A stretch of DNA of 64,000 bases from the NCBI GenBank assembly GCA_000092065.1, contig CP000591.1; one strand, given 5' to 3'. Origin of the DNA: Ostreococcus lucimarinus. Its lineage: Eukaryota. The position numbers were made by a program, and so were the translations under genes. The notes under the pieces were generated by a model that worked only from the letters and a program-made list of their open reading frames with translations, was not told the DNA's origin and did not search any database. Shown piece after piece: positions 1 through 64,000 of this stretch; positions within the stretch are counted from its first letter, which is position 1; each line of letters begins with the position of its first letter.

Positions 1-146
1 GGGAGAGCAGCAACGAGAGCCATCAGGCGACGGGACGGCGAGCGCGACGGGGGGGGTCGGCGTCGGCGTCGACGCCGCCGGGCGCGGGGCGACGCGCGGA
101 GAGAGGAGGGATCGATACGCCGGGACACTTCGCGTTCGCGACGCCG

Positions 147-461
147 ATGAGCGCGAGGGTGCGCGAGGAGGGGATGACGACGCCGAGAACGCCGACGCTG
201 GCGAACGATAGTCCGGATCGAGCGCGGTTGGATGAGCTCTTGGCGGCGCCCGTGAAGCCGAATTTCGGTACGCGGGCGGCGATCGAGTGCACGCCGCGAC
301 ACACGCCGTTGAAGCTGCGATTTGATGATAACGTGGACGTCGTCGTGAGTGGAACGCACGCGACGAGTAAGAAGCGCGCGCGTGGGAAGTTGAGCGATGT
401 GTTCAAGGCGACCAAGTCGACGACGCCGAGGCTCACGCGCGCGCGAAAGGCGATGTTGTGA
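147..461 (+). CDS. hypothetical protein; may be the terminal exon of a gene that begins upstream of the window
   Basis: ATG at 147 and TGA at 459-461. The same frame stays open upstream to base 3. The product is basic and Ser/Thr/Pro/Arg-rich with an RxxL motif. No family recognised. Confidence 0.3.
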   Translation: MSARVREEGMTTPRTPTLANDSPDRARLDELLAAPVKPNFGTRAAIECTPRHTPLKLRFDDNVDVVVSGTHATSKKRARGKLSDVFKATKSTTPRLTRARKAML

Positions 462-502
462 GCGACGCGGCGGTTCGGCGCGCAGTAATAATTAATCACG
501 AA

Positions 503-507
503 TGTAA
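503..507 (+). promoter_or_regulatory. TGTAA putative poly(A) signal for the + strand gene ending at 461
   Basis: The TGTAA pentamer is the green-algal poly(A) signal. It sits about 45 nt after the stop in an AT-rich island inside a very GC-rich sequence. Confidence 0.3.
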
Positions 508-532
508 AACAACGACGAGAGTACTTATTTGA

Positions 533-537
533 TTACA
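533..537 (-). promoter_or_regulatory. TGTAA (minus strand) putative poly(A) signal for spermidine synthase
   Basis: TTACA on + strand equals TGTAA on - strand, about 90 nt downstream of the minus-strand stop at 625. The 3'UTRs of the two genes are convergent. Confidence 0.3.
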
Positions 538-624
538 GGTCGTCGCGACGACGGACGTCGAAACGTCCGTCGTCTCGGGCAAAACACTCCAATGACACGA
601 ACAAAGCGACAAAACTGTATATAT

Positions 625-1584
625 TTACTCGGAACCCGGCACGAGGTGCGGCTCGAGCGCGGCGCGAGCGAACTCGGGCAGCACGAACGCCGCGGCGTGC
701 ACTTGCGGGTTATAATAGCGCATCGGTTTCAGCGCGCTTTCATCGGCGGGTCGCGGAAATCGCTTGGCCTTGGTGAAATCCACCGTCGACCCGTCCGCCG
801 CGGGTTTGCTGCACATCATGAAACCGATTTGTCCGCTCGGGTAAGTCGGTATCGTGGTGTACCCGTACGCCATGGACCCACCGACGAAAATACCCTTGCA
901 CATCTTCGCCAAGTCCTCGATCAAATCGATGTGCAACCACACGCACTCGGCTTGCGTGCACACGACGCCGCCGGGCTTGAGCGCGCGGTGCATCTTTTTA
1001 AAGAACGCCTCCTCGAACAAAACGCTCGCCGGTCCGATCGGATCGCTCGAGTCGACGATGATGGCGTCGTACGTCCCCTCCTCCGCGTCCCCGACGTACT
1101 TGATCCCATCGCAAATATTCACCTCCACTCGCGCGTCGTCGAACCCCACCGCCATCGACGGCAAGAATTTCTTCGACATCTCCACCACCATCCCATCGAT
1201 CTCCGCGATCTCGATCCTTTCGATCGATCCGTGTCGCGTCACCTCCCTGAGCACGCCTCCATCGCCGCCACCGACGACGAGCACGCGTTTCGGTTCCTCG
1301 TTCAGCGCGCACAGCGGCAGGTGCGTTATCATCTCCTGGTACGCGAACTCGTCCCGCTCCGTCGCCTGAATCACCCCGTCCAGCACCAGCACGTTCCCGT
1401 ACGCCGAGTTTTTAAACACGTACACGTCTTGAAACTCGCTCCGTCCGCGGAACAGCTCCTCGTCGATCTTCAGCGACATCGCCTGGCCTTTCCACATTTC
1501 GCTCACCTCGCACAACCATCCCTCACCGCACGCGCCGATGCACTTGTCCGCGCTCTGCGGCGCGTCGTCGGCGTATTTATTCAT
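625..1584 (-). CDS. SPDS: spermidine synthase (aminopropyltransferase)
   Basis: The product aligns along its whole length with spermidine synthases: GWFxE, VLVIGGGDGG-like '[15 protein letters not shown]', DSSDPIGPA and C-terminal YPSGxIGF. The first ATG is at 1584 (rc CAT 1582-1584). Confidence 0.9.
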
Positions 1585-1756
1585 CCCTCGCGCGGTCGTC
1601 GCGCGGCGACGCGGCGCGCGGACGCGGAGCGCGCGGACGCGGAGCGCGCGGAGCGAAATCGCGTCTCGGAGTGGCGGCGCCGCGCCGCACAGCTCGACGC
1701 CGCGTCCGCGTCGCGTCGCGTCGCGCGCTCGCGTCGCGACGCGCACCGCGCGCGCG

Positions 1757-3883
1757 ATGGCGCTCACGACGTCGGTCGCGAGGGCGCGCGACGCGCGCGC
1801 GAGCGCCGATCGCGTCGTCGGTTTGGTCGGCGGTCTTCGCGTCGTCGTCGACGCGCTGCGCGAGCACGCCGCGGATGGACTCGCGACGAACGTCGCGCAC
1901 GTGCGCGAGGACGCGATGTACGTCGTGTTTCTCGCGGCGAGCGTGATCGGGTTCGGGACGGTGGCGAGCGGGGAGATGATGAGCCTGCGGCGACGACGGG
2001 ACAGGGCGCGCGCGGCGCTCAAGGAGTGCGCGACGATGTTGGATCTGAAGAGCAAAGAGACGAGCGGCGCGGCGGCGACGGCGGCGGTGGGGCGGAAAAC
2101 GCGCGACGCGGGACGGGGGAAGCGGACGCGCGAGATCGGGGTCGGGAAAGACTTTTGGAACGAGTTGGGATATCTGTTAAAGGTGGCGTTTCCCACGGCG
2201 GGGAGCCGAGGAGGGCAGTTGTTGGGCGCGCAGTTCACGCTGCTCGTCATGCGCACGCTGTTGACGGTCAGGGCGAATAAGGTGAACACGTTCTATTTGA
2301 CCAAGGCCATCTCGAGCGCGTCGTGGAAGTTTTGGGTGCGGTGGTTTTTCAACTTTGGCGGTTGGATGGCGAGCGGCGTGGTGGTGAACAGCGGGCTGCG
2401 ATACACCGAGAGTTTGATCACGATCGAACTCAGAGCGGCGTTGACGAAGAAGGCGCATAAGATGTACATGGAAAACAATAACTTTTACAAGACGGCGGTT
2501 TTGCGTCAAGGCGGGTTGGATAACGTCGATCAACGCATCGTGGCGGACATCGACGCCTTCGCCAAGGAGACGGCTTTCCTGTACGGGCACTCGTTCAAGC
2601 CCATTTTGGAGTTCACGCTGAGCTTGACCGAAGCCGCGAAGGAGTTGGGCTATTCTCGCCCGCTCGCGCTTTTCGCGTCACAAATCATCATCACCGGCGT
2701 TTTGCGATCCATCGCCCCGCGACTCGGACCGATGGTCGCTCGCGAAGCCGCGCTCGAGGGCGGTTTCCGCCACACGCACGCGCGCTTGATCGCTCACGCG
2801 GAGGAAATCGCCTTATTAGACGGGGGCAAACGCGAGATTGAGATTTTAGATGAAGGCTTGGATAATTTGGTCGTCACGCAGCGCTGGCATGCGCTGCAGC
2901 GTATTCGCAAGAGCGTCGCCGACAACGTATCCAAGTTCCAAGGCTTGCTCGTGGGCAGTATTTTCGTACACGTCCCGTTCATGATGAAGGCATCAGTGTC
3001 CGAAGGCGAGCGCATTTCATCCTTCCGAGCCACCGAGGAGCTCATGCTTCGATGCGGCGGCGCGTTCACCGAAGTGTTGCTTCTCGGCAAAAATCTCGAC
3101 GAACTCGCCGGATACACGCACCGGCTTTCGCAACTGTTCAAAACGTTGGATCTCGCGAGCAAGGAAGCGCGCGAAGACAAGGCTAAACTGGCTTCGGCAG
3201 GCGCTGACCACGCCGAAGGCTCGCCGATCGTGTTCGATAAAGTCACCGTAGGAGCGCCCGAGCCGGATGGCTCGCAACGCGTGTTGGTGAAGGACTTGAC
3301 GCTCGCCGTGGCGTCGGGTCAACACTTGTTGATAACTGGTCCGAATGGATGCGGAAAAACGTCATTGCTTCGCGTGTTGGCTGGATTATGGGCGCCCGTG
3401 TCCGGCACCGTCACCAGACCGTCTGGCGTATCCAGCATCATGTGGTTGCCGCAACGGCCGTACTTGTTGCAAGGATCGTTGCGCGATCAAGTCGTGTACC
3501 CGCGCGACGCGCGCACGGAGAAGATCGTCGACGCGCGCGTGAAGGAGTGTCTGATGATGGCTGGCCTGGCCAAATTCGTGGACGGCTCCATGAACGTTGG
3601 ATTAAACACGCGGCACTTGGAGTGGAACGATGTGTTGTCCGGCGGCGAGCGTCAGAGAATCGGTTTCGCCCGCCTTTACTATCACGCGCCAAAGTTTGCC
3701 ATTCTTGACGAAGCGACGAGCGCAATCAATCCAGACGAAGAGTCCAAGCTGTACGAACGTCTCATCGAAACCGACACCACCGTCGTGAGCATCGCGCACA
3801 GGCTCGAGCTTAGAAAATTCCACAAGTTGGAACTCAAAATCGCGGGCGACGGCGAAGGCGGTTTTCGAATCCTCAAACTTTAG
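1757..3883 (+). CDS. peroxisomal-type ABC transporter, subfamily D half-transporter (TMD+NBD)
   Basis: ATG at 1757. The N-terminal TMD has an ABCD-like EAA region. The C-terminal NBD has Walker A 'GPNGCGKTS', signature 'LSGGERQR' and Walker B 'ILDEATSA'. Confidence 0.85.
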
Positions 3884-3910
3884 ATTACTTGTGATAGCAC
3901 GTATATTACA

Positions 3911-4984
3911 TTAATGCGTCGACGTCGTCAAGTATGCGAACAACAGCATGGGCGCGCCGAAGAGGCCGACCATGGTGAGCATCGCCTGCGTGTTCAGCGC
4001 CTTGACTTCTTCTTCGTCGATTTCGCCCGCAAACTTTTCGTTCGCCATCTTGATCAGGTACTCGTCGTACGCGTCTAGTTTTGCGGCGTCCATGTAATCG
4101 AATAAGTCCGATTTCATCTTCTTGGAAGCCGTCGTCATCCCCCAAATCATTCGATCCGCTTGCTTGGACACGTTTCCGTACTGGTTTCCGATGCACCGAC
4201 GATACTGCTTCAACGCCTCATCTCGGCGCTGCAAGTTGTCCAGACAGATGGCGTAGTTGAAGATTATCCTCCCGCCCATCTCCGTCTTTTGCCCGATGCG
4301 ATCGAGCGCCCACGGCTCGAGCAAATCGAGCGCGTCTTGCATGTATCCTCGCTTCATCGCCTCGCCCGAACGCTCCAAAACCTCCCGCACCTCCGCGTAC
4401 TCCGCGTTCGTCAGCGTCATCCCCTGATCCTCGCGATATTTCGCCAATTTCTTCGCCACTCTCGCCCTTCGCGCCGCGATCGCCTCCTCGTCCTCCAACT
4501 CCTCCCGTTTAACGGTTCGTCCGCCGCCGTACGTCTTCGATATATCCGGCGGTCGCTCGAACACCCCCCACGTGCTCACCGACGGTTTATACACCGCGTC
4601 CTCCACGTCGTACCCCACCGCCTTCTCGTCCGCGTCGAACGGGTCGTAATCCCGGTCCCGCGTCAAGATGCGCACCGTCACCTCCCGTTTGCGCGTCGCC
4701 CCCGTCGCGCCGTCGCTCGCCGTCTCGCTCGCGAACGTCCCGTCCGTCGTCGACGCCTCCATCGCGTCGTCCCGATCGCCTCCGTCGCCCTCCGCGCGCG
4801 CGCGCTCCATCGCCGCCGCGTACTCGCGCGCCTTTTTCACGCGATCCTCCACCGACGCGCGCAGATCGATCCTCGCGTCCGCGTCCTCGCGCGGCGCCGC
4901 GCGCGCGCGAGAGCGACGCCGTCGCGCGACGCGCGTCGGCGCCCGCGGCCGCGCGACGCGCGCGACGCGCGCCGCGCGCGCCAT
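3911..4984 (-). CDS. conserved hypothetical protein with C-terminal transmembrane anchor
   Basis: 357-aa ORF with ATG at 4984 (rc CAT 4982-4984). It has an acidic N-terminus, a helical middle region and a hydrophobic C-terminal helix 'MLTMVGLFGAPMLLFAYL'. No family recognised. Confidence 0.5.
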   Translation of the reverse strand: MARAARVARVARPRAPTRVARRRRSRARAAPREDADARIDLRASVEDRVKKAREYAAAMERARAEGDGGDRDDAMEASTTDGTFASETASDGATGATRKREVTVRILTRDRDYDPFDADEKAVGYDVEDAVYKPSVSTWGVFERPPDISKTYGGGRTVKREELEDEEAIAARRARVAKKLAKYREDQGMTLTNAEYAEVREVLERSGEAMKRGYMQDALDLLEPWALDRIGQKTEMGGRIIFNYAICLDNLQRRDEALKQYRRCIGNQYGNVSKQADRMIWGMTTASKKMKSDLFDYMDAAKLDAYDEYLIKMANEKFAGEIDEEEVKALNTQAMLTMVGLFGAPMLLFAYLTTSTH

Positions 4985-5138
4985 CGCGCGCGCCGCTCTC
5001 GCGCGATCGCGCGCGCGCGACCGCGCGACGTTCGCGTCTCGAGGTTCGACGTCGAAACCGACGCGAGGTTCGATCGCGCGCGCTCGAACCTCGCGATCGC
5101 GGGTTCGATCGCGCGCGCGCCGACGTCACTGCGCGTCG

Positions 5139-5432
5139 ATGCCCGCGACCGGGACGGCGTCGTCGCGCGACGAGATCGTGCCCCCGCGACGAGGCGCGCG
5201 AAATCCATGGGTGCTCGTCGGTGCGGGCGCCACGGCGGCGGTGTTGCTCGCGGGATTCGTCGCGTTCAGGGCTGGGGACGCGCGCGCGTCGCAGCGGATG
5301 ATGCGCGCGCGAGTGCTCGCGCAGGGCGCGACGGTGGCGCTGATGGTGGCGACGTCCGCGGGAGGACTGTCGAGCGCGACGTCTTGGACGCTCGCGCGTC
5401 CCGGCGCGGGCGGGACGGCGGGCGAGGGGTGA
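5139..5432 (+). CDS. HIG1 (hypoxia-induced gene 1 / Rcf1-like) domain protein
   Basis: 97-aa ORF, ATG at 5139. It has two hydrophobic helices with HIG1 spacing: 'PWVLVGAGATAAVLLAGFVAFRAG' then 'RMMRARVLAQGATVALMV'. These match the PFVPIG...G and R-x-AAQG motifs of HIGD1A/Rcf1. Confidence 0.55.
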   Translation: MPATGTASSRDEIVPPRRGARNPWVLVGAGATAAVLLAGFVAFRAGDARASQRMMRARVLAQGATVALMVATSAGGLSSATSWTLARPGAGGTAGEG

Positions 5433-6424
5433 CGGACGCGCGGGCGAACGCGCGCGGGTTCGCGGCGAGCGCGACGACGACGCGCGGCGACGACGACGCG
5501 TCGACGTCGCGCGACGGAGGCGCGAGCGATGGTGGGGAGCGCGGGCGCGACGGTGACGCGAGAGACGCGCGCGCGAGGCGGGACGAGGAGTCGCGCGCGG
5601 TGCTGCGCGAACGCGCGCTGCGAGCGGCGTTGAAGCGCGTGCGCGAGCTGGGATGGACGGACGCCGCCGTCGACGCGGGATTGAGGGATTTGAATTTGTC
5701 GCCCGCGATGCGCGCGATCGTTCGCGGCGACGCGGGGGCGGGCGCGAGGGACTCGGGACCGGGCGACGGGCTCGCGGGGGAGTTGGCGGGATACTTTGAG
5801 GAGTGCGCGGACGCGGCGTTTCACGCGAAGGTCGTCGCCGAGGGCGAGACGCTGCGCGCGATGAAGTCGCGCGAGCGCGTGAAGTGGCTGATGCGCGCGC
5901 GTTTGGAGATGATCGAGTCCAAGCTCGATTCGTGGCCGCGCGCGCTCGCCGCGATGGCGACGCCGCGGTACGCGATGACGACGCTTCGGCGTCGCGCCGC
6001 GCTCGCGGATTTCATCGCCGACGCCGCGGACGTCGACGCCTTGGACGTGCTTCCGGATTCGTTGGATACGTTTCGTTGGCACGCCGAACGCGCCGCGATG
6101 CTCGCGCTGTACGCCGCCACCGAGTTACGCTTGTTGACGGATTCGAGCAAGGATCGTCGCAAGACGTGGGCCTTTCTCGACGCCCGCGTCGACGACATCG
6201 CGCGATCCCGCGTCGACGTCCTCGAGCTCAAGTCGTACATCGACGTCTTCGCGCGCGACGCCGACTTGACGACGCTCGGCGCGTCGTTCGCGAGCAAAGA
6301 CGCGCTCGCCGCGGCGTTCGCGCCCGTCGCCGACGTCTTCGCTCGCGCGTCTCGCGCCGTCTTCTCGACCCCTTCGCGCGACGCGTCCGAGCGCGACCCG
6401 CCGCGCGACTCGCCCGATCGATAG
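5207..6424 (+). CDS. COQ9: ubiquinone biosynthesis protein COQ9 (conserved core 5593-6424; 5' end uncertain)
   Basis: 'HWPRAL' appears as 'SWPRALAAMATP'. 'WHAERAAMLALYAATELRLLTDSS' and the preceding HTH region align with COQ9. The only in-frame ATG upstream of the core is 5207. It gives a 130-aa R/G/D-rich N-terminal extension and overlaps the HIG1 ORF in another frame. Confidence 0.6.
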   Translation: MGARRCGRHGGGVARGIRRVQGWGRARVAADDARASARAGRDGGADGGDVRGRTVERDVLDARASRRGRDGGRGVTDARANARGFAASATTTRGDDDASTSRDGGASDGGERGRDGDARDARARRDEESRAVLRERALRAALKRVRELGWTDAAVDAGLRDLNLSPAMRAIVRGDAGAGARDSGPGDGLAGELAGYFEECADAAFHAKVVAEGETLRAMKSRERVKWLMRARLEMIESKLDSWPRALAAMATPRYAMTTLRRRAALADFIADAADVDALDVLPDSLDTFRWHAERAAMLALYAATELRLLTDSSKDRRKTWAFLDARVDDIARSRVDVLELKSYIDVFARDADLTTLGASFASKDALAAAFAPVADVFARASRAVFSTPSRDASERDPPRDSPDR

Positions 6425-6583
6425 TTTACCCGGTAGTCTTAATGCTCACGCGCGCGCCTTTAACCGACTTCGCGCGCGCTCGCCGTCGCGTTTTGTGTCG
6501 CTTCGGTCGCTCCACTCCCGGGTGTTTCACGCCCGAATCGTCGCGCCGCCGCGCGCCGCGCGTCACGCGCGCGCGCTCGAGCG

Positions 6584-9500
6584 ATGTCGTTCGACCTGCG
6601 CTGCGCCGTCCTGTGCTACGCCCTCGCCGGCGTCGCGCACGAGCTCGCGCACGTCCTCGCGCACGCCGCGCTCGCGCTCGCGAAGCGTCGCGGGTCGGTC
6701 GCCGTCTTCGACGCGTGCGCCGCGCTCGACGCGCGCGCGTCGCCGTCGTCGCTCGCGGCGACGCTCGCGCGCGCGCTCGGACGGTGGAGCGCGTTCGCGG
6801 ACGCGCTCGACGACGCGTCGTGCGCGAACGCGCGCGCGATCGTGCGATGGGCGGGCGCGCTGGCGAGCCTGGGCGCGGCGGCGGCGGCGACGACGCGAAC
6901 GCGAGGCGACAAAAGCGGAACGAGCGCGGCGCTGCGAGTCGCGTGCTGGGCGACGGTCCTGGACGCGGTGTGCACGGACGTGCTGGACGCGCTGCCGCGC
7001 GCGCGAGGGACGGTGCTGTGCGGGAACTTTGGGATTATTTTGATAAACGCGGCGTGGTGCGAGAGCGAACGCGGGAAGCGGGCGTTTGATTTGTTGGAGA
7101 AGATGGTGTACGTGACGATGATGCGAGGGGCGCAGAGCGGTGGAGTCGTGACGTTCGACGAGTGCCGTGAGAAGGCGCGAGGGGAGGGTGCGGCTGTGGC
7201 GCTGCGCGGCGCGAGAAGTCGCGTGGTGAACATGAAGCGCACGGATTTGAGCAAGCTCGTGCGAGCAAAGGCGGAACGCGACTGCGGAGGGGCGAAGATG
7301 GGTCGACAAAACGTCACGCGCATGATCGTCGGCCACACGCGGTTCGCGACGACGTCCAAGGCTACGTTTGACGGCACGCATCCGCATCAGTGGTCGCCGC
7401 CGCAGCAGTGTCTCGTGTACGGGCAAAAACAGAAAACGCCCGGGCCGACGCGCGTCGGCGTGGAGAATTACATCACGCACAACGGCGATTTCGACTTTTA
7501 CCAAATCAACAAAAACTGGTACGAGCTCGGTGAGATGCAGCGGTGGTTAGAAATCGCCACGGGACATCCCATGCCGAGCGTGGTGGATTCTGCCGCCATC
7601 GCTGGCGTTATCGATTTACTCAGAGCGCAGGGGAGCTTCGCGCTCGCCGCGAGATTTGCGGTGTGCGTGGGGCTGAACACGAGCGACGCGTCGAAGGACG
7701 CCCCCGTGCCAACGCTCGCGAAATTCGAAGAAATCGCGCGGTATTTTGAAAACGCTTTGGATGCGTCGCTGAGTGCAGGTAAACATACCGTTCGCGAGCT
7801 CGGCTTTCAGGCGAGCACGCGCGAGTTGCTCACGGAAAAGGTCGTATCCGCGCTCGAGGGCGAAGGCAAAGCAGCGATCGAGTGCATCAACTATTACATC
7901 GATGAAGAAATGGGATCGAGTCTACGACACTTTGTGCGATCGACGATCGATGCATTCTTCGACAACGATAGCTTATTCGTGACGAAGACATTTCTCGCCA
8001 ACGCGAAAGGTTCGTTTGGTTTGATGGTGACAAACTCTTTAGATGCGCATCGGCAGCTTTGCGTCGCCGCGCGGGGGCAAACTATAAGCATCGCGTTCTA
8101 CCCGAAGAAGGGTTTGATTTGTTACGGCTCTGAACAAGCCGCCGTTAAAGCGGGTTTGTCGATCCCGACACCAGGTGGTGACGTGTTGGCGAGCGTTCAC
8201 GGCGGTGAATTCGGCGACGACAACGCCGCCGTGCGTCTCGACTTGGACGATTTGAATGGCGAAATTTGTTTGTTAGATTGGGAAGACGGCGACGAACCCG
8301 CGGTGTCGTTCCCGAACTCGCACTTGGAGCAATACCCACTCATGGGTGGCAAAGTTACCGTCGTCCTCGCCGCTGAAGGTACATCTGGCGTGAGCAAGTC
8401 AACCATCGGAACGCCTGCGCAGAGTCTCGTCATGCGCAAGCCGAGCCTACACGTGGGCGTTAGCGTGGACAAGAAGCTGTTTCGCCGAATGACTCGACTC
8501 GAAGGGAACGACCTCATCAAGCCGCTTTTACCCGATCGAGAGGACTTGGTGCTGCACGATATTCACGATATTCCCAAAATTTTGCGAAACATTCAGGAAG
8601 ACTGGCAAAATCGCCCACAGGCCACGATTAGTCTCAATCGACTCACGGCTTGGAACCTTGCGCGTTGTTTGCGGCGACGTCTCGATCGCCGACTCAACAG
8701 TACGACAAAGTCATCGCGTTCAATAGATGTCGTCGTCACCGGTTGTGAAGTGTCGCTTTGGCTAGCCGAACAATTTGCGGCTGATTTACAGCAAGCGTTC
8801 CCCCGGCTGACGGTGAAAGCTGTGAGCTCGAATAAAATACTCGGTTTGTTCGGCCAAGACATTCCCATCCCAACAGTGGGATTCCCAGACTCAAAGAAGA
8901 ACGATGACTTTACGGACTCTGTCGTCATTGTCGTCAGTCACTCTGGCGGGACGTTTGCGCCACTCGCGACTTCGAATCTCCTCGTGAGCTCCACGAGCTC
9001 CATCTTCGTCGTCGCCAGCGAATGGGACACACAAATCGGCAAACAACTCAGAGCGATCAAGTCTGATGGGGCCTTCTGCAGCCGTATCTTTAGCACAGAT
9101 GTTGGCGTCCGACCAGCTGAGCCGTGTTCGGTGAGCGTTGCGGCGACGCAGCAACTTTTGACGCAAATTTTCATGCACATGTCACTCGTGATTCTCGGTA
9201 ACGCCGATTACCGCAAGTACGCGGGCGCCGTGGTTACGAAGCACGACTTGGCGGAACTCGAAAGGTGCAATCAAATGAACATCACCGCGCTGGAAGAAAT
9301 AGTGGGAGTGAAAGCGACGGGCGAAAAGGTCGACTCGTCGACGGAGCGTAGTCTTCGAGCGCAAGGCGACGAGTGGTCCGATCACGTTCTCGAAGGCGTC
9401 AAGGGGTGGATGATGTCGTTTGCATACATCGTCGGCACCGTAACGGCGGGATACCCGCTCATCACCGGCGTTGCCGCCGCTTGTGGACTCGCGGCGACTT

Positions 9501-10900
9501 GGGCGTTTTACCTCACACGATTCTTCGACGCGTTGATTTACGTGTTTCTTCCTCAAATCAACATAACCATTATTCGTTTGGTGCAAGGACGAAACTTGCG
9601 TCATCGCATGACGGGTCGAACGGTTGTCATCGGCGACGTTCCGTGGGTCGCACAGGCTGCAGATGCGTTTCTGTCAAAGATTTTTGCATGCTCGTACTCT
9701 GCCGCTGGGTTGAACGTTCTCAGTGGTAATCCAAACGATCATCTCGTGCACCGACACACGCACCGCGTCGTTCGCGGCGCATTGCTCGTGGTCGGTCGTC
9801 CCGACGGTAGGCTCGCCGCGCTAACGTCCGCTGAGGCGACGACATCGCTCTCGCTCGCCCAAGCAAGTTCTATCCAAAGTTACGGCGGAACGTGCGAATC
9901 GATCACGATCGGGCACTCACCGTATAAGCTTCCACTATCAAAGAATGGTATCTTCCTCAAACGACACCGCCCGATGTACTTGTGCGAGAAGCTCGTGCTC
10001 GAGCGCGAGGGGGAAAAGAGTTTAGACGGTCGCTCGCCCGGCTCCTTGCTCGGCGTGTACAACAAGTATCACGAGGAAGGGGCGGAACTCTCTGTACATT
10101 CGCTTTCGCGTCGAAACGCGGTGCAAGTTCTCACAGCTTCGAGGATTAAGGCGGATAGACAGAAGGGTAATTTGCGCTCGGTGTTCGACGAAATCGACGT
10201 CAACCGCGACGGCAAACTATGCCTCGCTGAGTTCACGCAAGCGTACAAGAAAGTGGACGAATCGCTCACAGACGCACAAATAGCGAAGCTTTTCCGCGAT
10301 GCAGACGTTGACAACAGCGGTACATTGGACTACGATGAGTTTTGCGAAGTCATGAACCTTCCCGAAATGGACATGTTGAACATTCTCGAGGCAGATGCTC
10401 GAAACGAGGAAGGTTTGCTCATGGTGGAGCCGTCGCACGAAGATTATTTCGGGCAATCCATTCGACGAAGCGCACCGAAAAAGATCAAGGCGTACACTCT
10501 GGTGGAGTCTCAAGAGTTCAGCATGAGCTTGTACGAATCACGAATCGCGTCTTTGCAGCGCTTCGTCTCCATGACGGTGATGTTTCACCAAATGGGTGAC
10601 CGGGCTCAAAAGTTTTGGCGAAACGTCTCTTTCGGATATCTGGGATATCGCATGGATCGCACGCACAGTATCATGCGTATCGCCACCACGGCCTCACCCG
10701 TGAGCGGCGCTGAAGTGCGCGACCGGCGTCATTTTATCGCCCTCGTCACCGCGTTCAACAACGCGCTCGGCGTCATCGACAACTCCGGCCACATTCTTCT
10801 CTCTCGAAGACGCACGGAAAGCTACCGCCTCACATCGCGGCAAAAGTCCGCCGCGAGGCTTTCGCGTCAGAGCTCCGTCGCTAGCGCCACTGGCGCGTGA
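6584..10900 (+). CDS. GFAT-like protein: class-II glutamine amidotransferase domain + two SIS domains + transmembrane segments + C-terminal EF-hand pair
   Basis: Single 1438-aa ORF. 'CGNFGIIL...GHTRFATTS...ITHNGDFDFY' matches the GFAT N-terminal Ntn-amidotransferase (MCGIFAY / HTRWATHG / HNGIITNY). 'VIVVSHSGGTFAPL' matches the SIS motif S-x-SGET. A second SIS-like block follows hydrophobic helices. DxDxDG EF-hands: 'DVNRDGKLCLAEF' and 'DVDNSGTLDYDEF'. Confidence 0.8.
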   Translation: MSFDLRCAVLCYALAGVAHELAHVLAHAALALAKRRGSVAVFDACAALDARASPSSLAATLARALGRWSAFADALDDASCANARAIVRWAGALASLGAAAAATTRTRGDKSGTSAALRVACWATVLDAVCTDVLDALPRARGTVLCGNFGIILINAAWCESERGKRAFDLLEKMVYVTMMRGAQSGGVVTFDECREKARGEGAAVALRGARSRVVNMKRTDLSKLVRAKAERDCGGAKMGRQNVTRMIVGHTRFATTSKATFDGTHPHQWSPPQQCLVYGQKQKTPGPTRVGVENYITHNGDFDFYQINKNWYELGEMQRWLEIATGHPMPSVVDSAAIAGVIDLLRAQGSFALAARFAVCVGLNTSDASKDAPVPTLAKFEEIARYFENALDASLSAGKHTVRELGFQASTRELLTEKVVSALEGEGKAAIECINYYIDEEMGSSLRHFVRSTIDAFFDNDSLFVTKTFLANAKGSFGLMVTNSLDAHRQLCVAARGQTISIAFYPKKGLICYGSEQAAVKAGLSIPTPGGDVLASVHGGEFGDDNAAVRLDLDDLNGEICLLDWEDGDEPAVSFPNSHLEQYPLMGGKVTVVLAAEGTSGVSKSTIGTPAQSLVMRKPSLHVGVSVDKKLFRRMTRLEGNDLIKPLLPDREDLVLHDIHDIPKILRNIQEDWQNRPQATISLNRLTAWNLARCLRRRLDRRLNSTTKSSRSIDVVVTGCEVSLWLAEQFAADLQQAFPRLTVKAVSSNKILGLFGQDIPIPTVGFPDSKKNDDFTDSVVIVVSHSGGTFAPLATSNLLVSSTSSIFVVASEWDTQIGKQLRAIKSDGAFCSRIFSTDVGVRPAEPCSVSVAATQQLLTQIFMHMSLVILGNADYRKYAGAVVTKHDLAELERCNQMNITALEEIVGVKATGEKVDSSTERSLRAQGDEWSDHVLEGVKGWMMSFAYIVGTVTAGYPLITGVAAACGLAATWAFYLTRFFDALIYVFLPQINITIIRLVQGRNLRHRMTGRTVVIGDVPWVAQAADAFLSKIFACSYSAAGLNVLSGNPNDHLVHRHTHRVVRGALLVVGRPDGRLAALTSAEATTSLSLAQASSIQSYGGTCESITIGHSPYKLPLSKNGIFLKRHRPMYLCEKLVLEREGEKSLDGRSPGSLLGVYNKYHEEGAELSVHSLSRRNAVQVLTASRIKADRQKGNLRSVFDEIDVNRDGKLCLAEFTQAYKKVDESLTDAQIAKLFRDADVDNSGTLDYDEFCEVMNLPEMDMLNILEADARNEEGLLMVEPSHEDYFGQSIRRSAPKKIKAYTLVESQEFSMSLYESRIASLQRFVSMTVMFHQMGDRAQKFWRNVSFGYLGYRMDRTHSIMRIATTASPVSGAEVRDRRHFIALVTAFNNALGVIDNSGHILLSRRRTESYRLTSRQKSAARLSRQSSVASATGA

Positions 10901-10990
10901 ATCTAGCGCATCTCGCGCCCATTTGTTTTAATACCGAAGCGCCGTCGCGTCTCGCTCTCGTCCCGCCCTCGCCCCAGACCTCGCCGCGCG

Positions 10991-12370
10991 ATGCGCCGCC
11001 GCGCCCTCGCGCGCGCGCTCGCGCGCTGGTGCGACGCGCCGTTGTCGTCGTCTCGTCCGTCGCCTCGCGCGCGAACGATCGCCCGCGCGTCGTCGACGAA
11101 GCCAAACGACGACGACGAAAACTTTGTCCCGAGCGCCAAAGCGCGCGCCTTCATGCGCGCGTTAAACCTTCGCGACGACGATCTCACGACCGCTCGCGAC
11201 GAGGTGCGACCGAGGGACAAAGCTTACGTCGATCGGCGTCGCGTGCGCGCGGAGGGAGGACGCGGCGGCGGCGGGGTGGCGTCGTTCGCGATGGATGGCG
11301 GTTCGCGGCGGCGACGCGGCGCCGACGGCGGCGACGGCGGTAAGGGCGGCGACGTCGTTCTCGTGGCATGCGCGCGGACGAAAGGGCTGGGAGACGTGAA
11401 GAATTTATTGCGAGGCGCGACGGGAGGTGCGGGAGGGGCGCAGGGACGGATCGGGAGTCGAGGCGCGGACGCGCGCGCGCGCGTGCCGCTAGGGACCATC
11501 GTGTGGCGCGAACTCGCGGACGGCGACGACGACGGCGGCGGCGGCGCGATCGATTTCACGCACTGGGGCACGGATTCACCGGTATCGTCGACGGCGGACG
11601 CGTCGGAAAGCGACGATGAATCGCGAGTGAATGAGAATGGTTGGACGCGGCCGCGCGGGCTCAGTAGAGGCGAATGGCTCGTCGTCGCCGACTTGACGCG
11701 CGACGGACAAACGTGCGTGCTCGCCCGAGGCGGGAAGGGAGGTAAAGGGAATAAACGCATGCCCGTTGGACGCGAAGCCGGGACGCGCGAGCCGGGCGCT
11801 CCGGGTGAAGAAGGTAAATTCGTGTTGGAGTTGAAAACCGTCGCCGACGTCGGGCTGGTGGGACTGCCGAACGCGGGAAAAAGCACGCTCTTGCGCGCTT
11901 TGTCCAACGCGACGCCGCGCGTCGGGTCTTACGCGTTCACCACGATGCAACCACAACTTGGCGCGGTATCGGCAACGGACGGCGAGACGATCACGCTGGC
12001 AGACATTCCCGGCTTGATCAAAGGGGCACACGAAAACAAAGGGTTGGGGCATAATTTCTTGCGACACGTCGAGCGATGCGAGGCGTTGGCGTACGTGGTA
12101 GATTTATCGAGCGGCGACGGCGTCAAACCTTGGGATGCGTTGGATATCCTCAAGCGCGAGTTGGAGGAGTACTTACCAGGACTTTCTAAACGCCCTGGGT
12201 TCATCGTCGCGACGAAGACGGATTTGCCGCACACGGCGCGGACGTTGAAGGCGCTTCGAGCGCGCACGGCGCCTACGCCCGTCTTTGCTGTGTCAGCGGC
12301 GAATCGCGAAGGCACGGACGAGGTTCTTCGCGTGTTTGAGAACGAAATCATAGGAAATAGACGAGTGTAG
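10991..12370 (+). CDS. OBG: Obg-family GTPase (organellar ObgC/ObgM-like)
   Basis: N-terminal glycine-rich Obg fold, then a G domain with 'GLVGLPNAGKST', 'DIPGLIKGA' and 'ATKTDL'. A basic N-terminal presequence precedes them. Confidence 0.85.
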   Translation: MRRRALARALARWCDAPLSSSRPSPRARTIARASSTKPNDDDENFVPSAKARAFMRALNLRDDDLTTARDEVRPRDKAYVDRRRVRAEGGRGGGGVASFAMDGGSRRRRGADGGDGGKGGDVVLVACARTKGLGDVKNLLRGATGGAGGAQGRIGSRGADARARVPLGTIVWRELADGDDDGGGGAIDFTHWGTDSPVSSTADASESDDESRVNENGWTRPRGLSRGEWLVVADLTRDGQTCVLARGGKGGKGNKRMPVGREAGTREPGAPGEEGKFVLELKTVADVGLVGLPNAGKSTLLRALSNATPRVGSYAFTTMQPQLGAVSATDGETITLADIPGLIKGAHENKGLGHNFLRHVERCEALAYVVDLSSGDGVKPWDALDILKRELEEYLPGLSKRPGFIVATKTDLPHTARTLKALRARTAPTPVFAVSAANREGTDEVLRVFENEIIGNRRV

Positions 12371-12421
12371 CGATTTAGCGACAGATGTAGATAACTAACA
12401 AGAACTAGAGGTGCAGTAAGT

Positions 12422-13798
12422 TTACGCCGATTGCCGCGTTGGACGCGCGCTTCGCGCATTGGGCGCGCGCTCCTTTTTCGACGACGATTTCCGAGCGGGC
12501 GCGCGCGCCTTACTCTCACGAGTACTCCCTTCCAATGGCGAAAGCTCAGCATCTCGTTCTCGCTCTGCCGCCGCGTTCAGCTTGCGTTGCCACGAAATCA
12601 AGTACGCCGCCGTCGTCGTGACGGCGACGATCCACGCGATGACTACGTGACGAGGCCAAGGAGCGGTGAATTTACCGCGACCGTTTTTCACGACGACCAA
12701 AAATTCAACGATGAGCACCGCGAGCGCTAACCACGCGTTCGGGCCGAGCTTGGCCTCCCCCACGTCCGGGGTTTCGATGAAGACGTAATATTCGCGAATC
12801 GCGATGTTAGACATGGCGAACCACAACCCGAGACGGTACAAGCAAAAGTTGTGCGACGGCGGCACGTGCAAGACGAACTTCATGAAGAACAGGTTCAAGT
12901 CAAACACCAACCCACAAAACACGAGAAACGCGCACTTCAAGAACCGACTGGGCGATCCGGTGGGACGCCACGTGTAGTGATCGACGCTCGCCGGCGTGAG
13001 CGACGTCAAAACCGTCTTCAGCGCTCCGCGCACCGGCGAACGCGGCGGCTCCTTCGCCGCCGCCGATCGAGACGACGCCTTCTTCCCGCTCCAATCGTGA
13101 AATTTCCCACGCATGAACTTCACGAGCCACATTCCCGCACAGATGCCCAACAAGTTACAAATCATCACGTCCCACACCCACATGTCCCACCAGCACTCGT
13201 TAAAATTGGGTTGCCAGTGCTCAAACGTCAGCTCGCACAGCTCGAACGCGATTGAATACGCCCACAACAACCCCCAATCCCTGATCGCCACCGCCTTACC
13301 GAACCATCCCAGCACGTGAGCCACGGTAAACTCATCGAACAGCGTTTCGTACACGATTCCAAACGATCCGCTTCGATGTCCCGGCGTGTACACGCGGCAA
13401 TCGCCGCCGTAGCTCCTCGTCGGCAGCGGCGTCCCCAAGTCGTCCCAAAAGAATTTCAGCATCTTTTGCGCGTCCGCGGGCGTTTGAAACAGCAGCACTA
13501 TCAACGCCAGAAGGTACATCGTGAACGCCGCGTGCACCACCTTCCACACCGCCGCGTGCGGTCGCGTCATGTGCGTCGCCGGTCCCTGCAGCGCGCCGTA
13601 CGCCAGGTACGCGCCCAGCGCGCCCGTCGCGCCTCGACGGATCCCGTCCTCCGTCGTCCATCGCGCGTCGTTCGCGTCGTTCGCGAACGCGTGCGTGGCG
13701 ACCGCCAGCGCGACCGCGCCGCACGCGAGCATCGTGAGCGTGTGCGGCGAGCGCGCGAGTCGCGCGACCGTCGACGTGCTATTCTCGGCCCATCGCAT
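12422..13798 (-). CDS. PSS: phosphatidylserine synthase, base-exchange type (PTDSS-like)
   Basis: Multi-TM protein with PTDSS-family blocks 'FTVAHVLGWFGKA...WAYSIAFELCELTFEHWQPNFNECWWD'. ATG at 13798 (rc CAT 13796-13798). The ORF extension above 13798 is low-complexity and discounted. Confidence 0.8.
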   Translation of the reverse strand: MRWAENSTSTVARLARSPHTLTMLACGAVALAVATHAFANDANDARWTTEDGIRRGATGALGAYLAYGALQGPATHMTRPHAAVWKVVHAAFTMYLLALIVLLFQTPADAQKMLKFFWDDLGTPLPTRSYGGDCRVYTPGHRSGSFGIVYETLFDEFTVAHVLGWFGKAVAIRDWGLLWAYSIAFELCELTFEHWQPNFNECWWDMWVWDVMICNLLGICAGMWLVKFMRGKFHDWSGKKASSRSAAAKEPPRSPVRGALKTVLTSLTPASVDHYTWRPTGSPSRFLKCAFLVFCGLVFDLNLFFMKFVLHVPPSHNFCLYRLGLWFAMSNIAIREYYVFIETPDVGEAKLGPNAWLALAVLIVEFLVVVKNGRGKFTAPWPRHVVIAWIVAVTTTAAYLISWQRKLNAAAERERDAELSPLEGSTRESKARAPARKSSSKKERAPNARSARPTRQSA

Positions 13799-14015
13799 CT
13801 TCGCGCGCGCGTCGCGTCGAGCGCGTCGCGCGCCCGGCGCGGCGCGCGGTGCGTTCGCGCGCGGCGCGCGGTGCGTTCGCGCGCGCGGTGCGCGTCGAGC
13901 GTTCGCGCGCGTCGGCCGTCGCGCGTCTCGAAGTGAAGATTTGTCGTCGACGGTGCATCGCGTCCACGCGCGCGCGAACGCGACCGCCACACGCGCGCGC
14001 GCGCGCGACGACGCG

Positions 14016-16295
14016 ATGCACCGCGCGCGCGACGACGCGCGCGACGACGCGCGCGACGACGGCGACGACGCGCGCGACGACGCGCGCGACGGCGCGAACG
14101 ATTGGATGCGAGCGATTGAAAATCTCCAACCGACGACGCCGCGCGGCTGCGCCGCGTGCGCGGTGCTGGTCGCGATCGCGCTCAAGGCGACGACGGCGAA
14201 CGAGTCGTCGTTCGCGCTCGGCGCGCTCGTCGGGTGCGCGGGAACGCTCGCGGCGCAGGTGGCGGCGGTGACGCGCGCGGTGCGAGCGAACGCGGCGGCG
14301 ACGGCGGCGCGAGAGGTCGCGGACGCGGCGGCGCGGGAGGAGTTCGATCGCGGGCGCGACGACGACGCGAGAAACGGGGACGAGGGGCGGAACGCGGGCG
14401 TCGGGGCGACGACGAGCGTCGGGGAGGCGCCGCATTCGGGATGGATCGTGGTCGCGCGAGCGAACGCGAAGAGCGCGAAGGGCGCGGCGGCGAGCGGCGA
14501 GAAGAAGTTTGCGCGATTGACGCGCGATGGGAGGTTGCAGCTCGCGAATGAGCGCGGTGGAGAGGTGGTGGACGTGATCGATCTGTGCGGGTGCGATGTG
14601 GCGTTGACGAAGTTTCCGGGATTGGAAAAGCCGACGGAGTTGCGATGGCACAAGTCGACGCCGATGGTGGTGCGTCACGGCGATCGCGCGGTGTATCGAT
14701 CGATGAAGACGGTGTGGCTGTTTGCGTTGTCGTCACCGGCAAAAGAGGCGTGGTTCGTGGCGCTGATGACGTGCGTGGAGCGTTTGCGCGCGGAGAGTGG
14801 CGGCGCCGAAGCGGACGCGCGCGCGCTCGACCGCATGCGCGTCGAGGCGGATGATTTCGCAAAGTTTACGCAAGAGACGAAGAAATACAAGGAAGAATCC
14901 GCGCGGCGAGACGCACACGCGCAAGGCACGCACTCTGCGGGCGCGGGTACGGCTGGGGCGACGATAAACGCTCTTGGATCGAGGCTGCTATTCGACATGT
15001 TTCGCGACGAGCGTTGGCAACTCGAGCAAAAGGAAAAGTTGGTCAACAAGATGAATAACGCTCCGGGCACGCCCAAGTTTGTCGGTACGTTTGAGATCAC
15101 GCATATCGACTTCGGATCAACGGTGCCGCACATCATTAGCGCTCGCGTGCCGAGCTTTAGCTCGTCGAGCGCGCCCTGGGATGGCGCCTCTATGCCGGGG
15201 CGCGGCTTCTCGCACGCGCTCGAACTCGACGTCGAGTACGTTGGTCGGGCGACAATGACCGTGCAGACGCGCGTGGATTTGTCCAAGTACGCGCAAGACA
15301 TGGAGAGTGAGGCGAATAACGTGTCGAACGCGGAGTCCGTCGACGAAATCGCGCGGAGTTTTTCGAGTATAAAAAAGGCGGCGGCTCGCGAGGCGGCGAG
15401 AGTTGTCACCTCGCTTTCTGATACACTTAGCGCGACGCCGTTGCGCTTCACGCTAACCCTGAAGAAGTGTCAGGGCGTCATGCGTCTGTGGATTCCACCG
15501 CCCCCGGGCGATCGTTTGTGGTGGGGGTTGATCAAGGAGCCGGACATCGATCTTGAAATCATCCCCGAGCTCGGCGCCGCGGCGATCTCTCATGAGGGTA
15601 TCGCCTCGCGTGTCTCGCAATTCCTTCGCAACCTATTCGTTGCCGACATGCACTCCCAACTTCTGCTGCCGAACTGCGTCGCTGAGCCTTGGAAGGAGCT
15701 TCGACCGTTCGTAAGCGCGATGGAGTTGTCGCTCGCCGAGGCGGCGACGGAGGAGTTCTCGGCCTTGCAGCCGCCTTCGCCTTCGCCCTCACCAATCAAC
15801 ACTGAACGTGAACGTCCAGCTGAACGTGACCGTCCAGCAGTATCGAACGTGACGACGCCAGCGTCGACTCCCAGACCCTCGTTCGACACCCCCACGTCAC
15901 CACCGCCCGAGCAAGTGATGGAGAGTCCACCTGTGTCGCCGAAAGCGTCCGTCGCGCCCATCGCCGCCGTGAGCGCGTCGCTCCCATCCTCCCCCACCGC
16001 CACCATCACCGGTCTCGCGACGACGACATCTACCGAGCCGCCACCCAAACGTCCAGCATCCGAAGACATCCAAGCCAAGCCAACGTCGTCTTTCTTCGCC
16101 CAGGCGAAATCGTTCACGCAAAAGCTCGAACGTTCCTTCGGCGACGACTTCAAGGATTTCACCGCCGCCGTCAAAGACGCCGGCGTCGCCGGCGGATTGA
16201 AGCACGTCTCCAAGAACATCGAAAAAGTTATCGCGCCGACGTCAAGCAAAGATCCCGCGCAACCATCCTCTTCGAATGTGTTAAAGAACGATTAG
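14016..16295 (+). CDS. PH + SMP domain lipid-transfer protein (TEX2/Nvj2-like)
   Basis: N-terminal TM helix, a PH-like region 'GWIVV...FARLTRDGRLQL...WLFAL' and an SMP-like block 'LLFDMFRDERWQLEQKEKLVNKMN...FVGTFEITHIDFGS'. A long Ser/Pro/Thr-rich tail follows. First ATG after the PSS start region is 14016. Confidence 0.6.
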   Translation: MHRARDDARDDARDDGDDARDDARDGANDWMRAIENLQPTTPRGCAACAVLVAIALKATTANESSFALGALVGCAGTLAAQVAAVTRAVRANAAATAAREVADAAAREEFDRGRDDDARNGDEGRNAGVGATTSVGEAPHSGWIVVARANAKSAKGAAASGEKKFARLTRDGRLQLANERGGEVVDVIDLCGCDVALTKFPGLEKPTELRWHKSTPMVVRHGDRAVYRSMKTVWLFALSSPAKEAWFVALMTCVERLRAESGGAEADARALDRMRVEADDFAKFTQETKKYKEESARRDAHAQGTHSAGAGTAGATINALGSRLLFDMFRDERWQLEQKEKLVNKMNNAPGTPKFVGTFEITHIDFGSTVPHIISARVPSFSSSSAPWDGASMPGRGFSHALELDVEYVGRATMTVQTRVDLSKYAQDMESEANNVSNAESVDEIARSFSSIKKAAAREAARVVTSLSDTLSATPLRFTLTLKKCQGVMRLWIPPPPGDRLWWGLIKEPDIDLEIIPELGAAAISHEGIASRVSQFLRNLFVADMHSQLLLPNCVAEPWKELRPFVSAMELSLAEAATEEFSALQPPSPSPSPINTERERPAERDRPAVSNVTTPASTPRPSFDTPTSPPPEQVMESPPVSPKASVAPIAAVSASLPSSPTATITGLATTTSTEPPPKRPASEDIQAKPTSSFFAQAKSFTQKLERSFGDDFKDFTAAVKDAGVAGGLKHVSKNIEKVIAPTSSKDPAQPSSSNVLKND

Positions 16296-16315
16296 CCCGT
16301 CGCCGCGCTCAAAAA

Positions 16316-16329
16316 TTTGAAATTTCAAA
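16316..16329. repeat. perfect 14-bp palindrome TTTGAAATTTCAAA in AT-rich 3' region
   Basis: Read directly from the sequence. It lies about 20 nt after the stop of the SMP-protein gene. Confidence 0.5.
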
Positions 16330-16477
16330 CCAGCTGTCGCAACTTCACGTCGACGTCCCCACACCGCGACGCTCGTCGCGCGTCCGACGGACGACGACGC
16401 GAACCGCGCGCAAACCCTGCGCGTGCTGCGCCCCCGGCTCGTCGTTCAATCGCTTCGCCTGCGCGCTCGCCGACGCC

Positions 16478-17494
16478 ATGGCTGCGGCGAAACGAAAACC
16501 ATCCGCGAGCGCCGCGTCGATGAAATCCTTCGACGACGACGTGCCGAGCGAGCGCGACGCGCTGAAAACGTGGAACGACATGGACGACGCCGCGCTCGAG
16601 GTCGAGATCGCGAAATATCGCGACGCGGTGGCGCGGTTGAAGGCGGAGATCGTCGCGAAGGATGGCGATCGCGCGATCGATGGGGTGGACTGGTTCGAGT
16701 ACGAACGAGACGCGACGACGACGGTCGACGGCGCCGATGGCGGCGCCGCGGGAGGTGAGAACGACGACGAGGATGAAGAGCTTGGAAATATCGATGACAT
16801 CGATCCGCGGGAGTGGATGGTGCCGAAACAGTGCATCCCGGTGCACGCAAACGTGACGACGTACGACTGGAAGCCGATGTACGAACACGAACAGTTCGAC
16901 GTCATCATGATGGACCCGCCGTGGCAGTTGGCCACGGCGAATCCGACGCGCGGGGTGAGTTTGGGATACTCGCAATTGACGGATCAGCACATCGCAGACT
17001 TGCCGTTGCCGCAATTGCAAAAGAATGGGTTGTTGTTCGTGTGGGTGATCAACGCGAAGTATCAGTGGTGCCTCAATCAGTTTAAAAAATGGGGCTACGA
17101 ATTCGTGGACGAGATCGTGTGGGTGAAGGTGACGAAAACGAGACGACTGGCGAAGTCACACGGCTTTTATTTGCAGCACGCGAAGGAAGTGTGCCTGGTC
17201 GCCCGTCGAGGAGACGCGCCGCCGGGATTGAAGAACAGAGCCATCGGGAGCGATATCATCTTCGCTCCTCGTCGCGGGCAATCGCAAAAGCCGACGGAGA
17301 TTTACGAGCTCATCGAAGAGCTCGTGCCGAACGGGCGGTACTTGGAGATTTTTGCGCGTAAGAACAACCTGCGCGACTATTGGGTGTCCGTCGGGAACGA
17401 GGTCACGGGGACTGGTTTGCCTCCGGACGACGTCAAGGCGTTCGAAGAGCGCGGGCACATTCCGTCCGCGAAATACGGCGCGTCTAATCGATAG
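16478..17494 (+). CDS. MT-A70 family N6-adenosine methyltransferase, METTL3-like catalytic domain only
   Basis: Catalytic 'DPPW' motif in 'VIMMDPPWQL'. 'GLLFVWV', 'GYEFVDEIVWVK', 'KEVCLVARRG', 'QKPTEIYELIE' and 'LEIFARKNNLRDYWVSVGNEV' align with the METTL3 C-terminal domain. Only 338 aa. Confidence 0.8.
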   Translation: MAAAKRKPSASAASMKSFDDDVPSERDALKTWNDMDDAALEVEIAKYRDAVARLKAEIVAKDGDRAIDGVDWFEYERDATTTVDGADGGAAGGENDDEDEELGNIDDIDPREWMVPKQCIPVHANVTTYDWKPMYEHEQFDVIMMDPPWQLATANPTRGVSLGYSQLTDQHIADLPLPQLQKNGLLFVWVINAKYQWCLNQFKKWGYEFVDEIVWVKVTKTRRLAKSHGFYLQHAKEVCLVARRGDAPPGLKNRAIGSDIIFAPRRGQSQKPTEIYELIEELVPNGRYLEIFARKNNLRDYWVSVGNEVTGTGLPPDDVKAFEERGHIPSAKYGASNR

Positions 17495-17563
17495 TCGCGT
17501 CTTCTTAGCTCTCATTGTGATTGGTGATTTCCTGTGTGACTTAAATAACTACTGAAAAGTGAC

Positions 17564-18277
17564 TCAGAACCGCGTCACGTCCCAAAGCACCCCCCGCGTC
17601 GTCGTCGCGAGCACGGTGATAACCAACGGCACCACGATCGCCACCGCCAACCCCACGGTGAGTTCATTCCAGAACCCTTTACCCACGAATTGATCGCCCT
17701 CCCAATTTTCCGTGTACAAATCCGGCCGATCTTCGATCCTTTTCCCGTTCGCGTCTCTCGATCGCGTCGGCGTTTCGTTCTTCGCCTTGGCTCTCGCCTC
17801 GCGCGCCTCTTCCTCCGCCCTCTCCTCCTCGCTCATCGCCGCGGCGACCATCTCCTGCGTCACCGTTATTTCCTTCTCCAGCACGAACGTGATCTCTTCC
17901 GCTCGCGTCGACCGTATGGCATCCTTCACGAACGCCAAGCGTTCCGTATCCGAAATTATCCAAAGCTTGTCCGCGTCCCCCACCGGCGACGTCAACGCGC
18001 GCAGTCTTTGTCCCGGCACCACCCCCGCGCGCTCGCAATCGCTCTCGCGCGCGACGCCAGCGACGAATATCGCTCGTTCGTTGTCGCCGACGACGAGGGC
18101 ATCCCATTTGATGCACTTTCGCGCTTCTTCCGTCGTCATCCTGATGGTGTACTCGGTGCTCTGGTCCGTCGAGTCGAGGAGTTGTGCGCGGCGCGCGTGA
18201 TGCGCGCGGCGCGCGCGCGACGCGAGCGCGCGCGACATCGGCGCGTTCGCGCGATGGGCGCGCGCGGAGGCGAGCAT
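17564..18277 (-). CDS. hypothetical protein with N-terminal presequence and C-terminal TM anchor
   Basis: 237-aa ORF, ATG at 18277. It has a basic N-terminus, a central beta-rich region, an acidic helix and the C-terminal helix 'LTVGLAVAIVVPLVITVLATT'. No family recognised. Confidence 0.45.
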   Translation of the reverse strand: MLASARAHRANAPMSRALASRARRAHHARRAQLLDSTDQSTEYTIRMTTEEARKCIKWDALVVGDNERAIFVAGVARESDCERAGVVPGQRLRALTSPVGDADKLWIISDTERLAFVKDAIRSTRAEEITFVLEKEITVTQEMVAAAMSEEERAEEEAREARAKAKNETPTRSRDANGKRIEDRPDLYTENWEGDQFVGKGFWNELTVGLAVAIVVPLVITVLATTTRGVLWDVTRF

Positions 18278-18396
18278 GACGGCGGAAAGACGCGCGGCGC
18301 GGCGTTGTGAGGGCTCTATCCACTCGGCGAGCGGGACGACGAAGCCGAGCGTCGTCGCTCGATTGAAAATAAGCTATGGGCTACCGCTCCGACGCG

Positions 18397-19761
18397 TCAG
18401 TGTTTTGGTTTAGTGTTGCGGCGTGACGCTCGACGTGTCGTCGTCTGCGTCGTCGCTTCGCCGACTTGCGCGTGTGACTTATCGCCGCCGTGCAGGAACT
18501 CCTCGAGGACGCTTTCCTTCGGCGGACATGTCGGCGCGTTGTTGACGGCGACGCGTTCGCCCTTGGGCAAACGCTCGGCGAGTTGGCCGAGGGTGAGACC
18601 TATCAATTCCTTCGGCACCGTCTGTGAGGGCGCGCCCAGGTTCGCCGCGCTGCGCATGATGTCGTAACCTAAATGTTCGAAATCGCCGCCGTAGAACGTG
18701 TTGAAGAGATTCAAAAGCTCCGGATCAAAGCGCGACCAGCACGAGTGCAAGTCGGGCTTGGGGACATCCTTGTGCCACGCGTTCGTCACGACCATTTCGA
18801 TCTTTTTGTGATATCGATGGTGAATGAAACTAATGATGTTTTCCTCCTTTACGGACGCGCCCCCATGTCGTTTAGACCACGGCGTCAGCGGACACTCGCC
18901 TTCCTCCGCGCCGAAGCACTCTTCGATTCGAAAAAGATTTTCGGCGCGCGACGCCATGAGCATCTGCGGCGCCCAGTGAGACAACGAGGCGACGCCTCCG
19001 TTTATTTCATCCTCGCACTTCTTCTGCGCTCTCAACTCCCATCCACCCGCTTCGTAGCACGCTCGAATTTTTGAATCGTGCACGTTGAGCGTCAGGTGCG
19101 CGGCGAACTTTTCGCAATTCCCCTCGTCGTACCCAACCTTCAGGCTGTCGAACAACTTTCTATCGTACGTCCCGGTCCAGTACAAAAACTCTGACTCCGC
19201 GCGTTCGTACGGATTCCTCACGATCGCCCACGACTTTCGCACGTAATCCTTCGGAATCGAGTGCCAATTTTCCCAGCCGCGGTACCTCGGGTGCAGCTCG
19301 TACGCGCGATCCTCGCGCTTGATGCAGTACCCTTCCGCGATCCCCGACACCCCGAGCGAGGTCTCGATCGTCGTCCCGCCCGTCTTCGGGATGTGCAAAA
19401 ATATCGGAAATCCGTGGCCGGATCGTTTGTCGCCGATCGAGCGCCGCACGTCCAGCGCGCGCGCCTTTTCCGCGTCGGTGTACCCGAGGCGCGCGCGCGT
19501 CGCCGCGGCGTCGCTCGCGTCGCCCGATCGTCCCGCGATCGCGATCGCCACGCTCGCGGCGCCGAGCAGCGCGATGGCGGCGGCGCCAGCGGCGACGCGC
19601 GACCGGGACGGCGACGGTGACGGCGCGAAGCGCGAGCGAACGTCGTCGTCGCGACGGGTGTTGACGCCGATCGCGTCGACGTCGACGACGATGGCGTCGT
19701 CCGCGAGCGCGCGCGGGGGCGAGAACGCGGAGATGAGGCGCTCGCGTTCGTTGAGCGTCAT
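18397..19761 (-). CDS. carbohydrate sulfotransferase-like type II membrane protein
   Basis: An N-terminal signal anchor is followed by a 5'-PSB motif 'FLHIPKTGGTT', as in Sulfotransfer_2 enzymes. ATG at 19761. Confidence 0.55.
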   Translation of the reverse strand: MTLNERERLISAFSPPRALADDAIVVDVDAIGVNTRRDDDVRSRFAPSPSPSRSRVAAGAAAIALLGAASVAIAIAGRSGDASDAAATRARLGYTDAEKARALDVRRSIGDKRSGHGFPIFLHIPKTGGTTIETSLGVSGIAEGYCIKREDRAYELHPRYRGWENWHSIPKDYVRKSWAIVRNPYERAESEFLYWTGTYDRKLFDSLKVGYDEGNCEKFAAHLTLNVHDSKIRACYEAGGWELRAQKKCEDEINGGVASLSHWAPQMLMASRAENLFRIEECFGAEEGECPLTPWSKRHGGASVKEENIISFIHHRYHKKIEMVVTNAWHKDVPKPDLHSCWSRFDPELLNLFNTFYGGDFEHLGYDIMRSAANLGAPSQTVPKELIGLTLGQLAERLPKGERVAVNNAPTCPPKESVLEEFLHGGDKSHAQVGEATTQTTTRRASRRNTKPKH

Positions 19762-19870
19762 GGCGCCGCGCGCCGAGGGCGGTGCGACGCGGTGGGCGCG
19801 AGCCGAAGTGAAGTTACGCAGACCGCGTCGCGGCGGAGCTAACGCTAGAAGACTAGAAATCTACTGGGAA

Positions 19871-21535
19871 TCAATCGTCGACGGCGAACGCCGAGCCGCG
19901 AAGACGAATGATGAAATCGTCGGTGAACGCGCACCAGTCGCTCCACGCGCGGAGCGTGGCGAGGACGTCGCGCTTGAAGGCGCGCCGCGAGGCTGAGGAC
20001 GAAGCGGCCTCGAGGTACAGCTCGAGGCGCTCGAAGACGCTCGGAAGCGCGCTGATGAAGAGCGCGCGGTACGCTTGCACGCCCTTGACCGGTGCGGCAC
20101 AGTTATGAAGTAAATCTGAAACGACGTACAGGCGTGCGGTCATCGTTTGACGAGGGGTTTCGAGGTTGCAAAGCGACGTCGCGATGACGTCGACGACATC
20201 GGCGGCGCACTCGGCGCGCTCGACGGCGAACTCCATCGCATCGCGAATGTCGTCCCGTGCGACGGTGATGTGCTGAAGTATCTCAACCAGACTCTTGCGA
20301 TCCGCCGTAGAGAGCTTCATCGCCGCGCGTTTCGACGATCGACCAACACGATTCTCTAGTCGCGAGGCTTGCGTCTCGTCCAGGGGCGGCGGGATCCATC
20401 GCGCACCGTCACGAATCATCACGAACGGCTCGGTTCGCCACGTCTCTAACGCGTCGCTCTGTGCAAACGCGAACACGCGCCACGCGTAGTACGCGTGGGC
20501 TTGGGAACATTCGTCGAACAAAAACCGATACTCTTCGTTCGTAGCCTCTCGAGCCTTTAAAGCGCGCTCAAATACTTCGCCATCCTCTGCGACGTACGCC
20601 GCAGTTATGTCTATGCGCCTCTTGAGATCTTCATCATCTGGAATTTGCACGACAACGTCCGCTTCGTCCGACGTATCACTCGTCGCCGTCGGCGCCACGC
20701 TCCACGGAATGTCACCAAGCACTTCCGCGGGCGCGCGGGCCAAAAGTTCCGCCGCCTCATTCGCGTGCAACGTCGTCGGCCACATCGCGTGTTGTGGAAT
20801 CCTCATCGCCATGGATATGACAACATTTACCGTGTTGCCGAAAAGTAGCGCGTCGTGCATCTCGTCCACCGCGCGCTCCGCGCTCGTTCGCGACATGAAG
20901 CACACGTATCCGCTATTCGACGTCTCGCGGCTCTCCTTACTCGGCCGCCAAATTTTTACGCTCGCGATCGGGCCGTACCGCTCAAACGCTCGCGCCAGGT
21001 CAACGGCGGCGACGTCTACGGGTAGATTTGTGATTCGCACGTTTGAGCTTCGCGAGGCGTCCGTCGCCGTCGCCGGTTCGACGCGCTCCGACGTCGACGC
21101 CGGCTCCGAGCGCGCCGACGCTTCCGGCACCACCGGCGCCTTGGCCGCGAATTCCTCCAGCATCGCATCGATCGCTTTGAGCTTCTTCTTCCCGCGCGGC
21201 GCGCTCGGTCCGGCTTCGACGTCGTTCTCGGCGTCGGCGCCTTTGCGTTTCGCCGCCGGCGCCGGTCCGTCGCGAGCGCCGAGCGCGTACACCTCCCCGA
21301 CGCCCTCGTCGTCGACGCCGTCGCGCGCGTCCGGTCGTTGTAACCCTCCGCGCACGAAAGTCACGGCGTTCGCTCGTCCATCCTCGTCGTCGTCGTCGCC
21401 GTCGCCGAATTCGTTCTGAAACGTCTCGAGCACGGCTTCGACTTCCGCGGCGTCGCGCGCGGCTTTGCGGGCGTCGCGCGCGCGCTGCAGCGCGAGACGA
21501 TTGCCCTTGCGCGGATTGTTCAGGGAGAAGTGCAT
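19871..21535 (-). CDS. U2 snRNP-associated SURP motif protein (U2SURP/SR140-like): RRM + SURP + CID
   Basis: RRM 'VRITNLPVDVA...SGYVCFMSRTSAERAV'. SURP 'EDGEVFERALKAREATNEEYRFLF...YYAWRVFAF'. C-terminal CID-like helical domain. ATG at 21535; the table's earlier M is a TTG. Confidence 0.7.
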   Translation of the reverse strand: MHFSLNNPRKGNRLALQRARDARKAARDAAEVEAVLETFQNEFGDGDDDDEDGRANAVTFVRGGLQRPDARDGVDDEGVGEVYALGARDGPAPAAKRKGADAENDVEAGPSAPRGKKKLKAIDAMLEEFAAKAPVVPEASARSEPASTSERVEPATATDASRSSNVRITNLPVDVAAVDLARAFERYGPIASVKIWRPSKESRETSNSGYVCFMSRTSAERAVDEMHDALLFGNTVNVVISMAMRIPQHAMWPTTLHANEAAELLARAPAEVLGDIPWSVAPTATSDTSDEADVVVQIPDDEDLKRRIDITAAYVAEDGEVFERALKAREATNEEYRFLFDECSQAHAYYAWRVFAFAQSDALETWRTEPFVMIRDGARWIPPPLDETQASRLENRVGRSSKRAAMKLSTADRKSLVEILQHITVARDDIRDAMEFAVERAECAADVVDVIATSLCNLETPRQTMTARLYVVSDLLHNCAAPVKGVQAYRALFISALPSVFERLELYLEAASSSASRRAFKRDVLATLRAWSDWCAFTDDFIIRLRGSAFAVDD

Positions 21536-21633
21536 CGCGGCGCGCGCGGCGCGCGCGCGCGCGAGAGTGAGGCGCGGGGGCGACGGGGGCGACGCCGAGA
21601 AGGCCGAGCGCGCGCGCCGTCGCGATGGTATTA

Positions 21634-23007
21634 TCAACGTCTTCTAGATCGCTTACGACGCCTGTCCCTGGAGCGCGAGCGCGAGGACGATGAACTATGC
21701 GAGCTCGATCCACTGGATGAACTCGACGAACTACGCGACCCGGAGGTCGAACTCGACGAACTGGAGCTCGAGCTCGACGAACTGGAGCTTGAACTCGACG
21801 AACTCGACGAGCTCCTAGAGCGCTTCGGCACCGTCTTGGGAGCTGTTTTCAACCACTCACGCATGTCCTCAGTAAGCGCACCAAGAGAGATGGAGGTGAA
21901 AAAGTTGATGCTAAACCGCGTGTTGCGAGGCTCGTCCTTGGGCATGATGCCTTGGAAGTACTCACGCATTTCAGGATTTTGCATCTTTTCGTTGAGCTGC
22001 TTCAAACCGAGCGCCTCTGCGAGTTCTTGGAACAGAATCTTGATAAAAATTCGTGAACTTGACGTCGTAGCTTCCTCGGTGAGTTGGATGTATGCCAGAC
22101 ACGTCCACGACATGGCGTCGGTGGCGAGTAAGTGCGCAAAGAATTTTGCCACGTTGCGAAGCTTGTTTGTCTCCAAACGGTGAATCGTACTGTACTGCTT
22201 CATGAAAACTTCGTCGAACAGTTGCGGGTAGATTTTGTGGATGAAACAAAACCGTTGCGCGAGCAAACCGTAGTACCGCAAGTAGGTGCGCTCCTGCGAC
22301 GCACATTCAACGAGCATCGTGCACAACTCTACTTCGGCGCCCGGCGGAATGTTGAGCTTCATCAATTTATGCCCAGCTTCTTCGAAATCTAACGAAGACA
22401 TGATGGTGAGATAAATCGTCCTTCGGAGGTTTACGAGATTTGTCTCCGTGAGATCCGCGATTTCGACCTTGCCATCGCCTCGGCTCGCCACAATGGCGCC
22501 CGCGCCCTCGTCGTCGCTCGACGAAGAACTCGACGACGAACCACTGTCGCTGTCGCTGTCGCTATCGCTCGAGCTCGAGCTCGATTCACCGAGAATTTCC
22601 TTGCGAATGTCTGCATATCGACGCTCGTTTTCCTCAAACTCGGGATCTTCTTTGAACACATCCAAACCAGGCTGCGCTTGCATCTCGTCGTCCAAGCCGA
22701 TTTCGTGCACGATTTGGTCGTCCTCGTCGACCAAATCTAGCTCGGGAGAGACCCCCTTTTTCCCCTCGAATCCACCTTTTCGAAACGCGAACAACCCTTC
22801 GATCATAAACTGAACGCGCTTGTCGATCTCACCTTCGTGTAAAATTCCTCTAAATCGCTCAAAGATGCCGTGCAAACCTTGCGGCGTGAGCTCTTGGAGC
22901 GTGAAGCCGCACTCCTTGACAAAATCAATCGCAACCTCTACGCTGTCGTCCGTGGGAGTGCCTAGCAACACAGTCAATAACTCTAGTGCTATCAACTCGT
23001 GAATGAT
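21634..23007 (-). CDS. CWC22: pre-mRNA splicing factor CWC22, exon 2 (rest of MIF4G, MA3, Ser-rich tail)
   Basis: '[34 protein letters not shown]' matches human CWC22 '[34 protein letters not shown]' after 'LINQQ'. Phase-0 acceptor cag|ATC at 23008/23007 follows a pyrimidine tract. Confidence 0.85.
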   Translation of the reverse strand: [457 protein letters not shown]

Positions 23008-23219
23008 CTGTCGAGAAAAAAGGTAAACGGTCAATCACCCGCGCTGGAGAAGCGCCCCGTCGCGTCGGCGACCGCGTCGGCGGCGGCGTGACATCAGTGT
23101 TAAAAAGCTCGATATGATTTTGATCCTCACGGGAATCAGTGAGTGTTGCGTGATCATAATTCATCCTCTGTCACATCGCGCGCACCGCGTCGCATCGCGT
23201 CGTCCATCGAGCATCGTAC
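23008..23219 (-). other. CWC22: spliceosomal intron (212 nt) of CWC22
   Basis: Minus-strand donor GTACGA directly follows the ...LINQQ codons and the acceptor is ...ccttttttctcgacag|. Splicing joins LINQQ to [11 protein letters not shown] and reproduces the conserved CWC22 block '[20 protein letters not shown]'. Confidence 0.8.
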
Positions 23220-23930
23220 CTGTTGATTAATCAGCGCCGCCAAAAACCTCGTCGCCGCCACGCACACCGGCTTATCGTTCCTCTTATACGCCCGTCTAAA
23301 CTGCAAAACGCATCTCTTCGCGATCAACTCGCCGATTTCAGGAAACTTCGTGTTCACCACCGCCACCAGCGCGGCGAACACACCACTAAACTGCGGCGAC
23401 GCCATCTGAGACTTCATCACGCTCCTCGCGAACAATCCCCGCCCGCGTATCAAATTCTCCTGAAACAGCTCCGGCACCACGTGTTGCACGTTCGACGCGT
23501 TCACCTTATTCACCAATCCATTGATCGATTTCTTCAGCGCGTCCCACGACATGCGTTGATACTCGACGCTCGTCTTATCGTTCGTCTCGCGCATCATCTG
23601 CGCCAGCTTGAACGGCGGCACGTACGCGCCCCCCGTCCTCGTCCCTCTCGCCGCCGTCCCGCGGCTCGCGCTCGGCGCCGTCGCCGTCGCCCTCGCGCGC
23701 GCGTCCGCATCGTTCGCGTCCGGCGCGATCTCTCCTCGTTCGAGCGTCGCGCCGTCGTCGCCGTCGGCGTTCGCGCCGTCCGAGGATCGCCGCCGCCGCG
23801 CGCGATTCGTCGTCGCCTCGCCGCGCGCCGCGTCGCCGCGCGTCGCGCGCGGCGAGCCGTCGCGGCGCGCGTCGCCGTCGCCGTCGTCGTCGTCGCGACC
23901 GCGCGAGCGCGAGCGGCTTCGCGTGCGCAT
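23220..23930 (-). CDS. CWC22: CWC22 exon 1 (RS-rich N-terminus and first half of MIF4G)
   Basis: ATG at 23930. 'TRTGGAYVPPFKLAQMMRE...YQRMSWDALKKSINGLVNKVN...GELIAKR...YKRNDK' aligns with the human CWC22 N-terminus. Confidence 0.85.
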
Positions 23931-23983
23931 CGCGCGCGCGTCGACGAGTGGCGACGCTTTACCGCGACGCGCGCGTCGTCGCG

Positions 23984-24811
23984 ATGCGACGCGTCGCCGT
24001 CGCGCGCGCCGCGTTTTCCGGCGCCGCGCGCGGACGCGGACGACCGAGCGCGCGCGCGCGCGCGGACGCGCGGCGCGACGGGCGCGGACGCGCGCGCGGA
24101 CGCGACGTCGCGCGCGCGTCGACGACGGGGACGACGCGCGAGGACGACGCGCGCGACGACGCGCGCGACGACGCGCGGGCGGCGTACGACGCGACGTACG
24201 AGGGGCTCGATCGCGACGCGGGACTGGCGATCGCCGAGCGCGCGGACCGCGGGAAGACGCGAGAGGACGAGTGGTTCTACGGCGAGTTGGAGTTCGCGGC
24301 GGCGCGAGACGCGCTGCGAAGAGTGTGCCCGAACGCGGGAGAAGGGCGAGAGTTCGTCGATTTGGGAAGCGGACTCGGGAAAATGGTGATCGTGGCGGCG
24401 CTGAGCGGGCTGTTTGAACGCGCGCGAGGGGTGGAGTTGTTGACGGAGCTGCACGAGGCGGCGACGAGCGCGAGAGCGGCGTTCGACGACGCGTTGGCGC
24501 GAGGGGATGGTGAAGTGATCGAAGGCGCGCGCGCGTGCGAGGTGACGCTGGATGAGGGCGATTTGCTGAATTACGACGTGTCGAGCGCGGACGTGGTGTA
24601 CATTCACGCGACTTGTTTCACGCCGCAGTTGCTGAGCGCGTTGGCGTTGAAGTTGGCGAGCGAGTTGAAAACGGGCGCGCGGGTGATGATCATGAGTAAA
24701 CAATTCCCGGAAGGTTGGGTGTTCAAACCATTCGACGGCGGTTACGCCGCGTTGGCTCAACCGCAGAGCAAATGGAAGCTCGATTGCTTTTTGTACGAAA
24801 TATCGAGGTGA
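23984..24811 (+). CDS. DOT1-fold class I SAM-dependent methyltransferase domain protein
   Basis: 'FVDLGSGLGKMVIVAAL' matches DOT1 motif I 'FVDLGSGVGQVVLQVAA'. The downstream block aligns with DOT1L in 'VIFVNNFAF' versus 'VVYIHATCF'. First ATG at 23984; basic N-terminal region. Confidence 0.55.
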   Translation: MRRVAVARAAFSGAARGRGRPSARARADARRDGRGRARGRDVARASTTGTTREDDARDDARDDARAAYDATYEGLDRDAGLAIAERADRGKTREDEWFYGELEFAAARDALRRVCPNAGEGREFVDLGSGLGKMVIVAALSGLFERARGVELLTELHEAATSARAAFDDALARGDGEVIEGARACEVTLDEGDLLNYDVSSADVVYIHATCFTPQLLSALALKLASELKTGARVMIMSKQFPEGWVFKPFDGGYAALAQPQSKWKLDCFLYEISR

Positions 24812-24869
24812 GAGCCCGCTCGTCGAGCGCCGGCTCGCTCGAGGTGTAAATTACAATTATAATACTTCT

Positions 24870-25751
24870 TCACGAACTCGATGAGCTCGAACTCGAATCG
24901 TCCCTGCGAGAGCGTTTCTTTTCCCTCTTCTTGCGCTTCTTGCGCTCCTTCTTGCGCTCCTTCTTCCGCTTTCGCTCTCGACGGCTTCGCGCGTCTACGC
25001 CGTCGTCGTCGTCGCCGAGCTCCATCTCGTACGTCTTCGTCGCCCCGTGCGATCTCGACAGCGCGTCGAGCCCGCGCGCGGGATTCAACACGCGCGCGCG
25101 TAAACTATCCAAATCCTCCGTCGTCGCGCGCGCGCCGACGTTCGCGCCGCTCCGCGCGCGCTCGAGCCTTCGCGCCTTTTCCTCGACCGCCGCCTTGTAC
25201 GCCTTCGCCGCGCCGTCGTTCGGATCAATCTTCAACGCCCGATCGAAATCCCGAATCGCCTCGGCGTACATCCTTCGATTCGCATAACACGCCCCTCGCG
25301 CGGCGTACGCCCTGACGTGCTCTGGATCGAGTTCCAGCGCCTGCGCGAAGCACCGCTCCGCCTCCTCCCATCGCTCCGCCTTCGTCGCCAGCGCGCCCCG
25401 CAGCGCGCTCTCCTTCGCCCACCCCCATCGCACCCTCGCCCGCGCGCGCTCCATGATCTTCGCCCTCGCCATCTCATCTCGCACCCGTTCCGCGCTTCGC
25501 GCGTCCGGGATCGCGACGCGCGTCACCGCCCGCGCCGCGCCGTGCGCGTCGCACAGCGTTCGCGCCGCGCCGCCGACGCCGAACCCTCTCGACGCGCGCG
25601 CGTCCGCGACGAACGTCGACGCCTCGCCGAGGCGCGCCGCCTCGGCGTACGCTTCGAACGTTTTCGCGTCGCCGTGCGCGTGCGCGCGCGCCGCGCGTCG
25701 TCGCGCGCGCGTCGCGTCGTCCTCGTCCTCGTCGTCCTCGTCGCGCGGCAT
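24870..25751 (-). CDS. TPR-repeat protein with Lys/Arg-rich and poly-Ser C-terminus
   Basis: Three TPR-like units '[49 protein letters not shown]'. C-terminal (KKER)n and poly-Ser. ATG at 25751; the ORF above it is low-complexity. Confidence 0.5.
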   Translation of the reverse strand: [293 protein letters not shown]

Positions 25752-25907
25752 CGTCCTCGCCGTCGCGTCGCGCGCGCGCCGCGACGCCGTCGCGCGCGCC
25801 GACCGGGTCGGCGCCGTCGCGTCGCCGCGGCCGTCACCGTCGCCGCGCGCGCGCGCGTGTGCGGCGCGGCGCCGTCGGCCGACGCCAGACGGCGACGCGG
25901 CGACATC

Positions 25908-25973
25908 ATGCCCGGCGCGCGCGACGGCGGCGCCGAGGCCGCGGCGCGGTACCGACAGTACGAGTACAAGGCG
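25908..25973 (+). CDS. BRR2: BRR2/SNRNP200 exon 1
   Basis: ATG at 25908 encodes 'MPGARDGGAEAAARYRQYEYKA'. Compare human 'MADVTARSLQYEYKA'. GTGCGT follows immediately. Confidence 0.8.
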
Positions 25974-26217
25974 GTGCGTGACGACGACGACGCGCGCGCG
26001 CGACGACCGACCGACGCGACGCGCGCGACGACCGCGCGACGACCGAGGGCGCGGCGATCGAGGACGGCGGCGGCGGGCGAACGAATGCGCGACGAAATCG
26101 ACGTCGCCGAGCGCGGACGCGGCGATGAAACGCGCGGTGACCGAAGCGAACGCGCGCGATGTAAACGCGGCGCGACGCGCGAGCGCGGACTGACGAAGAG
26201 GCACGCGCGCGCGACAG
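25974..26217 (+). other. BRR2: spliceosomal intron (244 nt) of BRR2
   Basis: Donor GTGCGT at 25974 and acceptor cgacag| at 26217, phase 0. Splicing gives 'QYEYKA|NASLVLESDRRGRPRGEPTG'. Compare human '[29 protein letters not shown]'. Unspliced read-through ends in a 147-aa nonsense ORF. Confidence 0.8.
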
Positions 26218-29200
26218 AACGCGTCGTTGGTGCTGGAGAGCGATCGACGCGGGCGACCGCGGGGCGAACCCACGGGCGCGCCGGAGTCGCTCGAGGGAAA
26301 GATCGACGCGTCGCGGTTCGGAGATCGAGCGCGAGGCGGGACGGACGGTGATTTCGCGGAAAAACGGGAGCGAGCGGCGAGACGAAGGGCGGAAAAACGA
26401 GCGAGAGGGGACGCGGGGGAGGCGGAGGCGTTCGGGAAGCGCGGCCGAGCGACGAAGGGGGCGAGCGTTCTGGGAGGGAGTGAGTATGGGTTGTATAAAC
26501 CGAAGACGCGGGAAACGCGGGCGGCGTACGAGGGGTTGTTGAGCGTGTTGCAGGGAGTGTTCGGAGATCAACCGCAGGACGTCATGCGCGGCGCGGCGGA
26601 TGAGGTTTTGGCGGCGCTGAAGGAGGAGGGGAAGACGGAACGCGCGAAACAAAAGGACGTCGAGGCGTTGATGGGGACTTTAACTTCGGAGAGATTCGCG
26701 CAAATTACCGCCATCGGGAAGCTGATCACGGATTTCTCTATTCCAGGTGAAGGTGGCGAAGGCGCGGGCGAGGAGTTGGACGACGACATCGGCGTCGCCG
26801 TGGAGTTTGAAGAGGAAGAAGAGGAAGACTCGGACGTGGACGAGGTGTTAGAGGCGTCCGACGTAGACGACGACGACGAAGGCGACGAAGGCGCGTACGA
26901 CGGCGCCGTGGGCGCGAGAGCAGTCGAGGATGAGTACACGCCGAACGCGGACCACGGGTTGAATCCGGCGGACATCGACGCGCACTGGTTGCAGCGCGCC
27001 ATCTCGAAAGCGTTCGGGTTTACGGACTCTGACGCCGCGGAGAGCTTGAAGCTGTCCGAAGACGTATATCAGGTGTTGTCCACCGAAGATGACCGCGAGT
27101 GCGAAAATGCGCTCGTGTCAATGCTCGATTACGACAAGTTTGATTTGATCAAAGTGCTGTTGAAGAACCGACTCAAGGTGTTTTGGTGCACAAGACTCGC
27201 TCGATCCGCGAGCGAGGAAGAAACCGCGAACATCGAGGCGCAAATGAAAGCCGATCCGGCCGCTGCTGGGATTTTAGCGTCCATGCGCGCGACGCGCGCG
27301 TCCGCACGCGATCGACAGACGGCGACGGAGCAAAAGATTCGCGAAGAGGCTCGCAAGCTTCGCGGCGAAGTCGCGGAGATGCGAACTCAAGGCGGCGCCG
27401 CTGCGGCTGGACGTCAGCTTTTGGAGCTCGACGCGCTTGCCTTCGTGCAAGGTTCGCATTTTATGAGCAACAAGCGATGCGAGCTTCCGCCCGGTTCGTT
27501 TAGAAGCGCCAAAAAGGGTTACGAAGAAGTACACATACCGGCGCTCAAACAGCCACCGTTCAACGACGACGAAGCGCTCCGTGCGATTGAAGAAATGCCA
27601 GAGTGGGCGCAACCTGCGTTTGAGGGCATGAAGACGTTGAATCGCATTCAGAGTCGCGTGTACGAATGCGCATTGCTTTCGCCAGAGAACATGCTTCTCT
27701 GCGCGCCGACGGGCGCGGGTAAGACGAACTGTGCGATGTTGACTATTTTACATGAAGTTGGTCTTCACCGTCGTCGTGACGGGAGCGTCGATACGTCTGC
27801 GTTTAAGATCGTGTATGTTGCGCCGATGAAAGCTCTCGTCGCAGAAATTGTGGGCAACTTGAGTAATCGTTTGAAGACCTTTGGGATCCAAGTGCGAGAA
27901 TTGACGGGCGACGTTTCGCTGAGTAAGGCTGAAATTGAAGCCACGCAAATCATCGTTACCACGCCAGAAAAATGGGATATTATCACTCGAAAGTCTGGTG
28001 ATCGCGTGTACACGCAGCTCGTCAAGCTTATCATCATCGATGAAGTCCATCTCTTGCACGACGACCGCGGTCCCGTGCTCGAATCCATCATCGCGAGAAC
28101 GGTGCGACAAGTTGAGACGACGCAAGAAATGGTCCGTTTAGTCGGTCTTTCTGCAACGCTGCCAAACTTCGAGGACGTTGCGACGTTTATGCGAGTAAAC
28201 CCTGAGAAGGGGTTGCACGTTTTTGACAACTCGTACCGCCCGTGTCCTTTGCAGCAGCAATACATCGGCGTCACGGTGAAGAAGCCGTTGCAGCGAATGC
28301 AACTCATGAATGAAATTTGCTACGAAAAGGTGATGGAAAGTGCGGGCAAGAGTCAAGTACTCGTATTCGTACACAGTCGTAAGGATACGGCGAAAACCGC
28401 GAAAGCTCTTAGAGATTTGGCGATGGAGAACGAGACTCTAGGAAAGTTGATGCGTGACGATTCGGCGAGTCGTGAAATTTTACTCACCGAAGCCGAGACG
28501 GTGAAGAGCTCCGAGCTGCGTGATTTGCTCCCGTACGGGTTCGCCATACACCACGCCGGTATGAGTCGCGCTGATCGTACATTAGTAGAGGAGCTCTTCG
28601 GCGACGGTCACGTGCAAGTGCTCGTCTCCACGGCGACGCTCGCGTGGGGGGTCAACCTGCCCGCGCACACCGTGATCATCAAGGGCACGCAAGTGTACAA
28701 CCCCGAAAAGGGTGGTTGGGACGAGCTTAGTTTCCAAGACGTCATGCAAATGATGGGTCGTGCGGGTCGGCCGCAGTTTGACACGTTCGGCGAAGGTATC
28801 ATCATCACGCAACACTCCGAGTTGCAGTACTACCTGTCGCTGTTCAACCAACAGCTCCCCATCGAATCTCAATTCGTCAAGCAGCTCGCCGACGCTTTGA
28901 ACGCCGAAATTATTCTCGGTACGATTCAAAACGTTCGTGACGCGGTGATTTGGTTAGGGTACACGTATTTGTTTGTTCGCATGTTGCGAAACCCAACGTT
29001 GTATGGCGTGTCGGTGGATGCTGTCGAGGACGACCCCGTGCTCGAACAGCGAAGGTCAGATTTGATTCATACTGCTGCGGCGCAACTAGATAAGAGTGGC
29101 CTTATTCGCTACGATAGGCGAAGCGGTGCATTACAAGGCACTGACTTAGGTAGAATTGCTTCAACGTACTACGTCTCTCATGGCACGCTCATGGCATTCA

Positions 29201-32200
29201 ATCAACACTTGAAGCCTACGATGGGCGACATCGAGCTGTGTCGTCTATTCTCTCTCGCCGAGGAGTTCAAGTATATTAGTGTGCGGGAGGAAGAAAAGAT
29301 GGAGCTGTCAAAGCTCGCTGAGCGAGTGCCAATTCCAGTGAAAGAGTCGATCGAGGAACCGACGGCGAAGATAAACATTCTTCTCCAGGCGTACATCAGT
29401 AACATGCGCCTCGATGGGTTTGCGCTCATGTCCGACATGGTTTACGTGACGCAGAGCGCAGGTCGCATCTTGCGTTGTATTTTCGAAATCGTACTCAAGA
29501 AGGGTTGGTCGCAACTCGCTGAGAAGTCATTGGCGCTGTGTAAGATGTGTGCTCGCAGAACGTGGGCTTCACAAACGCCGCTGCGTCAGTTCTCCGCTAT
29601 ACCTGTGGACGTCTTGCAAAAGATTGAACGAAAAGATTTAGCGTGGGATAGGTATTACGACTTAAGTAGTCAAGAAATTGGCGAGCTTATGCGAGCGCCA
29701 AAGCTCAGTAAGGCTTTGCATAGATTCATTCATCAGGTTCCTCGATTAGAGCTCTCGGCGCACGTGCAGCCGATCACGCGAAGCGTGCTCAAGGTGGATT
29801 TGAACATCCAACCGGACTTCATTTGGGACGAATCTGTACATGGGTACGTCCAGGGCTTCTGGATCATTGTGGAAGATAACGATGGCGAAAATATCTTACA
29901 TCACGAGTACTTCTTACTCAAGGGGCATAACGCGGAAGAAGAGCACGGAGTGTCATTCACGGTGCCTTTGTCCGATCCACTGCCACCGCAGTATTTCATT
30001 CGCGTCGTCAGCGACAATTGGTTGGGAAGCGACACGGTGATTCCGGTTTCGTTCAAGCACTTGATGTTACCCGAGAAGAATCCACCGCCAACGGAGCTTC
30101 TGGACTTGCAGCCCTTACTCGTGAGCACTCTCAAAGCAGATGGCTACGACGAGCTTTACGCCGGTCGGTTCACGCACTTTAACCCGATTCAAACCCAAGT
30201 CTTCCAATGCCTGTACAACACAGATGAAAACGCCCTCGTTGGTGCACCGACGGGGAGCGGGAAGACGGTATGCGCGGAGTTTGCGATCATGCGATCACTT
30301 ATGACGAATCAGGATGGACGTTCCGTGTACATGGCGCCGACGGCGACGCTTGCTGATGAACGATACGACGACTGGAGCTCGAGATTTGGGGCGCTTGGCG
30401 TCTCCGTCACCAAGCTCACGGGTGATACGACGGCGGATCTGAAATTGTTAGAAAAGGGACAAATCGTCATCACCACACCGCAACAGTGGGACGTCATAAG
30501 TCGTCGATGGAAACAGCGAAAGAACGTACAAACGGTGTCGCTGTTTATTGCGGATGAACTTCAGCTCATAGGCGGTTCCAACGGTCCGACGATCGAAGTC
30601 GTCGTCTCGCGTATGCGTTACATGTCGAGTCAACTGGCGAAACCTGTCAGAGTGTTGGGTTTGTGTACCTCGTTAGCAAACGCTCGCGACTTGGGCGAAT
30701 GGATCGGTGCGAGTTCTCACGGCACGTTCAACTTTTCTCCGGGCGTTCGCCCAGTGCCACTCGAGATCCACTTCCAAGGCGTAGATATCATCAACTTTGA
30801 GGCGCGAATGCAGGCCATGGCGAGACCAGTGTATGGGGCGATTGCGAATCATTGTCGTCGATCGGAGCCGTCGATTGTCTTCGTGCCTACGCGTAAGCAC
30901 GCGAAGTTGGCGTCTCTCGACTTGCTCGCGTTTGCCGCTGCGGAGGGCGAGCCGGGTCGGTTCTTACAAGTTGAAGAAGGTGATCTCGAGCCTTACTTGG
31001 CGCAAATATCTGATGAGTCTGTACGCCATGCCCTGACGTTTGGCGTCGCGCTTATTCACGAAGCCATGAGCGAAAAGGAGCGAAAGGTTGTCGAACGAGT
31101 GTTCGCCGTCGGTGCGGCGTCTGTGCTCGTCGCCACTGCGCCCCTGGCTTGGGGACTCACGACTCCCTGCAAGCTCGTGGTCATCATGGGGACGCAGTAC
31201 TACGACGCCGGGGGTGCTGGTGCGGCGGATTATCCAGTGACGGATCTTCTTCAAATGATGGGCCGTGCATCCAGACCTGGCATCGACGATGCCGGTGTGT
31301 GTTTACTCTTGTGTCACGCGCCGAGGAAGGAATACTACAAGAAGTTCCTCTTCGAACCGTTCCCTGTCGAGTCGCACCTCGATCACTTCTTGCACGATCC
31401 CATGGTGGCTGAAATTGTCACGCGCACGATCGAAACGAAGCAAGACGCCGTGGACTACATCACGTGGAGCTTCTACTACAGGCGACTGACGCAGAACCCG
31501 AACTACTACAATCTCACCGGCGTTTCGCACCGCCATCTTTCCGACGCTCTTTCCGAGCTCGTCGAAACGACTTTGGGTGACTTGGAGGCGAGCAAATGTA
31601 TCAGCATCGAGGACGATATGGATTGCGCTCCACTGAACCTCGGGATGATTTCCGCGTACTACTACATCACGTACACGACGATTGAACTCTTCGCCGCTTC
31701 GCTCACGGCGAAGACCAAACTGAAGGGTTTACTTGAAATCGTTGCCGGTGCGACTGAATTCGAGTCCTTTGCCGTCAGACCGGGCGAGGCAGATATGCTT
31801 CGACGCATACTCAACCACGCGCCGATCACGTTATCAAGCAATAAAACCACGGATCCGCATGTCAAGGTCGCCGCTCTTCTCCAGGCATACTTTGGCCGAA
31901 CGAGCATTCACGGCGACTTTACGCAAGACTTGCAAAAGATTTTGCCCGACGCAACGCGCCTGCTCCAAGCTATGGTCGATGTCATCTCATCTAACGGATG
32001 GCTCGGCCCCGCGCTCGCCGCGATGGAGCTTTCGCAAATGATGGTGCAAGGCATGTGGGACAAAGACCCAGCAGTGATGCAGTTGCCGCACATCGACCAA
32101 GAGACCGGCGAGCGATGTGTCACGGCTGGCATCGAGGGTGTCTACGACTTGATCGATATGGAAGATGACGCGAGGCGCGATATTTTACAACTCAGCGATG

Positions 32201-32625
32201 AGCAGCTCGAAGACGTGGCGGAAGCAGCGAATCGTTACCCGAGCATTGAAGTAGCATTCGACGTCACTGACCCCGACGACGTCACCGCGGGCGACGCAGT
32301 GGAGATCGTCGTCAACCTCGAGCGCGAGATCGAGGGCGAAATCGGTCCAGTTTTTGCGCCGCGATATCCAGGGCGAAAGGAAGAAGCTTGGTGGCTCGTC
32401 GTCGGTGACGTGAGAAAAGGCACCTTGCACGCTATTAAGCGCATCACGCTCGGCAAGAGGCAAAAAGTCAAGCTCGAGTTCGCGGCGCCGGAACAAGTGG
32501 GCAAGGCGGACTTGACTTTGTACTTTATGTGCGATTCCTACCTCGGATGTGATCAGGAGTACGAATTTACCCTCGACGTCAAGGAGGGAGAGGACGAGAG
32601 CGATGACGACGCGATGAAACCGTGA
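26218..32625 (+). CDS. BRR2: U5 snRNP 200 kDa helicase BRR2, exon 2 (two Ski2-like helicase + Sec63 cassettes)
   Basis: It aligns with BRR2 along its whole length: 'YKPKTRETRAAYEGLL', 'CAPTGAGKTN', 'DEVHLLHDDRGPVLE', the second cassette 'GAPTGSGKT' and the C-terminal Sec63 region. Confidence 0.92.
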   Translation, partial: NASLVLESDRRGRPRGEPTGAPESLEGKIDASRFGDRARGGTDGDFAEKRERAARRRAEKRARGDAGEAEAFGKRGRATKGASVLGGSEYGLYKPKTRETRAAYEGLLSVLQGVFGDQPQDVMRGAADEVLAALKEEGKTERAKQKDVEALMGTLTSERFAQITAIGKLITDFSIPGEGGEGAGEELDDDIGVAVEFEEEEEEDSDVDEVLEASDVDDDDEGDEGAYDGAVGARAVEDEYTPNADHGLNPADIDAHWLQRAISKAFGFTDSDAAESLKLSEDVYQVLSTEDDRECENALVSMLDYDKFDLIKVLLKNRLKVFWCTRLARSASEEETANIEAQMKADPAAAGILASMRATRASARDRQTATEQKIREEARKLRGEVAEMRTQGGAAAAGRQLLELDALAFVQGSHFMSNKRCELPPGSFRSAKKGYEEVHIPALKQPPFNDDEALRAIEEMPEWAQPAFEGMKTLNRIQSRVYECALLSPENMLLCAPTGAGKTNCAMLTILHEVGLHRRRDGSVDTSAFKIVYVAPMKALVAEIVGNLSNRLKTFGIQVRELTGDVSLSKAEIEATQIIVTTPEKWDIITRKSGDRVYTQLVKLIIIDEVHLLHDDRGPVLESIIARTVRQVETTQEMVRLVGLSATLPNFEDVATFMRVNPEKGLHVFDNSYRPCPLQQQYIGVTVKKPLQRMQLMNEICYEKVMESAGKSQVLVFVHSRKDTAKTAKALRDLAMENETLGKLMRDDSASREILLTEAETVKSSELRDLLPYGFAIHHAGMSRADRTLVEELFGDGHVQVLVSTATLAWGVNLPAHTVIIKGTQVYNPEKGGWDELSFQDVMQMMGRAGRPQFDTFGEGIIITQHSELQYYLSLFNQQLPIESQFVKQLADALNAEIILGTIQNVRDAVIWLGYTYLFVRMLRNPTLYGVSVDAVEDDPVLEQRRSDLIHTAAAQLDKSGLIRYDRRSGALQGTDLGRIASTYYVSHGTLMAFNQHLKPTMGDIELCRLFSLAEEFKYISVREEEKMELSKLAERVPIPVKESIEEPTAKINILLQAYISNMRLDGFALMSDMVYVTQSAGRILRCIFEIVLKKGWSQLAEKSLALCKMCARRTWASQTPLRQFSAIPVDVLQKIERKDLAWDRYYDLSSQEIGELMRAPKLSKALHRFIHQVPRLELSAHVQPITRSVLKVDLNIQPDFIWDESVHGYVQGFWIIVEDNDGENILHHEYFLLKGHNAEEEHGVSFTVPLSDPLPPQYFIRVVSDNWLGSDTVIPVSFKHLMLPEKNPPPTELLDLQPLLVSTLKADGYDELYAGRFTHFNPIQTQVFQCLYNTDENALVGAPTGSGKTVCAEFAIMRSLMTNQDGRSVYMAPTATLADERYDDWSSRFGALGVSVTKLTGDTTADLKLLEKGQIVITTPQQWDVISRRWKQRKNVQTVSLFIADELQLIGGSNGPTIEVVVSRMRYMSSQLAKPVRVLGLCTSLANARDLGEWIGASSHGTFNFSPGVRPVPLEIHFQGVDIINFEARMQAMARPVYGAIANHCRRSEPSIVFVPTRKHAKLASLDLLAFAAAEGEPGRFLQVEEGDLEPYLAQISDESVRHALTFGVALIHEAMSEKERKVVERVFAVGAASVLVATAPLAWGLTTPCKLVVIMGTQYYDAGGAGAADYPVTDLLQMMGRASRPGIDDAGVCLLLCHAPRKEYYKKFLFEPFPVESHLDHFLHDPMVAEIVTRTIETKQDAVDYITWSFYYRRLTQNPNYYNLTGVSHRHLSDALSELVETTLGDLEASKCISIEDDMDCAPLNLGMISAYYYITYTTIELFAASLTAKTKLKGLLEIVAGATEFESFAVRPGEADMLRRILNHAPITLSSNKTTDPHVKVAALLQAYFGRTSIHGDFTQDLQKILPDATRLLQAMVDVISSNGWLGPALAAMELSQMMVQGMWDKDPAVMQLPHIDQETGERCVTAGIEGVYDLIDMEDDARRDILQLSDEQLEDVAEAANRYPSIEVAFDVTDPDDVTAGDAVEIVVNLEREIEGEIGPVFAPRYPGRKEEAWWLVVGDVRKGTLHAIKRITLGKRQKVKLEFAAPEQVGKADLTLYFMCDSYLGCDQEYEFTLDVKEGEDESDDDAMKP

Positions 32626-32764
32626 TGGAAACACTGAAAAAAATACTGTCGAGCAGCGCCGTGCTAGCGGACGCACCAAAAGTTGTCAACACATGCAAAA
32701 CTTTAGTCATTACTGTTCTCACTACGACTACGCTACGACGCTAATAATACAACACACGGAGCAA

Positions 32765-34111
32765 TTAAACGAGCACCGGACGCAGGAGCGCGCCGAGCCG
32801 AACGGAAGCAATGTGGGTCGCCGAGGCGACGCCGCGTGAACGCGCGGCGCGGTTCGACGGCGATTGAGCGCGCGCAACGACGGATACGCCGCAGGTTCGC
32901 GCGCGATCTCCACGGGCGCGCATAGCCGGACGCCGTGCATCGATGCCAACTCTCATCGATCGTCGTGGGTCGAAGCACGAGGCGATGACGCCACTAGCGC
33001 GTTTTGTGGCGCCGCCCGCGCTGCGGTCCGCGCGGCGCACCAAGGCGCCGAATCCGAGCGTCGCCGCGCCGAACGCGGCGAGATTCGGCGCTAACGCCAC
33101 GGGATTGGCGAACGACACGTGCGCGAGGACGGCGATCATCGCGCCAGACACTAGATTTGCGTAGTTAACCAACGTCGCCGCGAACGGGACGTTCAACGCG
33201 AATTCCATCGCGTACGTGACGGTGAGCAAAGGCAACGGCGACAGCATCGCCATCAACGCCACCGCTGACCCGATCGAACCCAGCGTGCCGCCCATGGTGT
33301 ATAAAACTGCGCTCGCGCACAGCATGGAAGCCCCGTAACGGCGCGCTAACGCGCACACCATGTCCCGCGCTTCATCCCTCGCCATGTTCGGCTGGAACAA
33401 AATCCCGAGCGCGAGCAAAGCCGCGGGCTTGTTCGCGCCGGCCAAAAACGCCAAAAACCCATCAATCGCTGGCGGAAATCCTCCGTCGCCCCACACCGCG
33501 CGATAACACAGCGTTACGAAACACGCCAACAGACACGGATTCCTCGCTTGCTTGACCATCGAACGTCGCATCGATTCCAGAATCTTCGTCGTCGATCCGT
33601 CCTTTGCCGCCTCGCCCGCGCCGTCCACGTCGATTTTCGAGCATCTCCACGTGTATATCGCGTGCGCCACGATCAACAAAAACACTTGATTCGTCGCGTC
33701 GAACACGACGATCAGTTCCAGCGCCTTCGCTCCGTACAATATCTCCGCCAACGGGTACGCAAAGTTCCCCAGATTCAACCCGACCGCCGCGCCGCTCACC
33801 AACGCCTCGCGCGACCGTCGCGACATCTCGATCAACGCGTCTCCCGACGACCGCGCGTTCGCGCCCCGCATCGCGCGCGTCGTCGTCAGCGACACCAGCA
33901 CGCACGCGCATCCGAACGCGCATCCCGCGAGCGCGACGCACCGCGCGCTCGCATCCATTCGCGCCGTCGCGAACGTCCGCGCCATGACGGCCGGAAGCGT
34001 CGAGCTGAATATGATCACGCACAGCGACCGTCCGTCGCGCTCGGTGACGTAGCCCAGGTGCCGCAGCGCCGCGCCGAACGCGACCGCGCTCGCGGCGACC
34101 GCGAGCGACAT
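32765..34111 (-). CDS. Mem_trans family permease (auxin efflux carrier / PIN-LIKES-like)
   Basis: About 10 TM helices in two halves around a hydrophilic loop, starting in a TM helix 'MSLAVAASAVAFGAALRHLGYV'. ATG at 34111; the R/P-rich extension up to 34573 would overlap the neighbouring divergent gene and is discounted. Confidence 0.55.
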   Translation of the reverse strand: MSLAVAASAVAFGAALRHLGYVTERDGRSLCVIIFSSTLPAVMARTFATARMDASARCVALAGCAFGCACVLVSLTTTRAMRGANARSSGDALIEMSRRSREALVSGAAVGLNLGNFAYPLAEILYGAKALELIVVFDATNQVFLLIVAHAIYTWRCSKIDVDGAGEAAKDGSTTKILESMRRSMVKQARNPCLLACFVTLCYRAVWGDGGFPPAIDGFLAFLAGANKPAALLALGILFQPNMARDEARDMVCALARRYGASMLCASAVLYTMGGTLGSIGSAVALMAMLSPLPLLTVTYAMEFALNVPFAATLVNYANLVSGAMIAVLAHVSFANPVALAPNLAAFGAATLGFGALVRRADRSAGGATKRASGVIASCFDPRRSMRVGIDARRPAMRARGDRARTCGVSVVARAQSPSNRAARSRGVASATHIASVRLGALLRPVLV

Positions 34112-34316
34112 GCCGCGCCGCCGTCGCGCGTCGGCGTGTGCGAGGCGTTCGCACCGCAGAACGCGACGCCGCGGCGCGCGCGACGACGATCGACGCCGCG
34201 CGCGAGAGAGAGAGACGCCGCGGGGGCGTCGTCGCGCGCGAGAGCGACCGCGCGCGCGATCGGCGGCGCGCGCGCGACGTCGCGGGCGATCGAGGGCGCC
34301 AACACTATAAAACGTC

Positions 34317-36134
34317 ATGGAGAACGCGGCGCTGCGCGATGCGCGCGCGGTGACGCACGGAGCGGCGTCGGCGAGCGCGGACGTTGAAATCGGTGATGAT
34401 GGATGCGCGATCGCGGGCGGGCGCGCGCGAGAGACGCGCGCGGGAGGACGCGGGGGGTGGTTGACGGCCGGCGCGTGCGCGGCGGCGTGCGGGCTGGGCG
34501 TCGCGCTCGCGATGGCGGGATCGCGAAATGGTGACGAGACGGGCGGACGCGGCGTGATCGCGCGCGAGGACATCGATGTGCGACGTTTCGTGGCGGTGCC
34601 GATGCTCGGATCGAAGAGGGGACGCCGGGGGACGTCGTCGAAGCGCGGCGACGACGACGACGACGCGCCGGGGCTCGGGATCGATGGTGACGACGACGTC
34701 CCGCCGTTCGCGGCGAATACGGGATATTTTGCCTACGAGGAATGGTTCAAAAAATTCACGCATGGGAAGAGCCCTGGGGAAAGTAAGCGCGAACTCGCGG
34801 GCGCGGCGGCGGCGACGCCGATTCAAGAGAGCGCGCATCGCGGCGTCGTCGATTCGGATGGTTGGAAGACGATTCGAGACGATTTGAGGCACGCTGGCGG
34901 TAAACGTAAGTTATTGCTACTTCTGCGCCACGGCCAGGCGACGCATAACGCGTGGGGTGATACTGTCGACGAAGAGTTGGAGACGCTGCCGTGCACGTGG
35001 CGAGACCATGGTGACTTACTCGATCCGTCGCTCACGGATCGCGGCGTAGAGCAAGCTTTGACGACGCGTGCCTCGCTCACGACGAGAGATGGGTTCTTTA
35101 AGGCGATTCGAGGCGGCTCAGACAAAAAGGATAGAATTCGCGTGGCTTCGTCGCCGCTCTCACGAGCGATGGAAACCGCCATCATCGTCACGTCTGGCGT
35201 CGATCACATCTCGCGTCCGATTGCTGTCACGGACTACTTGCGCGAGCGCATCGAACTCAACGCCCCGTTTGAAGTTCGCCGACCGATCTCCATAGACGAG
35301 GGCGAAGACTCGGACGCGTCGAAGTTGATCAAGAATTCCCACGCGCACGGATGCAAATTCCACAAAGGTTTGCGCGAGCTCTACGGCGACGACGCATTCA
35401 TGCTCAACGTAGAGACGCATCACAAGCATCACTCGGATTGTAGGGTCGACAAGACGACTCCGCTGTCGTACACGCACTGCGGCGGCCTCACGCTCACGCA
35501 CGAGGCCGATTTGGAGTTGGGTGACGAGAGGGAGGAGAACATCATCGCAATGATGAATCGCGTGAAAGTCGTCCTCGCCAACGTCTTCGACAGGTACGAC
35601 GAAGAAGTGGTCATGCTCGTCACGCATTCCGACTTTATCATTTCGGCGTTGATGGAGTTATATCCCGACACGCTCGGTTTTGTACCACAAAACGGCGAAG
35701 TGGTACCCATCGTCGTCGAGGACCGCCGAACGAATCATTTGCCTGAGGCGCACGCCACGGACGATGACGCGAGTGAAACGGCGTCGAAAGCCAAGACAAA
35801 ATCAAAGGCTGCGGTCGGTGAGGCGGATCACAACAGGAAGCACGCCAAAAGCGAAGACGAAGAAACAGAAGATCGCACGGCGCGTGGGAAGAAGTCGATG
35901 CGAGCGAAGGCTTCGACGGGCGACGAAATCGTCGTAGATTCAGATTCTTCCGGTCCGGCGGCGACGATCAAATACTTCGATGACGACGATCAGACGGCGA
36001 AAGAATCCGCCACGCGGCACAAATCTAGAAAGCGTGAAGCTTCTCTCGGGAATGATTTGTCCCGTCGCGTCGAGGAATCGCTAAAAAATTTCCACAAACA
36101 ATTTGAGCGCTCTGCGGACCTCGGTAGTGAATAG
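34317..36134 (+). CDS. histidine phosphatase superfamily (phosphoglycerate-mutase-like) protein with N-terminal TM helix and long charged C-terminus
   Basis: Branch-1 histidine phosphatase 'RHG' motif in 'LLLLRHGQATHNAWGD'. Downstream 'SSPLSRAMETA' and 'VTHSDFIISALMEL' fit the fold. Confidence 0.65.
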   Translation: MENAALRDARAVTHGAASASADVEIGDDGCAIAGGRARETRAGGRGGWLTAGACAAACGLGVALAMAGSRNGDETGGRGVIAREDIDVRRFVAVPMLGSKRGRRGTSSKRGDDDDDAPGLGIDGDDDVPPFAANTGYFAYEEWFKKFTHGKSPGESKRELAGAAAATPIQESAHRGVVDSDGWKTIRDDLRHAGGKRKLLLLLRHGQATHNAWGDTVDEELETLPCTWRDHGDLLDPSLTDRGVEQALTTRASLTTRDGFFKAIRGGSDKKDRIRVASSPLSRAMETAIIVTSGVDHISRPIAVTDYLRERIELNAPFEVRRPISIDEGEDSDASKLIKNSHAHGCKFHKGLRELYGDDAFMLNVETHHKHHSDCRVDKTTPLSYTHCGGLTLTHEADLELGDEREENIIAMMNRVKVVLANVFDRYDEEVVMLVTHSDFIISALMELYPDTLGFVPQNGEVVPIVVEDRRTNHLPEAHATDDDASETASKAKTKSKAAVGEADHNRKHAKSEDEETEDRTARGKKSMRAKASTGDEIVVDSDSSGPAATIKYFDDDDQTAKESATRHKSRKREASLGNDLSRRVEESLKNFHKQFERSADLGSE

Positions 36135-36178
36135 AATCTAACAATCTACAGTAGCGTTACAAGTGCGTGTAATCACGA

Positions 36179-36793
36179 CTAGTCATGACGTTCTCTTGAT
36201 TCCAACTGCGCCTGCACCAACGCTCGCATATCGTCCAACACGCGTCGCTCCTTTGCCGCGCGTTCCTCCTTGCTCAACGCCGCCAGCGCCGCCTTTTCCT
36301 CAGCCGAGTACACCTGCGCTTCCTTCCGCATCCGTACCGCGTTCATCCTCGAGTGCCGGCTTCCCGACATCACGTATCCTAAGTTTTCGAACCGTTCAAT
36401 CTGATCCGTCTTTAATCCAATCTCTCCTCGTCGCGGGATGCGTTCGCCCGCCGCCGCGAATCGTCCCATGGCTTCGCCTTCGCCGGCGAGCAAATGTTTC
36501 CCGTGATTGATCGCGTCGCGATCGACTTCGAACGACTCGGGAGGGGGAGGGGGTCCGATAAGTGCCTCCCCGGCGTCGAGCGCTTCGCGTTCGGCGCGCT
36601 CGGCGGCGCGTCGGACGGATTCCAGTCGCTCGTGTCGCTTTTTGAGAAATTGCTTAAACCTGTGCGTTTGGTCGCCGTCTGCGGCGTCGCGCGAGCGACT
36701 GCGCGAGCGCGAAGACGACGACGACGTCGAGGCGTCGCGTTTCGAGCGTTTCGAACGCTCGTCGGCGCGACCGCGGGGGTCGGGAGACGGCAT
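36179..36793 (-). CDS. NKAP: NKAP-like protein (RS-rich N-terminus + conserved NKAP C-terminal domain)
   Basis: '[64 protein letters not shown]' matches the NKAP C-terminal domain consensus (...[32 protein letters not shown]..RE...L). Confidence 0.7.
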   Translation of the reverse strand: [204 protein letters not shown]

Positions 36794-36900
36794 GCGCGCA
36801 GGACTAGGTCTGAGGGACGAGCGAAGCGACGCGCGGCGTGTTGCGCGTGCGAGTGTGTGTGAATGTGAGATAGAAATACACGCGTTGATATCACTCGACG

Positions 36901-39354
36901 CTACTTGTCCGGAGCGCTTGTGGCGCTTAAGCTCGAGGTTGAGCCCTTACGCGCGGCGCGTAGCGCCTTTTCTATGTCCACTTGCTCCCTGTAGACTTCG
37001 CGCAAATCGCCCAGGACGTCTTTGAACGCGCTGCGGCGTTCGGGTTGGGTGGCCCACGCGCCGTGGATGATCTTGCGGTAACCCTCGGGCGCGCTCGCTG
37101 GGAGTTCAAGGTTTTTTGCGGTCGCCGCGAGCGAGGCGTCGAGATCGGAGGTCATTTGGAACACGATTTGGTACTCGTTCAAGTCTTCCCACGGGATGCG
37201 CCGAGTGAGGAGTTCCCAGAGGATGACGCCGTACGCGAAGACATCTGAAGCTTCGCTGAATTTACCGCCACGTATCACTTCGGGAGAGGCATAGTTCACC
37301 GTGCCTGTCATACCCGTCTGACGCGAAAGCCGTGAACTGTGCTTCACTTTGCTCAAACCAAAGTCGGTGATTTTTACCATGCCATCGCGATTGACGAGAA
37401 CGTTGTTCGTGTTCAGGTCACAGTGCACGATTGGGAACGGTTTGGCGGAGTGCAAGTAAACCATTCCTTGCGCGATCGTCATCGCCCATCGCGTGAGCGT
37501 GAGCGTGGTGTACGGCGTAGTCGTTCGATGGAGAAATTGGTGAAGCGATCCCTTATCCATGTACTCGAGAACGATGGTCAAATTCGGCGCTTGCGTGCAC
37601 GCGCCGAGCCACAAGACGATGGACGGGTGCCTCAGTCGCGACAATATCTGCACCTCGCGACGGAAATCGCTCAACCCTTTACCCATCATATCTTGATTGA
37701 ATAGCTTTTTCACCGCCACGAGACTGCCGTGATACCGACCGAGGAAGACCTCGCCGAAACCGCCGTGACCGATTCGATTTTGCGACGACGGCACGCCTCC
37801 TTCAAACTCGATATCCTTGTAATCAATCTCCCACTCGGTGTTAAGCTCCATGACTCGATCACCCTCGACCGGTTCGTCTTCGGGTAAAATTGAACGCGAA
37901 AGATCCGAAAGCGGCGTCGGCGAAAACGAACGCGCGCCGACGTTCAGTCTGCTCGGCGACGGCGTCGAGAGGCCCGGATCCGAAGGCGGCGTGCGATACG
38001 GCGATACGCTCTGCGTTCGCGATAAGCGTCCTGCGGGCGAATTTTCCCCAGGCATTTTCGCAGGCGTCGAACGAGGTCGCTCGTACTCGGTGTGTTCGTC
38101 ATCCATGTTCAACGCTGCGAACTCCTCGAAAGCCTTCACTTCTAAGTACAGCTGCATGAGTTGCTCGCCGAGCTTTGTCAAATCGCACGTGCTCGGAAAC
38201 AGTTTCCTACGCGGATCCCACCCCGGAGTCGACTCTAAAATGTCCAACACGCGCTCCTCGAGCGCGTCCTCACAGCTTCTCGACGCCTGCAGCGTCGCCT
38301 CGCAATAAACGCTGAGCTGTGGACCAGGTTCGTCGTACTCGGCCGCCTTGACTTCGTCCAAGACGTGCATGAACCATCCTATCAAAACGCTCGCGCGGGC
38401 TTTTTCAGAAATGAACTCGATCCACGACACGTCGAGCTCGAGCTCGAGCGGGCTCAGTCCACCGCGTGGCGCGCCTAAAGGTTTGCTCAAAGGCGGCGTG
38501 ACGCCCGTCTTCTCGTCCGCGTTCCCCTTTTCGGCGTCCGCGGCGCCGGCGCTCGCGCGCAAAATGTTAATCGCGCGAATCACTCGCACGCGTTCTAAAT
38601 TTCGCTCCAAGTGCAGCGATTGCTTCAAGTCTGCCTCGGTCAACCGCAACAGCTCGTATCCATTCACTTTAGCGCTCGCGAACGCGTCCACTAACTCCTC
38701 GAGTTCTGAGCTCTTCAACCACTCGCTCACGTCGCCGATGCTCCACGCGTCCACGCCCCGCGACTGACTCTCCTCTAAAAGTGACGATTGCGACGCATTC
38801 CTCGACGGCGACTTCGGCGTCGCCGAATTCCCACCATCTCGCGTCCCCACCTTCCCCAGCGCCCGCGCCAGCGCCTTCGTCTTCACCTCAACCGTAAACG
38901 TCCGACTAAACTCCGCGCGCTCGTTCGACAGTTCCACCGCGTGCAACTCCCGCACCGGTCTCACCCCCAGCACCCTATCGAACGTCACCGTCACCTCCAC
39001 GTCGCACGACGTCTTCACCCCTCGCAATTCGCATTCAAACGGCGCCTCGTCCACCCGCCTCTCTCCGTGTCCGCCGCCGAACACGAACAGCGCGCTCTTC
39101 ATCGTCCCGCGCCCGCCCCTCGCGAAGCACGTCACGTCGTACGTTCCCTCCCCCGACGCTCGCGCCGCGTTCCCGATCGCGCACTCCAGCGCATCCGTCG
39201 TCTCACCGTCGTCCGCGTCGTCGCTGTCGCTCTCCGCGCGTCGTCGCGCCAGGCGCGCGCCGAGCAGCCCCGACGTGCGGTTGACTTGCGTCTCCTTGAA
39301 AAACTCGCCGAGCGTCAGCGTGCGCGCGTTCGCGCGCTGTTTCGAGCGTCCCAT
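36901..39354 (-). CDS. SAM-domain + TKL-type Ser/Thr(/Tyr) protein kinase (Raf-like MAP3K architecture)
   Basis: SAM 'VSEWLKSSELEELVDAFASAKVNGYELLRLTEADL'. Kinase subdomains 'IGHGGFGEVFLG...VAVKK', 'HCDLNTNNVLV', 'DFGLSK' and 'YASPEVI'. ATG at 39354. Confidence 0.8.
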   Translation of the reverse strand: MGRSKQRANARTLTLGEFFKETQVNRTSGLLGARLARRRAESDSDDADDGETTDALECAIGNAARASGEGTYDVTCFARGGRGTMKSALFVFGGGHGERRVDEAPFECELRGVKTSCDVEVTVTFDRVLGVRPVRELHAVELSNERAEFSRTFTVEVKTKALARALGKVGTRDGGNSATPKSPSRNASQSSLLEESQSRGVDAWSIGDVSEWLKSSELEELVDAFASAKVNGYELLRLTEADLKQSLHLERNLERVRVIRAINILRASAGAADAEKGNADEKTGVTPPLSKPLGAPRGGLSPLELELDVSWIEFISEKARASVLIGWFMHVLDEVKAAEYDEPGPQLSVYCEATLQASRSCEDALEERVLDILESTPGWDPRRKLFPSTCDLTKLGEQLMQLYLEVKAFEEFAALNMDDEHTEYERPRSTPAKMPGENSPAGRLSRTQSVSPYRTPPSDPGLSTPSPSRLNVGARSFSPTPLSDLSRSILPEDEPVEGDRVMELNTEWEIDYKDIEFEGGVPSSQNRIGHGGFGEVFLGRYHGSLVAVKKLFNQDMMGKGLSDFRREVQILSRLRHPSIVLWLGACTQAPNLTIVLEYMDKGSLHQFLHRTTTPYTTLTLTRWAMTIAQGMVYLHSAKPFPIVHCDLNTNNVLVNRDGMVKITDFGLSKVKHSSRLSRQTGMTGTVNYASPEVIRGGKFSEASDVFAYGVILWELLTRRIPWEDLNEYQIVFQMTSDLDASLAATAKNLELPASAPEGYRKIIHGAWATQPERRSAFKDVLGDLREVYREQVDIEKALRAARKGSTSSLSATSAPDK

Positions 39355-39607
39355 GGCGACGACGCGCGTCGCGCGCCTCGACCCTCGCCCCGGCCCTCGC
39401 GCGCCGCCGGCGCGACGCGAACTCGCGCGCGCGGCGACGAATGCGTCGAGTTCGAGTCGCGCCGAATAAACGGACACACGGCGTATGGGCAAACAGTGAG
39501 ACACCGAGCGCGCCGTTGGTGTCCCGCACACGCGGGTGTGTCGCGCCGCGCCGCCCCGCGCGCGCCGCCGCGCGCCACCGCGCGGCGCGCGCGACTCGAC
39601 GCGCGCG

Positions 39608-42409
39608 ATGGCGCCCGCGCGGCGCGGAAGCTTCGACCGCGGCGATGCCGACGCGCGCGGACGCGAAACCGACAGCGACGACGGCGACGAGCGGCGACAT
39701 CACACGCTGACGCTCGCGCAGGGACGCGCGCTGCGGCGCGAGCTGAGCCGACACACGCTGCACGCGCTGGGCGGCGAGCGCGTGTGCGAGGAGAGCTCGC
39801 CGGAGACCACGCTTGGGTCCACGCAGGCGGAGGCGCTGGGACGCGCGTTCCTGGCGTCGACGGAAAGGGCGAACGATGGGGAGGCGACGGAGGCGGAACG
39901 GGCGGCGGCGCGCGTCGAGCTGGAAAACGTCGAACGCGAACGAAGGTCGACGGAAAGACGGTCGAGCAGACATTCGATCGACGCGCCGGCGCGAAAGGTG
40001 AAGTTTGATGCGGTGCCGGAGATGATTCCGAGGGTGGCGTCGGGCGACGACGTGAAAATGGTGAACGCGGCGAACGCGGGGACGGGGGCGACGACGCTGA
40101 GCGCGTCGACGGGGAAAGAACTCGCGGCGGAATTGAAGAAGACGCGATCGAAGATGGACGAAATAAAAGCCAGCGTGTCGAAGAAGTCGTCGTCGTATAA
40201 AGCGGCGGACGTCACGGGCGACGAAAACGTGCTCGAGGGGAAGGAGGAGAAGACGCGTCGCGCCATCAAAGCGATTCAACGACAGACGGACGCGCTGATG
40301 TTCCTCGCGGACGCCGTCGAGGCTAAAGACTTGCCTGGTCTCGCTGAGAGAATGCGCGAACGTCTGCGAACGATGAAAGAAAACTATCACGACATCACGT
40401 CTTACGAAGGTTTGCGTCAGCGTAAAAAAGGGGCGCTCAAGGCGGCAAAAAAGATGGATTTGTTGCGCGCCGCGTTCAACGTCGACGAGGCGCCGAAGGA
40501 CGCGTGCCCGATGCCGACACACAAGAGCGATAAGCCGCTGAAGAGAAAACGAGAGTATCGTATTTTGGGGACGAAAATGCTGTGCGCGGGTGTGTGTTTT
40601 CTCGTGCTTCTGATGATTCCGTTCTTAGTGACGCAGTACGAAGAACACGAGCACCACACCGGTTGCGATTCGATAAGCCAGGGTATGATTAAGCTCGACC
40701 ACGCGAGCTCGGGACAACTCGAAGTGAACTTGTTGGTTGGTCCGTGCACGTACAACGCGAGTGATTTTCATATGTCTTACAACATCTATCAATCGTACAA
40801 CCACCATACGTACCAATTGGGAGCGCTTGGCAAACCGTTGACGACGCCGCATTGGAGTGCGGCGTCCAGTGGGCATCGGCGTAAACTTCTCGGTGGTGGC
40901 GGCGCCGGTGTCAGCAAGCACGTCAAAGCAAGTTTTGAGACGTATATTTTGAGTGAATATCAATCCAAACACGGGAGCGTGTATATGAACTTTACCACAG
41001 ATTGTCCCACGCCAGTGGCGATCTCGCTCACTGCGACGGATACCGGCTTGGTGGGCATCGCCGGTATGTGGCTCGGTTTAGTTCTTCTCATCAGTATCTT
41101 CGGGTTGATCATTACTGAAATCATTCACCGCACCCTAGTTGCGTTCATTGGCGCCGCCGCTGTGCTGTTTATCCTGTCTTTACAACATCGCTTGCCATCG
41201 ATAGCGACGATTTTGACGTGGATGGATCACGGCACGCTCGCGCTGTTGTTCGGTATGATGATCATCGTCGCTCTACTTTCCCGCACTGGCGTGTTCGAGT
41301 ATATATCCGTACATATTGTCGAGTACTCAAAGGGTAGCATGTGGCGCTTGTTCTTCATGCTCATGATATTCGACGCAGTGTTGAGCGCGTTTTTGGACAA
41401 CGTCACCACAATGTTGCTCCTCGCACCCGTGGCGCTGTCTCTGTGCAAAGCTTTGAACATTGATCCGCGTCCACTTTTGATTCCGCTCTCCATTTTCGGT
41501 AACATTGGTGGATGTTCCACACTCATTGGTGATCCTCCGAACATTATCATCGGAAACGCGCTCAAGGAGCACATCGGTTTTGTCGACTTTTTACGAGTCC
41601 TCGGTCCGGGGGTCTTGCTCACGATGCCGTTTATTTTCGCTTTTGTCAAGTGGTACTACGGTGACGCATTGTTTGGTCAAAAGATCAACGTCGACATCGA
41701 CGAATTGCGCGCAAAGTATCCCATACGCGACATGAACTTGCTCATTCGCAGCGGAACGATTTTGATTTTTGTCATTTTGCTATTCTTTTTGCACCCCGTG
41801 ATGCACATGGAACCGGCGTACGTTGCGGTTTTCGGTGCGATCGCAATACTTCTCACAGGAAGCCACGATGAGTTTGAGTACGCGCTCGAAAAAGTTGAGT
41901 GGGACTCTTTGTTGTTTTTCGCGGGCTTGTTTGTGTTCACCGAGGGCATCGCTAAGCTCGGCTTGCTCAGAGCCATCGCCGATGAGCTCTCGACGCTCAT
42001 CGCCTCCTTCCCTATCGGGCAGCGTCAGATCGGCGCCATGTTGCTGGTGGAGCTCGTCGCTGGTATCGCGAGCGCATTCGTGGATAACATTCCATTCACC
42101 ACGACCATGCTTCCGGTCATCATACAAATGAGCGAAAACGTACAGGGCATCTCCATCGAAGCGCTCGCGTGGGCCCTCTGCTTCGGCGCCGACTTCGGCG
42201 GCATCGGAACTTTGATCGGCTCTTCCGCCAACATCGTGATGGCTGGTATTGCCGCCGAAGCTGGTTTTCCCATCACCTTCAAGTCCTTCTTCCGAATCGG
42301 CTGGCCCGTGATGTGCATCTCCTTGTGTATCGCCGGCGCCTACCTCGCCGCGCTTGAAGGCGCTGGGACTTTCAAAGTCAAAGACGACGACAGCGCGTCC
42401 TACAGCTGA
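39608..42409 (+). CDS. ArsB/NhaD-superfamily permease (NhaD Na+/H+ antiporter / P-protein-like) with ~330-aa soluble N-terminal extension
   Basis: C-terminal 11-12 TM helices with 'FLDNVTTMLLLAPV' and 'GGCSTLIGDPPNIIIGN' twice ('GIGTLIGSSANIVMAG'), the duplicated NhaD/CitMHS motif. ATG at 39608. Confidence 0.65.
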   Translation: MAPARRGSFDRGDADARGRETDSDDGDERRHHTLTLAQGRALRRELSRHTLHALGGERVCEESSPETTLGSTQAEALGRAFLASTERANDGEATEAERAAARVELENVERERRSTERRSSRHSIDAPARKVKFDAVPEMIPRVASGDDVKMVNAANAGTGATTLSASTGKELAAELKKTRSKMDEIKASVSKKSSSYKAADVTGDENVLEGKEEKTRRAIKAIQRQTDALMFLADAVEAKDLPGLAERMRERLRTMKENYHDITSYEGLRQRKKGALKAAKKMDLLRAAFNVDEAPKDACPMPTHKSDKPLKRKREYRILGTKMLCAGVCFLVLLMIPFLVTQYEEHEHHTGCDSISQGMIKLDHASSGQLEVNLLVGPCTYNASDFHMSYNIYQSYNHHTYQLGALGKPLTTPHWSAASSGHRRKLLGGGGAGVSKHVKASFETYILSEYQSKHGSVYMNFTTDCPTPVAISLTATDTGLVGIAGMWLGLVLLISIFGLIITEIIHRTLVAFIGAAAVLFILSLQHRLPSIATILTWMDHGTLALLFGMMIIVALLSRTGVFEYISVHIVEYSKGSMWRLFFMLMIFDAVLSAFLDNVTTMLLLAPVALSLCKALNIDPRPLLIPLSIFGNIGGCSTLIGDPPNIIIGNALKEHIGFVDFLRVLGPGVLLTMPFIFAFVKWYYGDALFGQKINVDIDELRAKYPIRDMNLLIRSGTILIFVILLFFLHPVMHMEPAYVAVFGAIAILLTGSHDEFEYALEKVEWDSLLFFAGLFVFTEGIAKLGLLRAIADELSTLIASFPIGQRQIGAMLLVELVAGIASAFVDNIPFTTTMLPVIIQMSENVQGISIEALAWALCFGADFGGIGTLIGSSANIVMAGIAAEAGFPITFKSFFRIGWPVMCISLCIAGAYLAALEGAGTFKVKDDDSASYS

Positions 42410-42623
42410 GTCGATCGCACGTATGTATCGCGTTTGTCATATTATTATCTGCGTATTGTGCCGACCGCGTCGTCGTTCCGTTTCGTATCCTTCGTCGATC
42501 GAGCGCCGAGCCGTCGCGCCGTCCCGAGCCGTCGCCGTCGCCGTCCCGCGCGTCGTCGCCGCCCGCAGTTCGCGCCGCTGCCCGGTGCGTGACTCCCGTC
42601 GAAGCCTGGACGGACCGCGGGCG

Positions 42624-43850
42624 ATGGATAAATACAGAAAGCAACAACGCAAGCGCGAGATAGAGAAAAACAAGGAACGACGCAAGGAGGCGCGCGCAGT
42701 CGCGGCGCAAACGAAAGATTTGAGTGAATTACAGGCTGAACGTGAGCGACTGGAAAAGGCGAAAAACGCGCCGCAAATCCCAGGACAGCGCCTGCGAGTG
42801 GATAAGATTGATGAAAAGCTCACGTGGCTGTCGAAGCAAATCGACGCGAAGCGAGCAAGCGATGCGCGAGATCGAGAGGCTGGGTTGACGCCGCGAAGCG
42901 CGAAACCGCGAGGGCCGACGTCGACGGCGTACGCGGTTGGGGCGGAACAGTACTATAAACCAGAGGATTCGGTGTATTGGCACCCGAAGTTGAATCCGAC
43001 CGGACGTCCGCCGGCTGGGAAACCGCAGAAGTGGAAGGCAGGGATCGTGGTGGATGAATGCGCGAGCGCTTCGAGACAAGCGTTGCCGGCGGCGACGGCG
43101 GCTAGCGACAGTGATAGCGACAGCGACAGCGACAGCGACGCGATGCCGCCGCCGCCTGGTCCGCCACCAGGGTTTGAATTGGTGATCCCCGCGTTGCCGG
43201 TGAAAGATGATGCGATCGCGGCGGCGAAGACGGACACGAACGACGAGGACGAACCGTTGTTGCCGCCGTCGGCGCCGCCGGACCACGAGGACGAACCGTT
43301 ACCGCCGCCGCCGGTACCAGCGGGCGACGAAGATGGATCAGACTCTGAGGCTTTACCACCACCACCGATGCCGCCGACTGGGACGAGCGGCGGTAACGAA
43401 GTGGAAGTGGCGCCACCGCGCGTTACGGAGACGACGACTGTGGTGCGCCGCGCACCGGTGGGATCGATGCCGCGCGTTGTTCCAGTGCAGAGAAGACCGC
43501 CGCCGCCACCAAAGCACGGTGTCGGTGGTTTCTTCGCCGCCGCTCCTCGGGCAGTACGAAAACCGCCGTCCGATCCGGCGACATTTACGAAGAGCGCTGC
43601 GCCGACGGCGACGCCCATCGTTCGCGCCGAACACAACGTGAAACTGAAAGCACTCGTTCCCGCGAGCGTTCGCGTGAACCGGCAGGAGGCACCCAACGCA
43701 AAACGACAACGCGTTGTAACTGGACGAGCGATTAACGCTGCGCCGAAGGTCGCCGCGTCGTCATCAGCAGGCGGCTCGGGCAAGGCGGCAGACGAAACGT
43801 ACCTCAGCTTCTTAGACGAGATGAGCGAACTAGGGGCGTTCGCAGAGTAG
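42624..43850 (+). CDS. WBP11/SIPP1-like splicing-associated protein (basic coiled-coil N-domain + proline-rich C-terminus)
   Basis: '[26 protein letters not shown]...[12 protein letters not shown]' resembles the WBP11 N-terminal domain (KKELKKNKKQR...). The polyproline '[10 protein letters not shown]' repeats are typical of WBP11. ATG at 42624. Confidence 0.55.
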   Translation: [408 protein letters not shown]

Positions 43851-43881
43851 AATCTAGCACAATTTAGTAATACAACGATCC

Positions 43882-44805
43882 CTAACGCTTCTTTGCGAGA
43901 GCGAGAACTTCGGATTCGCGAACTTCGCACGCCCAGTGCAATAACGTTTGTCTCACTACGGGTGAAATGCGTGAATCGTCCCAACTCGCGTTAGCGTTGA
44001 TAATCTTGTTGATGAGATTCGTCTTCCATCGCCCCTTTTCCCCGCACACGCCTTTCCAACGTGATATTTGCCTGTCGTCTTCGCCGTCGTTCAACCGCCT
44101 TCCCTGATAAAATCTGCAGTACCAGTGAAACCATCCTCGTGGGTCCCGCGAGTCGATCCACCCGCTCTCTTCCCAGTACGTTTGCGTTTGCCCCGCCTTG
44201 ACGCCGTACATGTTCGTCGGAATGTTATATTTGCGACTCGCGTACCAGCTCTTATCTAAGCCCTCGAACCATTCATTCGGAAACTCCGAAGGGTCGATGT
44301 TGCATGGTCCTCGAATACCGGGCTTGCCGCCGCGCGGATGGAAATAGCACCCACCCCACGATCCGGCCGCTATCACTTGCGTGGGCGTGAGGTTGGGCTT
44401 AAAGTCTGGTCTGTCTTTGAACACTAGATGTCCTTTGGTCGGATGTCGCGGCACCGCGCCTCGCCGTTCCGGCAGCGCCAAAGCGCTCTTGCGCAGCGCC
44501 TCCGACGGCGGCGGCGGCGGTTCATACGCCACCCTCGCGCGTCCCGCGGTGCTAACGATCGCTTTATCAACGTCCTTGAACATGTCCTCATCGCTGTAAC
44601 TCTGCACCGCCTTTCGCGCGCGTCCGGACGTGCGTCGCGGCGCTTCGCTCGCTGACGTCACCGCCGCGCTTTTTGAGACTTTCGGCCGCGGTGACGCGCG
44701 GGATTTGCGGACGCTCGCGGCGAGGACGTCGACGCCCAACGCTCGCATTCGTTCTTTGTTCGCGACGATCTTCTTTTCGCGCGCGCGTTCGTATGAATCG
44801 ACCAT
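43882..44805 (-). CDS. hypothetical protein with conserved Trp/Cys-rich C-terminal domain, unrecognised family
   Basis: 307-aa ORF, ATG at 44805. The C-terminal domain is 'GSWGGCYFHPRGG...NEWFEGLDKSWY...GWIDSRDPRGWFHWYCRFYQGRR...ISRWKG'. I cannot assign it from memory. Confidence 0.5.
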   Translation of the reverse strand: MVDSYERAREKKIVANKERMRALGVDVLAASVRKSRASPRPKVSKSAAVTSASEAPRRTSGRARKAVQSYSDEDMFKDVDKAIVSTAGRARVAYEPPPPPSEALRKSALALPERRGAVPRHPTKGHLVFKDRPDFKPNLTPTQVIAAGSWGGCYFHPRGGKPGIRGPCNIDPSEFPNEWFEGLDKSWYASRKYNIPTNMYGVKAGQTQTYWEESGWIDSRDPRGWFHWYCRFYQGRRLNDGEDDRQISRWKGVCGEKGRWKTNLINKIINANASWDDSRISPVVRQTLLHWACEVRESEVLALAKKR

Positions 44806-44866
44806 CGCGCGAGCGAATGACGGTTCATGTTTTTTGTCTTCGCTTTTTACTCTCTCAGTCTCAATT

Positions 44867-45634
44867 CTATGTTTTCTTCGCCGAGCTTGACTGAAATTGG
44901 ATCGGCTTGGCGTCGGCGTCGTGGCGCCCGCGCGCGCACGGCGCAAGCTTTAGAAAGTCATCGAAGTCGTAGACGAGTTTGCCGCAGCACGACCAACCCT
45001 TCTTGGTTTCGTGAAAGATGGGAGCGCCCGAGTGATGTTCGCACGCGTCGTCCGCGTTGTCGCGCTCACGAAACTTTCGTCCGCATCCCGGATTCTTGCA
45101 CGTCTGCTCCGTGTCCAAATCTACCTCGGGTTTGACCTTCTGTGCGACGTCCGGCGTCGTTTCGCGCGCTTCTGTCGTTGAAGTCGTCGCCGGCGACGCG
45201 CTATTCGCGTGCTCGGCGCAATAAAATCCGCTCTTACATCGAACGCACGCGCTCGCGTCGCCCTCGCCTCGCGCGCGCGCTTCCATGGACAAAGGCATCG
45301 CCGGTGCTGCAGGTAATCGCTCAACCACCGCCGCTGCTTCGTCGTCTTCATACGTTATCTTCGCGCACGTGTGCGTCCCGCTCGCGCAACCTTTGATTGA
45401 CATGAACTCCCCGAAGTCGTGCGACGACTTCCCGCAGCACGGCCACGACTTGACGCCGTCTCGAAAGCAAGGTCGTTTCGTGTGATGCACGCACGAACCC
45501 GGGACGTTCCCGGGGCCCGGGGCGTAGTACGCGTCGCATCCGAGTCGTTGACAAGCGTATGTGCCATCGGCTCTGGTGCAGGGCGGAAGCGCGGTCAAGT
45601 CATCTTCGAACGACCGCGGCGTCGGCGTCGACAT
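44867..45634 (-). CDS. RAR1: RAR1-like protein: CHORD-I, CCCH-like linker, CHORD-II, no CS domain
   Basis: Two CHORD signatures (C-x2-C ... HH ... W-SCC ... F-D/E-x-F): 'CQRLGCDAYY...CVHHTKRPCF...WPCCGKSSHDFGEF' and 'CKNPGCGRKF...CEHHSGAPIF...WSCCGKLVYDFDDF'. ATG at 45634. Confidence 0.75.
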   Translation of the reverse strand: MSTPTPRSFEDDLTALPPCTRADGTYACQRLGCDAYYAPGPGNVPGSCVHHTKRPCFRDGVKSWPCCGKSSHDFGEFMSIKGCASGTHTCAKITYEDDEAAAVVERLPAAPAMPLSMEARARGEGDASACVRCKSGFYCAEHANSASPATTSTTEARETTPDVAQKVKPEVDLDTEQTCKNPGCGRKFRERDNADDACEHHSGAPIFHETKKGWSCCGKLVYDFDDFLKLAPCARGRHDADAKPIQFQSSSAKKT

Positions 45635-45828
45635 CGATCGACGGCGGACGTGAAATGATTTAATTCTGTGCGCGACGACGCGGCGAGGCGCGCGCGGGGC
45701 GCGATCGAGGGCGTCGCGCACTGCGGTCGACGCGACGGCTTCCGAGCGTTTCGACTACTGCACTCGGTCATAAATTACAACACTGATTGCGATGACGATC
45801 GCTTTGTCGCGACGATGATCGATCGTCA

Positions 45829-46914
45829 TCAAATCGTGGCTCGACTGCCGCCGAGCGCGAGGACGTCGGCATCGGCCGCGTCGACGTCGACGAGCGGCTC
45901 GAACGGCGACGCCCAACGCACGCGCACGCGAGGCATTCGACCATCCGCTCCCGCGGGCGCGCACAGCGACATGACGTGCGACTGCGATGCGCGCGGTTTC
46001 AACAGCGCGAACCGCCAAGGGACGGTACCATCGTCGGTGACATCGCGCAAATCCATCGACCACGTCTTCGCCGCGTCCTCGGCGACGTCCCACGCTATGT
46101 CAAACTCCCTGAACGGACGTCCGGCGATTCCTAACCCTAAAGCCTTAACATACGACTCCTTCGCAGTCCACAACCGCATGAACGCTCGCGCGCGTTCGTC
46201 GTCCGCGACGATATCGCTCAGACGCCGCGTCTCGTCGTCGCTCAACCACCGCCGAGCGAATTTCCCCACATCCGTCCCTATTCGTCTATTCTCATCCTCC
46301 ACATCGATCCCGCACGCATCCCCGTTCGTCGTCACCGCCACCGCGGTGAGCCCGTCGCAGTGGCTGACGCTGAACCCACACCGCGCCGCCAGCGTCGCCG
46401 GTCCGCGCACGCTCGGCTTCCCTCGCGCGCCGTACGCGAACGTCACGTCTCGCGCGTCTCGCGCGTCTTCATCGTACCGCATCAGCACCGTCCGCGCGAA
46501 CGCGCGCGAGATCAACCTCGTGGCGTTTCCCATCAACTCCGTTCGCTCGTCTTCGCTCACCAACGCTTCGGCGCGTCGCGCGAGCTCGTTCTCGCTCGCG
46601 TCGTCGCCTCGCGTCCCCGCGCGCGCGTCGTAGCACCACACGTCGATCGTCTCGCCCGCGTCCCCGCCGCCCGCGCCGCCGTCGTCCGCCTCCACCGACG
46701 TCGTCCGCGCGACGCCGCGCGCGACGCCGCGCTCGAATCGCGCGCGCGCGCGCGTCGTTCGCGTCGTTCGCGCGCCGCGCGCGCGCCGAGTCAACGCCCA
46801 GCGCCCATCGCGCGGCGCCGCCGCGCCGTCCTGCGCGCCCGCGCGGCGTCCGCGCGCGCGCGCGCACTCGCGCGCGCACCATCGCCGCGTCGTCGCGCTC
46901 GCGAACGCGCGCAT
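45829..46914 (-). CDS. Sfp-type 4'-phosphopantetheinyl transferase
   Basis: 'GKPS...FSVSHCDGL' (GxD/FN-SHS-like), 'GIDVE' and 'LWTAKESYVKALG' (W/KEA motif). Confidence 0.75.
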   Translation of the reverse strand: MRAFASATTRRWCARECARARGRRAGAQDGAAAPRDGRWALTRRARGARTTRTTRARARFERGVARGVARTTSVEADDGGAGGGDAGETIDVWCYDARAGTRGDDASENELARRAEALVSEDERTELMGNATRLISRAFARTVLMRYDEDARDARDVTFAYGARGKPSVRGPATLAARCGFSVSHCDGLTAVAVTTNGDACGIDVEDENRRIGTDVGKFARRWLSDDETRRLSDIVADDERARAFMRLWTAKESYVKALGLGIAGRPFREFDIAWDVAEDAAKTWSMDLRDVTDDGTVPWRFALLKPRASQSHVMSLCAPAGADGRMPRVRVRWASPFEPLVDVDAADADVLALGGSRATI

Positions 46915-46998
46915 CGTCGCGCCGCGCGCGTCGTCGCGCTGTGCCGGTCAAAGCCGCGATCGCGTCATCACACCGCGACGCGCGCGCGGCGCGCGACG

Positions 46999-49900
46999 AT
47001 GCCCGCGCCGGGCGCGGAGGGGACGGAGCGCGCGTGCGGCGCGTCCGGACGCGCGCTGCGCGACCGCGCGACGCTGAAACACACGAGCAGACAGCAGGAA
47101 ATCATCTTGCAATCGATTCGAGCCACCGAACAGACGATCGGCGCGATCAAACGCGCGTCGCTGAGCGAAGAGATCGAAAGAAGGCGCGAGACGGCGCTTG
47201 GAATCGTGCGTGATATCGATGCGGCGTGGAAGGCGATGCCGGCGGTGCCCGAACGCGGCGCGGGGGCGGCGAGGGAGTGCTTTTTGCAGTGCGACGCCGC
47301 GGGCTGCGGCAAGTGGCGGCGAGCGCCGCGCGCGATGGGCGACGCGCTCGCGGGCGACGCGAAGTTTTACTGCAAAGACGGCCGAGACGGGAGATTTAAT
47401 CGATGCGAGATGGCGCAGGAGGTCGGCGACGATGAGGTGGATAGCATTTTGGATGAGAGCGTCGCGGCGGACGCGGAGGCGCGGGAGAGGTGCAAGCGGG
47501 ACATCTCGAACGAGCGAGGGAGGATGTATCAGAAACGGAAGAGGTTGTTGGAGTTGGAGCGAAGGCACGATATTGGAGAGATCGAACTTCAGGAGGACGG
47601 GACGTACGTGACGCTGGCGAAGCGGGGGAAGAATGGAAAGAATGGGAAGCGTCACGGGAATAACGGCGTCGGCGGACTCGGTTCAAAGGCGCCGCCGCAT
47701 CCTGGTCCGTTCGATGAGTTCGCGTGGGTGCAGTGCGAAGCGGAGGGGTGTGGGAAGTGGCGTAAGGTGAAGCATGCAGCGGTAGAGGGGATGTCGGTGC
47801 GAGATCGTTGGGTGTGCTGCATGAACGAAGACAAGGAGCATTCGACGTGCAAAACGCCTCAGGAGATGAGCGACGAAGACGTTGACAAGTTTAAAGTCGA
47901 TCAAGAGAGGCGAATGATTTTGCACCAGAAGCAATTACAAGAGCACTATGCGCACTTCGCACCGCGAGGGGCGAAGTTGCCCGAAGGTTTGATTCGCGTC
48001 ACGGTGCCGGTGCAGGACACAACGCCGCCCGAGGCGGAGCCGCCCGCCGCGGTACCAGTCGCGGCGCCGGCGCCAGGAACCGCCGAGACCACTAGAATAT
48101 CGATCGACGATGGACCGGAAGACTCGCCCATGTGGGTACCCGGGATACCGCGTCCGATGGCGCCGCTTGTGACGCCGAACACCATTCCTGTGCAAGTGGC
48201 TGTTTCGTGCAACGGGCACGCGGGAGTCTACCTTCCGCGTCGGAACCTGTTTAGATGCCACTGCGAGCAACCAGAACACATGTGTGCGTCGGTGAGCGGC
48301 GATGGTGACGGTCGTTTATTCGGGGGATCAGTTTGGGAGGCGCACTGCGGTAAGGCATCGACGAGAAAGTATAAAGCGTCCGTCAAGGTTCATATGAATG
48401 GGCCGAATCCGCAAATGTTCATTGGCCGCTGGTTCGATCGTGTCGGCTTGAAAGTCGCCGACGCGAAAGGCGGCGGTGGTGGAGGCAAACCGAAGAAGCC
48501 AAAGGTGAAGAGTTTCATTATGGAGCTCGAAGAGGCGATCCTTCCTGGACCGATTAACCAACTGTCGCTTCGTAATTTGATGACCATTTTCGGTTTCATT
48601 TTGGACGGCAGCGCCGTCGGCGAAGTTAAAGTCAAGACTGAAGGTGAGGAAAAGGAAAAGCCGAAGGCTTTGACCGCGAATGAGCGACGTGAAGAAGGTG
48701 CAAAAGAACTCGGGCGATTCGCATCGGTATGTAAGGCGTGGAAGCAGGCGTCGTTGACAGTGTTGAAGACGGCGGGCGTAGCCAAGGCGGAGAAGAAGAA
48801 TTTTGACGGGACCGCGCTGCGAACGCAGTTTACCGTGATTACAGAGTACGTCGACCGCAAAGATGAGAAGGAGTGCCAAATAGAACGCTCAGTGACGCTC
48901 GCGGCTAATCACCCTTTCGACAAAAAGTCAAAGATGAAGACGGCGCACGTCGACGACGGAACCCCTCCCGGGTGGTGGCCGTCGCTCGGTGTCAAGGCGG
49001 AACGTAAAAAGCTCGTCACAGAAGTCATCGAGCAAGAAACCTACGGTGTTGATTTCGTTACCGGTCGCGACGCAACAGAAACACTCAAGCGCGTGCTGCC
49101 CGATTACTCTGAAGACGATGTATGGGGACTTTACAAGCAACTTCTCGCGCAAGTGAACGAAAGCTACGGAGCGATGACTCCCGATACTTTGGCGACGCAA
49201 AACTTGGCGGTTGCCGCTGAAGATCTCGCGGTAAAGCTTGAACGTAAGGCGGACGCTAAGAGTTTAGCGTTTTCAAAGGCTTTATGGAAACTCGCTGCGG
49301 CGGCGATCGAGACGCCAGAATATTATTACGTGCACAGAAAAGGATTTGGCGTCGTGTGCAACCAACCGATTAAAAAGGGTGAGTTTCTCATCGACTTTCT
49401 TGGTGAGATCTATCCACCCTGGGCGTGGGCCGAGAAGCAAGATGCCATCCGTCAGGTGCAAAAGGCACGCGGCCTTCGCGATCGCGGCCCTCCGGAGTTT
49501 TACAACATGCAAATCGAGCGCCCGGGAGGCGACGCAGAGGGTTACTCGGTGCTCTTTTGCGACGCGATGCACGAGAACAACTATGCCGGGCGGCTTTCGC
49601 ACACCTGTGATCCAAACGTCGAAGTCAACTTGAAGGCCATTAATGGCAAGTATGAGATTCATTTCATCACAACTCGAGACATTGCACCTGGCGAAGAGTT
49701 AGCGTACAACTATCACAGCTGTACGGATAACATGAAGGAGGTCGAGATGGCGTTTTGCTTGTGTGGCGCTCGCATGTGTCGAGGTTCGTATTTGAACTTT
49801 GTTGGCGAAGACCACCACTCGCAAGTTTTGGAGAGCAAGCATAAGCTTATCGATCGACAAGTGATGTCGTTCAAGGCGATCGATAAGGCGGCGGATCCGC

Positions 49901-51084
49901 TAACTTCGAAACAAGAGCGATCTCTGGCGGCGGTCGGATTCTATCCTGGGAAAGGTTTACTCAGAAACTGCCCGGGATGGTTGCTTCAGTTTGTGGGTGA
50001 TGTAGCGGTGTACATGGATACCGAGCTCAACGAACTTCCCAAGCACATCCTCGCGGCGGCGAAGAAAGAGCATGCAAAGCTGTTGGAGAAGAACCCGCAA
50101 GCTGAGTTTTCTTACACCGAAAAGTTTGCCAAGATTGATGCGCTTGCGATGCGGGAAAACCGAACGCAGTGCGTCGCCATCATGCTGAGTAAATTGCGTC
50201 GACTTTTGACGCGGGCGCGCGATGATGGTCCGCAGAAAAGCGTGTACGAGTGCATGGATGTGTTTGAAAAGTCCGCACCACCGTACGTTACGCTCACCGA
50301 AGCCGAGATCGCCGCGCATTTTTGGGGGTCTGGTCCGGAGAATTTCGAAAAGTCCATCGTCTGTGGTCTCATTCGCGCCATGGGCCCGCACGAGCGCAAA
50401 AACGACGCGGATAAGTTCATCAAGTGGACTAGTATGGTGGAAAGTGTCGCCGTGGAAGTCCGCAAAGGCAAGATGACGCGTAAAGAGTCATTACTTTGGC
50501 TTCGTGATGAACTAAAAAAGCTCAAGCAAACCGATGGCGCGCGCCACGACCTCGCTGCGGGACTTATTCACTTATACGCCGAGACCAATCGGTTCTGGCA
50601 GCCCTCTTCGGCACCAGAGCATCAAGTTTATAAGAGTGACAAGGTCGCGGTGCGCGAAGACGAAGTCAACGCGTGGGGCGTTGGTGCGGGTGGCGGTGGC
50701 GATAAAATCGTCGCCAGAGTGGAGAAAACGTATCGCCCGGGATTTTCTGCGGCGACGATGCTGCAGTGGCACAAGCAAGAGATGGCCGACCCGACGCAGT
50801 ACATCACCGCGAATCGTAGGGGTAACTTGAGCATGCCAGATATCGCGTGCTGTTATTCCAGTCGTCCCGGACAGCCTCTCGCGAGGTCGAGTGATCGCGA
50901 GCATGAAACCTGGCTGGCGCACTTGCAGAGCTGGCCCGAGGAGCCATGGCCGCAATCAAGCGGGCCGTGGGGGGTCGCAAACTCGCAAAAACTGATCGGT
51001 TCGCCGGTTTTAGATGCTTGGATGAAGGGCCAGCGATCGATTCCGGCTAAATGCTTGGCGTGGTTGAAAACGAACACGGGCTAA
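46999..51084 (+). CDS. SET-domain histone-lysine N-methyltransferase with two CW-type zinc fingers
   Basis: CW fingers 'CFLQCDAAGCGKWRRAP' and 'WVQCEAEGCGKWRKV...WVCCMN'. SET 'GFGVVCNQPIKKGEFLIDFLGEIY...NYAGRLSHTCDPN...GEELAYNY'. Post-SET 'CLCGARMCRGSY'. ATG at 46999. Confidence 0.8.
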   Translation: MPAPGAEGTERACGASGRALRDRATLKHTSRQQEIILQSIRATEQTIGAIKRASLSEEIERRRETALGIVRDIDAAWKAMPAVPERGAGAARECFLQCDAAGCGKWRRAPRAMGDALAGDAKFYCKDGRDGRFNRCEMAQEVGDDEVDSILDESVAADAEARERCKRDISNERGRMYQKRKRLLELERRHDIGEIELQEDGTYVTLAKRGKNGKNGKRHGNNGVGGLGSKAPPHPGPFDEFAWVQCEAEGCGKWRKVKHAAVEGMSVRDRWVCCMNEDKEHSTCKTPQEMSDEDVDKFKVDQERRMILHQKQLQEHYAHFAPRGAKLPEGLIRVTVPVQDTTPPEAEPPAAVPVAAPAPGTAETTRISIDDGPEDSPMWVPGIPRPMAPLVTPNTIPVQVAVSCNGHAGVYLPRRNLFRCHCEQPEHMCASVSGDGDGRLFGGSVWEAHCGKASTRKYKASVKVHMNGPNPQMFIGRWFDRVGLKVADAKGGGGGGKPKKPKVKSFIMELEEAILPGPINQLSLRNLMTIFGFILDGSAVGEVKVKTEGEEKEKPKALTANERREEGAKELGRFASVCKAWKQASLTVLKTAGVAKAEKKNFDGTALRTQFTVITEYVDRKDEKECQIERSVTLAANHPFDKKSKMKTAHVDDGTPPGWWPSLGVKAERKKLVTEVIEQETYGVDFVTGRDATETLKRVLPDYSEDDVWGLYKQLLAQVNESYGAMTPDTLATQNLAVAAEDLAVKLERKADAKSLAFSKALWKLAAAAIETPEYYYVHRKGFGVVCNQPIKKGEFLIDFLGEIYPPWAWAEKQDAIRQVQKARGLRDRGPPEFYNMQIERPGGDAEGYSVLFCDAMHENNYAGRLSHTCDPNVEVNLKAINGKYEIHFITTRDIAPGEELAYNYHSCTDNMKEVEMAFCLCGARMCRGSYLNFVGEDHHSQVLESKHKLIDRQVMSFKAIDKAADPLTSKQERSLAAVGFYPGKGLLRNCPGWLLQFVGDVAVYMDTELNELPKHILAAAKKEHAKLLEKNPQAEFSYTEKFAKIDALAMRENRTQCVAIMLSKLRRLLTRARDDGPQKSVYECMDVFEKSAPPYVTLTEAEIAAHFWGSGPENFEKSIVCGLIRAMGPHERKNDADKFIKWTSMVESVAVEVRKGKMTRKESLLWLRDELKKLKQTDGARHDLAAGLIHLYAETNRFWQPSSAPEHQVYKSDKVAVREDEVNAWGVGAGGGGDKIVARVEKTYRPGFSAATMLQWHKQEMADPTQYITANRRGNLSMPDIACCYSSRPGQPLARSSDREHETWLAHLQSWPEEPWPQSSGPWGVANSQKLIGSPVLDAWMKGQRSIPAKCLAWLKTNTG

Positions 51085-51126
51085 GCGATAAGCATGAGCT
51101 TACAACTTCTTTCGTCGTCGATTTTG
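51085..51126. repeat. 42-bp direct repeat, copy 1 (intergenic, immediately after the SET gene stop)
   Basis: GCGATAAGCATGAGCTTACAACTTCTTTCGTCGTCGATTTTG. It is identical to 51215-51256 except for one base. On the minus strand it reads ...IDDERSCKLMLIA then stop. Confidence 0.8.
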
Positions 51127-51168
51127 CCTAGAATTCTTTGTAATATTTCACACGACTACTCGCCAATT

Positions 51169-52512
51169 CTAACACTGCTGCTGCTCGCGCTCGCGCGCGA
51201 GTTTCACCGTTAACGCGATAAGCATGAGCTTACAACTTCGTTCGTCGTCGATTTTGGCGTACTCCACAAAATCATTCGCCTTGGGCAACGCGCCGTTGAG
51301 CATGACGTGATCGTCGAAGAACAATGTCAGGTGCTCGGGAATACACAACAACTTGAAATAGAATGCGCAACCCTTGCGCATCGCGGATAATAACGTCGAA
51401 AATACGACGATCCTGTCTGTATCCGTGGTCGTCGCGATGTCGTCCAATGACGCGCCCGCTATGTGCTTCGCGTACACCTCGCGTTCGGTATCCGTGAGCT
51501 CTATTTCGCCCGCGCGCGCGCTTTGAGCGGATAACTCGCCTTTATCGACAGCATCGTCAAAGACGACATCGGTCGGCTCTTCGTCGTCTTCTTCGTCGTC
51601 GACGAACGCGTTCGCCTCGTCTTCGTCCTCGTCCTCGTCCTCGTCCTCGTCTTCAACTTCCTCGTCCGACGACTCGACGGGTTCGGGCAGCGGATCGCAC
51701 TCGTACGGCTCACCCCCGAACGATTCCACCACGTCTCGTTTCATCAGCGCGCGATACACTAGCAGCGACGCCCACGCATCCATGGCGGCGTACTTGATCT
51801 GACTCTCATTCAACTCTTCGCGCTCCCAATTCGACATTCGCGTCTTGTCCTTGGGCAACGTCTTCCCGAGCACGTGTTCGCACAACCTCGCCAACGACCA
51901 CGACGGCGCGCTCGGACACCCACCCTCGAACCGTTCTTTCGCCAAAACGCTCAACTCGATCACCCTCGACGGTTCTAACCCATAATCCCGCACCAACTTT
52001 CTCGCGTCGCCCCTGACGTTGAAGCCCGTCTTCCCCCGCGCGCCGTCTCGCGTCCATCGTTTGAATCGCCGCGTCAACCCCGCGGTGTGAATCCGCGCCA
52101 GCACCACCAATTTTTCGCTCAAATCCTCGTTCGCCACCGCGATCTGCACCAGCGACGTCTTGCTCTCCCCCGCGCCCCGCTTAAACGACACCTTCCACTC
52201 CATGTCGAATCCGCAGTGCTTCGTCGTCGCCGTCGTCCCCGCGCGCGCGTCGAACGCCTCGATCCGCGCCATCGCCTCCTCCAGCTCCCTCGCCGTGCTC
52301 GCGACGACGATCTCCCCATCGTACGTCAGATCGTCCATCGTCGTCGCCCTCGCCCGCGCCGCGCCCGCGCCCGCGCCCGCGCCGTCGCGCGCGTTTTCCT
52401 TCGCCTCTGCGTCGCCCGCCGTCGCGTCGTCCGTTCCCGCCGCCGCTTTCGCGCGTTTCGACGCGTCGCGCGCGCCGTCCGTCGCGCGCGCTCGACGTTT
52501 CGTCGGCGTCAT
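51169..52512 (-). CDS. DEDDy-type 3'-5' exonuclease domain protein (WRN-exo/Mut-7-like) with acidic linker and C-terminal helical domain
   Basis: Exo motifs 'GFDMEW', 'NVRGDARKL' and 'YAAMDAWASLLVY' (Y-x3-D). First ATG at 52512; the upstream M of the listed ORF is a GTG. Confidence 0.7.
   Translation of the reverse strand: MTPTKRRARATDGARDASKRAKAAAGTDDATAGDAEAKENARDGAGAGAGAARARATTMDDLTYDGEIVVASTARELEEAMARIEAFDARAGTTATTKHCGFDMEWKVSFKRGAGESKTSLVQIAVANEDLSEKLVVLARIHTAGLTRRFKRWTRDGARGKTGFNVRGDARKLVRDYGLEPSRVIELSVLAKERFEGGCPSAPSWSLARLCEHVLGKTLPKDKTRMSNWEREELNESQIKYAAMDAWASLLVYRALMKRDVVESFGGEPYECDPLPEPVESSDEEVEDEDEDEDEDEDEANAFVDDEEDDEEPTDVVFDDAVDKGELSAQSARAGEIELTDTEREVYAKHIAGASLDDIATTTDTDRIVVFSTLLSAMRKGCAFYFKLLCIPEHLTLFFDDHVMLNGALPKANDFVEYAKIDDERSCKLMLIALTVKLAREREQQQC
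51215..51256. repeat. 42-bp direct repeat, copy 2 (inside the C-terminal codons of the exonuclease gene)
   Basis: GCGATAAGCATGAGCTTACAACTTCGTTCGTCGTCGATTTTG. It encodes ...DDERSCKLMLIA of the exonuclease on the minus strand. Confidence 0.8.
51617..51653. repeat. coding hexamer tract (GTCCTC/GTCTTC)n encoding the Asp/Glu run of the exonuclease
   Basis: Read directly from the sequence. Confidence 0.6.
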
Positions 52513-52578
52513 CGTCGCGCGTCGCGCGTCGCCGTCCGTCGCGCGTCGCCGTCCGTCGTTCGCTTTCGCTCGAATCGC

Positions 52579-52614
52579 GTCTCGGCCGTCTCGGCCGTCT
52601 CGGCCGTCTCGGAC
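52579..52614. repeat. 9-bp tandem repeat (GTCTCGGCC)x3 plus GTCTCGGAC in the divergent promoter/5' region
   Basis: Read directly from the sequence. A second block (GTCTCGGAC)x3 lies at 52774-52800. Confidence 0.6.
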
Positions 52615-52773
52615 GCCGCGATCGCGCGTCGCACCGCGCCGCGCCGCTTTCGCGCCGCGATGGCGCGCGTCGCGACGACGCCGCGCGCGATCGCGCGCGC
52701 GTCGTCCGTCGCGCGCGTCGATCGCGCGCGTCCGCGTCGGCGTCGGCGACGCGCGACGCGATCGCGCGCGCGC

Positions 52774-52800
52774 GTCTCGGACGTCTCGGACGTCTCGGAC
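52774..52800. repeat. 9-bp tandem repeat (GTCTCGGAC)x3
   Basis: Read directly from the sequence. It lies between the divergent exonuclease and VWA genes. Confidence 0.6.
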
Positions 52801-52941
52801 GACGACGACGACGCCGTCGCGGCGCACGCGCTCGTCGAGCGGCGATCGCTGCTCGACAGCGACGACGCCGAGGCGGACGCGCGTCGGCGCGCGCTCGCCA
52901 ACGCGCGCGCGATCGCGGCGACGGCGGACGGCGGCGACGTC

Positions 52942-54549
52942 ATGCGCGACGTCGACGCGGACGTCCTGCCGCTGTTGCTCCGGCTGCGAAGCGCGGGCGC
53001 CAGCGCGGAGGGGCTGCGACGAGGCGCGGCGGGCGTGCGGGCGTGGAGGGACGCCCTCGCGCGAGGGCTGCTGCCGGACGCGTCGCTCGAGTGGCCGGAG
53101 GACGAGACGTTCAGGACGGCGCTGATCGAGGCGCTGGGGGATTTAGACATGGCCAGGTTCACGCGACGGTTTCCGCCGGTGCTGGACACGTTGATGAAGA
53201 ATGTGTTGGATATTTTGTACGTGTACGAACGCGATCGAGAGGACGAAGACGCGACGCCGGAGTTGCCGCCGACGGAGCCGCGGGATTCGGAGACGGCGAA
53301 CGATGGAGAGGGAGAGGGAGACGCGCGAGGAAGCGGCGCGGGCGAGAGCGACGAAGAGGAGGGGGAGGGCGAGGCGCGGAGTCAGGCGGGAGGGCGAGGC
53401 GGCGCGGGGGAAGAAACCGACGGGAGCGATAACGTCGACGAATTCGACGTGGGGATGGATGGCGACGACGGCGCGAACGAGGCGATGGAGCGGGCGAAGG
53501 AGAAGAATAAGGAGATCGTCTCGCGGCTCATGGAGGAGTTCAAAGAGCAGTGGGAACCGGCGATGGATAAGCTCGACAAGGCGGCCAAGGCATTCGAAGG
53601 ATTAGATTTAGACGACCTCGCCGACGGCCCGGAAGGCTTCGACCTCACGCGAGGTCTGTGGCAGCAGACTGGGTGGAAGGAGCTCGATTCGCTTCGCAAA
53701 AAGCTGCAAGACTTGAAAGAGTTGCGCGACATGGTGCGCAGTTTGGGCCGAGGCAGTGGTCGCGGACCTTTGCGTCGCGCGCCGCGACAAAGAGAGCGCC
53801 AAGGATTCCCCATAGGTCTCGTGCGAAGTCCGATGGAGCCCGAACAAACATCCGGTTTGTGCCGCTCGGACGATTTGTCCCGCATGATGCCGAGCGAGAT
53901 GGTGCTACTCGCGTCGAGTCTCCCGCAAGCGCGTCTTTTGCACTTTGCGCGTCGCGCCGAGCGCACTTTGCTGTCGTATGAGCGCGTGGGGTGGTCGGAA
54001 GAACCCGCGGTGACTGTAGAGGGCTTCGAGACGCGCCCCGCGGCGGAGTGCGGGCCAATCATCGTGTGCCTGGACACCTCGGGGTCGATGATGGGCGCTC
54101 GCGAGACCGTCGCCAAAGCCATGGTTCTCGAGTGCATGCGGCAAAGTCGCTCGCAGCAGCGCGCGTGTTATTTATATTCTTTTAGTGGCCCAGGAGATTG
54201 CCAAGAGCTCGAGCTCAAGCTCAACGCCGCCGGTCTCTACGGTTTGTTGGAATTTCTCAGCGGTAGCTTCCACGGCGGCACCGACGTCGACGAGCCATTC
54301 AATCGCGCGCTCGCTCGGTTAAACGAGGCCGAATGGAGCAACGCTGATATATTGCTCGTCACCGACGGGGAAATCAAACCTCCCGACGAAACCTTGATCG
54401 CCAATCTCAACGAGGCAAAGGAAGAGATGGGATTAAAGGTGCACGGTTTGCTCGTCGGCGACGCCGGCAACGCCGAAGTCGTGGAATCGATTTGCACTCA
54501 CGTACACGCGTTCAAGTCCTGGACCGCGGTCGGCGGCAAGCCATCGTAA
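52942..54549 (+). CDS. VWA (von Willebrand factor A, MIDAS-containing) domain protein, CoxE/ViaA/CbbO-like
   Basis: C-terminal VWA with MIDAS 'IIVCLDTSGSMMG' and downstream 'ILLVTDGE'. The N-terminal ~350 aa are helical and acidic. ATG at 52942. Confidence 0.6.
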   Translation: MRDVDADVLPLLLRLRSAGASAEGLRRGAAGVRAWRDALARGLLPDASLEWPEDETFRTALIEALGDLDMARFTRRFPPVLDTLMKNVLDILYVYERDREDEDATPELPPTEPRDSETANDGEGEGDARGSGAGESDEEEGEGEARSQAGGRGGAGEETDGSDNVDEFDVGMDGDDGANEAMERAKEKNKEIVSRLMEEFKEQWEPAMDKLDKAAKAFEGLDLDDLADGPEGFDLTRGLWQQTGWKELDSLRKKLQDLKELRDMVRSLGRGSGRGPLRRAPRQRERQGFPIGLVRSPMEPEQTSGLCRSDDLSRMMPSEMVLLASSLPQARLLHFARRAERTLLSYERVGWSEEPAVTVEGFETRPAAECGPIIVCLDTSGSMMGARETVAKAMVLECMRQSRSQQRACYLYSFSGPGDCQELELKLNAAGLYGLLEFLSGSFHGGTDVDEPFNRALARLNEAEWSNADILLVTDGEIKPPDETLIANLNEAKEEMGLKVHGLLVGDAGNAEVVESICTHVHAFKSWTAVGGKPS

Positions 54550-54650
54550 TTACGTACCTCACTAGTTTACGTATCATGATAAGCATTCTTTAACGACCTT
54601 TCGATCCCCAACCGTCGGTTCGCGCCGCGTCGTCCGCAGTGCTCGCAGCG

Positions 54651-56333
54651 ATGCTCGCGCTCACGCGCGCGCGCAACGCCGGCATCCGCACCCCGCTCGC
54701 CTTTCGCGCCGCCGTCGAGCGCGAGCGAACGCTTCGACCGCTCGAGCTCGTCGAGCGCATCGACAGCGCGTGCGCGCCGACGTGCGTCGACCTCGACGCG
54801 TGCGAGCGTCGGTACCTCCTCGTCGGTGGAATCGACGGCAGCGTGCGCGCGTACGACACCGAAGCCGTCGTCGAGGGCGCTCGAGCGCGCGATGATGACT
54901 GCTCGAGAGCGCGGTCGACGCCCGAGCTCGTGTGCGTCATCGAAGGCGGCGGCGCGCGCGAGGCGAATCGCGCGGGCGCGAGCGGGACGGCGAGCGGGAC
55001 GGCGAGCGGGGCGGCGGCGACGAGCGAGGAGATCGGACACACCTACGCGACCTCGTGCGTGCGATGGTTGCCGAGTGATACGGGGATGTTTTTCTCTGGG
55101 TCGTACGACAAGACGGTGAAGTGTTGGGATGCGAATAGCTTGCGCTCGGCGTGCGACGTCGAGCTGCCGACGAAGTGTCGAACGTTGGCGCTGAGCGACG
55201 CGGCGACGACGCACTCGCTCGTCGCGATTGGTTCGGACGATAACGTCGTGCGATTGTGGGATCCGGCGTCGAATGCGATCGCGCACACGCTTTCGGGGCA
55301 TCGTGGAAGCGTGCACGCGATCGAGTGGTTACGATCGAACGAGCACGCGTTGGCCACGGGCGGCGCCGAGGGCGACGTTCGGTTGTGGGATATTCGAAGC
55401 GCGGGGGCGTACATGATTTTGGACAGGCACAATACACAACCTAGCGCGCGTGTGGACGCCATCAAGGATGCGATGTACGCCGGCGCGAGCACGAGCGGAA
55501 CTATTGAGGCTGGGCCGAAACCGGCGTCCAGAAAGATGGCGGATTCCGTGCCCGACCACTTACGCGCGGACGCCGCTCGACGGTGCTCGTCGTCGAGTTG
55601 GGGGCGCTCGAACGACGGTGGTGCGAGTTCGAGCTCAAAGCGCGGACGCAACGGTGGGTGGGGAGGCTGGGGCGTGGGATTTCGTGGGAACAAGAGCGCG
55701 AGAGGTCGCGACGAACGCGATGACGCCTCGCGATCGCGTCTGTTCCCCGCGGGTGACGGTTACTCGTCTATTCCCGCTCCCGCGCACGACGGACAAGTGA
55801 GCGGCTTGAGAACCACGCCGTGCGGGATGTTCATAGTTTCCACCGGCGCCGACGGTCGCATTCGTCGCTGGGATTTATCCAATGGATTGAACACGTACAC
55901 GCCGTACGACTCCGCCGGTGCCGCGCCGACGGCGAGCGCGTGCCAAATCGCAATCACGGCCGACGGCGAGCGTCTGTACGTCCCTTGCACCGACACACGC
56001 GTGCGCGTCTATCGCACGCACACCGGCACCCTCGACGCAGAGCTCAAAGGCCATCTCGACGACGTCGTCGCGTGCGCCTACAAGGATGGCGGCGACGCCA
56101 AACTCTTCACCTGCGGCAAAGACGCCAACGTCCTCGTCTGGGCCCCCGTGAGCGCGTCAGCGTCGTCAAAGCACTCGGGCGACATCGACGGCGATGCGTG
56201 GAGCGACGACGACGACGCGGATGGCGCCGCGGACGCGTACGGGCGCCCGTCCGCCGTGGCGGATCCCAATCGCTCGCGCTCGGCGCCGCGCGGTTTGGGA
56301 TACCGTTCAATCCACACACCCCGCGCGCGTTGA
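54651..56333 (+). CDS. ERCC8: Cockayne syndrome A protein CSA/ERCC8 ortholog (WD40; transcription-coupled repair)
   Basis: 'MLALTRARNAGIRTPL' matches human 'MLGFLSARQTGLEDPL'. 'VRWLPSDTGMFFSGSYDKTVKCWDANSL' matches '[28 protein letters not shown]'. 'ALATGGAEGDVRLWDIRSAGAYMILDRHN' matches '[30 protein letters not shown]'. C-terminal 'KLFTCGKDANVLVWAP'. Confidence 0.85.
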   Translation: MLALTRARNAGIRTPLAFRAAVERERTLRPLELVERIDSACAPTCVDLDACERRYLLVGGIDGSVRAYDTEAVVEGARARDDDCSRARSTPELVCVIEGGGAREANRAGASGTASGTASGAAATSEEIGHTYATSCVRWLPSDTGMFFSGSYDKTVKCWDANSLRSACDVELPTKCRTLALSDAATTHSLVAIGSDDNVVRLWDPASNAIAHTLSGHRGSVHAIEWLRSNEHALATGGAEGDVRLWDIRSAGAYMILDRHNTQPSARVDAIKDAMYAGASTSGTIEAGPKPASRKMADSVPDHLRADAARRCSSSSWGRSNDGGASSSSKRGRNGGWGGWGVGFRGNKSARGRDERDDASRSRLFPAGDGYSSIPAPAHDGQVSGLRTTPCGMFIVSTGADGRIRRWDLSNGLNTYTPYDSAGAAPTASACQIAITADGERLYVPCTDTRVRVYRTHTGTLDAELKGHLDDVVACAYKDGGDAKLFTCGKDANVLVWAPVSASASSKHSGDIDGDAWSDDDDADGAADAYGRPSAVADPNRSRSAPRGLGYRSIHTPRAR

Positions 56334-56504
56334 CGCGCGCGAACCCTCGTTAGGCATCATAGTCTAGTTTTTAGCCACACAGTCTTTAGCCACGCACGCA
56401 GCGTCGGACTCGCGTCAACCTCCGCGCGCCGTCGACGCCGCCGTCGACGGCGCCGACGTCAACTGCACATCTCGTCGGGCGCGAACGCACGTCGCGCCGA
56501 CGCG

Positions 56505-57098
56505 ATGCCGTCGAAGCGCGCGTCCGCGAACGGACGCGTCGATCGCGCCGCGACCGACCGTTCGCGCGCGTCGACGCCGCGCGGCGTCAAAACGTTGAAG
56601 GTTCGCCTCGCGCGCGCGACGAAATTCCGCGATGAAAATCGCATTCCCGTGCGCGACAGACTCGGCGACGGCGCGAAGACGACGAAAAGCGCGGCGAAAG
56701 ACTTAAGGCGAACGATCGAACGGGCGACGACGACGGGCGACGCGCGGACGCGCGCGAAGGGTGACGTCGGTCCCGGGGATTTGCGGCGCCGGTTGCCGCG
56801 GCGCGACGACGGCGCCGCGGCGAACGCGAAAGCGAAAGCGACGCGAACGTCTGGAGATTTGAGAAACGCGTTATCGGGGAAATCGGGGAGAAAAGGTGTC
56901 GCCAACGCGAAGGGGCGGGGAGACGCGCGCGTGAACGCGCTGTTGCGACGATTGAATCTGTCTTCGTACGAGGCGGCATTCGCGCGAGAGGAGATCGATT
57001 TGATCGCGCTGCGGGCGATGCGCGACGGGGATTTCGACAAGCTCGGCCTGCCGTACGGGGTCAAGGTCAAGCTCGCGCTCGCGTTAGGACGGCGGTGA
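56505..57098 (+). CDS. basic protein with C-terminal SAM (sterile alpha motif) domain
   Basis: ATG at 56505. The C-terminal 60 aa 'VNALLRRLNLSSYEAAFAREEIDLIALRAMRDGDFDKLGLPYGVKVKLALALG' fit a SAM fold. TGA at 57096-57098. Confidence 0.5.
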   Translation: MPSKRASANGRVDRAATDRSRASTPRGVKTLKVRLARATKFRDENRIPVRDRLGDGAKTTKSAAKDLRRTIERATTTGDARTRAKGDVGPGDLRRRLPRRDDGAAANAKAKATRTSGDLRNALSGKSGRKGVANAKGRGDARVNALLRRLNLSSYEAAFAREEIDLIALRAMRDGDFDKLGLPYGVKVKLALALGRR

Positions 57099-57101
57099 GC
57101 G

Positions 57102-58031
57102 ATGAACGATGTGACATTAGCGCGCCGCGCGCACAACCGACTGCTGTATTATTACGACGCCGATTCGCAAACGCCGATTCGCCTCGCCGACGCGCGAGAC
57201 GACGACGAGGACGAGGAAAGCACACCTCACTCTCACGCGCGCGCGCGCCCACGCGTTCCCATGTCCGTCGAGCACTCGCGAACCGTACGCCTGAGCGAGG
57301 ATTTGTCCTACGTTCAACCCACGGCGCCGCTTCCCTCCTGGCTCAAAGGTTTCTTCGTCACGGCGGTGAGCAAAGGACAGGATTCGGTGGTCCAAGCCGC
57401 CATTGAAGCTTCAAACATTCTGAACGATTACTGGTTCAAAGTGGCGTACGACGCCCATCGCATCGACGGGGAAAAGCCGTACGAACGCGCCGAGGCGATG
57501 TGGATCCCCGGTTGCGACGCGTGCGCGTTCGTGGCGCTTCGGCCGGACGACAACGACGCGAACGTCTACATGTGCGCGAAAGCCATCGTGGAGGAGTGTC
57601 GAAAGGGCGCGGATTGGAAGCAACCGACGCACGTCGCGCGGATCGTTGCGGTTGAGAAAAGCTCGAGCGAGCTCGAACTAGACGCGCTCGCGCGAGACGT
57701 TCTGTCGAAGCACTTTCCAGAGCGAGGCGGCGACTCGGAGCCCGTTACTTTCGGCATTCACTACGAAGAACACTCGCCGATGAGACATTTCTCGAGCACG
57801 GACGTGAATCGCTTTGTCGGCTCGCACGTTCCAGACGAAGGGTACAAAGTCGATCTCAAGAATCCAAGGTTCACGATCTGCGTCGTCAACGCGGGCGGTT
57901 CGATGATGATGTCCGTCGTCGAAGCCTACGACGCGCTCGGGCACTTCAACGTGCATCGCGCGGCGTTCGAGGACAAACTCAGCGATACCGTGCCGGCGCG
58001 CGGCGACGATTCCGCGCAGCCCGCGGCGTGA
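57102..58031 (+). CDS. THUMPD1: THUMP domain protein 1 (THUMPD1/Tan1-like tRNA acetylation adaptor)
   Basis: 'GFFVTAVSKGQDSVVQAAIEASNILNDYW' matches human 'GILITCNMNERKCVEEAYSLLNEYG'. 'YKVDLKNPRFTICVVNAGGSMMMSVVEAY' matches 'NKVDLTNPQYTVVVEIIKAVCCLSVVKDY'. ATG at 57102, same frame as the upstream ORF. Confidence 0.7.
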   Translation: MNDVTLARRAHNRLLYYYDADSQTPIRLADARDDDEDEESTPHSHARARPRVPMSVEHSRTVRLSEDLSYVQPTAPLPSWLKGFFVTAVSKGQDSVVQAAIEASNILNDYWFKVAYDAHRIDGEKPYERAEAMWIPGCDACAFVALRPDDNDANVYMCAKAIVEECRKGADWKQPTHVARIVAVEKSSSELELDALARDVLSKHFPERGGDSEPVTFGIHYEEHSPMRHFSSTDVNRFVGSHVPDEGYKVDLKNPRFTICVVNAGGSMMMSVVEAYDALGHFNVHRAAFEDKLSDTVPARGDDSAQPAA

Positions 58032-58067
58032 GCGCCGCGCGCGGCCTCGCCAGGGGCTTCGCTTCGC

Positions 58068-58149
58068 GACATTTACGCCGCAATGTTTGATGCGAGTCCG
58101 AGCCGTGCGACATGTACGCCGCGATGTGTGATACGATTCCGAGCCGTTC
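58068..58149. repeat. imperfect tandem duplication of a 41-bp unit upstream of CYP51
   Basis: GACATTTACGCCGCAATGTTTGATGCGAGTCCGAGCCGTGC is followed directly by GACATGTACGCCGCGATGTGTGATACGATTCCGAGCCGTTC (6 mismatches in 41). Confidence 0.75.
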
Positions 58150-58356
58150 CCGCCGTCGGCGCAAACCCCGCGCGGAGTGGATAGATCGTCTCGCCGACGC
58201 ACCGCCCCACTGTGCGACGCCCGTCGACGCGCACCGCCACCGAACGCTCGAACGCCGAGCGTACGCCCTCGAAACGCGCTCTCGACCGCTCGATCGCGCG
58301 CGCGACGGCGTAATCGACGCCGATCTTTGACGAATTCAAAGACGACTGGAATCGCC

Positions 58357-59844
58357 ATGGCGCTCTTTCACGAAGTCGTGCACGCGCTCAAGACGTCGCC
58401 GGCGCACTTCACCGTCCCCGCTGTGCTAATGACGGTGGTTATTTTCATCTTCTTGCTCGATCAGCTCTCGCACGGACCGCTGAAGGGACGAAAGTCGCCG
58501 CCGGTGATCGACGTGGCGCCGGTGTGGGGCGGCATGTTGGCCTTTTTGGCGGGACCGATGAAACTCATGCGCGAGGCGACGCCGAAGTACGGTGAGGTGT
58601 TTACCGTGCCGGTGTTTCACAAGCGGATCACGTTTCTGATCGGGCCCAAGGTGAGCGAGTTTTTTTTCAAGGCGAAGGATACGGAGATGTCGCAAAAGGA
58701 GGTGTACGAGTTCAACGTGCCGACGTTCGGTAAGGGCGTGGTGTTCGATGTAGATCACACGACTCGTGCGGAACAGTTTAGATTTTTCGCGGATAGTCTC
58801 AAGAGTAACCGATTGAGGATGTACGTGGGGATGATGGTGAAGGAGGCGGAGGATTTCTTCAGCAAGTGGGGAGACGCAGGCGAGGTGGATTTGCTCGAGC
58901 AACTCTCGGAGTTGATCGTACTCACGGCTTCCAGATGCTTGCTCGGAAGAGAGATTCGCGAGACGCTCTACTCTGAAGTTACCGATCTGGTGCACGATTT
59001 GGATAAGGGTATGGTGCCGTTGTCGGTATTTTTCCCGTACGCGCCGATCGAGGCGCACCGCAAGCGAGACGCGGCGCGCAAAAACTTGGCCAAGATTTTC
59101 GACAAAGTTATCCAAGCTCGTCGCGAGAGCGGCGCGAGTGAACCGGATGTCTTACAAACGTTCATCGACGCCCGGTACAAGGATGGTAGCAGGCTCACGA
59201 ACGACCAAGTCCTCGGTATGTTGATTGCCGTGCTCTTCGCCGGTCAACACACGTCCTCGATCACGTCCACGTGGACTGGTTTGCTGGCCATCGCGAACAA
59301 GGAGCGCGTGATGCCTGCGCTCGAAAAGGAGCAAAAGGATATCATGAAGAAGCACGGCAAGGATTTGGATTTCGACATCTTAGCGAAAATGGATGAGTTG
59401 CATTTTGCTGTGAAGGAGGCGCTTCGAATGCACCCGCCTCTCATCATGCTCCTTCGCATGGCGCAAGTGCCGTTCGAGGTCGAAACCTCTACGGGTAAGA
59501 AGTACACCGTCCCCAAGGGCCACATCGTCGCCACCTCTCCCGCGTTCTCGCACCGCTTGGACAATGTCTACAGCGACCCGAACGAGTACAAGCCTGAACG
59601 ATTCCGCGAACCGAACCCCGAAGACAAGGCCCAGTTCGCCTCCTTCATCGGTTTCGGCGGCGGACGTCACGGTTGCATGGGGGAAACCTTTGCGTACATG
59701 CAAATCAAAACCATTTGGTCCATCCTTTTGCGAAACTTTGAGTTCGAAATGGTTGGAAAAGTTCCCGAACCCGATTACACCGGCATGGTCGTCGGTCCCA
59801 CCGCGGGCCAATGCAAAATCCGCTACAAGCGCCGCGTTCTGTGA
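58357..59844 (+). CDS. CYP51: sterol 14-alpha demethylase, cytochrome P450 CYP51
   Basis: Heme loop 'FGGGRHGCMGETFAYMQIKTIW' (CYP51 FGAGRHRCIGE). 'HTSSITSTWTG' (I-helix AGQHTSS), 'KEALRMHPP', 'PPVI...GG', 'KYGEVFT' and 'MSQKEVY' are all CYP51-specific blocks. ATG at 58357. Confidence 0.9.
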   Translation: MALFHEVVHALKTSPAHFTVPAVLMTVVIFIFLLDQLSHGPLKGRKSPPVIDVAPVWGGMLAFLAGPMKLMREATPKYGEVFTVPVFHKRITFLIGPKVSEFFFKAKDTEMSQKEVYEFNVPTFGKGVVFDVDHTTRAEQFRFFADSLKSNRLRMYVGMMVKEAEDFFSKWGDAGEVDLLEQLSELIVLTASRCLLGREIRETLYSEVTDLVHDLDKGMVPLSVFFPYAPIEAHRKRDAARKNLAKIFDKVIQARRESGASEPDVLQTFIDARYKDGSRLTNDQVLGMLIAVLFAGQHTSSITSTWTGLLAIANKERVMPALEKEQKDIMKKHGKDLDFDILAKMDELHFAVKEALRMHPPLIMLLRMAQVPFEVETSTGKKYTVPKGHIVATSPAFSHRLDNVYSDPNEYKPERFREPNPEDKAQFASFIGFGGGRHGCMGETFAYMQIKTIWSILLRNFEFEMVGKVPEPDYTGMVVGPTAGQCKIRYKRRVL

Positions 59845-60010
59845 GCGCGCGTCCATGAACCTTAGCGTGTTGCACAATGTCGATATCTATAATCTATTTC
59901 CATTTCACACGCGCGCCAGCGCGCGCGTCGCACCGTTTCGCGCGTTCGCGGCGCATCGTTCGCCTCGCCGACGTCATCGCCGCACTTCGCGCAGCGCGGC
60001 CACCGTTCAC

Positions 60011-60997
60011 ATGCGTCGCGCCGCCCGACTCGCGCGCGACGCCCTCGCGCGCGCGCGCGCGTCGAGCGCGTCGTTCGCCGAGACCTCGACGAGCGCCAGC
60101 GCGTTCGCACCGCGCGCGCGCGTCCCGAACGCGCTCGAAACCTCGCGCGATCGCTCTCTCGCGCGCGGTTTCACCGGCGCCTGGCGCGCGTTCCACGCCT
60201 CGGCGTCGATCGAGAAGCGAAACAAACGCCAGACCGTGCCGTTGACGCTGGAAGACATGGAGTTCGAGCGCGTGGAGGCGGTGGAGGACGCGAGACGGCG
60301 GTTGGCGCCGACGGAGGGGACGCTCTACGGCGTCGCGCCGAAAACGTGGACGGAACGCGAGCGCGACACCTTGAACGCCGACGAAGAAGCGAAATTGGAC
60401 GCGCTGTTGTCGACGTACGTCGAAGGCGCGTACGTCGAGGGATCGGGGATGCCGACGTTCGAGGAAGTGTTGGCGGGCGCGGAGGCGAGCGCGGCGAACG
60501 ACGACGACGACGACGACTTCGCGCGAGACTCGAGCGAGGGCGAGGACGAGGACGGGGACGAGCGAGGCGGTGATCACGAATCCATGGTTCGAGTTCCCAT
60601 TCGTGACGTCGCGGGAAGGAGTTACGGCACCGGGAAGCGTAAAACAGCCGTCGCGCGCGTGTGGCTCGCCCCGGGCTCGGGCGAACACAAGGTCAACGGC
60701 AAGCCCTACGACGAGTACTTCTCCTCTCCCGCCGCGCGTGCGGACATGATCGCGCCGTTTTTCGTGAGCGATACGTTAGGTTTATTCACCGCCGTCGTCG
60801 ACGTCAGGGGCGGTGGGATCTCCGGCCAGGCGCAGGCGGTTCGTCACGGCGTCTCCGTCGCGCTGCAAAACTACGACCCGGCGTTTCGACCGGCGTTGAA
60901 AGCCGCGGGGTACCTGAAGCGCGATCCGCGCATCGTCGAGCGCAAGAAACCGGGCAAGGCCAAGGCGCGCAAATCGTTCGCCTGGGTCAAGCGTTAG
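60011..60997 (+). CDS. RPS9: organellar (mitochondrial or plastid) ribosomal protein S9 with long N-terminal presequence/extension
   Basis: C-terminal 130 aa 'GTGKRKTAVARVWLAPGSG...VNGKPYDEYF...VDVRGGGISGQAQAVRHGVSVAL...YLKRDPRIVERKKPGKAKARKSFAWVKR' is canonical uS9. The start is set at ATG 60011 (presequence-like MRRAARLARDALARA). An alternative in-frame ATG at 59855 lies only 10 nt after the CYP51 stop. Confidence 0.8.
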   Translation: MRRAARLARDALARARASSASFAETSTSASAFAPRARVPNALETSRDRSLARGFTGAWRAFHASASIEKRNKRQTVPLTLEDMEFERVEAVEDARRRLAPTEGTLYGVAPKTWTERERDTLNADEEAKLDALLSTYVEGAYVEGSGMPTFEEVLAGAEASAANDDDDDDFARDSSEGEDEDGDERGGDHESMVRVPIRDVAGRSYGTGKRKTAVARVWLAPGSGEHKVNGKPYDEYFSSPAARADMIAPFFVSDTLGLFTAVVDVRGGGISGQAQAVRHGVSVALQNYDPAFRPALKAAGYLKRDPRIVERKKPGKAKARKSFAWVKR

Positions 60998-61079
60998 CGC
61001 GTCGCGACCGATGTAGTACAATTTAGAGAAGCGACGTTCGCCGGCGCGTCCCGCCCGCGCGCCGCACATCGACGCGCGC

Positions 61080-61562
61080 ATGACGGTCGCCCGCGCCTCG
61101 GCCCGCGCGCTCGCTCGCGCGCTCACCGCGCTCACCGCGTCCTCGTCCGCGGCGTCCGCGCCGCTCGCGCGCGCCCGCGCGTCGCCGCGCGCCGTCGATC
61201 GTTCGCTCGGTGTGCGCGACTTCATCGCCGCGTCGCGCGCGACGCATCGCGCGTACGGCGTCACGGACGAGCAGGCGTTCGGCGTGGACCCCGTGGACGT
61301 CGCCGCGACGAACGCGGACGACGCTTCGCGGACGAACGCGCGCGAAGGACCGACGAAGCGGAAGAATCACATCAAACGCATGAAGCAGCGCGAGGCGTTT
61401 CGACGGTCGAACGCGAAGACGCACAAGGAGAACGAACGAAGGAACGCGATCGAGAGGCAGGAGAAACGATTGGCGCGGTGGCGAGCGGGGGTGGCGATGA
61501 AACGGGAGTACGAGATGAAGTACGGGGGAGGGCTCGGCGAGACGACGGCGCGAGGCGAATGA
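61080..61562 (+). CDS. small basic hypothetical protein (possible organellar presequence)
   Basis: 160-aa ORF, ATG at 61080. The N-terminus is Ala/Arg/Ser-rich. The C-terminal half is Lys/Arg-rich and helical: 'KRKNHIKRMKQREAFRRSNAKTHKENERRNAIERQEKRLARW'. No family recognised. Confidence 0.3.
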   Translation: MTVARASARALARALTALTASSSAASAPLARARASPRAVDRSLGVRDFIAASRATHRAYGVTDEQAFGVDPVDVAATNADDASRTNAREGPTKRKNHIKRMKQREAFRRSNAKTHKENERRNAIERQEKRLARWRAGVAMKREYEMKYGGGLGETTARGE

Positions 61563-61705
61563 TTAGGTTCTTCCGCGGGACGGATTTTGTAATAACAGTA
61601 CAGTAACGACTTGATTTCGAACGCGCGAGAGTCGACGAACGCACGGCGATGAAGTACAGGTTGTGTGCGTGATCAATACATGCATGCGGCGGAAGCGTTC
61701 GCGCG

Positions 61706-63988
61706 TTACGATTTGCGATTGGAGTCTCGCGCGGACGAATCCCAAGGTTCCGGGACCCACGACGCATCGAGTTTTTCCGGAGCTTTGAGCGTATTGTTGC
61801 CAGCGCCCGTGGCGCGACGAATGGGCTCAATTTTGTTCATTGTGGTGTGCATGGCGTGCGCGAACGTTTCCTTAGCTTTGTCGCCGAGAGACGGGTTGAC
61901 GTCTCGCGGGCTCAACTCGGCGGCGTCTAGGAATCGATCCGTCGCGGCTTCCCAAGACAGCCTGTACGAGTCCTGCGCGCTCAGAGGCGCAGGTTCGGAC
62001 GTAAGCGCTTGCTTCACGCACTTGGTGAACTCTTGCGGGGTGTTATACACGAGGCAGTTGGGGAAGGTGGAGAAGAACTCGTTACTCGGGTGCTTGGCGC
62101 ACACGACAAACTTGCCCATCGCCAACGCCTCCGCGGTCGTCGTGGCGACGACATCGGAAAGCGATGGGTTGACGAAGACTTTGTAGTCATGAATGTCCGA
62201 CGCGGCGTGGTCTTTGCGGCCGTGGAAATGCAGTGGCAGCTTCATCTTTTCGGCGTTGGATTTGACTTCGGCGAAGTCGTCGCCGTTGCCAAACACGTCG
62301 AGCTCTAGCGGGCACTCGCGTCCGTCTTCACTCACGTTGTGCTCTGAGACGCGGTCGAGAAGCTCTTTGTAGCCCTTTCCCCACACAACCTTGCCGAGAA
62401 AGTACGCTCCTTTCGTGAACACGGGTTTTTTACTTCTCTTCTTTTTCGTCGACGCGCTCCCGATGGACGCGAGCGGCCCCTTTACCATCTCGACGTCTTT
62501 CTCTTTCGTCGCCTCGATCGCCTTCTTCGCGCCGACGTCTAGGAAGATCGGCGAAACGCCGTGCACGTTCATCGTCGTACTCTTTGGAAACTCTTGCACC
62601 GCATCAGAGAGCTTGATCACCTTGTGGCAATGCACCGACGAGACGACGTTGTTCACAAACTTCAAAGCCTTCTCCTTGATTTCGCCATTCTCTTCGAGTC
62701 GCACGTAGTCCAGGTAGTTTGTGTGCACGATGCCCACGACGTGCTTGAACTTGTCCGTCCATCGTTCGCCGGAGTGGTACCAGTTGAGATGTTCGGGCTC
62801 CTCCAACACCGCTATGTCTGATTCGCGATCGCCCGGAATGTACGACGTCAAATCGCCAACCGGAATGATGCTGTACTTGTCCGTCGCGTATCTCCCCGGG
62901 TAGAACGACAGCTTCATTTGCGGCTTAAATCCGCAACGTTCTTCGACCCACTTGTTGACGTACTCGCCCTGTTCCTCCGGAGTGTTGAAAATCATTCCGG
63001 GGTGCACGAGCTTTTGCTCGTTAGGCGCCAGAAAAGGAATGACGAGCGTGACGTCGTGAATTCCTCGTCGAGCCAGGTACGCGGCGCGAAGCAATGGATT
63101 CACCGCCGTCCCGGTCATCCACGGCAACGTAGCGGTCGTGACGATGGCGACCGAGCGTCCGGGCTCTCTCACCGAACGCGGGGCGTCTTTGCCGCGAGAC
63201 GCCTTCTTCAACGCCTCGCTCGCTTCTAGCTCAGCCGCGAGCTCCTTGCTCTCTGCTCGCTTGAGCACGACCCCGGGGCTCGACAGGCTCGCATCGTACG
63301 GCGATTTCACCACGATTTCCTCCGGTTGACCCGCGAATCGTCGCACGGCGTTTTGCAAGTCCGTCGTGAGCTTCGGCAGGCTCGGCGGGCGAGGAAGTCG
63401 CGAGGCGAGCTCGTCCTTCTTCTTCGTGATTTCCTTCTTCAAGCTCTCGAGCACGTTCGCACCGCCCTCGCGCGGACTCGACGTCTCAGAAAGCGCGCGC
63501 GCGCCGTGATCGGCGTCGCCATCGCCCATCGCCGTGAGCGCATCCGTGGACGAGCTGCGCGACATCTCGCGAGGCGAACGCGCCGTTTCGGGCGCCTCCT
63601 TCGGCGACTTTCGCGGCGACGTCCCCGGCGATCGGTCGACCACGGTCTCCGATTGCGCGCGCCGACGGTTCAGCGTGCGATTGGGTCGCTGCGGTGTCTT
63701 CGCCAGCGCCCCGTCGTCTTGGTTGAAATTCGTACCGATCGCCTTGAACACGTCCCACTCCTCGCCCCACTTTGGAATCGCCGGCGCCTTGGGTATATTC
63801 TTCGCGATCAACGCCTGCAAGTCCTGCGTCGACGTCGGTCGACTCTTTCGCTCGTCTCGCTTGCTCTCCGACGTCCTGCGCCCGTCTCCTCCCGCGCTTC
63901 GTCTCGGCCTGCGCAACTTTTCAAACCGTTCCATGAATTTGGCGTCGTCCAGCTTGGCCAACGAGTCTTGGCTCGCTCGCCTCGCCAT
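61706..63988 (-). CDS. DGD: digalactosyldiacylglycerol synthase-like GT4 glycosyltransferase (DGD1/DGD2 family)
   Basis: '[27 protein letters not shown]' is the DGD-family hallmark ('[26 protein letters not shown]'). The conserved GT4 C-terminal half follows. ATG at 63988. Confidence 0.8.
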   Translation of the reverse strand: [760 protein letters not shown]

Positions 63989-64000
63989 CTCCCTGAACGC

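Follow-up and report, generated by a model that had tools for sequence, protein, structure and literature searches.

Bicistronic loci have been described in green algae in which a small first ORF (median 291-357 nt) in a weak start context, a depletion of AUGs and short 5′ UTRs go together with leaky scanning to the second ORF (PMC11892635). They often pair small mitochondrial proteins (PMC7896298), and at the described loci the two ORFs are separate, the median gap between them being 40-183 nt (Gallaher et al., 2021, PMC7896298; Duenas et al., 2025, PMC11892635). The locus analysed here lies in a 64,000-nt stretch of Ostreococcus lucimarinus DNA from contig CP000591.1 (assembly GCA_000092065.1), which we call the window, and it resembles these bicistrons in several respects. 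A HIG1 ORF of 294 nt stands upstream of a longer COQ9 ORF on the same strand; its start context is weak, no AUG intervenes between the two starts, and a very short 5′ leader is probable. As in the TOM22-like/SDHAF3-like and LYR pairs of green algae, a small mitochondrial membrane protein is joined with a mitochondrial assembly or biosynthesis factor, and the order HIG1-COQ9 is conserved across genera. However, unlike the separate ORFs of the described bicistrons, the proposed COQ9 ORF starts in another frame 68 nt after the HIG1 start and overlaps HIG1 for 226 nt. Neither HIG1 nor COQ9 occurs in the main text of either paper (PMC7896298; PMC11892635) or in the supplements of Duenas et al., 2025, and our literature search returned no paper joining Ostreococcus with COQ9 and none placing HIG1 and COQ9 in a bicistron.

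The HIG1 ORF occupies positions 5139 to 5432 of the plus strand, running from the ATG at 5139 to a TGA at 5430-5432, and encodes 97 aa. Residues 22-71 match Pfam HIG_1_N (profile positions 2-51 of 52) with E=1.2e-18 and a score of 67.5 bits, the cutoff being 22.4, and the best match in the PDB is human HIGD2A (9i6f_N, E=1.4e-8). Between the hydrophobic helices WVLVGAGATAAVLLAGFVAF and GATVALMVATSAGG, the segment ASQRMMRARVLAQG carries the motif Q52-x3-R56-x-R58-x3-Q62; we take QX3RXRX3Q to be the signature of the type-2 Rcf1/HIGD2A proteins and not of HIGD1A. An earlier note on this DNA had likened the protein to HIGD1A by the spacings G-x7-G and R-x3-AQG, each of which is one residue off, and the best PDB match, together with this signature, instead makes the protein HIGD2A/Rcf1-type.

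HIG1 is, from its pattern of substitution, a conserved gene under protein-level selection. We found 23 homologues; in a core of 53 codons substitutions fall mostly at the third position (33, 25 and 50 at codon positions 1, 2 and 3), and amino-acid identity is 78% in the HIG1 frame versus 52% in the -1 frame. The idea that the ORF is spurious or a dead relic, the region being COQ9 5′ coding sequence alone, could appeal to the fact that no RefSeq or GenBank accession is found among the members of the HIG1 cluster, and the gene appears to be unannotated in the reference records. Nevertheless, the strong Pfam match speaks against this idea, the third-position bias and the difference in identity between the frames contradict it, and HIG1 is kept in an outgroup in which the two genes do not overlap; we see almost no chance that it is right. 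Conservation of the ORF in relatives, on which the earlier note had made its reading of HIG1 depend, is therefore established.

Relative to HIG1, COQ9 lies in the -1 frame, which stays open between 4106 and its stop codon at 6422-6424. From 4106 on it contains two ATGs, at 5207 and 5708, and the former is the sole one upstream of the conserved domain; it is also the second ATG after that of HIG1, with none between. The full ORF that we propose (5207-6424, plus strand, start aaatccATGgg) would encode 405 aa. Its residues 257-333 match Pfam COQ9 (PF08511, the C-terminal lipid-binding domain; E=1.4e-13, 50.7 bits, cutoff 20.5), and residues 133-158 match COQ9_N weakly (14.5 bits, below the cutoff of 27). 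In a phmmer alignment, residues 124-335 pair with residues 7-201 of human COQ9 (4RHP; E=3.7e-15), the TetR-like N-terminal region being continuous with the C-terminal COQ9 domain, and the structured part of the protein would thus be encoded at 5576-6211 on the plus strand. The RefSeq CDS XP_001420281.1 (5708-6424, plus strand; 238 aa, identical in translation to P0017) begins 44 residues inside the region aligned to 4RHP, and for this reason the O. lucimarinus model is, by that alignment, N-terminally truncated. The O. tauri GenBank model OUS43615.1 begins at the ATG homologous to 5207, and another O. tauri COQ9 model is marked partial. The earlier note had held that a single in-frame ATG precedes the COQ9 core, namely 5207, which lies inside HIG1 and in a different frame from it, and our search bears this out; its deduction that COQ9 either starts at 5207, overlapping HIG1, or needs a non-canonical arrangement is supported by the comparative evidence set out below. 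We conclude that COQ9 has no start of its own and probably begins at 5207 inside HIG1.

Positions 5207 to 5432 of the plus strand would accordingly be dual-coding, with frame 0 specifying the HIG1 transmembrane hairpin and frame -1 an Arg/Gly-rich COQ9 leader. The earlier note was right about the overlap of the two frames and one nucleotide short in its length, which is 226 nt with the stop codon included and not 225 nt. The COQ9 ATG is formed by the HIG1 Pro-Trp codons CCA TGG. Since 10 independent metagenome contigs of the same species agree at both ATGs and at the stop, with two SNPs elsewhere in 5116-5590, the overlap is not an assembly error; the 30-nt junction also occurs exactly in six further metagenome contigs. 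Ten of 24 conserved four-fold sites of HIG1 are invariant across five lineages versus 14% in the flanking genes (P about 0.001), an excess that loses its significance when the COQ9 core, just as GC-rich, is taken as the reference (31% invariant). The rare A-ending codons GGA, CGA and CCA are kept in the overlap. We considered the open -1 frame as proof of translation and rejected it, because the HIG1 of an outgroup whose COQ9 has its own start is equally stop-free in that frame.

As the earlier note, which rightly took the organism for a member of the Mamiellales, had proposed, we compared the locus with its counterparts in relatives, namely nine Ostreococcus lineages in five clades (the window, L003, L005, L009, L012, L013, L015, L036 and L037) and a Micromonas-like outgroup (L016), and this comparison supports a COQ9 start at 5207. 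HIG1 is followed by COQ9 on the same strand and in the -1 frame of HIG1 in all nine Ostreococcus lineages, a relation that stays constant while HIG1 tails and spacers vary greatly in length. In the outgroup the two genes are adjacent but separated by a 97-nt spacer with stops in all frames, and COQ9 has its own ATG; this spacer form was found in the outgroup only. In six Ostreococcus lineages, which represent four of the five clades, the next ATG downstream of the HIG1 start belongs to the COQ9 frame. It reads ccATGg in the window, L003, L009, L013 and L015, and in L012, which has CCC at that site, it lies 10 codons upstream in the same frame and is made by ATA-TGC. In neighbouring genes CCA accounts for 12-17% of Pro codons and ATA for 8-15% of Ile codons (ranges over the lineages other than L012, from which one ORF was sampled). 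In all six lineages the base at -3 of the HIG1 ATG is T or C; in the window the context is gcgTcgATGc, and a purine occupies -3 in 16 of the 20 window genes. The COQ9 ATG of the window has G at +4 and T at -3, the latter counting against its use. An AUG at the COQ9 site is not universal, because the clade of L005, L036 and L037 has ccCTGg there; this clade has no COQ9-frame ATG before RGFAAS, and its HIG1 ATG stands in a strong context with A at -3.

The HIG1 and COQ9 starts of the six lineages are 56-83 nt apart with no ATG between them, which is weak evidence on its own, given a rough expectation of about 0.4 per interval. Binomial arguments across these loci overstate independence because the lineages are related. 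An ATG upstream of HIG1 in L005 (position 3001), which opens a 467-aa ORF with a leader-like N-terminus, was also considered and rejected; it is not conserved, and L036 and L037 have an in-frame stop 8-9 codons before the HIG1 ATG.

The leader that would result from a start at 5207 is 85 aa long up to RGF, with a net charge of +11 and its first acidic residue at position 31. Micromonas-like COQ9 proteins have Met-initiated leaders of 78-87 aa and net charge +7 to +12 before RGF[AS]A; that of the outgroup locus itself is basic, about 80 aa long, and ends at RGF|AA, the same motif at which the 5207 leader ends. Leaders of more distant green algae measure 27-69 aa before the RGF motif, giving 27-87 aa for all relatives outside Ostreococcus. 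Among the Ostreococcus lineages measured, a start inside HIG1 yields leaders of 76-101 aa versus 11-32 aa from the GTG at the gene junction. By its resemblance in length and charge to the outgroup leaders, the 5207 leader is a putative mitochondrial targeting leader. The RGFAAS motif itself (5453-5470, plus strand, COQ9 frame) is a probable presequence cleavage site of the R-3 type, a role that we assign from general knowledge of mitochondrial presequences; RGF[AS][AS] is present in seven of the nine Ostreococcus lineages, L015 has AGFAAS, and L013 has no such motif.

Upstream, a GACGTC(A/G) box at 5122-5127 on the plus strand lies 17 nt from the HIG1 ATG. Our scan of six Ostreococcus lineages and the outgroup placed such a box 17-57 nt upstream of the HIG1 ATG in all of them (the window, L003, L005, L009, L012, L013 and L016), the chance of at least one in 60 nt being 0.07-0.19. 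The box is probably a promoter element, and its position would mean that the 5′ leader is very short. The longer form TGACGTCA was rejected as a general motif of the window, in which it occurs once, not above chance; the shorter GACGTC core alone is conserved at the HIG1 promoter. HIG1 and a divergent neighbour (3911-4984, minus strand; 357 aa, no Pfam match) flank a common 155-nt intergenic promoter region, and this neighbour is syntenic in the outgroup and in all Ostreococcus loci whose sequence reaches far enough upstream.

We propose, with a confidence slightly better than even, that HIG1 and COQ9 form an overlapping bicistron on one mRNA in which the COQ9 AUG at 5207 is reached by leaky scanning. 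A single mRNA with a very short 5′ leader would carry both genes. Part of the ribosomes would initiate at the weak-context HIG1 AUG, and the remainder would scan on and initiate at the next AUG, that of COQ9. The basic COQ9 leader of about 85 residues would then be read in the -1 frame across the codons of the HIG1 transmembrane hairpin and, after import, presumably be cleaved at RGF|AAS. Of the three arrangements that the earlier note had offered, a bicistronic mRNA with HIG1 as its upstream ORF has the best support, in this overlapping form, and the other two, a short 5′ intron and a spliced HIG1-COQ9 fusion, are disfavoured.

Compared with the described green-algal bicistrons, co-transcription is inferred here, and its transcript-side support is one protein from a sister lineage. 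This is P0079, a MMETSP TransDecoder ORF of 412 aa, called ‘complete’, which begins at the ATG inside HIG1 in the L012 lineage and is colinear with the genomic ORF through the overlap and the junction (96% identity, with the sole gap in a Ser/Ala repeat); it derives from a short-read assembly, and such assemblies can fuse neighbouring transcripts in compact genomes. A metagenome scan for transcript contigs with the 30-nt junction gave six contigs, all genomic, exact-protein look-ups gave long genomic contigs only, and no poly(A) was found at the contig ends of L012 and L036. If splicing removed the HIG1 stop or brought a start from an upstream exon, the junction could supply something like a 5′ splice site, reading GTGAGT or GTGAGC in the L005 clade and GTGAGG in L003, L013 and L015. 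However, it reads GTGACG in the window, ATGAGC in L009 and GTAGCG in L012; the sole frame-restoring downstream AG in L036 and L037 would give a G-rich intron of 38 nt, and a hand count found none in L005. Given that the COQ9-frame coding sequence right after the HIG1 stop is conserved (RGFAAS), that splice signals are not conserved, and that P0079 is colinear with the genome, we consider both the intron and the fusion very improbable. Programmed -1 frameshifting from HIG1 into the COQ9 frame, producing a polyprotein later cleaved at RGF|AAS, would agree with the -1 relation of every lineage and with the G-runs before the stop in L013, but we give it next to no credence: no in-frame X_XXY_YYZ heptamer occurs in the HIG1 of the window, L012, L015, L036 or L037, shuffled sequences fold as well as the RNA around the overlap (z -0.14 to +0.85), and structure downstream of the AUG or CUG is likewise no stronger than in shuffled sequence.

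Two further explanations deserve more weight. At the junction (GTGA, 5429-5432, plus strand) a COQ9-frame GTG overlaps the HIG1 TGA and is a candidate non-AUG or reinitiation start; the junction is GTGA in seven lineages (the window, L003, L005, L036, L037, L013 and L015), ATGA in L009 and GTAG in L012. COQ9 could start at or near the HIG1 stop, by reinitiation or non-AUG initiation at this GUG (AUG in L009) or at a downstream near-cognate codon, the -1 frame through HIG1 being untranslated. Such a start would fit the R-TGA overlap in eight of the nine lineages and four of the five clades, the true ATGA of L009, the strong HIG1 context in the clade that has no COQ9-frame ATG, and the longer, Arg-rich segment from the stop to RGF in that same clade (30-32 aa, net charge +3 to +6). 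We discarded the R-TGA overlap as a statistic (background about 0.27 per gene), since its nominal enrichment is confounded by codon preference in a -1 overlap, where codon usage alone favours NTG-A, and is not robust. In the window, however, the leader would be only 11 aa long (VTDARANARGF), with Asp at position 3 and a net charge of +1, and in L003 and L009 14-16 aa, below the range in relatives outside Ostreococcus; the GTAG of L012 does not fit, and the kept rare CCA and ATA codons and the weak HIG1 contexts are left unexplained. Both reinitiation after a 97-codon ORF and initiation at GUG are, in addition, inefficient in eukaryotes. We therefore regard a start near the HIG1 stop as unlikely, if still to be taken seriously. 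A start at 5207 could also be served by two overlapping transcripts, with a HIG1 mRNA beginning upstream of 5139 and a COQ9 mRNA beginning between 5139 and 5207, so that no leaky scanning would be needed. The data for ATG 5207 fit this equally well, and, with the GACGTC box so close to the HIG1 ATG, initiation scattered around 5139 is conceivable. Yet it does not explain why the HIG1 context is weak in exactly the six lineages with a COQ9 ATG and strong in the AUG-less clade, and it still requires a HIG1 mRNA that either terminates within COQ9 or is itself bicistronic; we think it quite unlikely.

Under the leaky-scanning bicistron that we favour, the ancestor would have been a HIG1-spacer-COQ9 tandem like that of the Micromonas-like outgroup, from which the spacer, the COQ9 start and the leader were then lost; as judged from the loci compared, the overlap probably arose within the Ostreococcus lineage. 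More tentatively, and with somewhat less than even confidence, we suggest that genome compaction deleted the COQ9 spacer, start and leader, that an overprinted leader of about 80 residues replaced the lost one, that leaky scanning came to set the ratio of the two products, and that one clade later became AUG-less. The -1 frame of GC-rich HIG1 transmembrane codons would be inherently rich in Arg, Gly and Ala and could thus have furnished a replacement mitochondrial leader, and a single mRNA would yield two inner-membrane-associated proteins in a fixed ratio. The AUG-less clade would use CUG initiation or termination-reinitiation at the GUGA overlap. If this is true, one and the same locus is served by two distinct non-canonical mechanisms in closely related picoalgae. 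As the start arrangement differs by clade, being an AUG, a relocated AUG or none, the locus could test leaky scanning against reinitiation.

The analysis also corrects the reference annotations, in which COQ9 is truncated in O. lucimarinus and partial in one O. tauri model, and HIG1 is apparently unannotated. Gene finders that forbid overlapping CDSs will misannotate compact eukaryotic genomes.

Coupled termination-reinitiation at an overlapping stop and start (AUGA or UAAUG) operates in caliciviruses, influenza B and some cellular mRNAs. The HIG1-COQ9 junction resembles these systems in the R-UGA overlap present in most lineages, with AUGA in L009; it differs in that every lineage except one would use GUG as the start, and a start of this type would give COQ9 a leader far shorter than in its relatives. 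Closer to our model are the eukaryotic dual-coding mRNAs such as MOCS2A/B and POLG/POLGARF, in which overlapping ORFs are expressed via leaky scanning or non-AUG starts. As in those cases, two long ORFs in different frames would share one stretch of mRNA and the first start would be bypassed. In contrast to MOCS2A/B and POLG/POLGARF, the overlapped part of COQ9 would be a cleavable targeting leader alone, lying over the transmembrane-helix codons of HIG1, and a sister genus still shows the ancestral state without overlap. Confirmation would make the locus a clear nuclear case of a protein-targeting leader overprinted on the coding sequence of another gene, with the ancestral layout retained in that sister genus. 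The HIG1-COQ9 overlap would then be a new variant among the green-algal bicistrons, whose known range of ORFs placed side by side would be widened to include long overlaps in different frames.

The COQ9 frame, which stands at -1 relative to the HIG1 ORF, is free of stop codons from position 4106 until the stop at 6422-6424, matches the Pfam COQ9 family (E=1.4e-13) and aligns over nucleotides 5576-6211 (+) with the crystal structure of human COQ9 (4RHP; E=3.7e-15). The open frame itself was discarded as evidence of translation, as the -1 frame through HIG1 of a Micromonas-like outgroup (L016) is equally stop-free. Only two ATGs occur in the COQ9 frame, at 5207 and 5708, the second of which lies 44 residues into the region aligned to 4RHP. 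The ATG scan confirmed the earlier note's claim that the sole ATG 5' of the conserved domain is at 5207, within HIG1; it is formed from the A of a CCA proline codon and the TG of a tryptophan codon within NPW, a conserved stretch of HIG1. The two frames overlap, as had been proposed, but by 226 nt rather than 225. Across 5116-5590, ten independent conspecific metagenome contigs vary at only two positions, neither in a start or stop codon, and the overlap is therefore not an assembly artefact. We consider the most likely account to be that Ostreococcus COQ9 would start at 5207 (ORF 5207-6424, +), with its targeting leader overprinted on HIG1 in the -1 frame, and that both proteins would be made from one short-leader mRNA through leaky scanning. 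Our confidence in this whole chain is moderate; it is higher for the start site and lower for the leaky-scanning mechanism.

Existing gene models disagree about the COQ9 start. Translated, 5708-6421 yields exactly XP_001420281.1, a 238-aa sequence listed as a 'predicted protein' for Ostreococcus lucimarinus CCE9901. This RefSeq model starts at an internal Met, is without the first ~44 residues of the domain aligned to human COQ9 and is N-terminally truncated. For O. tauri, one model (XP_022839915.1) is labelled 'COQ9, partial' and another (OUS43615.1) begins exactly at the homologous in-HIG1 ATG. Given three inconsistent models, annotators have already faced the start problem and have solved it in three different ways. 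A 258-aa COQ9 homologue (P0004) on a 7061-nt Logan contig is 69% identical to the window protein; the differences are almost all of the C-to-T type (A to V, R to C, S/P to L/F), and the contig looks like a same-species assembly of bisulfite-treated reads.

The HIG1 ORF (97 codons; 5139-5432, +) matches Pfam HIG_1_N with a score far over the curated cutoff (E=1.2e-18), and of the solved structures human HIGD2A matches it best (E=1.4e-8). It carries a Q-x3-R-x-R-x3-Q motif flanked by two hydrophobic segments, a motif that we take to be that of type-2 Rcf1/HIGD2A proteins; the HIG1 motif reported from the first reading is present, with spacings that had been given off by one. In a core of 53 codons the minimum numbers of substitutions at codon positions 1, 2 and 3 are 33, 25 and 50, respectively, and different clades are on average 78% identical in the HIG1 frame versus 52% in the -1 frame. 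This excess at position 3, together with the difference in identity, indicates that selection acts on HIG1 at the protein level. A spurious, non-conserved HIG1, which the earlier note had named as fatal to its proposal, is ruled out by the Pfam match and by this pattern of substitution and identity. HIG1 seems to be unannotated in reference annotations; the HIG1 clusters contain no member with a RefSeq or GenBank accession.

The locus was compared between the window and eight further Ostreococcus lineages, giving nine lineages in five clades: sequence-defined groups (L003, L005, L009, L012, and L013), an O. tauri-like lineage (L015) and two near relatives of L005 (L036 and L037). Wherever the contig covers the flank, the order is an ABC transporter, a minus-strand gene of unknown function, HIG1, COQ9 and a large EF-hand protein. 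All nine lineages have COQ9 in the -1 frame of HIG1, a relation that is kept despite widely varying HIG1 C-terminal tails and distances from the HIG1 stop to the sequence RGFAAS. In the window, the downstream 1438-aa protein (6584-10900, +) has two C-terminal EF-hands as its only Pfam matches and the divergent 357-aa upstream protein (3911-4984, -) has none; each is syntenic wherever an Ostreococcus locus reaches far enough, and neither is otherwise characterised. GC content is 61% over the whole window and locally 75-81% at 4700-5700 and 6500-6900, where long (CG)n-like runs cover gene 5' ends and intergenic DNA. The adjacency of HIG1 and COQ9 seems not to be universal, because in L017-L019 the next gene call downstream of a GC-rich HIG1 homologue (P0143) is an opposite-strand ORF.

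L016, a more distant GC-rich relative tentatively judged Micromonas-like by composition and similarity, has the same upstream neighbours as the Ostreococcus locus, followed by HIG1 and, after a spacer of 97 nt in which every frame has stops, by COQ9, which has an ATG of its own; this layout probably represents the ancestral state. R-x-F preceding A or S constitutes an R-3 type processing site in mitochondrial presequences, and the conserved RGF[AS]A of COQ9 is a putative site of this kind. All non-Ostreococcus COQ9 relatives recovered are Met-initiated and have a basic leader closing in RGF[AS]A, of 78-87 residues with a net charge of +7 to +12 in the Micromonas-like group and of 27-69 residues in more distant relatives. 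Counted from the in-HIG1 ATG, Ostreococcus leaders comprise 76-101 residues with a net charge of +6 to +11 (85 and +11 in the window); begun at the HIG1 stop, they comprise 11-32 residues, and that of the window has 11, with Asp at position 3. The leader length of COQ9 relatives is matched by a start within HIG1 and unmatched by one at the HIG1 stop.

The earlier note had also offered a short 5' intron, a spliced HIG1-COQ9 fusion or a bicistronic mRNA with HIG1 upstream. P0079, a 412-aa MMETSP TransDecoder ORF from the L012 lineage labelled 'complete', starts at the in-HIG1 ATG of L012 and is colinear with the genomic ORF across the overlap, the junction and COQ9. This colinearity counts against both an intron and a spliced fusion and favours an mRNA spanning both ORFs, bearing in mind that short-read assemblies can merge neighbouring transcripts. 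The junction does hold a splice-site-like GTGAG, but it is not conserved, and by hand count the introns that would restore the frame are 38 nt long or absent; both spliced arrangements were rejected. The bicistronic mRNA is favoured, with ORFs that overlap rather than sit apart. Frameshifting into the -1 frame was rejected because no slippery heptamer occurs in the HIG1 ORF of the window and four other lineages. Predicted RNA folding around the start was no better than that of shuffled sequence.

Several features of the locus are of the kind expected under leaky scanning. The next ATG after that of HIG1, in any frame, is the COQ9-frame ccATGg in the window, L003, L009, L013, and L015, while L012 has CCC at the homologous Pro codon and a COQ9-frame ATG ten codons upstream, from ATA-TGC. 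Neighbouring genes use CCA for 12-17% of their Pro codons and ATA for 8-15% of their Ile codons (L012, with one ORF sampled, was excluded); the chance of rare codons recurring where the COQ9-frame ATG forms is ~0.001-0.02, depending on which lineages are counted as independent, and their placement is unlikely to be due to chance. Position -3 of the HIG1 ATG is a pyrimidine in 6/6 lineages with a COQ9-frame ATG, their flanking sequences differing; a purine occupies it in 16 of 20 window genes. A GACGTC(A/G) box (5122-5127, +) is conserved in each of the seven lineages scanned (window, L003, L005, L009, L012, L013, and the outgroup L016), 17-57 nt 5' of the HIG1 ATG. It is the core of a CRE-like palindrome within a short region common to the divergent upstream gene, and its closeness to the HIG1 ATG suggests a very short 5' leader. 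At conserved four-fold sites of HIG1, 10/24 are invariant, retained rare A-ending codons among them, versus 14% in flanking genes (family-matched permutation P ~0.001); against the equally GC-rich COQ9 core (31%) the excess is not significant, and as evidence of overlap this conservation is suggestive only.

A live rival is that COQ9 is translated by termination-reinitiation or GUG initiation at the HIG1 stop (5429-5432), at least in the clade of L005, L036, and L037. In this clade (L005 3146-3530; L036 and L037 2190-2600) the COQ9 frame holds no ATG from an upstream in-frame stop up to RGFAAS, so that a non-AUG start must be used; the homologous site is ccCTGg, and translation may begin at the CUG of that codon or at the GUG overlapping the HIG1 UGA. 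The strong context of the HIG1 ATG in these lineages (A at -3) and their longer, Arg-rich segment between the HIG1 stop and RGF also favour the rival, as does, nominally, the overlap of start and stop at the junction (GTGA in seven lineages, ATGA in L009 and GTAG in L012), which is commoner than a background of ~0.27. However, we do not regard this enrichment as robust, because codon usage favours NTG-A wherever the -1 frame is coding, and in the window such a start would leave a short, Asp-containing leader unlike those of relatives. L036 (2194-2229) and L037 (2197-2229) also have an upstream ORF of 10-11 codons whose TGA overlaps the HIG1 ATG (aaaATGAcg); a sister lineage (protein P0120) shares this upstream ATG, there in the COQ9 frame and opening an ORF of 421 aa.

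Searches of the accessible literature turned up no account of HIG1 and COQ9 forming a bicistron or overlapping. The bicistrons of green algae that are read by leaky scanning are reported to have a small ORF1 in weak context, AUG depletion and a short 5' UTR (PMC11892635), and small mitochondrial proteins are often paired in them (PMC7896298). Those of Auxenochlorella protothecoides include a COQ6-like ubiquinone hydroxylase, another gene of the ubiquinone pathway (PMC11892635, supplementary file 6). Although it departs from the separate ORFs of these bicistrons, the HIG1-COQ9 locus resembles them in its small ORF1, the weak context of that ORF, its AUG depletion and its presumed short leader.

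Follow-up and report, generated by a model that had tools for sequence, protein, structure and literature searches.

The window analysed, 64,000 nt of Ostreococcus lucimarinus DNA (contig CP000591.1), carries on its plus strand a complete open reading frame at 6584..10900, uninterrupted from its ATG to the stop codon and encoding 1438 aa. The original prediction of a single gene in one frame held up, and both peptides that it quoted are found in the translation. ORF inspection places in-frame stops upstream of the ATG at 6584, and the same 1438-aa protein, with identical neighbours, is predicted on independent Logan/JGI contigs. A search for homologues returned 292 sequences, with full-length collinear members at 43-75% identity in prasinophytes, diatoms, pelagophytes and dinoflagellates; the predicted fusion is thus conserved. 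Close clusters of relatives contain complete MMETSP and Tara transcripts (1419-1471 aa), each holding one complete ORF. Motifs are kept across distant algal lineages (GHTRFAT, HNGD and RPDGRL in 115, 118 and 116 of 120 homologues, respectively), and some UniRef/NCBI records name these proteins "Glutamine amidotransferase type-2 domain-containing protein". Literature searches yielded no description of a GFAT-like plus EF-hand architecture, in agreement with the novelty originally claimed. Judged by these alignments, the gene is a member of a large, conserved and hitherto unstudied marine-algal protein family.

The frame could be suspected of being an artefact that arose by chance in GC-rich DNA or by the mis-joining of at least two genes: the region is GC-rich, spurious overlapping ORFs crowd both strands at 4160-7504 and the prokaryote-style call P0001 wrongly adds 48 aa to the N-terminus. 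This explanation is nevertheless extremely improbable and effectively refuted by the full-length collinear homologues of at least four algal lineages differing in base composition, by the complete transcripts, by the identical product of independent assemblies and by conservation of the leader at the protein level.

The N-terminal 145 aa (6584..7018) form a family-specific leader domain, modelled as three helices that are long and hydrophobic, L1 (aa 5-35), L2 (aa 78-106) and L3 (aa 112-133). An HExxH motif (H19-E-L-A-H23, 6638..6652) sits in the middle of L1 and is invariant in the leader alignment, along with R67, S95, T124 and D132; among the 104 homologues with a CGNFG, 91 carry HExxH 95-176 aa upstream of it. 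On L3, an (E/D)xxxD motif (D128...D132, 6965..6979), with E or D at position 128 of all 23 leaders, is a candidate third metal ligand. Pfam and NCBIfam searches with the leader gave nothing significant. Its profile matched 469 of 1.84e9 representatives, every inspected match running on into the amidotransferase, and that search returned no relatives outside the family. From its alignment, then, the leader is a metal-site-like conserved helical domain restricted to this GFAT-like algal family. The Ala-rich leader of about 146 aa had been described correctly as to composition (29% Ala), its length being 145 aa; the suggestion of a transit peptide fails, a low-complexity one being ruled out by the conserved three-helix domain with its HExxH...(E/D)xxxD site.

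A class-II (Ntn) glutamine amidotransferase domain follows (aa 146-~600, 7019..8383; Foldseek and hhalign), starting at the Cys of CGNFG, which is residue 146 and not 147 as first numbered. That the catalytic Cys is internal, here behind the 145-aa leader, was rightly noted and applies to every homologue: none has Met-Cys, and the smallest Cys position, 34, comes from truncated gene models. A global profile alignment (hhalign -glob) of the N-terminal half of the domain with GlmS is collinear (E 9.1e-6) and equates C146 with Cys1, R181-G182 with R26-G27, R253 with R73, T256 with T76, N300-G301 with N98-G99 and D335 with D123, HTRFAT corresponding to GlmS HTRWAT and HPH to HPH. By this alignment all catalytic and glutamine-binding positions of the glutaminase are kept, and the motif blocks recur in 102-118 of 120 homologues. 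The domain spans ~455 aa in the family against ~240 in GlmS. Model 1 and invariant columns place within the fold an inserted helical subdomain of ~130 aa (aa ~342-473, 7607..8002; helices 352-473 at pLDDT 77-94), which ends in an invariant DAFFDNDL and is without GlmS counterpart. Model 1, covering leader and glutaminase, is of moderate quality (pLDDT 61.5) and falls below 50 around Cys146.

Two SIS subdomains come next, the first at aa ~655-918 (8546..9337; motifs GCEVSLW, SHSGGTF and AEPCSVSV) and the second at aa ~1002-1140 (9587..10003; invariant FLSK, NPxDH[LF]VHRxTHRVVRG, RPDGRL and CESITIGH). The phosphate loop of the first is kept, SHSGGT aligning to GlmS SQSGET. Foldseek's top 23 matches are all full-length GFAT-1/GlmS (E ~1e-9, ~820 columns), and GlmS/GFAT also rank first in fold for each half of the core, the isomerase half included. 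The core is shown to consist of a class-II Ntn glutaminase and, behind it, a double-SIS module with the GlmS-isomerase fold. The original prediction took failure of GATase and SIS HMMs as grounds for its own refutation, and these models did fail: no Pfam GATase or SIS model matched the 1438-aa protein at E<=1, the NCBIfam glmS models (TIGR01135/NF001484) reached 10-12 bits against cut-offs of 381-418 and the family profile did not find GlmS among PDB sequences. The GFAT domain order proposed there therefore stands at the level of fold and of the collinear glutaminase alignment, and not by sequence HMMs. Identity to GlmS/GFAT is 10-12%, and only structural comparison and short collinear motifs bring out the homology.

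Between the SIS subdomains lies a hydrophobic helical hairpin (9392..9586), a candidate membrane anchor made of helix A (aa 937-966, kinked at GYP) and helix B (aa 972-1001), both at pLDDT ~86-91 in the AlphaFold model of this part (model 2). After the second SIS subdomain comes an EF-hand pair (helices aa 1179-1258, 10118..10357) whose Ca2+ loops, DVNRDGKLCLAE (1205-1216) and DVDNSGTLDYDE (1241-1252), are canonical and of the types DxNxDG and DxDxSG. A genuine pair had been predicted, as literal DxDxDG loops, which they are not; aa 1197-1257 match Pfam EF-hand_7 significantly (E 2.6e-16) and calmodulin/CDPK entries of the PDB (1e-10 to 1e-13). By regular expression, two canonical loops are missing in half of the full-length homologues, so Ca2+ control would not be universal in the family. 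The tail after the EF-hands comes to ~180 residues, which bears out the ~200 first given. It comprises a conserved module (aa ~1280-1380, 10421..10723; conservation 0.80-0.89), for which a Pfam search found no match, and a variable basic helix and tail (aa 1381-1438, 10724..10897; conservation 0.11-0.41; helix aa 1375-1435 in model 2). The module carries LYESRIASLQRF on a long helix and a near-invariant YRMDRTHSIMRIATTASPVSGAEVR at nt 10646-10720; RTHSIMRIATTASPVSG-type motifs occur in 90/120 homologues, and residues 1361-1369 are the only model 2 segment with pLDDT below 50. Sequence comparison thus shows a canonical EF-hand pair placed between the second SIS subdomain and a near-invariant C-terminal module.

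Taken together, we give about an even chance to the reading that this gene is the prasinophyte (Mamiellophyceae-type) orthologue in a family of highly divergent GlmS/GFAT-type amidotransferases restricted to algae, its product being membrane-anchored, Ca2+-regulated, cleaved before Cys146 and acting on a phospho-sugar-like acceptor. Class-II amidotransferases have an N-terminal Cys, the few preceding residues being removed autocatalytically (PMC9140057), so that catalysis by Cys146 requires removal of the leader. The precursor would be cut immediately before Cys146, which would free the nucleophile. The cut could be autocatalytic, like that of other class-II amidotransferases, or be aided by the HExxH...(E/D)xxxD site of the leader, although the leader as a protease is pure conjecture. 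The three leader helices and the inter-SIS hairpin would form a five-helix membrane-embedded bundle that tethers the catalytic domains to one membrane face. Ammonia derived from glutamine would then pass to a phospho-sugar-like acceptor in the SIS module, with an acceptor or chemistry unlike the conversion of Fru6P to GlcN6P. Binding of Ca2+ to the EF-hands would move the C-terminal module and gate activity; this module may act as a lid, as the GlmS C-tail does.

The membrane part of this reading is where the data pull in two directions. Membrane helices had been predicted from a hydrophobic segment, and transmembrane helices, five of them if real, are plausible in this GFAT-like protein. Variable columns of the hairpin are 57-77% apolar and 5-8% charged and the variable faces of the leader helices 62-75% apolar; over all five, charged residues make up 5-12% of these faces, soluble control helices having 21-48%. 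Helices that vary and yet stay apolar on these faces suggest contact with lipid. In a tentative alternative, somewhat doubtful in our view, the leader helices, the A/B hairpin and the C-terminal helix would instead be a buried soluble bundle or an oligomerisation interface of a cytosolic protein. Absolute hydrophobicity is indeed marginal, summed insertion free energies having medians of 3-7 kcal/mol, which overlap the 6.5 of a buried SIS1 core helix; the best-scoring segment of the protein (959-977) covers, as does the one quoted in the original prediction, a loop with a polar sequence in other lineages; and AlphaFold packs A/B confidently in a globular model without a membrane (pTM 0.83). 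Buried helices, however, should be conserved, yet these have 13-24 variable columns each, with apolar and charged fractions unlike those of all soluble controls. Mean K+R around the hairpin (2.4 before, 0.2 in the A-B loop and 3.8 after) also obeys the positive-inside rule. Loop charges favour no one topology for the leader helices.

As to function, a plain divergent and decorated GFAT isoform, making GlcN6P from Fru6P and glutamine under calcium control, would account for the structural matches in both halves, for the retained glutaminase residues and SIS1 phosphate loop and, in one alignment register, for the invariant D1052-H1053 as a possible equivalent of H504. We consider it unlikely, as we do the coupling of hexosamine synthesis to Ca2+ first proposed: the glmS models fail, the GlmS profile aligns to neither SIS subdomain, the C-terminal LAKSVTVE of 9/9 reference GlmS sequences is absent and the E488 helix end offers no evident acidic residue and an invariant K1032 instead, replacement of E488/H504 resting on by-eye alignment. 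In Thalassiosira, moreover, the present family exists beside 6-7 canonical GFATs that carry Pfam GATase_6 and two SIS domains (10.64898/2026.07.09.737548), so that our preferred reading sets the gene apart from canonical GFAT. Rather unlikely, too, is a pseudo-enzyme or sensor in which the leader is never removed, leaving Cys146 unable to act as N-terminal nucleophile, and in which the glutaminase and SIS domains would only bind glutamine and/or sugar phosphate and, jointly with the EF-hands, signal the state of nutrients and Ca2+ to a membrane-embedded helical domain. The uniformly internal Cys agrees with this, as do a leader conserved as a domain, unlike a disposable propeptide, and invariant polar residues within hydrophobic helices (HExxH, S95, T124, D132, D982, Q991, R998). 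However, strong purifying selection in anciently diverged lineages has kept the full glutaminase constellation, with its oxyanion N-G pair and the Asp that binds glutamine by the alpha-amino group, and Ntn precursors normally hold an internal nucleophile until self-processing (PMC9140057).

Among known systems, GlmS/GFAT/Gfa1 (EC 2.6.1.16) likewise joins a class-II Ntn glutaminase to two SIS subdomains in one chain and shares the equivalents of Cys1, R26, R73, T76, N98-G99 and D123 and the SxSGxT phosphate loop. In GlmS/GFAT, however, the Cys follows the initiator Met, and the algal protein differs further in the glutaminase insertion, the ~65-aa hydrophobic insertion between the SIS subdomains, the motif set of its second SIS subdomain (FLSK, DHLVHRHTHR, RPDGRL) and the added EF-hand pair and 180-aa C-terminal extension. 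Other double-SIS enzymes (SIS-type GlcN6P deaminase, AgaS tagatose-6-P isomerase, FrlB/FraB deglycases) are without glutaminase, hydrophobic insertion, EF-hands and C-terminal module. The EF-hand-regulated CDPKs and the mitochondrial carriers SCaMC/Aralar are comparable as Ca2+-regulated proteins; literature searches gave no amidotransferase or SIS enzyme with fused EF-hands, and we know of none. Site-2 protease-type intramembrane zinc metalloproteases (Peptidase_M50/M50B) resemble the leader in having HExxH halfway along a hydrophobic helix and an acidic residue on a later one, whereas the leader lacks NxxPxxxLDG, has only three helices in ~135 aa and gives only weak, sub-threshold matches in 4/23 cases (best E 0.015-0.027). 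Bacillus subtilis PurF and glutamate synthase (GltS) are class-II amidotransferases with propeptides, and in such PurF-type (MEROPS C44) precursors the Cys is likewise internal and exposed once the N-terminal segment goes. Known class-II propeptides are short and without conserved domain, whereas the algal leader is helical, hydrophobic, marked by invariant polar residues and conserved across phyla.

The GFAT-like ORF (6584..10900, plus strand) is listed in the window as a single ATG-initiated frame of 1438 aa, with in-frame stops 40-55 codons upstream and the preceding COQ9 gene terminating at 6424. With the high GC content of this region and its many spurious ORFs, which overlap one another on the two strands, ORF length alone is no proof of a gene. 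Between 4160 and 7504 long overlapping ORFs with Arg/Ala-rich translations occupy several frames of both strands, including 4160..6424 (754 aa, TTG start), 5803..7089 and, on the minus strand, 6563..7504; they look like by-products of the very high GC rather than genes, and within this cluster only the COQ9-like part (~5450-6424) has a Pfam match.

That the GFAT-like ORF is itself a chance frame in GC-rich DNA, or a mis-fusion, is ruled out by conservation, transcripts and independent assemblies. A total of 292 homologues were retrieved, and the best 120 of these, to which all motif counts given as x/120 refer, include full-length collinear proteins of 1300-1900 aa with 43-75 % identity. They come from prasinophyte-type contigs, a pelagophyte, Symbiodiniaceae dinoflagellates, Pycnococcus/Pseudoscourfieldia and diatoms (Thalassiosira, Cylindrotheca, Seminavis, Epithemia, Pseudo-nitzschia and others), so that the fusion, whose presence in other algae the original prediction had left to be checked, is conserved from prasinophytes to diatoms, the pelagophyte and dinoflagellates. 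One member of the P0012 homologue cluster (66 % identity) comes from Bathycoccus prasinos, MMETSP transcripts flagged complete (1419-1420 aa) occur in the P0007 cluster (69 %), and in independent assemblies the same 1438-aa product is called beside the same neighbouring genes. Collinear homologues, complete transcripts and independent calls together establish one real, transcribed and uninterrupted gene, as predicted, and an ancient fusion. Both peptides quoted in the original prediction are found in the translation.

A near-identical protein from a public metagenome gene call (P0001, 1486 aa) has an N-terminus 48 residues longer, with a non-ATG start (6440-6583); this extension looks like a prokaryote-style gene-caller artefact, and we place the eukaryotic start at the ATG at 6584, in agreement with the N-termini of the closest homologues. 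Along the gene GC3 is 0.97 in codons 1-100, 0.82 in codons 101-200 and ~0.56-0.72 in the remainder, while overall GC falls from 0.79 to ~0.52-0.58 in the 5′-to-3′ direction. The Ala-rich (29 %) character of the leader in Ostreococcus lucimarinus follows from this steep composition gradient.

The protein has the architecture of a class-II glutaminase followed by two SIS subdomains of the GlmS isomerase fold. The GATase and SIS domains originally proposed fail at the level of domain models, which the original prediction had itself named as a refuting outcome, and stand at the level of fold and of collinear glutaminase residues. Pfam scans of the whole protein returned no GATase family (GATase_2/6/7) and no SIS (PF01380) at E<=1, and precomputed Pfam annotation of the best 120 of the 292 homologues held no GATase model in any, although some UniRef names imply a match to the PROSITE type-2 GATase profile. 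The NCBIfam glmS models scored far below their cut-offs (TIGR01135, 10.3 bits vs 418; NF001484, 11.8 bits vs 381), with the match confined to aa 243-272. Comparing a 15-sequence family profile with PDB sequences gave noise only and no GlmS, and hhalign against a single GlmS, or against a nine-sequence GlmS reference profile made with plasmid-borne GlmS/NodM sequences, recovered short collinear motifs only.

Structure was more informative. An AlphaFold model of aa 1-1170 (model 1) has a pLDDT of 61.5 overall and of 75-94 across much of the GATase domain and SIS1, and its top 23 Foldseek matches are full-length human GFAT-1 and E. coli GlmS (E 2e-9 to 3e-7, ~820 aligned columns, 10-12 % identity). 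A forced global hhalign of the N-terminal GATase half against the 9-sequence GlmS profile was likewise collinear over 133 columns (E 9.1e-6). It pairs C146 with Cys1, R181-G182 with R26-G27, HTRFAT with HTRWAT (R73, T76), HPH with HPH, N300-G301 with the oxyanion pair N98-G99, and D335 with D123, so that the glutamine-site positions R26, R73, T76, N98-G99 and D123 (GlmS numbering) are all matched in collinear order. The glutaminase motif blocks are kept in 102-118/120 homologues. Taken with the SIS1 phosphate loop described below, the Foldseek matches and the collinear residues indicate that the core is real but extremely divergent. The glutaminase fold also carries a confidently predicted all-helical subdomain of ~130 aa (7607-8002, aa ~342-473), which ends in an invariant DAFFDNDL directly before the KGSFGL strand and which has no counterpart in GlmS.

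In SIS1, SHSGGT (aa 785-790) pairs with SQSGET, the Fru6P phosphate loop of GlmS, in a local hhalign alignment (E 0.068), and S[HQ]SGG[TS]F is present in 114/120 homologues. Because this phosphate loop is retained, the acceptor is probably a phosphorylated sugar. Structure comparison placed an SIS-type GlcN6P deaminase at 27.3, AgaS at 26 and FrlB at 22.7. The invariant SIS2 motifs of the family are its own (FLSK, NPxDH[LF]VHRxTHRVVRG, RPDGRL, CESITIGH), and forced global hhalign of SIS1 and SIS2 against the 9-sequence GlmS profile produced no usable alignment. Considering the E. coli catalytic set E488, H504 and K603, registers drawn by eye would put K1032 at E488 and either G1048/N1049 or D1052-H1053 at H504. 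The C-terminal LAKSVTVE of GlmS, identical in 9/9 reference sequences, is not present in the GFAT-like protein. The His-rich SIS2 motif NPxDH[LF]VHRxTHRVVRG (9728-9778, aa 1049-1065), found in 105/120 homologues, contains three to four His and an Asp within 12 residues and could be a metal site; a Zn-bound SIS domain (7dnr) appears in the PDB match list. In Thalassiosira the family occurs beside six to seven canonical GFATs with Pfam GATase_6 and two SIS domains (10.64898/2026.07.09.737548). This coexistence, the distinct SIS2 motifs and the missing C-tail speak for another product or, at the least, for a role that the canonical GFATs do not duplicate.

Ahead of the glutaminase lies a leader that the original prediction considered as a possible transit peptide. 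Neither that reading nor a low-complexity artefact survives the protein-level conservation and the invariant polar residues: this is a conserved domain with an invariant HExxH on three helices. CGNFG is present in 104/120 homologues, 91 of which have HExxH 95-176 residues upstream, and an alignment of 23 leaders shows H19, E20, H23, R67, S95, T124 and D132 invariant, with E or D at position 128; in model 1 the invariant residues sit on three long helices. A leader profile run against 1.84 billion representative proteins gave only 469 matches. Those listed all extend to the profile end (the CGNFG block), the short ones inspected being fragments running into GATase, from which we conclude that the leader exists only as part of the GFAT-like enzyme. 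A Pfam scan of the leader found nothing significant and NCBIfam nothing consistent; Peptidase_M50 was seen in 3/23 leaders (best E 0.027) and M50B in 1/23 (E 0.015), all sub-threshold. The leader shares HExxH with Site-2-protease-like metalloproteases (M50/M50B) but the LDG motif of these enzymes was not found in it.

The catalytic Cys is indeed internal as encoded, behind this conserved leader, although the Cys of CGNFG is residue 146 rather than the 147 first assigned. Class-II amidotransferases catalyze through the free alpha-amino group of an N-terminal Cys, and their precursors carry a few residues ahead of it that are removed autocatalytically (PMC9140057). Given that all glutaminase residues are under strong purifying selection, the simplest interpretation would be that the enzyme is active and that its precursor undergoes cleavage at the X-Cys146 bond. 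Such cleavage might be self-catalyzed by the Ntn fold or aided by the leader HExxH site; the residue preceding Cys146 is variable, which is compatible with autoprocessing.

Whether the protein is embedded in a membrane was approached through five candidate helices, L1, L2 and L3 of the leader and A and B (aa 937-966 and 972-1001) of a hydrophobic hairpin between the SIS subdomains. Absolute hydrophobicity is marginal: with insertion free energy summed on the biological scale, only segment 959-977 comes near zero. This segment, from the hydrophobic stretch quoted in the original prediction, was rejected as a single conserved transmembrane helix, as it runs across a loop whose residues are polar in the diatom and dinoflagellate proteins. 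Across the family, the medians of the candidate helices (3-7 kcal/mol) overlap with the value for a buried SIS1 core helix (6.5). Surfaces that are free to vary yet stay apolar are a signature of lipid contact, and L1, L2, L3, A and B each have 13-24 variable columns that are 57-77 % apolar and 5-12 % charged, compared with 21-48 % charged in the variable columns of soluble control helices. Around the hairpin, K+R averages 2.4 ahead of helix A and 3.8 behind helix B, against 0.2 in the loop joining the two, a pattern that fits the positive-inside rule and leaves both SIS subdomains on one side, as the fold requires; the charge pattern of the leader loops gives no topology. On balance these patterns lead us to lean, with some reserve, towards membrane embedding, in which case five helices would be involved and the invariant HExxH, S95, T124, D132, D982, Q991 and R998 would lie inside the bilayer.

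The predicted EF-hand pair proved sound, with EF-hand_7 (PF13499) matching aa 1197-1257 at 60.2 bits against a cut-off of 30 (E 2.6e-16) and CDPK and calmodulin as the best PDB sequence matches of the region. Both loops, DVNRDGKLCLAE and DVDNSGTLDYDE, are canonical, with 12 residues, ligands at positions 1, 3, 5 and 12, and Gly at 6. Two canonical loops are kept in only about half of the full-length homologues. In dinoflagellate proteins (P0106, P0116, P0120), a Pycnococcus protein (P0108) and a further homologue (P0111), leader, core and C-terminal module are kept and the EF-hand region is degenerate or undetected by Pfam. In part of the family the calcium module thus appears either to have degenerated or to have lacked canonical form from the outset, and the predicted Ca2+ control would be lineage-dependent.

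After the EF-hands comes a C-terminal module (aa ~1280-1380) whose core, YRMDRTHSIMRIATTASPVSGAEVR, ranks with the best conserved parts of the protein (0.89). Conservation among the C-terminal motifs is highest in HSIMRIATT (aa 1361-1369, 10664-10690), within RTHSIMRIATTASPVSG. This motif is also the sole segment with pLDDT <50 in an otherwise confident AlphaFold model of the isomerase half through the C-terminus, built without the glutaminase (model 2). High conservation with low pLDDT is expected where a segment docks on something that the model does not contain, which suggests a partner, domain or ligand, e.g., the glutaminase domain. In GlmS the C-tail closes the sugar site and the ammonia channel. 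By analogy, since the EF-hand pair separates SIS2 from the invariant C-terminal module, Ca2+ may determine how this module is positioned.

The neighbours at this locus (L010; 1538-3883, 5450-6424 for COQ9, 10991-12370 and, on the minus strand, 12422-14653) offer no functional hint. An ABC transporter (ABC_membrane_2 + ABC_tran), a small HIG_1_N gene, COQ9, an Obg-family GTPase and phosphatidylserine synthase are closely packed, with intergenic gaps of ~50-160 bp and the same order on independent Logan contigs; they are ordinary nuclear genes of a typical compact picoeukaryote genome. All named homologues belong to photosynthetic protists, and two peptide patterns found no relatives in 185,579 prokaryotic species genomes and IMG/VR, which is weak evidence of absence. 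Public names of members range from 'hypothetical protein', 'EF-hand domain-containing protein' and 'calmodulin' to 'glutamine amidotransferase type-2 domain-containing protein'. Because the standard HMMs all miss the catalytic domains, public annotation sees only an EF-hand or hypothetical protein, and our literature search found no description or study of the family.

The finding thus holds, and its details make it more interesting than the first description did: to a known catalytic core are added four features without precedent, the conserved HExxH leader, the helical insert within the glutaminase domain, the hydrophobic hairpin, and the EF-hand pair with its C-terminal module. We may speculate on how they would work together. 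The three-helix leader would act as an intramembrane metalloprotease-like pro-domain that cuts its own chain, frees Cys146 and then remains as part of a bundle of five membrane helices; at the membrane surface the GlmS-like core would produce a new aminated sugar phosphate, and gating would fall to the EF-hand pair, through movement of the invariant C-terminal RTHSIMRIATTASPVSG lid. Taken jointly, as a new Ntn amidotransferase class comprising a polytopic membrane enzyme with self-cutting leader, novel aminated product and EF-hand gating, this scheme is improbable. If true, it would describe a Ca2+-switched nitrogen-assimilating step common to marine phytoplankton of the green and red plastid lineages, without counterpart in animals, fungi, land plants or prokaryotes. 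The groups in which the family is strongly conserved, namely diatoms, dinoflagellates, pelagophytes and prasinophytes, account for a large share of marine primary production. In diatoms calcium signalling is known to report the resupply of nutrients, and an enzyme that consumes glutamine under Ca2+ gating would therefore tie nutrient signals to nitrogen or amino-sugar metabolism in a direct and testable way.

Few nitrogen-transfer enzymes are understood as well as the class-II amidotransferases, and GFAT is a textbook case of a soluble enzyme regulated by metabolites. To these the present branch would add a new regulatory and cell-biological mode, distinguished by probable membrane tethering, a built-in putative calcium sensor and a large conserved pro-domain with a metalloprotease-like motif. 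The failed HMM thresholds and the missing C-tail keep us from filing the GFAT-like protein as a GlmS/GFAT orthologue; in comparison with GlmS/GFAT, it would work like, and descends from, that type of class-II amidotransferase.

Follow-up and report, generated by a model that had tools for sequence, protein, structure and literature searches.

A recent lineage-specific insertion between two convergent genes of Ostreococcus lucimarinus, probably a local templated copy of nearby exonuclease coding sequence

Results

A direct repeat beside two convergent stop codons

The window, by which we mean the whole 64-kb stretch of Ostreococcus lucimarinus DNA analysed here, is GC-rich and very compact; its ~34 long open reading frames (ORFs) are separated by spacers that measure only tens of bases. 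On the minus strand, positions 51169-52512 encode a WRN-like 3'-5' exonuclease of 447 amino acids (PF01612), whose nearest named relative is the 'Werner syndrome-like exonuclease' of O. tauri (60% identity) and whose ORF ends with TAG at 51169-51171. The gene that converges on it from the plus strand, at 46999-51084, encodes an SDG2-type SET-domain methyltransferase (zf-CW, SET and SDG2_C, from Pfam hits on orthologues); its start is putatively placed at 46999, where the ORF has its first ATG, and its stop is TAA at 51082-51084. The gene order VWA, exonuclease and convergent SET gene is kept in every lineage examined. The two stop codons enclose a spacer of 84 nt (51085-51168), one base less than the 85 bp given in the initial annotation of the locus. 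The exonuclease gene and its upstream sequence also contain acidic (Asp/Glu) and Arg/Ala-rich low-complexity tracts (51579-51660 and 52340-52830), which carry many indels of 6-45-nt repeat units relative to the sister lineage described below.

A direct repeat links the spacer to the exonuclease coding sequence. Copy 1 (51085-51126) lies in the spacer and abuts the SET stop, while copy 2 (51215-51256) lies inside the exonuclease gene, 15 to 28 residues from the C-terminus of the protein. The copies have the same orientation, start 130 nt apart and are identical at 41 of 42 positions, in agreement with the 42-bp direct repeat with one differing base that had been annotated. Read on the plus strand, both sites consist of GCGATAAGCATGAGCTTACAACTTC, a single variable base and TTCGTCGTCGATTTTG, the sole mismatch being T in copy 1 (51110) and G in copy 2 (51240). 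When up to 3 mismatches were allowed, a search picked out these two sites alone in 64 kb, and 100 dinucleotide-preserving shuffles gave no match. In a scan of the whole window this was the only high-identity local direct repeat other than those in GC-rich low-complexity coding sequence. Each copy includes a small palindrome, TAAGC-TCAT-GCTTA (51090-51103 and 51220-51233), which appears as a 5-6-bp hairpin in folds. RNA folding gave no structure signal for either 51070-51260 on the minus strand (z = -0.33) or 51070-51200 on the plus strand (z = +0.80).

The repeat is a copy of an internal piece of coding sequence, since the exonuclease ORF continues beyond it. On the minus strand copy 2 encodes KIDDERSCKLMLIA in the exonuclease frame, and 14 further codons (LTVKLAREREQQQC) lead to the TAG. 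Copy 2 had been described as the C-terminal peptide and the last codons of the exonuclease; the frame and the peptide were correctly identified, but they are not the end of the protein. The tail beyond them is conserved across Ostreococcus, with the motif L-x-A-L-x-x-K-x-A-R-[DE]-[RQ]-E present in 8 of 8 aligned Ostreococcus-type homologues and its K, A, R and E invariant. Nor was a stop codon duplicated, as had been proposed, for there is none inside the repeat. Copy 1 encodes the same peptide on the minus strand and, as annotated, runs directly into a TAG (51081-51083) that overlaps the SET TAA; this TAG belongs to the older flanking sequence around the SET stop and is present in relatives that have no copy 1. 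The pentamer TGTAA also occurs on the minus strand in both copies, where it had been noted before: at 51230-51234 in copy 2, where it forms Cys-Lys codons ~60 nt upstream of the exonuclease stop, and at 51100-51104 in copy 1, where it becomes a candidate poly(A) signal (discussed below).

The insertion is derived and specific to one lineage

The orthologous locus was compared among relatives, as the initial annotation had suggested, and the insertion proved to be lineage specific. The copy 1 site is empty in L001, L002 and L013 (~96% nucleotide identity in the SET coding sequence), the sister lineage of the window, and also in L003 and L004; spacers without copy 1 are about 37-47 nt long, against 84 nt in the window. 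BLAST alignments of the three sister sequences with the window break exactly at 51084/51126, and MAFFT places a 38-nt gap at the copy 1 site. The 41 nt from 51085 to 51125 are missing in the sister lineage, which holds GTT in their place, and the last base of copy 1, 51126, is found there at the empty site as well. We conclude from the alignment break and the gap that the window lineage acquired 41 nt, with GTT lost. In the exonuclease sense, the window spacer consists of the stop TAG, AATTGGCGAGTAGTCGTGTGAAATATTACAAAGAATTCTAGGC, the insert (AAAATCG...CTTATCGC) and TTAGCCC. The corresponding sequence in L001 (protein 96% identical) is TAG, AATTGGCAAGGAGTTGTGTGAAATATTACAAAGAATTTTAGGC, GTT and TTAGCCGG; in L003 (86%) it is ...ATTACAAAGAATT followed by TTAGCCGG, and in L004 (65%) ...ATTACAAAGAATTCAAGAACCAAT followed by TCAAGAACCCG. 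Over 5.6 kb compared with L001, the copy 1 insert is the sole insertion of more than 6 nt in the window.

The bases of the two copies point to the same direction of change. Copy 2 is present in L001 and L003, each with its own substitutions, and copy 1 has AGT, as does copy 2 of the window; the corresponding bases are AAA in L001 and AGC in L003. The T at 51110 is derived and the ancestral base is G, because G is found in copy 2, in L001 and in L003. We take it as shown that the insertion is local, derived and recent, and that the sampled population is fixed for it. The earlier suggestion of a recent micro-duplication is borne out by the empty site in the sister and two further lineages, together with the window-lineage-specific bases of copy 1. 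The suggestion of a conserved 3' regulatory element was rejected: copy 1 is missing from all other lineages examined, six in number.

Could copy 1 instead be ancestral and have been deleted independently elsewhere, or be what is left of a full 130-bp tandem duplication that lost its 88-nt part? The empty site of L001, TAGGC GTT TTAGCC, could be derived from a 45-nt version of the insert by deletion between two GC dinucleotides, and small tandem duplications are known at the copy 1 spot. Ancestry would, however, demand at least three independent precise deletions (in the L001 group, L003 and L004) in place of one insertion. Moreover, the two copies have a window-specific base in common and differ at 1 of 42 positions, as compared to ~4 of 42 between the spacers of the window and L001. 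A tandem remnant fits poorly too, as copy 1 gives way to conserved SET coding sequence, with nothing like the 88-nt segment beside it. We therefore regard these histories as very unlikely relative to a single insertion in the window lineage.

Independent assemblies carry the same two copies

An assembly artefact, or a dispersed element unrelated to this gene, would have undermined the interpretation of the repeat. We scanned a metagenome collection with an 18-mer core of the repeat (GATAAGCATGAGCTTACA) and obtained 18 loci. Three of these match the window over 3-14 kb, with identities of 99.7% (L010), 98.7% (L015) and 99.6% (L018). A further sequence, L005, was fetched separately and is 100% identical to the window over 428 nt; as these are 428 of its 1049 nt, L005 was used only for the two-copy structure. 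It is a low-coverage ENA contig that matches window positions 51054-51481, while its remaining part (1-621) is unrelated sequence with a fused gene call (P0015), so it is probably chimeric. In all four, both copies lie 130 nt apart within a region identical to the window and differ by the same T/G substitution. These four contigs were assembled independently from different samples and have an identical arrangement, which excludes an assembly artefact.

A dispersed family finds equally little in its favor. There are just two copies in the 64-kb window and, apart from L013, which is the single-copy sister lineage, all other 18-mer matches in the metagenome collection have unrelated flanks and are chance matches. 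The probability that the repeat is an artefact or a member of a dispersed family is, in our view, close to nil.

Another reading, also raised initially, is that copy 1 is an alternative 3' terminal exon. In this case the interval between the copies would contain a 106-nt intron, with a donor GTAAGC (from 51233 downwards) and an acceptor AG at 51128-51129, and copy 1 would be an in-frame terminal exon ending in ...KIDDERSCKIDDERSCKLMLIA and a stop. The GT...AG boundaries are indeed present, and the spliced frame would enter the copy 1 peptide and its TAG. In the intron-poor bulk of Ostreococcus genomes, however, introns carry strict GTGCGTG and GACTGACG signals with the branch point (G)ACTGAC(G) (PMC2483917). 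The candidate has GTAAGC rather than GTGCGTG as its donor, and no CTRAY or ACTGAC branch point is found within its 106 nt. Splicing would also delete the C-terminal LTVKLARERE, with its invariant K, A, R and E, and thereby the conserved C-terminal helix, and the 'exon' is missing in all relatives. On these splice signals and this protein conservation we rejected the alternative exon, which we judge extremely improbable. An interval with the strict arrangement GTGCGTG...GACTGACG...AG does occur elsewhere in the window, at 25974-26200 on the plus strand, upstream of a 2013-aa ORF (26584-32625), and may be a real intron there.

A narrow slot beside a conserved poly(A)-signal block

Between the two copies lie 88 nt of unique, unduplicated sequence that hold the end of the exonuclease coding sequence and a conserved spacer block, AGAATTCTTTGTAATATTTCACACG (51130-51154). 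The block is kept in L001, L003 and L004. Its conservation thus spans four lineages with 65-96% protein identity. On the plus strand it contains TGTAA (51139-51143), which is likely the poly(A) signal of the SET gene, and on the minus strand two variants, TGTGA and TGAAA, which likely made up the ancestral signal of the exonuclease gene. Having such motifs on both strands, the block is likely a shared two-way 3'-end signal. It nearly fills the ancestral spacer, and copy 1 occupies a slot flanked by the SET stop on one side and the block on the other, the only part of the 46-nt spacer that is free of both the stop codons and the conserved poly(A)-signal block.

This slot has also received other duplications. 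L004 has a perfect 12-bp tandem duplication at 4353-4376, two units of AATTCAAGAACC in the exonuclease sense, which includes the SET stop and arose independently at the copy 1 spot. An imperfect 9-bp duplication (TTTAGGCGT and TTTAGCCGG) lies beside the SET stop in L001 (~2720-2737) and in the window (51127-51131 plus 51079-51084); it is common to these two and not found in L003, and therefore predates the 41-nt insertion. Since small duplications arise independently in this slot, the simplest reading is that it is one of the few places in which indels are tolerated. We infer that the 41-nt insertion itself has most likely been neutral, although its fixation in all five close sequences would also fit a benefit.

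The copied UGUAA as a candidate poly(A) signal

In O. lucimarinus, UGUAA has been reported as the near-upstream poly(A) signal and is present in 30.4% of genes; its variants include UGUGA and UGAAA (PMC6413133). In the window, TGTAA is present in 10 of 34 sense 3' flanks, as compared to 5 occurrences in 55 kb of sense coding sequence. The proportion of flanks agrees with the published 30.4% for this species. Two other convergent pairs, with spacers at 24812-24869 (58 nt) and 36135-36178 (44 nt), have TGTAA on both strands. The insertion alters these distances at the locus: it lengthens the interval from the SET stop to the conserved downstream UGUAA of that gene from 16 to 54 nt (+38 nt), and it puts a canonical UGUAA in the exonuclease sense 64 nt downstream of that gene's stop. 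The sister lineages, with spacers of 46-47 nt, have no sense TGTAA there.

The copied pentamer might have been co-opted, in line with the alternative poly(A) site that had been suggested initially, and now serve the exonuclease mRNA as its main distal poly(A) signal or as an alternative one, replacing or supplementing the weak UGUGA and UGAAA. Co-option concerns function and is compatible with an origin by templated insertion. In its favor are the use of UGUAA by 30.4% of O. lucimarinus genes, the enrichment of TGTAA in 3' flanks of the window over coding sequence, its placement on both strands in other convergent pairs, the absence of a sense TGTAA downstream of the stop in sister spacers and the presence of the insertion in all five close sequences. 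Several points weigh against it. At copy 2 the same TGTAA, with 22 identical nt before it and 15 after it, is part of the coding sequence, where its use would yield mRNAs that have no stop codon, so this context may not make an efficient signal. In addition, the ten flanking cases lie within 0-64 nt of the stop, so that the 64 nt of copy 1 is the largest distance among them, and ~70% of genes manage without UGUAA. Judging from these motif counts and distances, we consider co-option rather unlikely.

Discussion

Taken as a whole, the evidence makes it quite probable that copy 1 is a recent, lineage-specific and local templated insertion, produced by break repair or by a replication template switch and most likely neutral. 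That the event belongs to the class of local templated insertions is well supported, and a near-identical template lies 130 nt away in the same genome. In the process that we propose, 41 nt of exonuclease coding sequence would have been copied over a distance of 130 bp, in the same orientation, into the spacer beside the SET stop, with GTT lost at the insertion site, so that the locus grew by 38 nt. Most likely the nearby DNA served as template during error-prone break repair or a template switch in replication, giving an insertion of the direct-repeat class. Templated insertions from flanking DNA are a known outcome of repair across eukaryotes, among them animals, plants and the green alga Chlamydomonas, and those made by polymerase theta are typically 3-30 bp (or 2-35 bp) long (PMC8495919, PMC7454005); the insert described here, at 41 nt, exceeds this range.

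The junctions, too, match this class imperfectly. On the upstream side the microhomology is 1 nt (C), and on the other side there is no exact microhomology. Matches there are offset: a TTA match, corresponding to the SET stop read in reverse, is obtained only when one extra G beyond the template is skipped, and a GCGTT match only if the copy is taken to have been 3 nt longer and to have lost GTT later. In the template the copied segment is followed by GTT, exactly the bases missing at the empty site, and it is conceivable that the original copy ran through GCGTT, with priming by 5 nt of microhomology and a later loss of 3 nt. An intermediate allele on this path would read ...CTTATCGCGTTTTAGCC, with 45 nt of identity; none was seen among the sequences compared.

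Copy 1 is a new instance of an ordinary type of mutation and of low importance in itself. It does offer a clean, datable case of how a small insertion originates in a genome that ranks among the most compact of eukaryotes, and it reveals a zone of tolerance made up of the handful of bases that separate a stop codon from the poly(A)-signal block of two convergent genes. It could also serve as a lineage marker by which two close Ostreococcus populations are told apart in metagenomes. Should the copied UGUAA be in use, the locus would in addition be a minor case of a poly(A) signal gained by local duplication. The repair scar would then have moved Cys-Lys codons that happen to spell UGUAA into the 3' flank of their own gene, creating a new exonuclease signal and altering the 3' overlap of the convergent pair; we hold this to be doubtful on the present motif comparison, but if true, it would be a small, datable 3'-end signal born of coding DNA in an extremely compact genome.

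With respect to known systems, the pentamer in copy 1 resembles the chlorophyte UGUAA signal of Chlamydomonas and Ostreococcus lucimarinus in being the exact motif, on the sense strand and after the stop codon, but it is not conserved in relatives, and the same motif in the same context occurs in coding sequence. Tandem duplication by replication slippage is likewise short, local and found in non-coding DNA, and a true tandem exists at the same spot in L004. The two copies of the present repeat are, in contrast, non-adjacent; with the same orientation and 88 nt of unique sequence between them, they are not head to tail, and a simple tandem duplication was therefore rejected. The sequence pattern of copy 1 also recalls the insertions of the 'nearby' or direct-repeat class made by polymerase-theta end joining, a candidate process here. 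Copy 1 differs from them in its length (41 nt, as opposed to the usual 3-35 bp) and in the weak or offset microhomology at its junctions, while it shares with them a template in cis in the flanking DNA, direct orientation, a distance of ~100 bp, a small deletion at the insertion site and one base that departs from the template.
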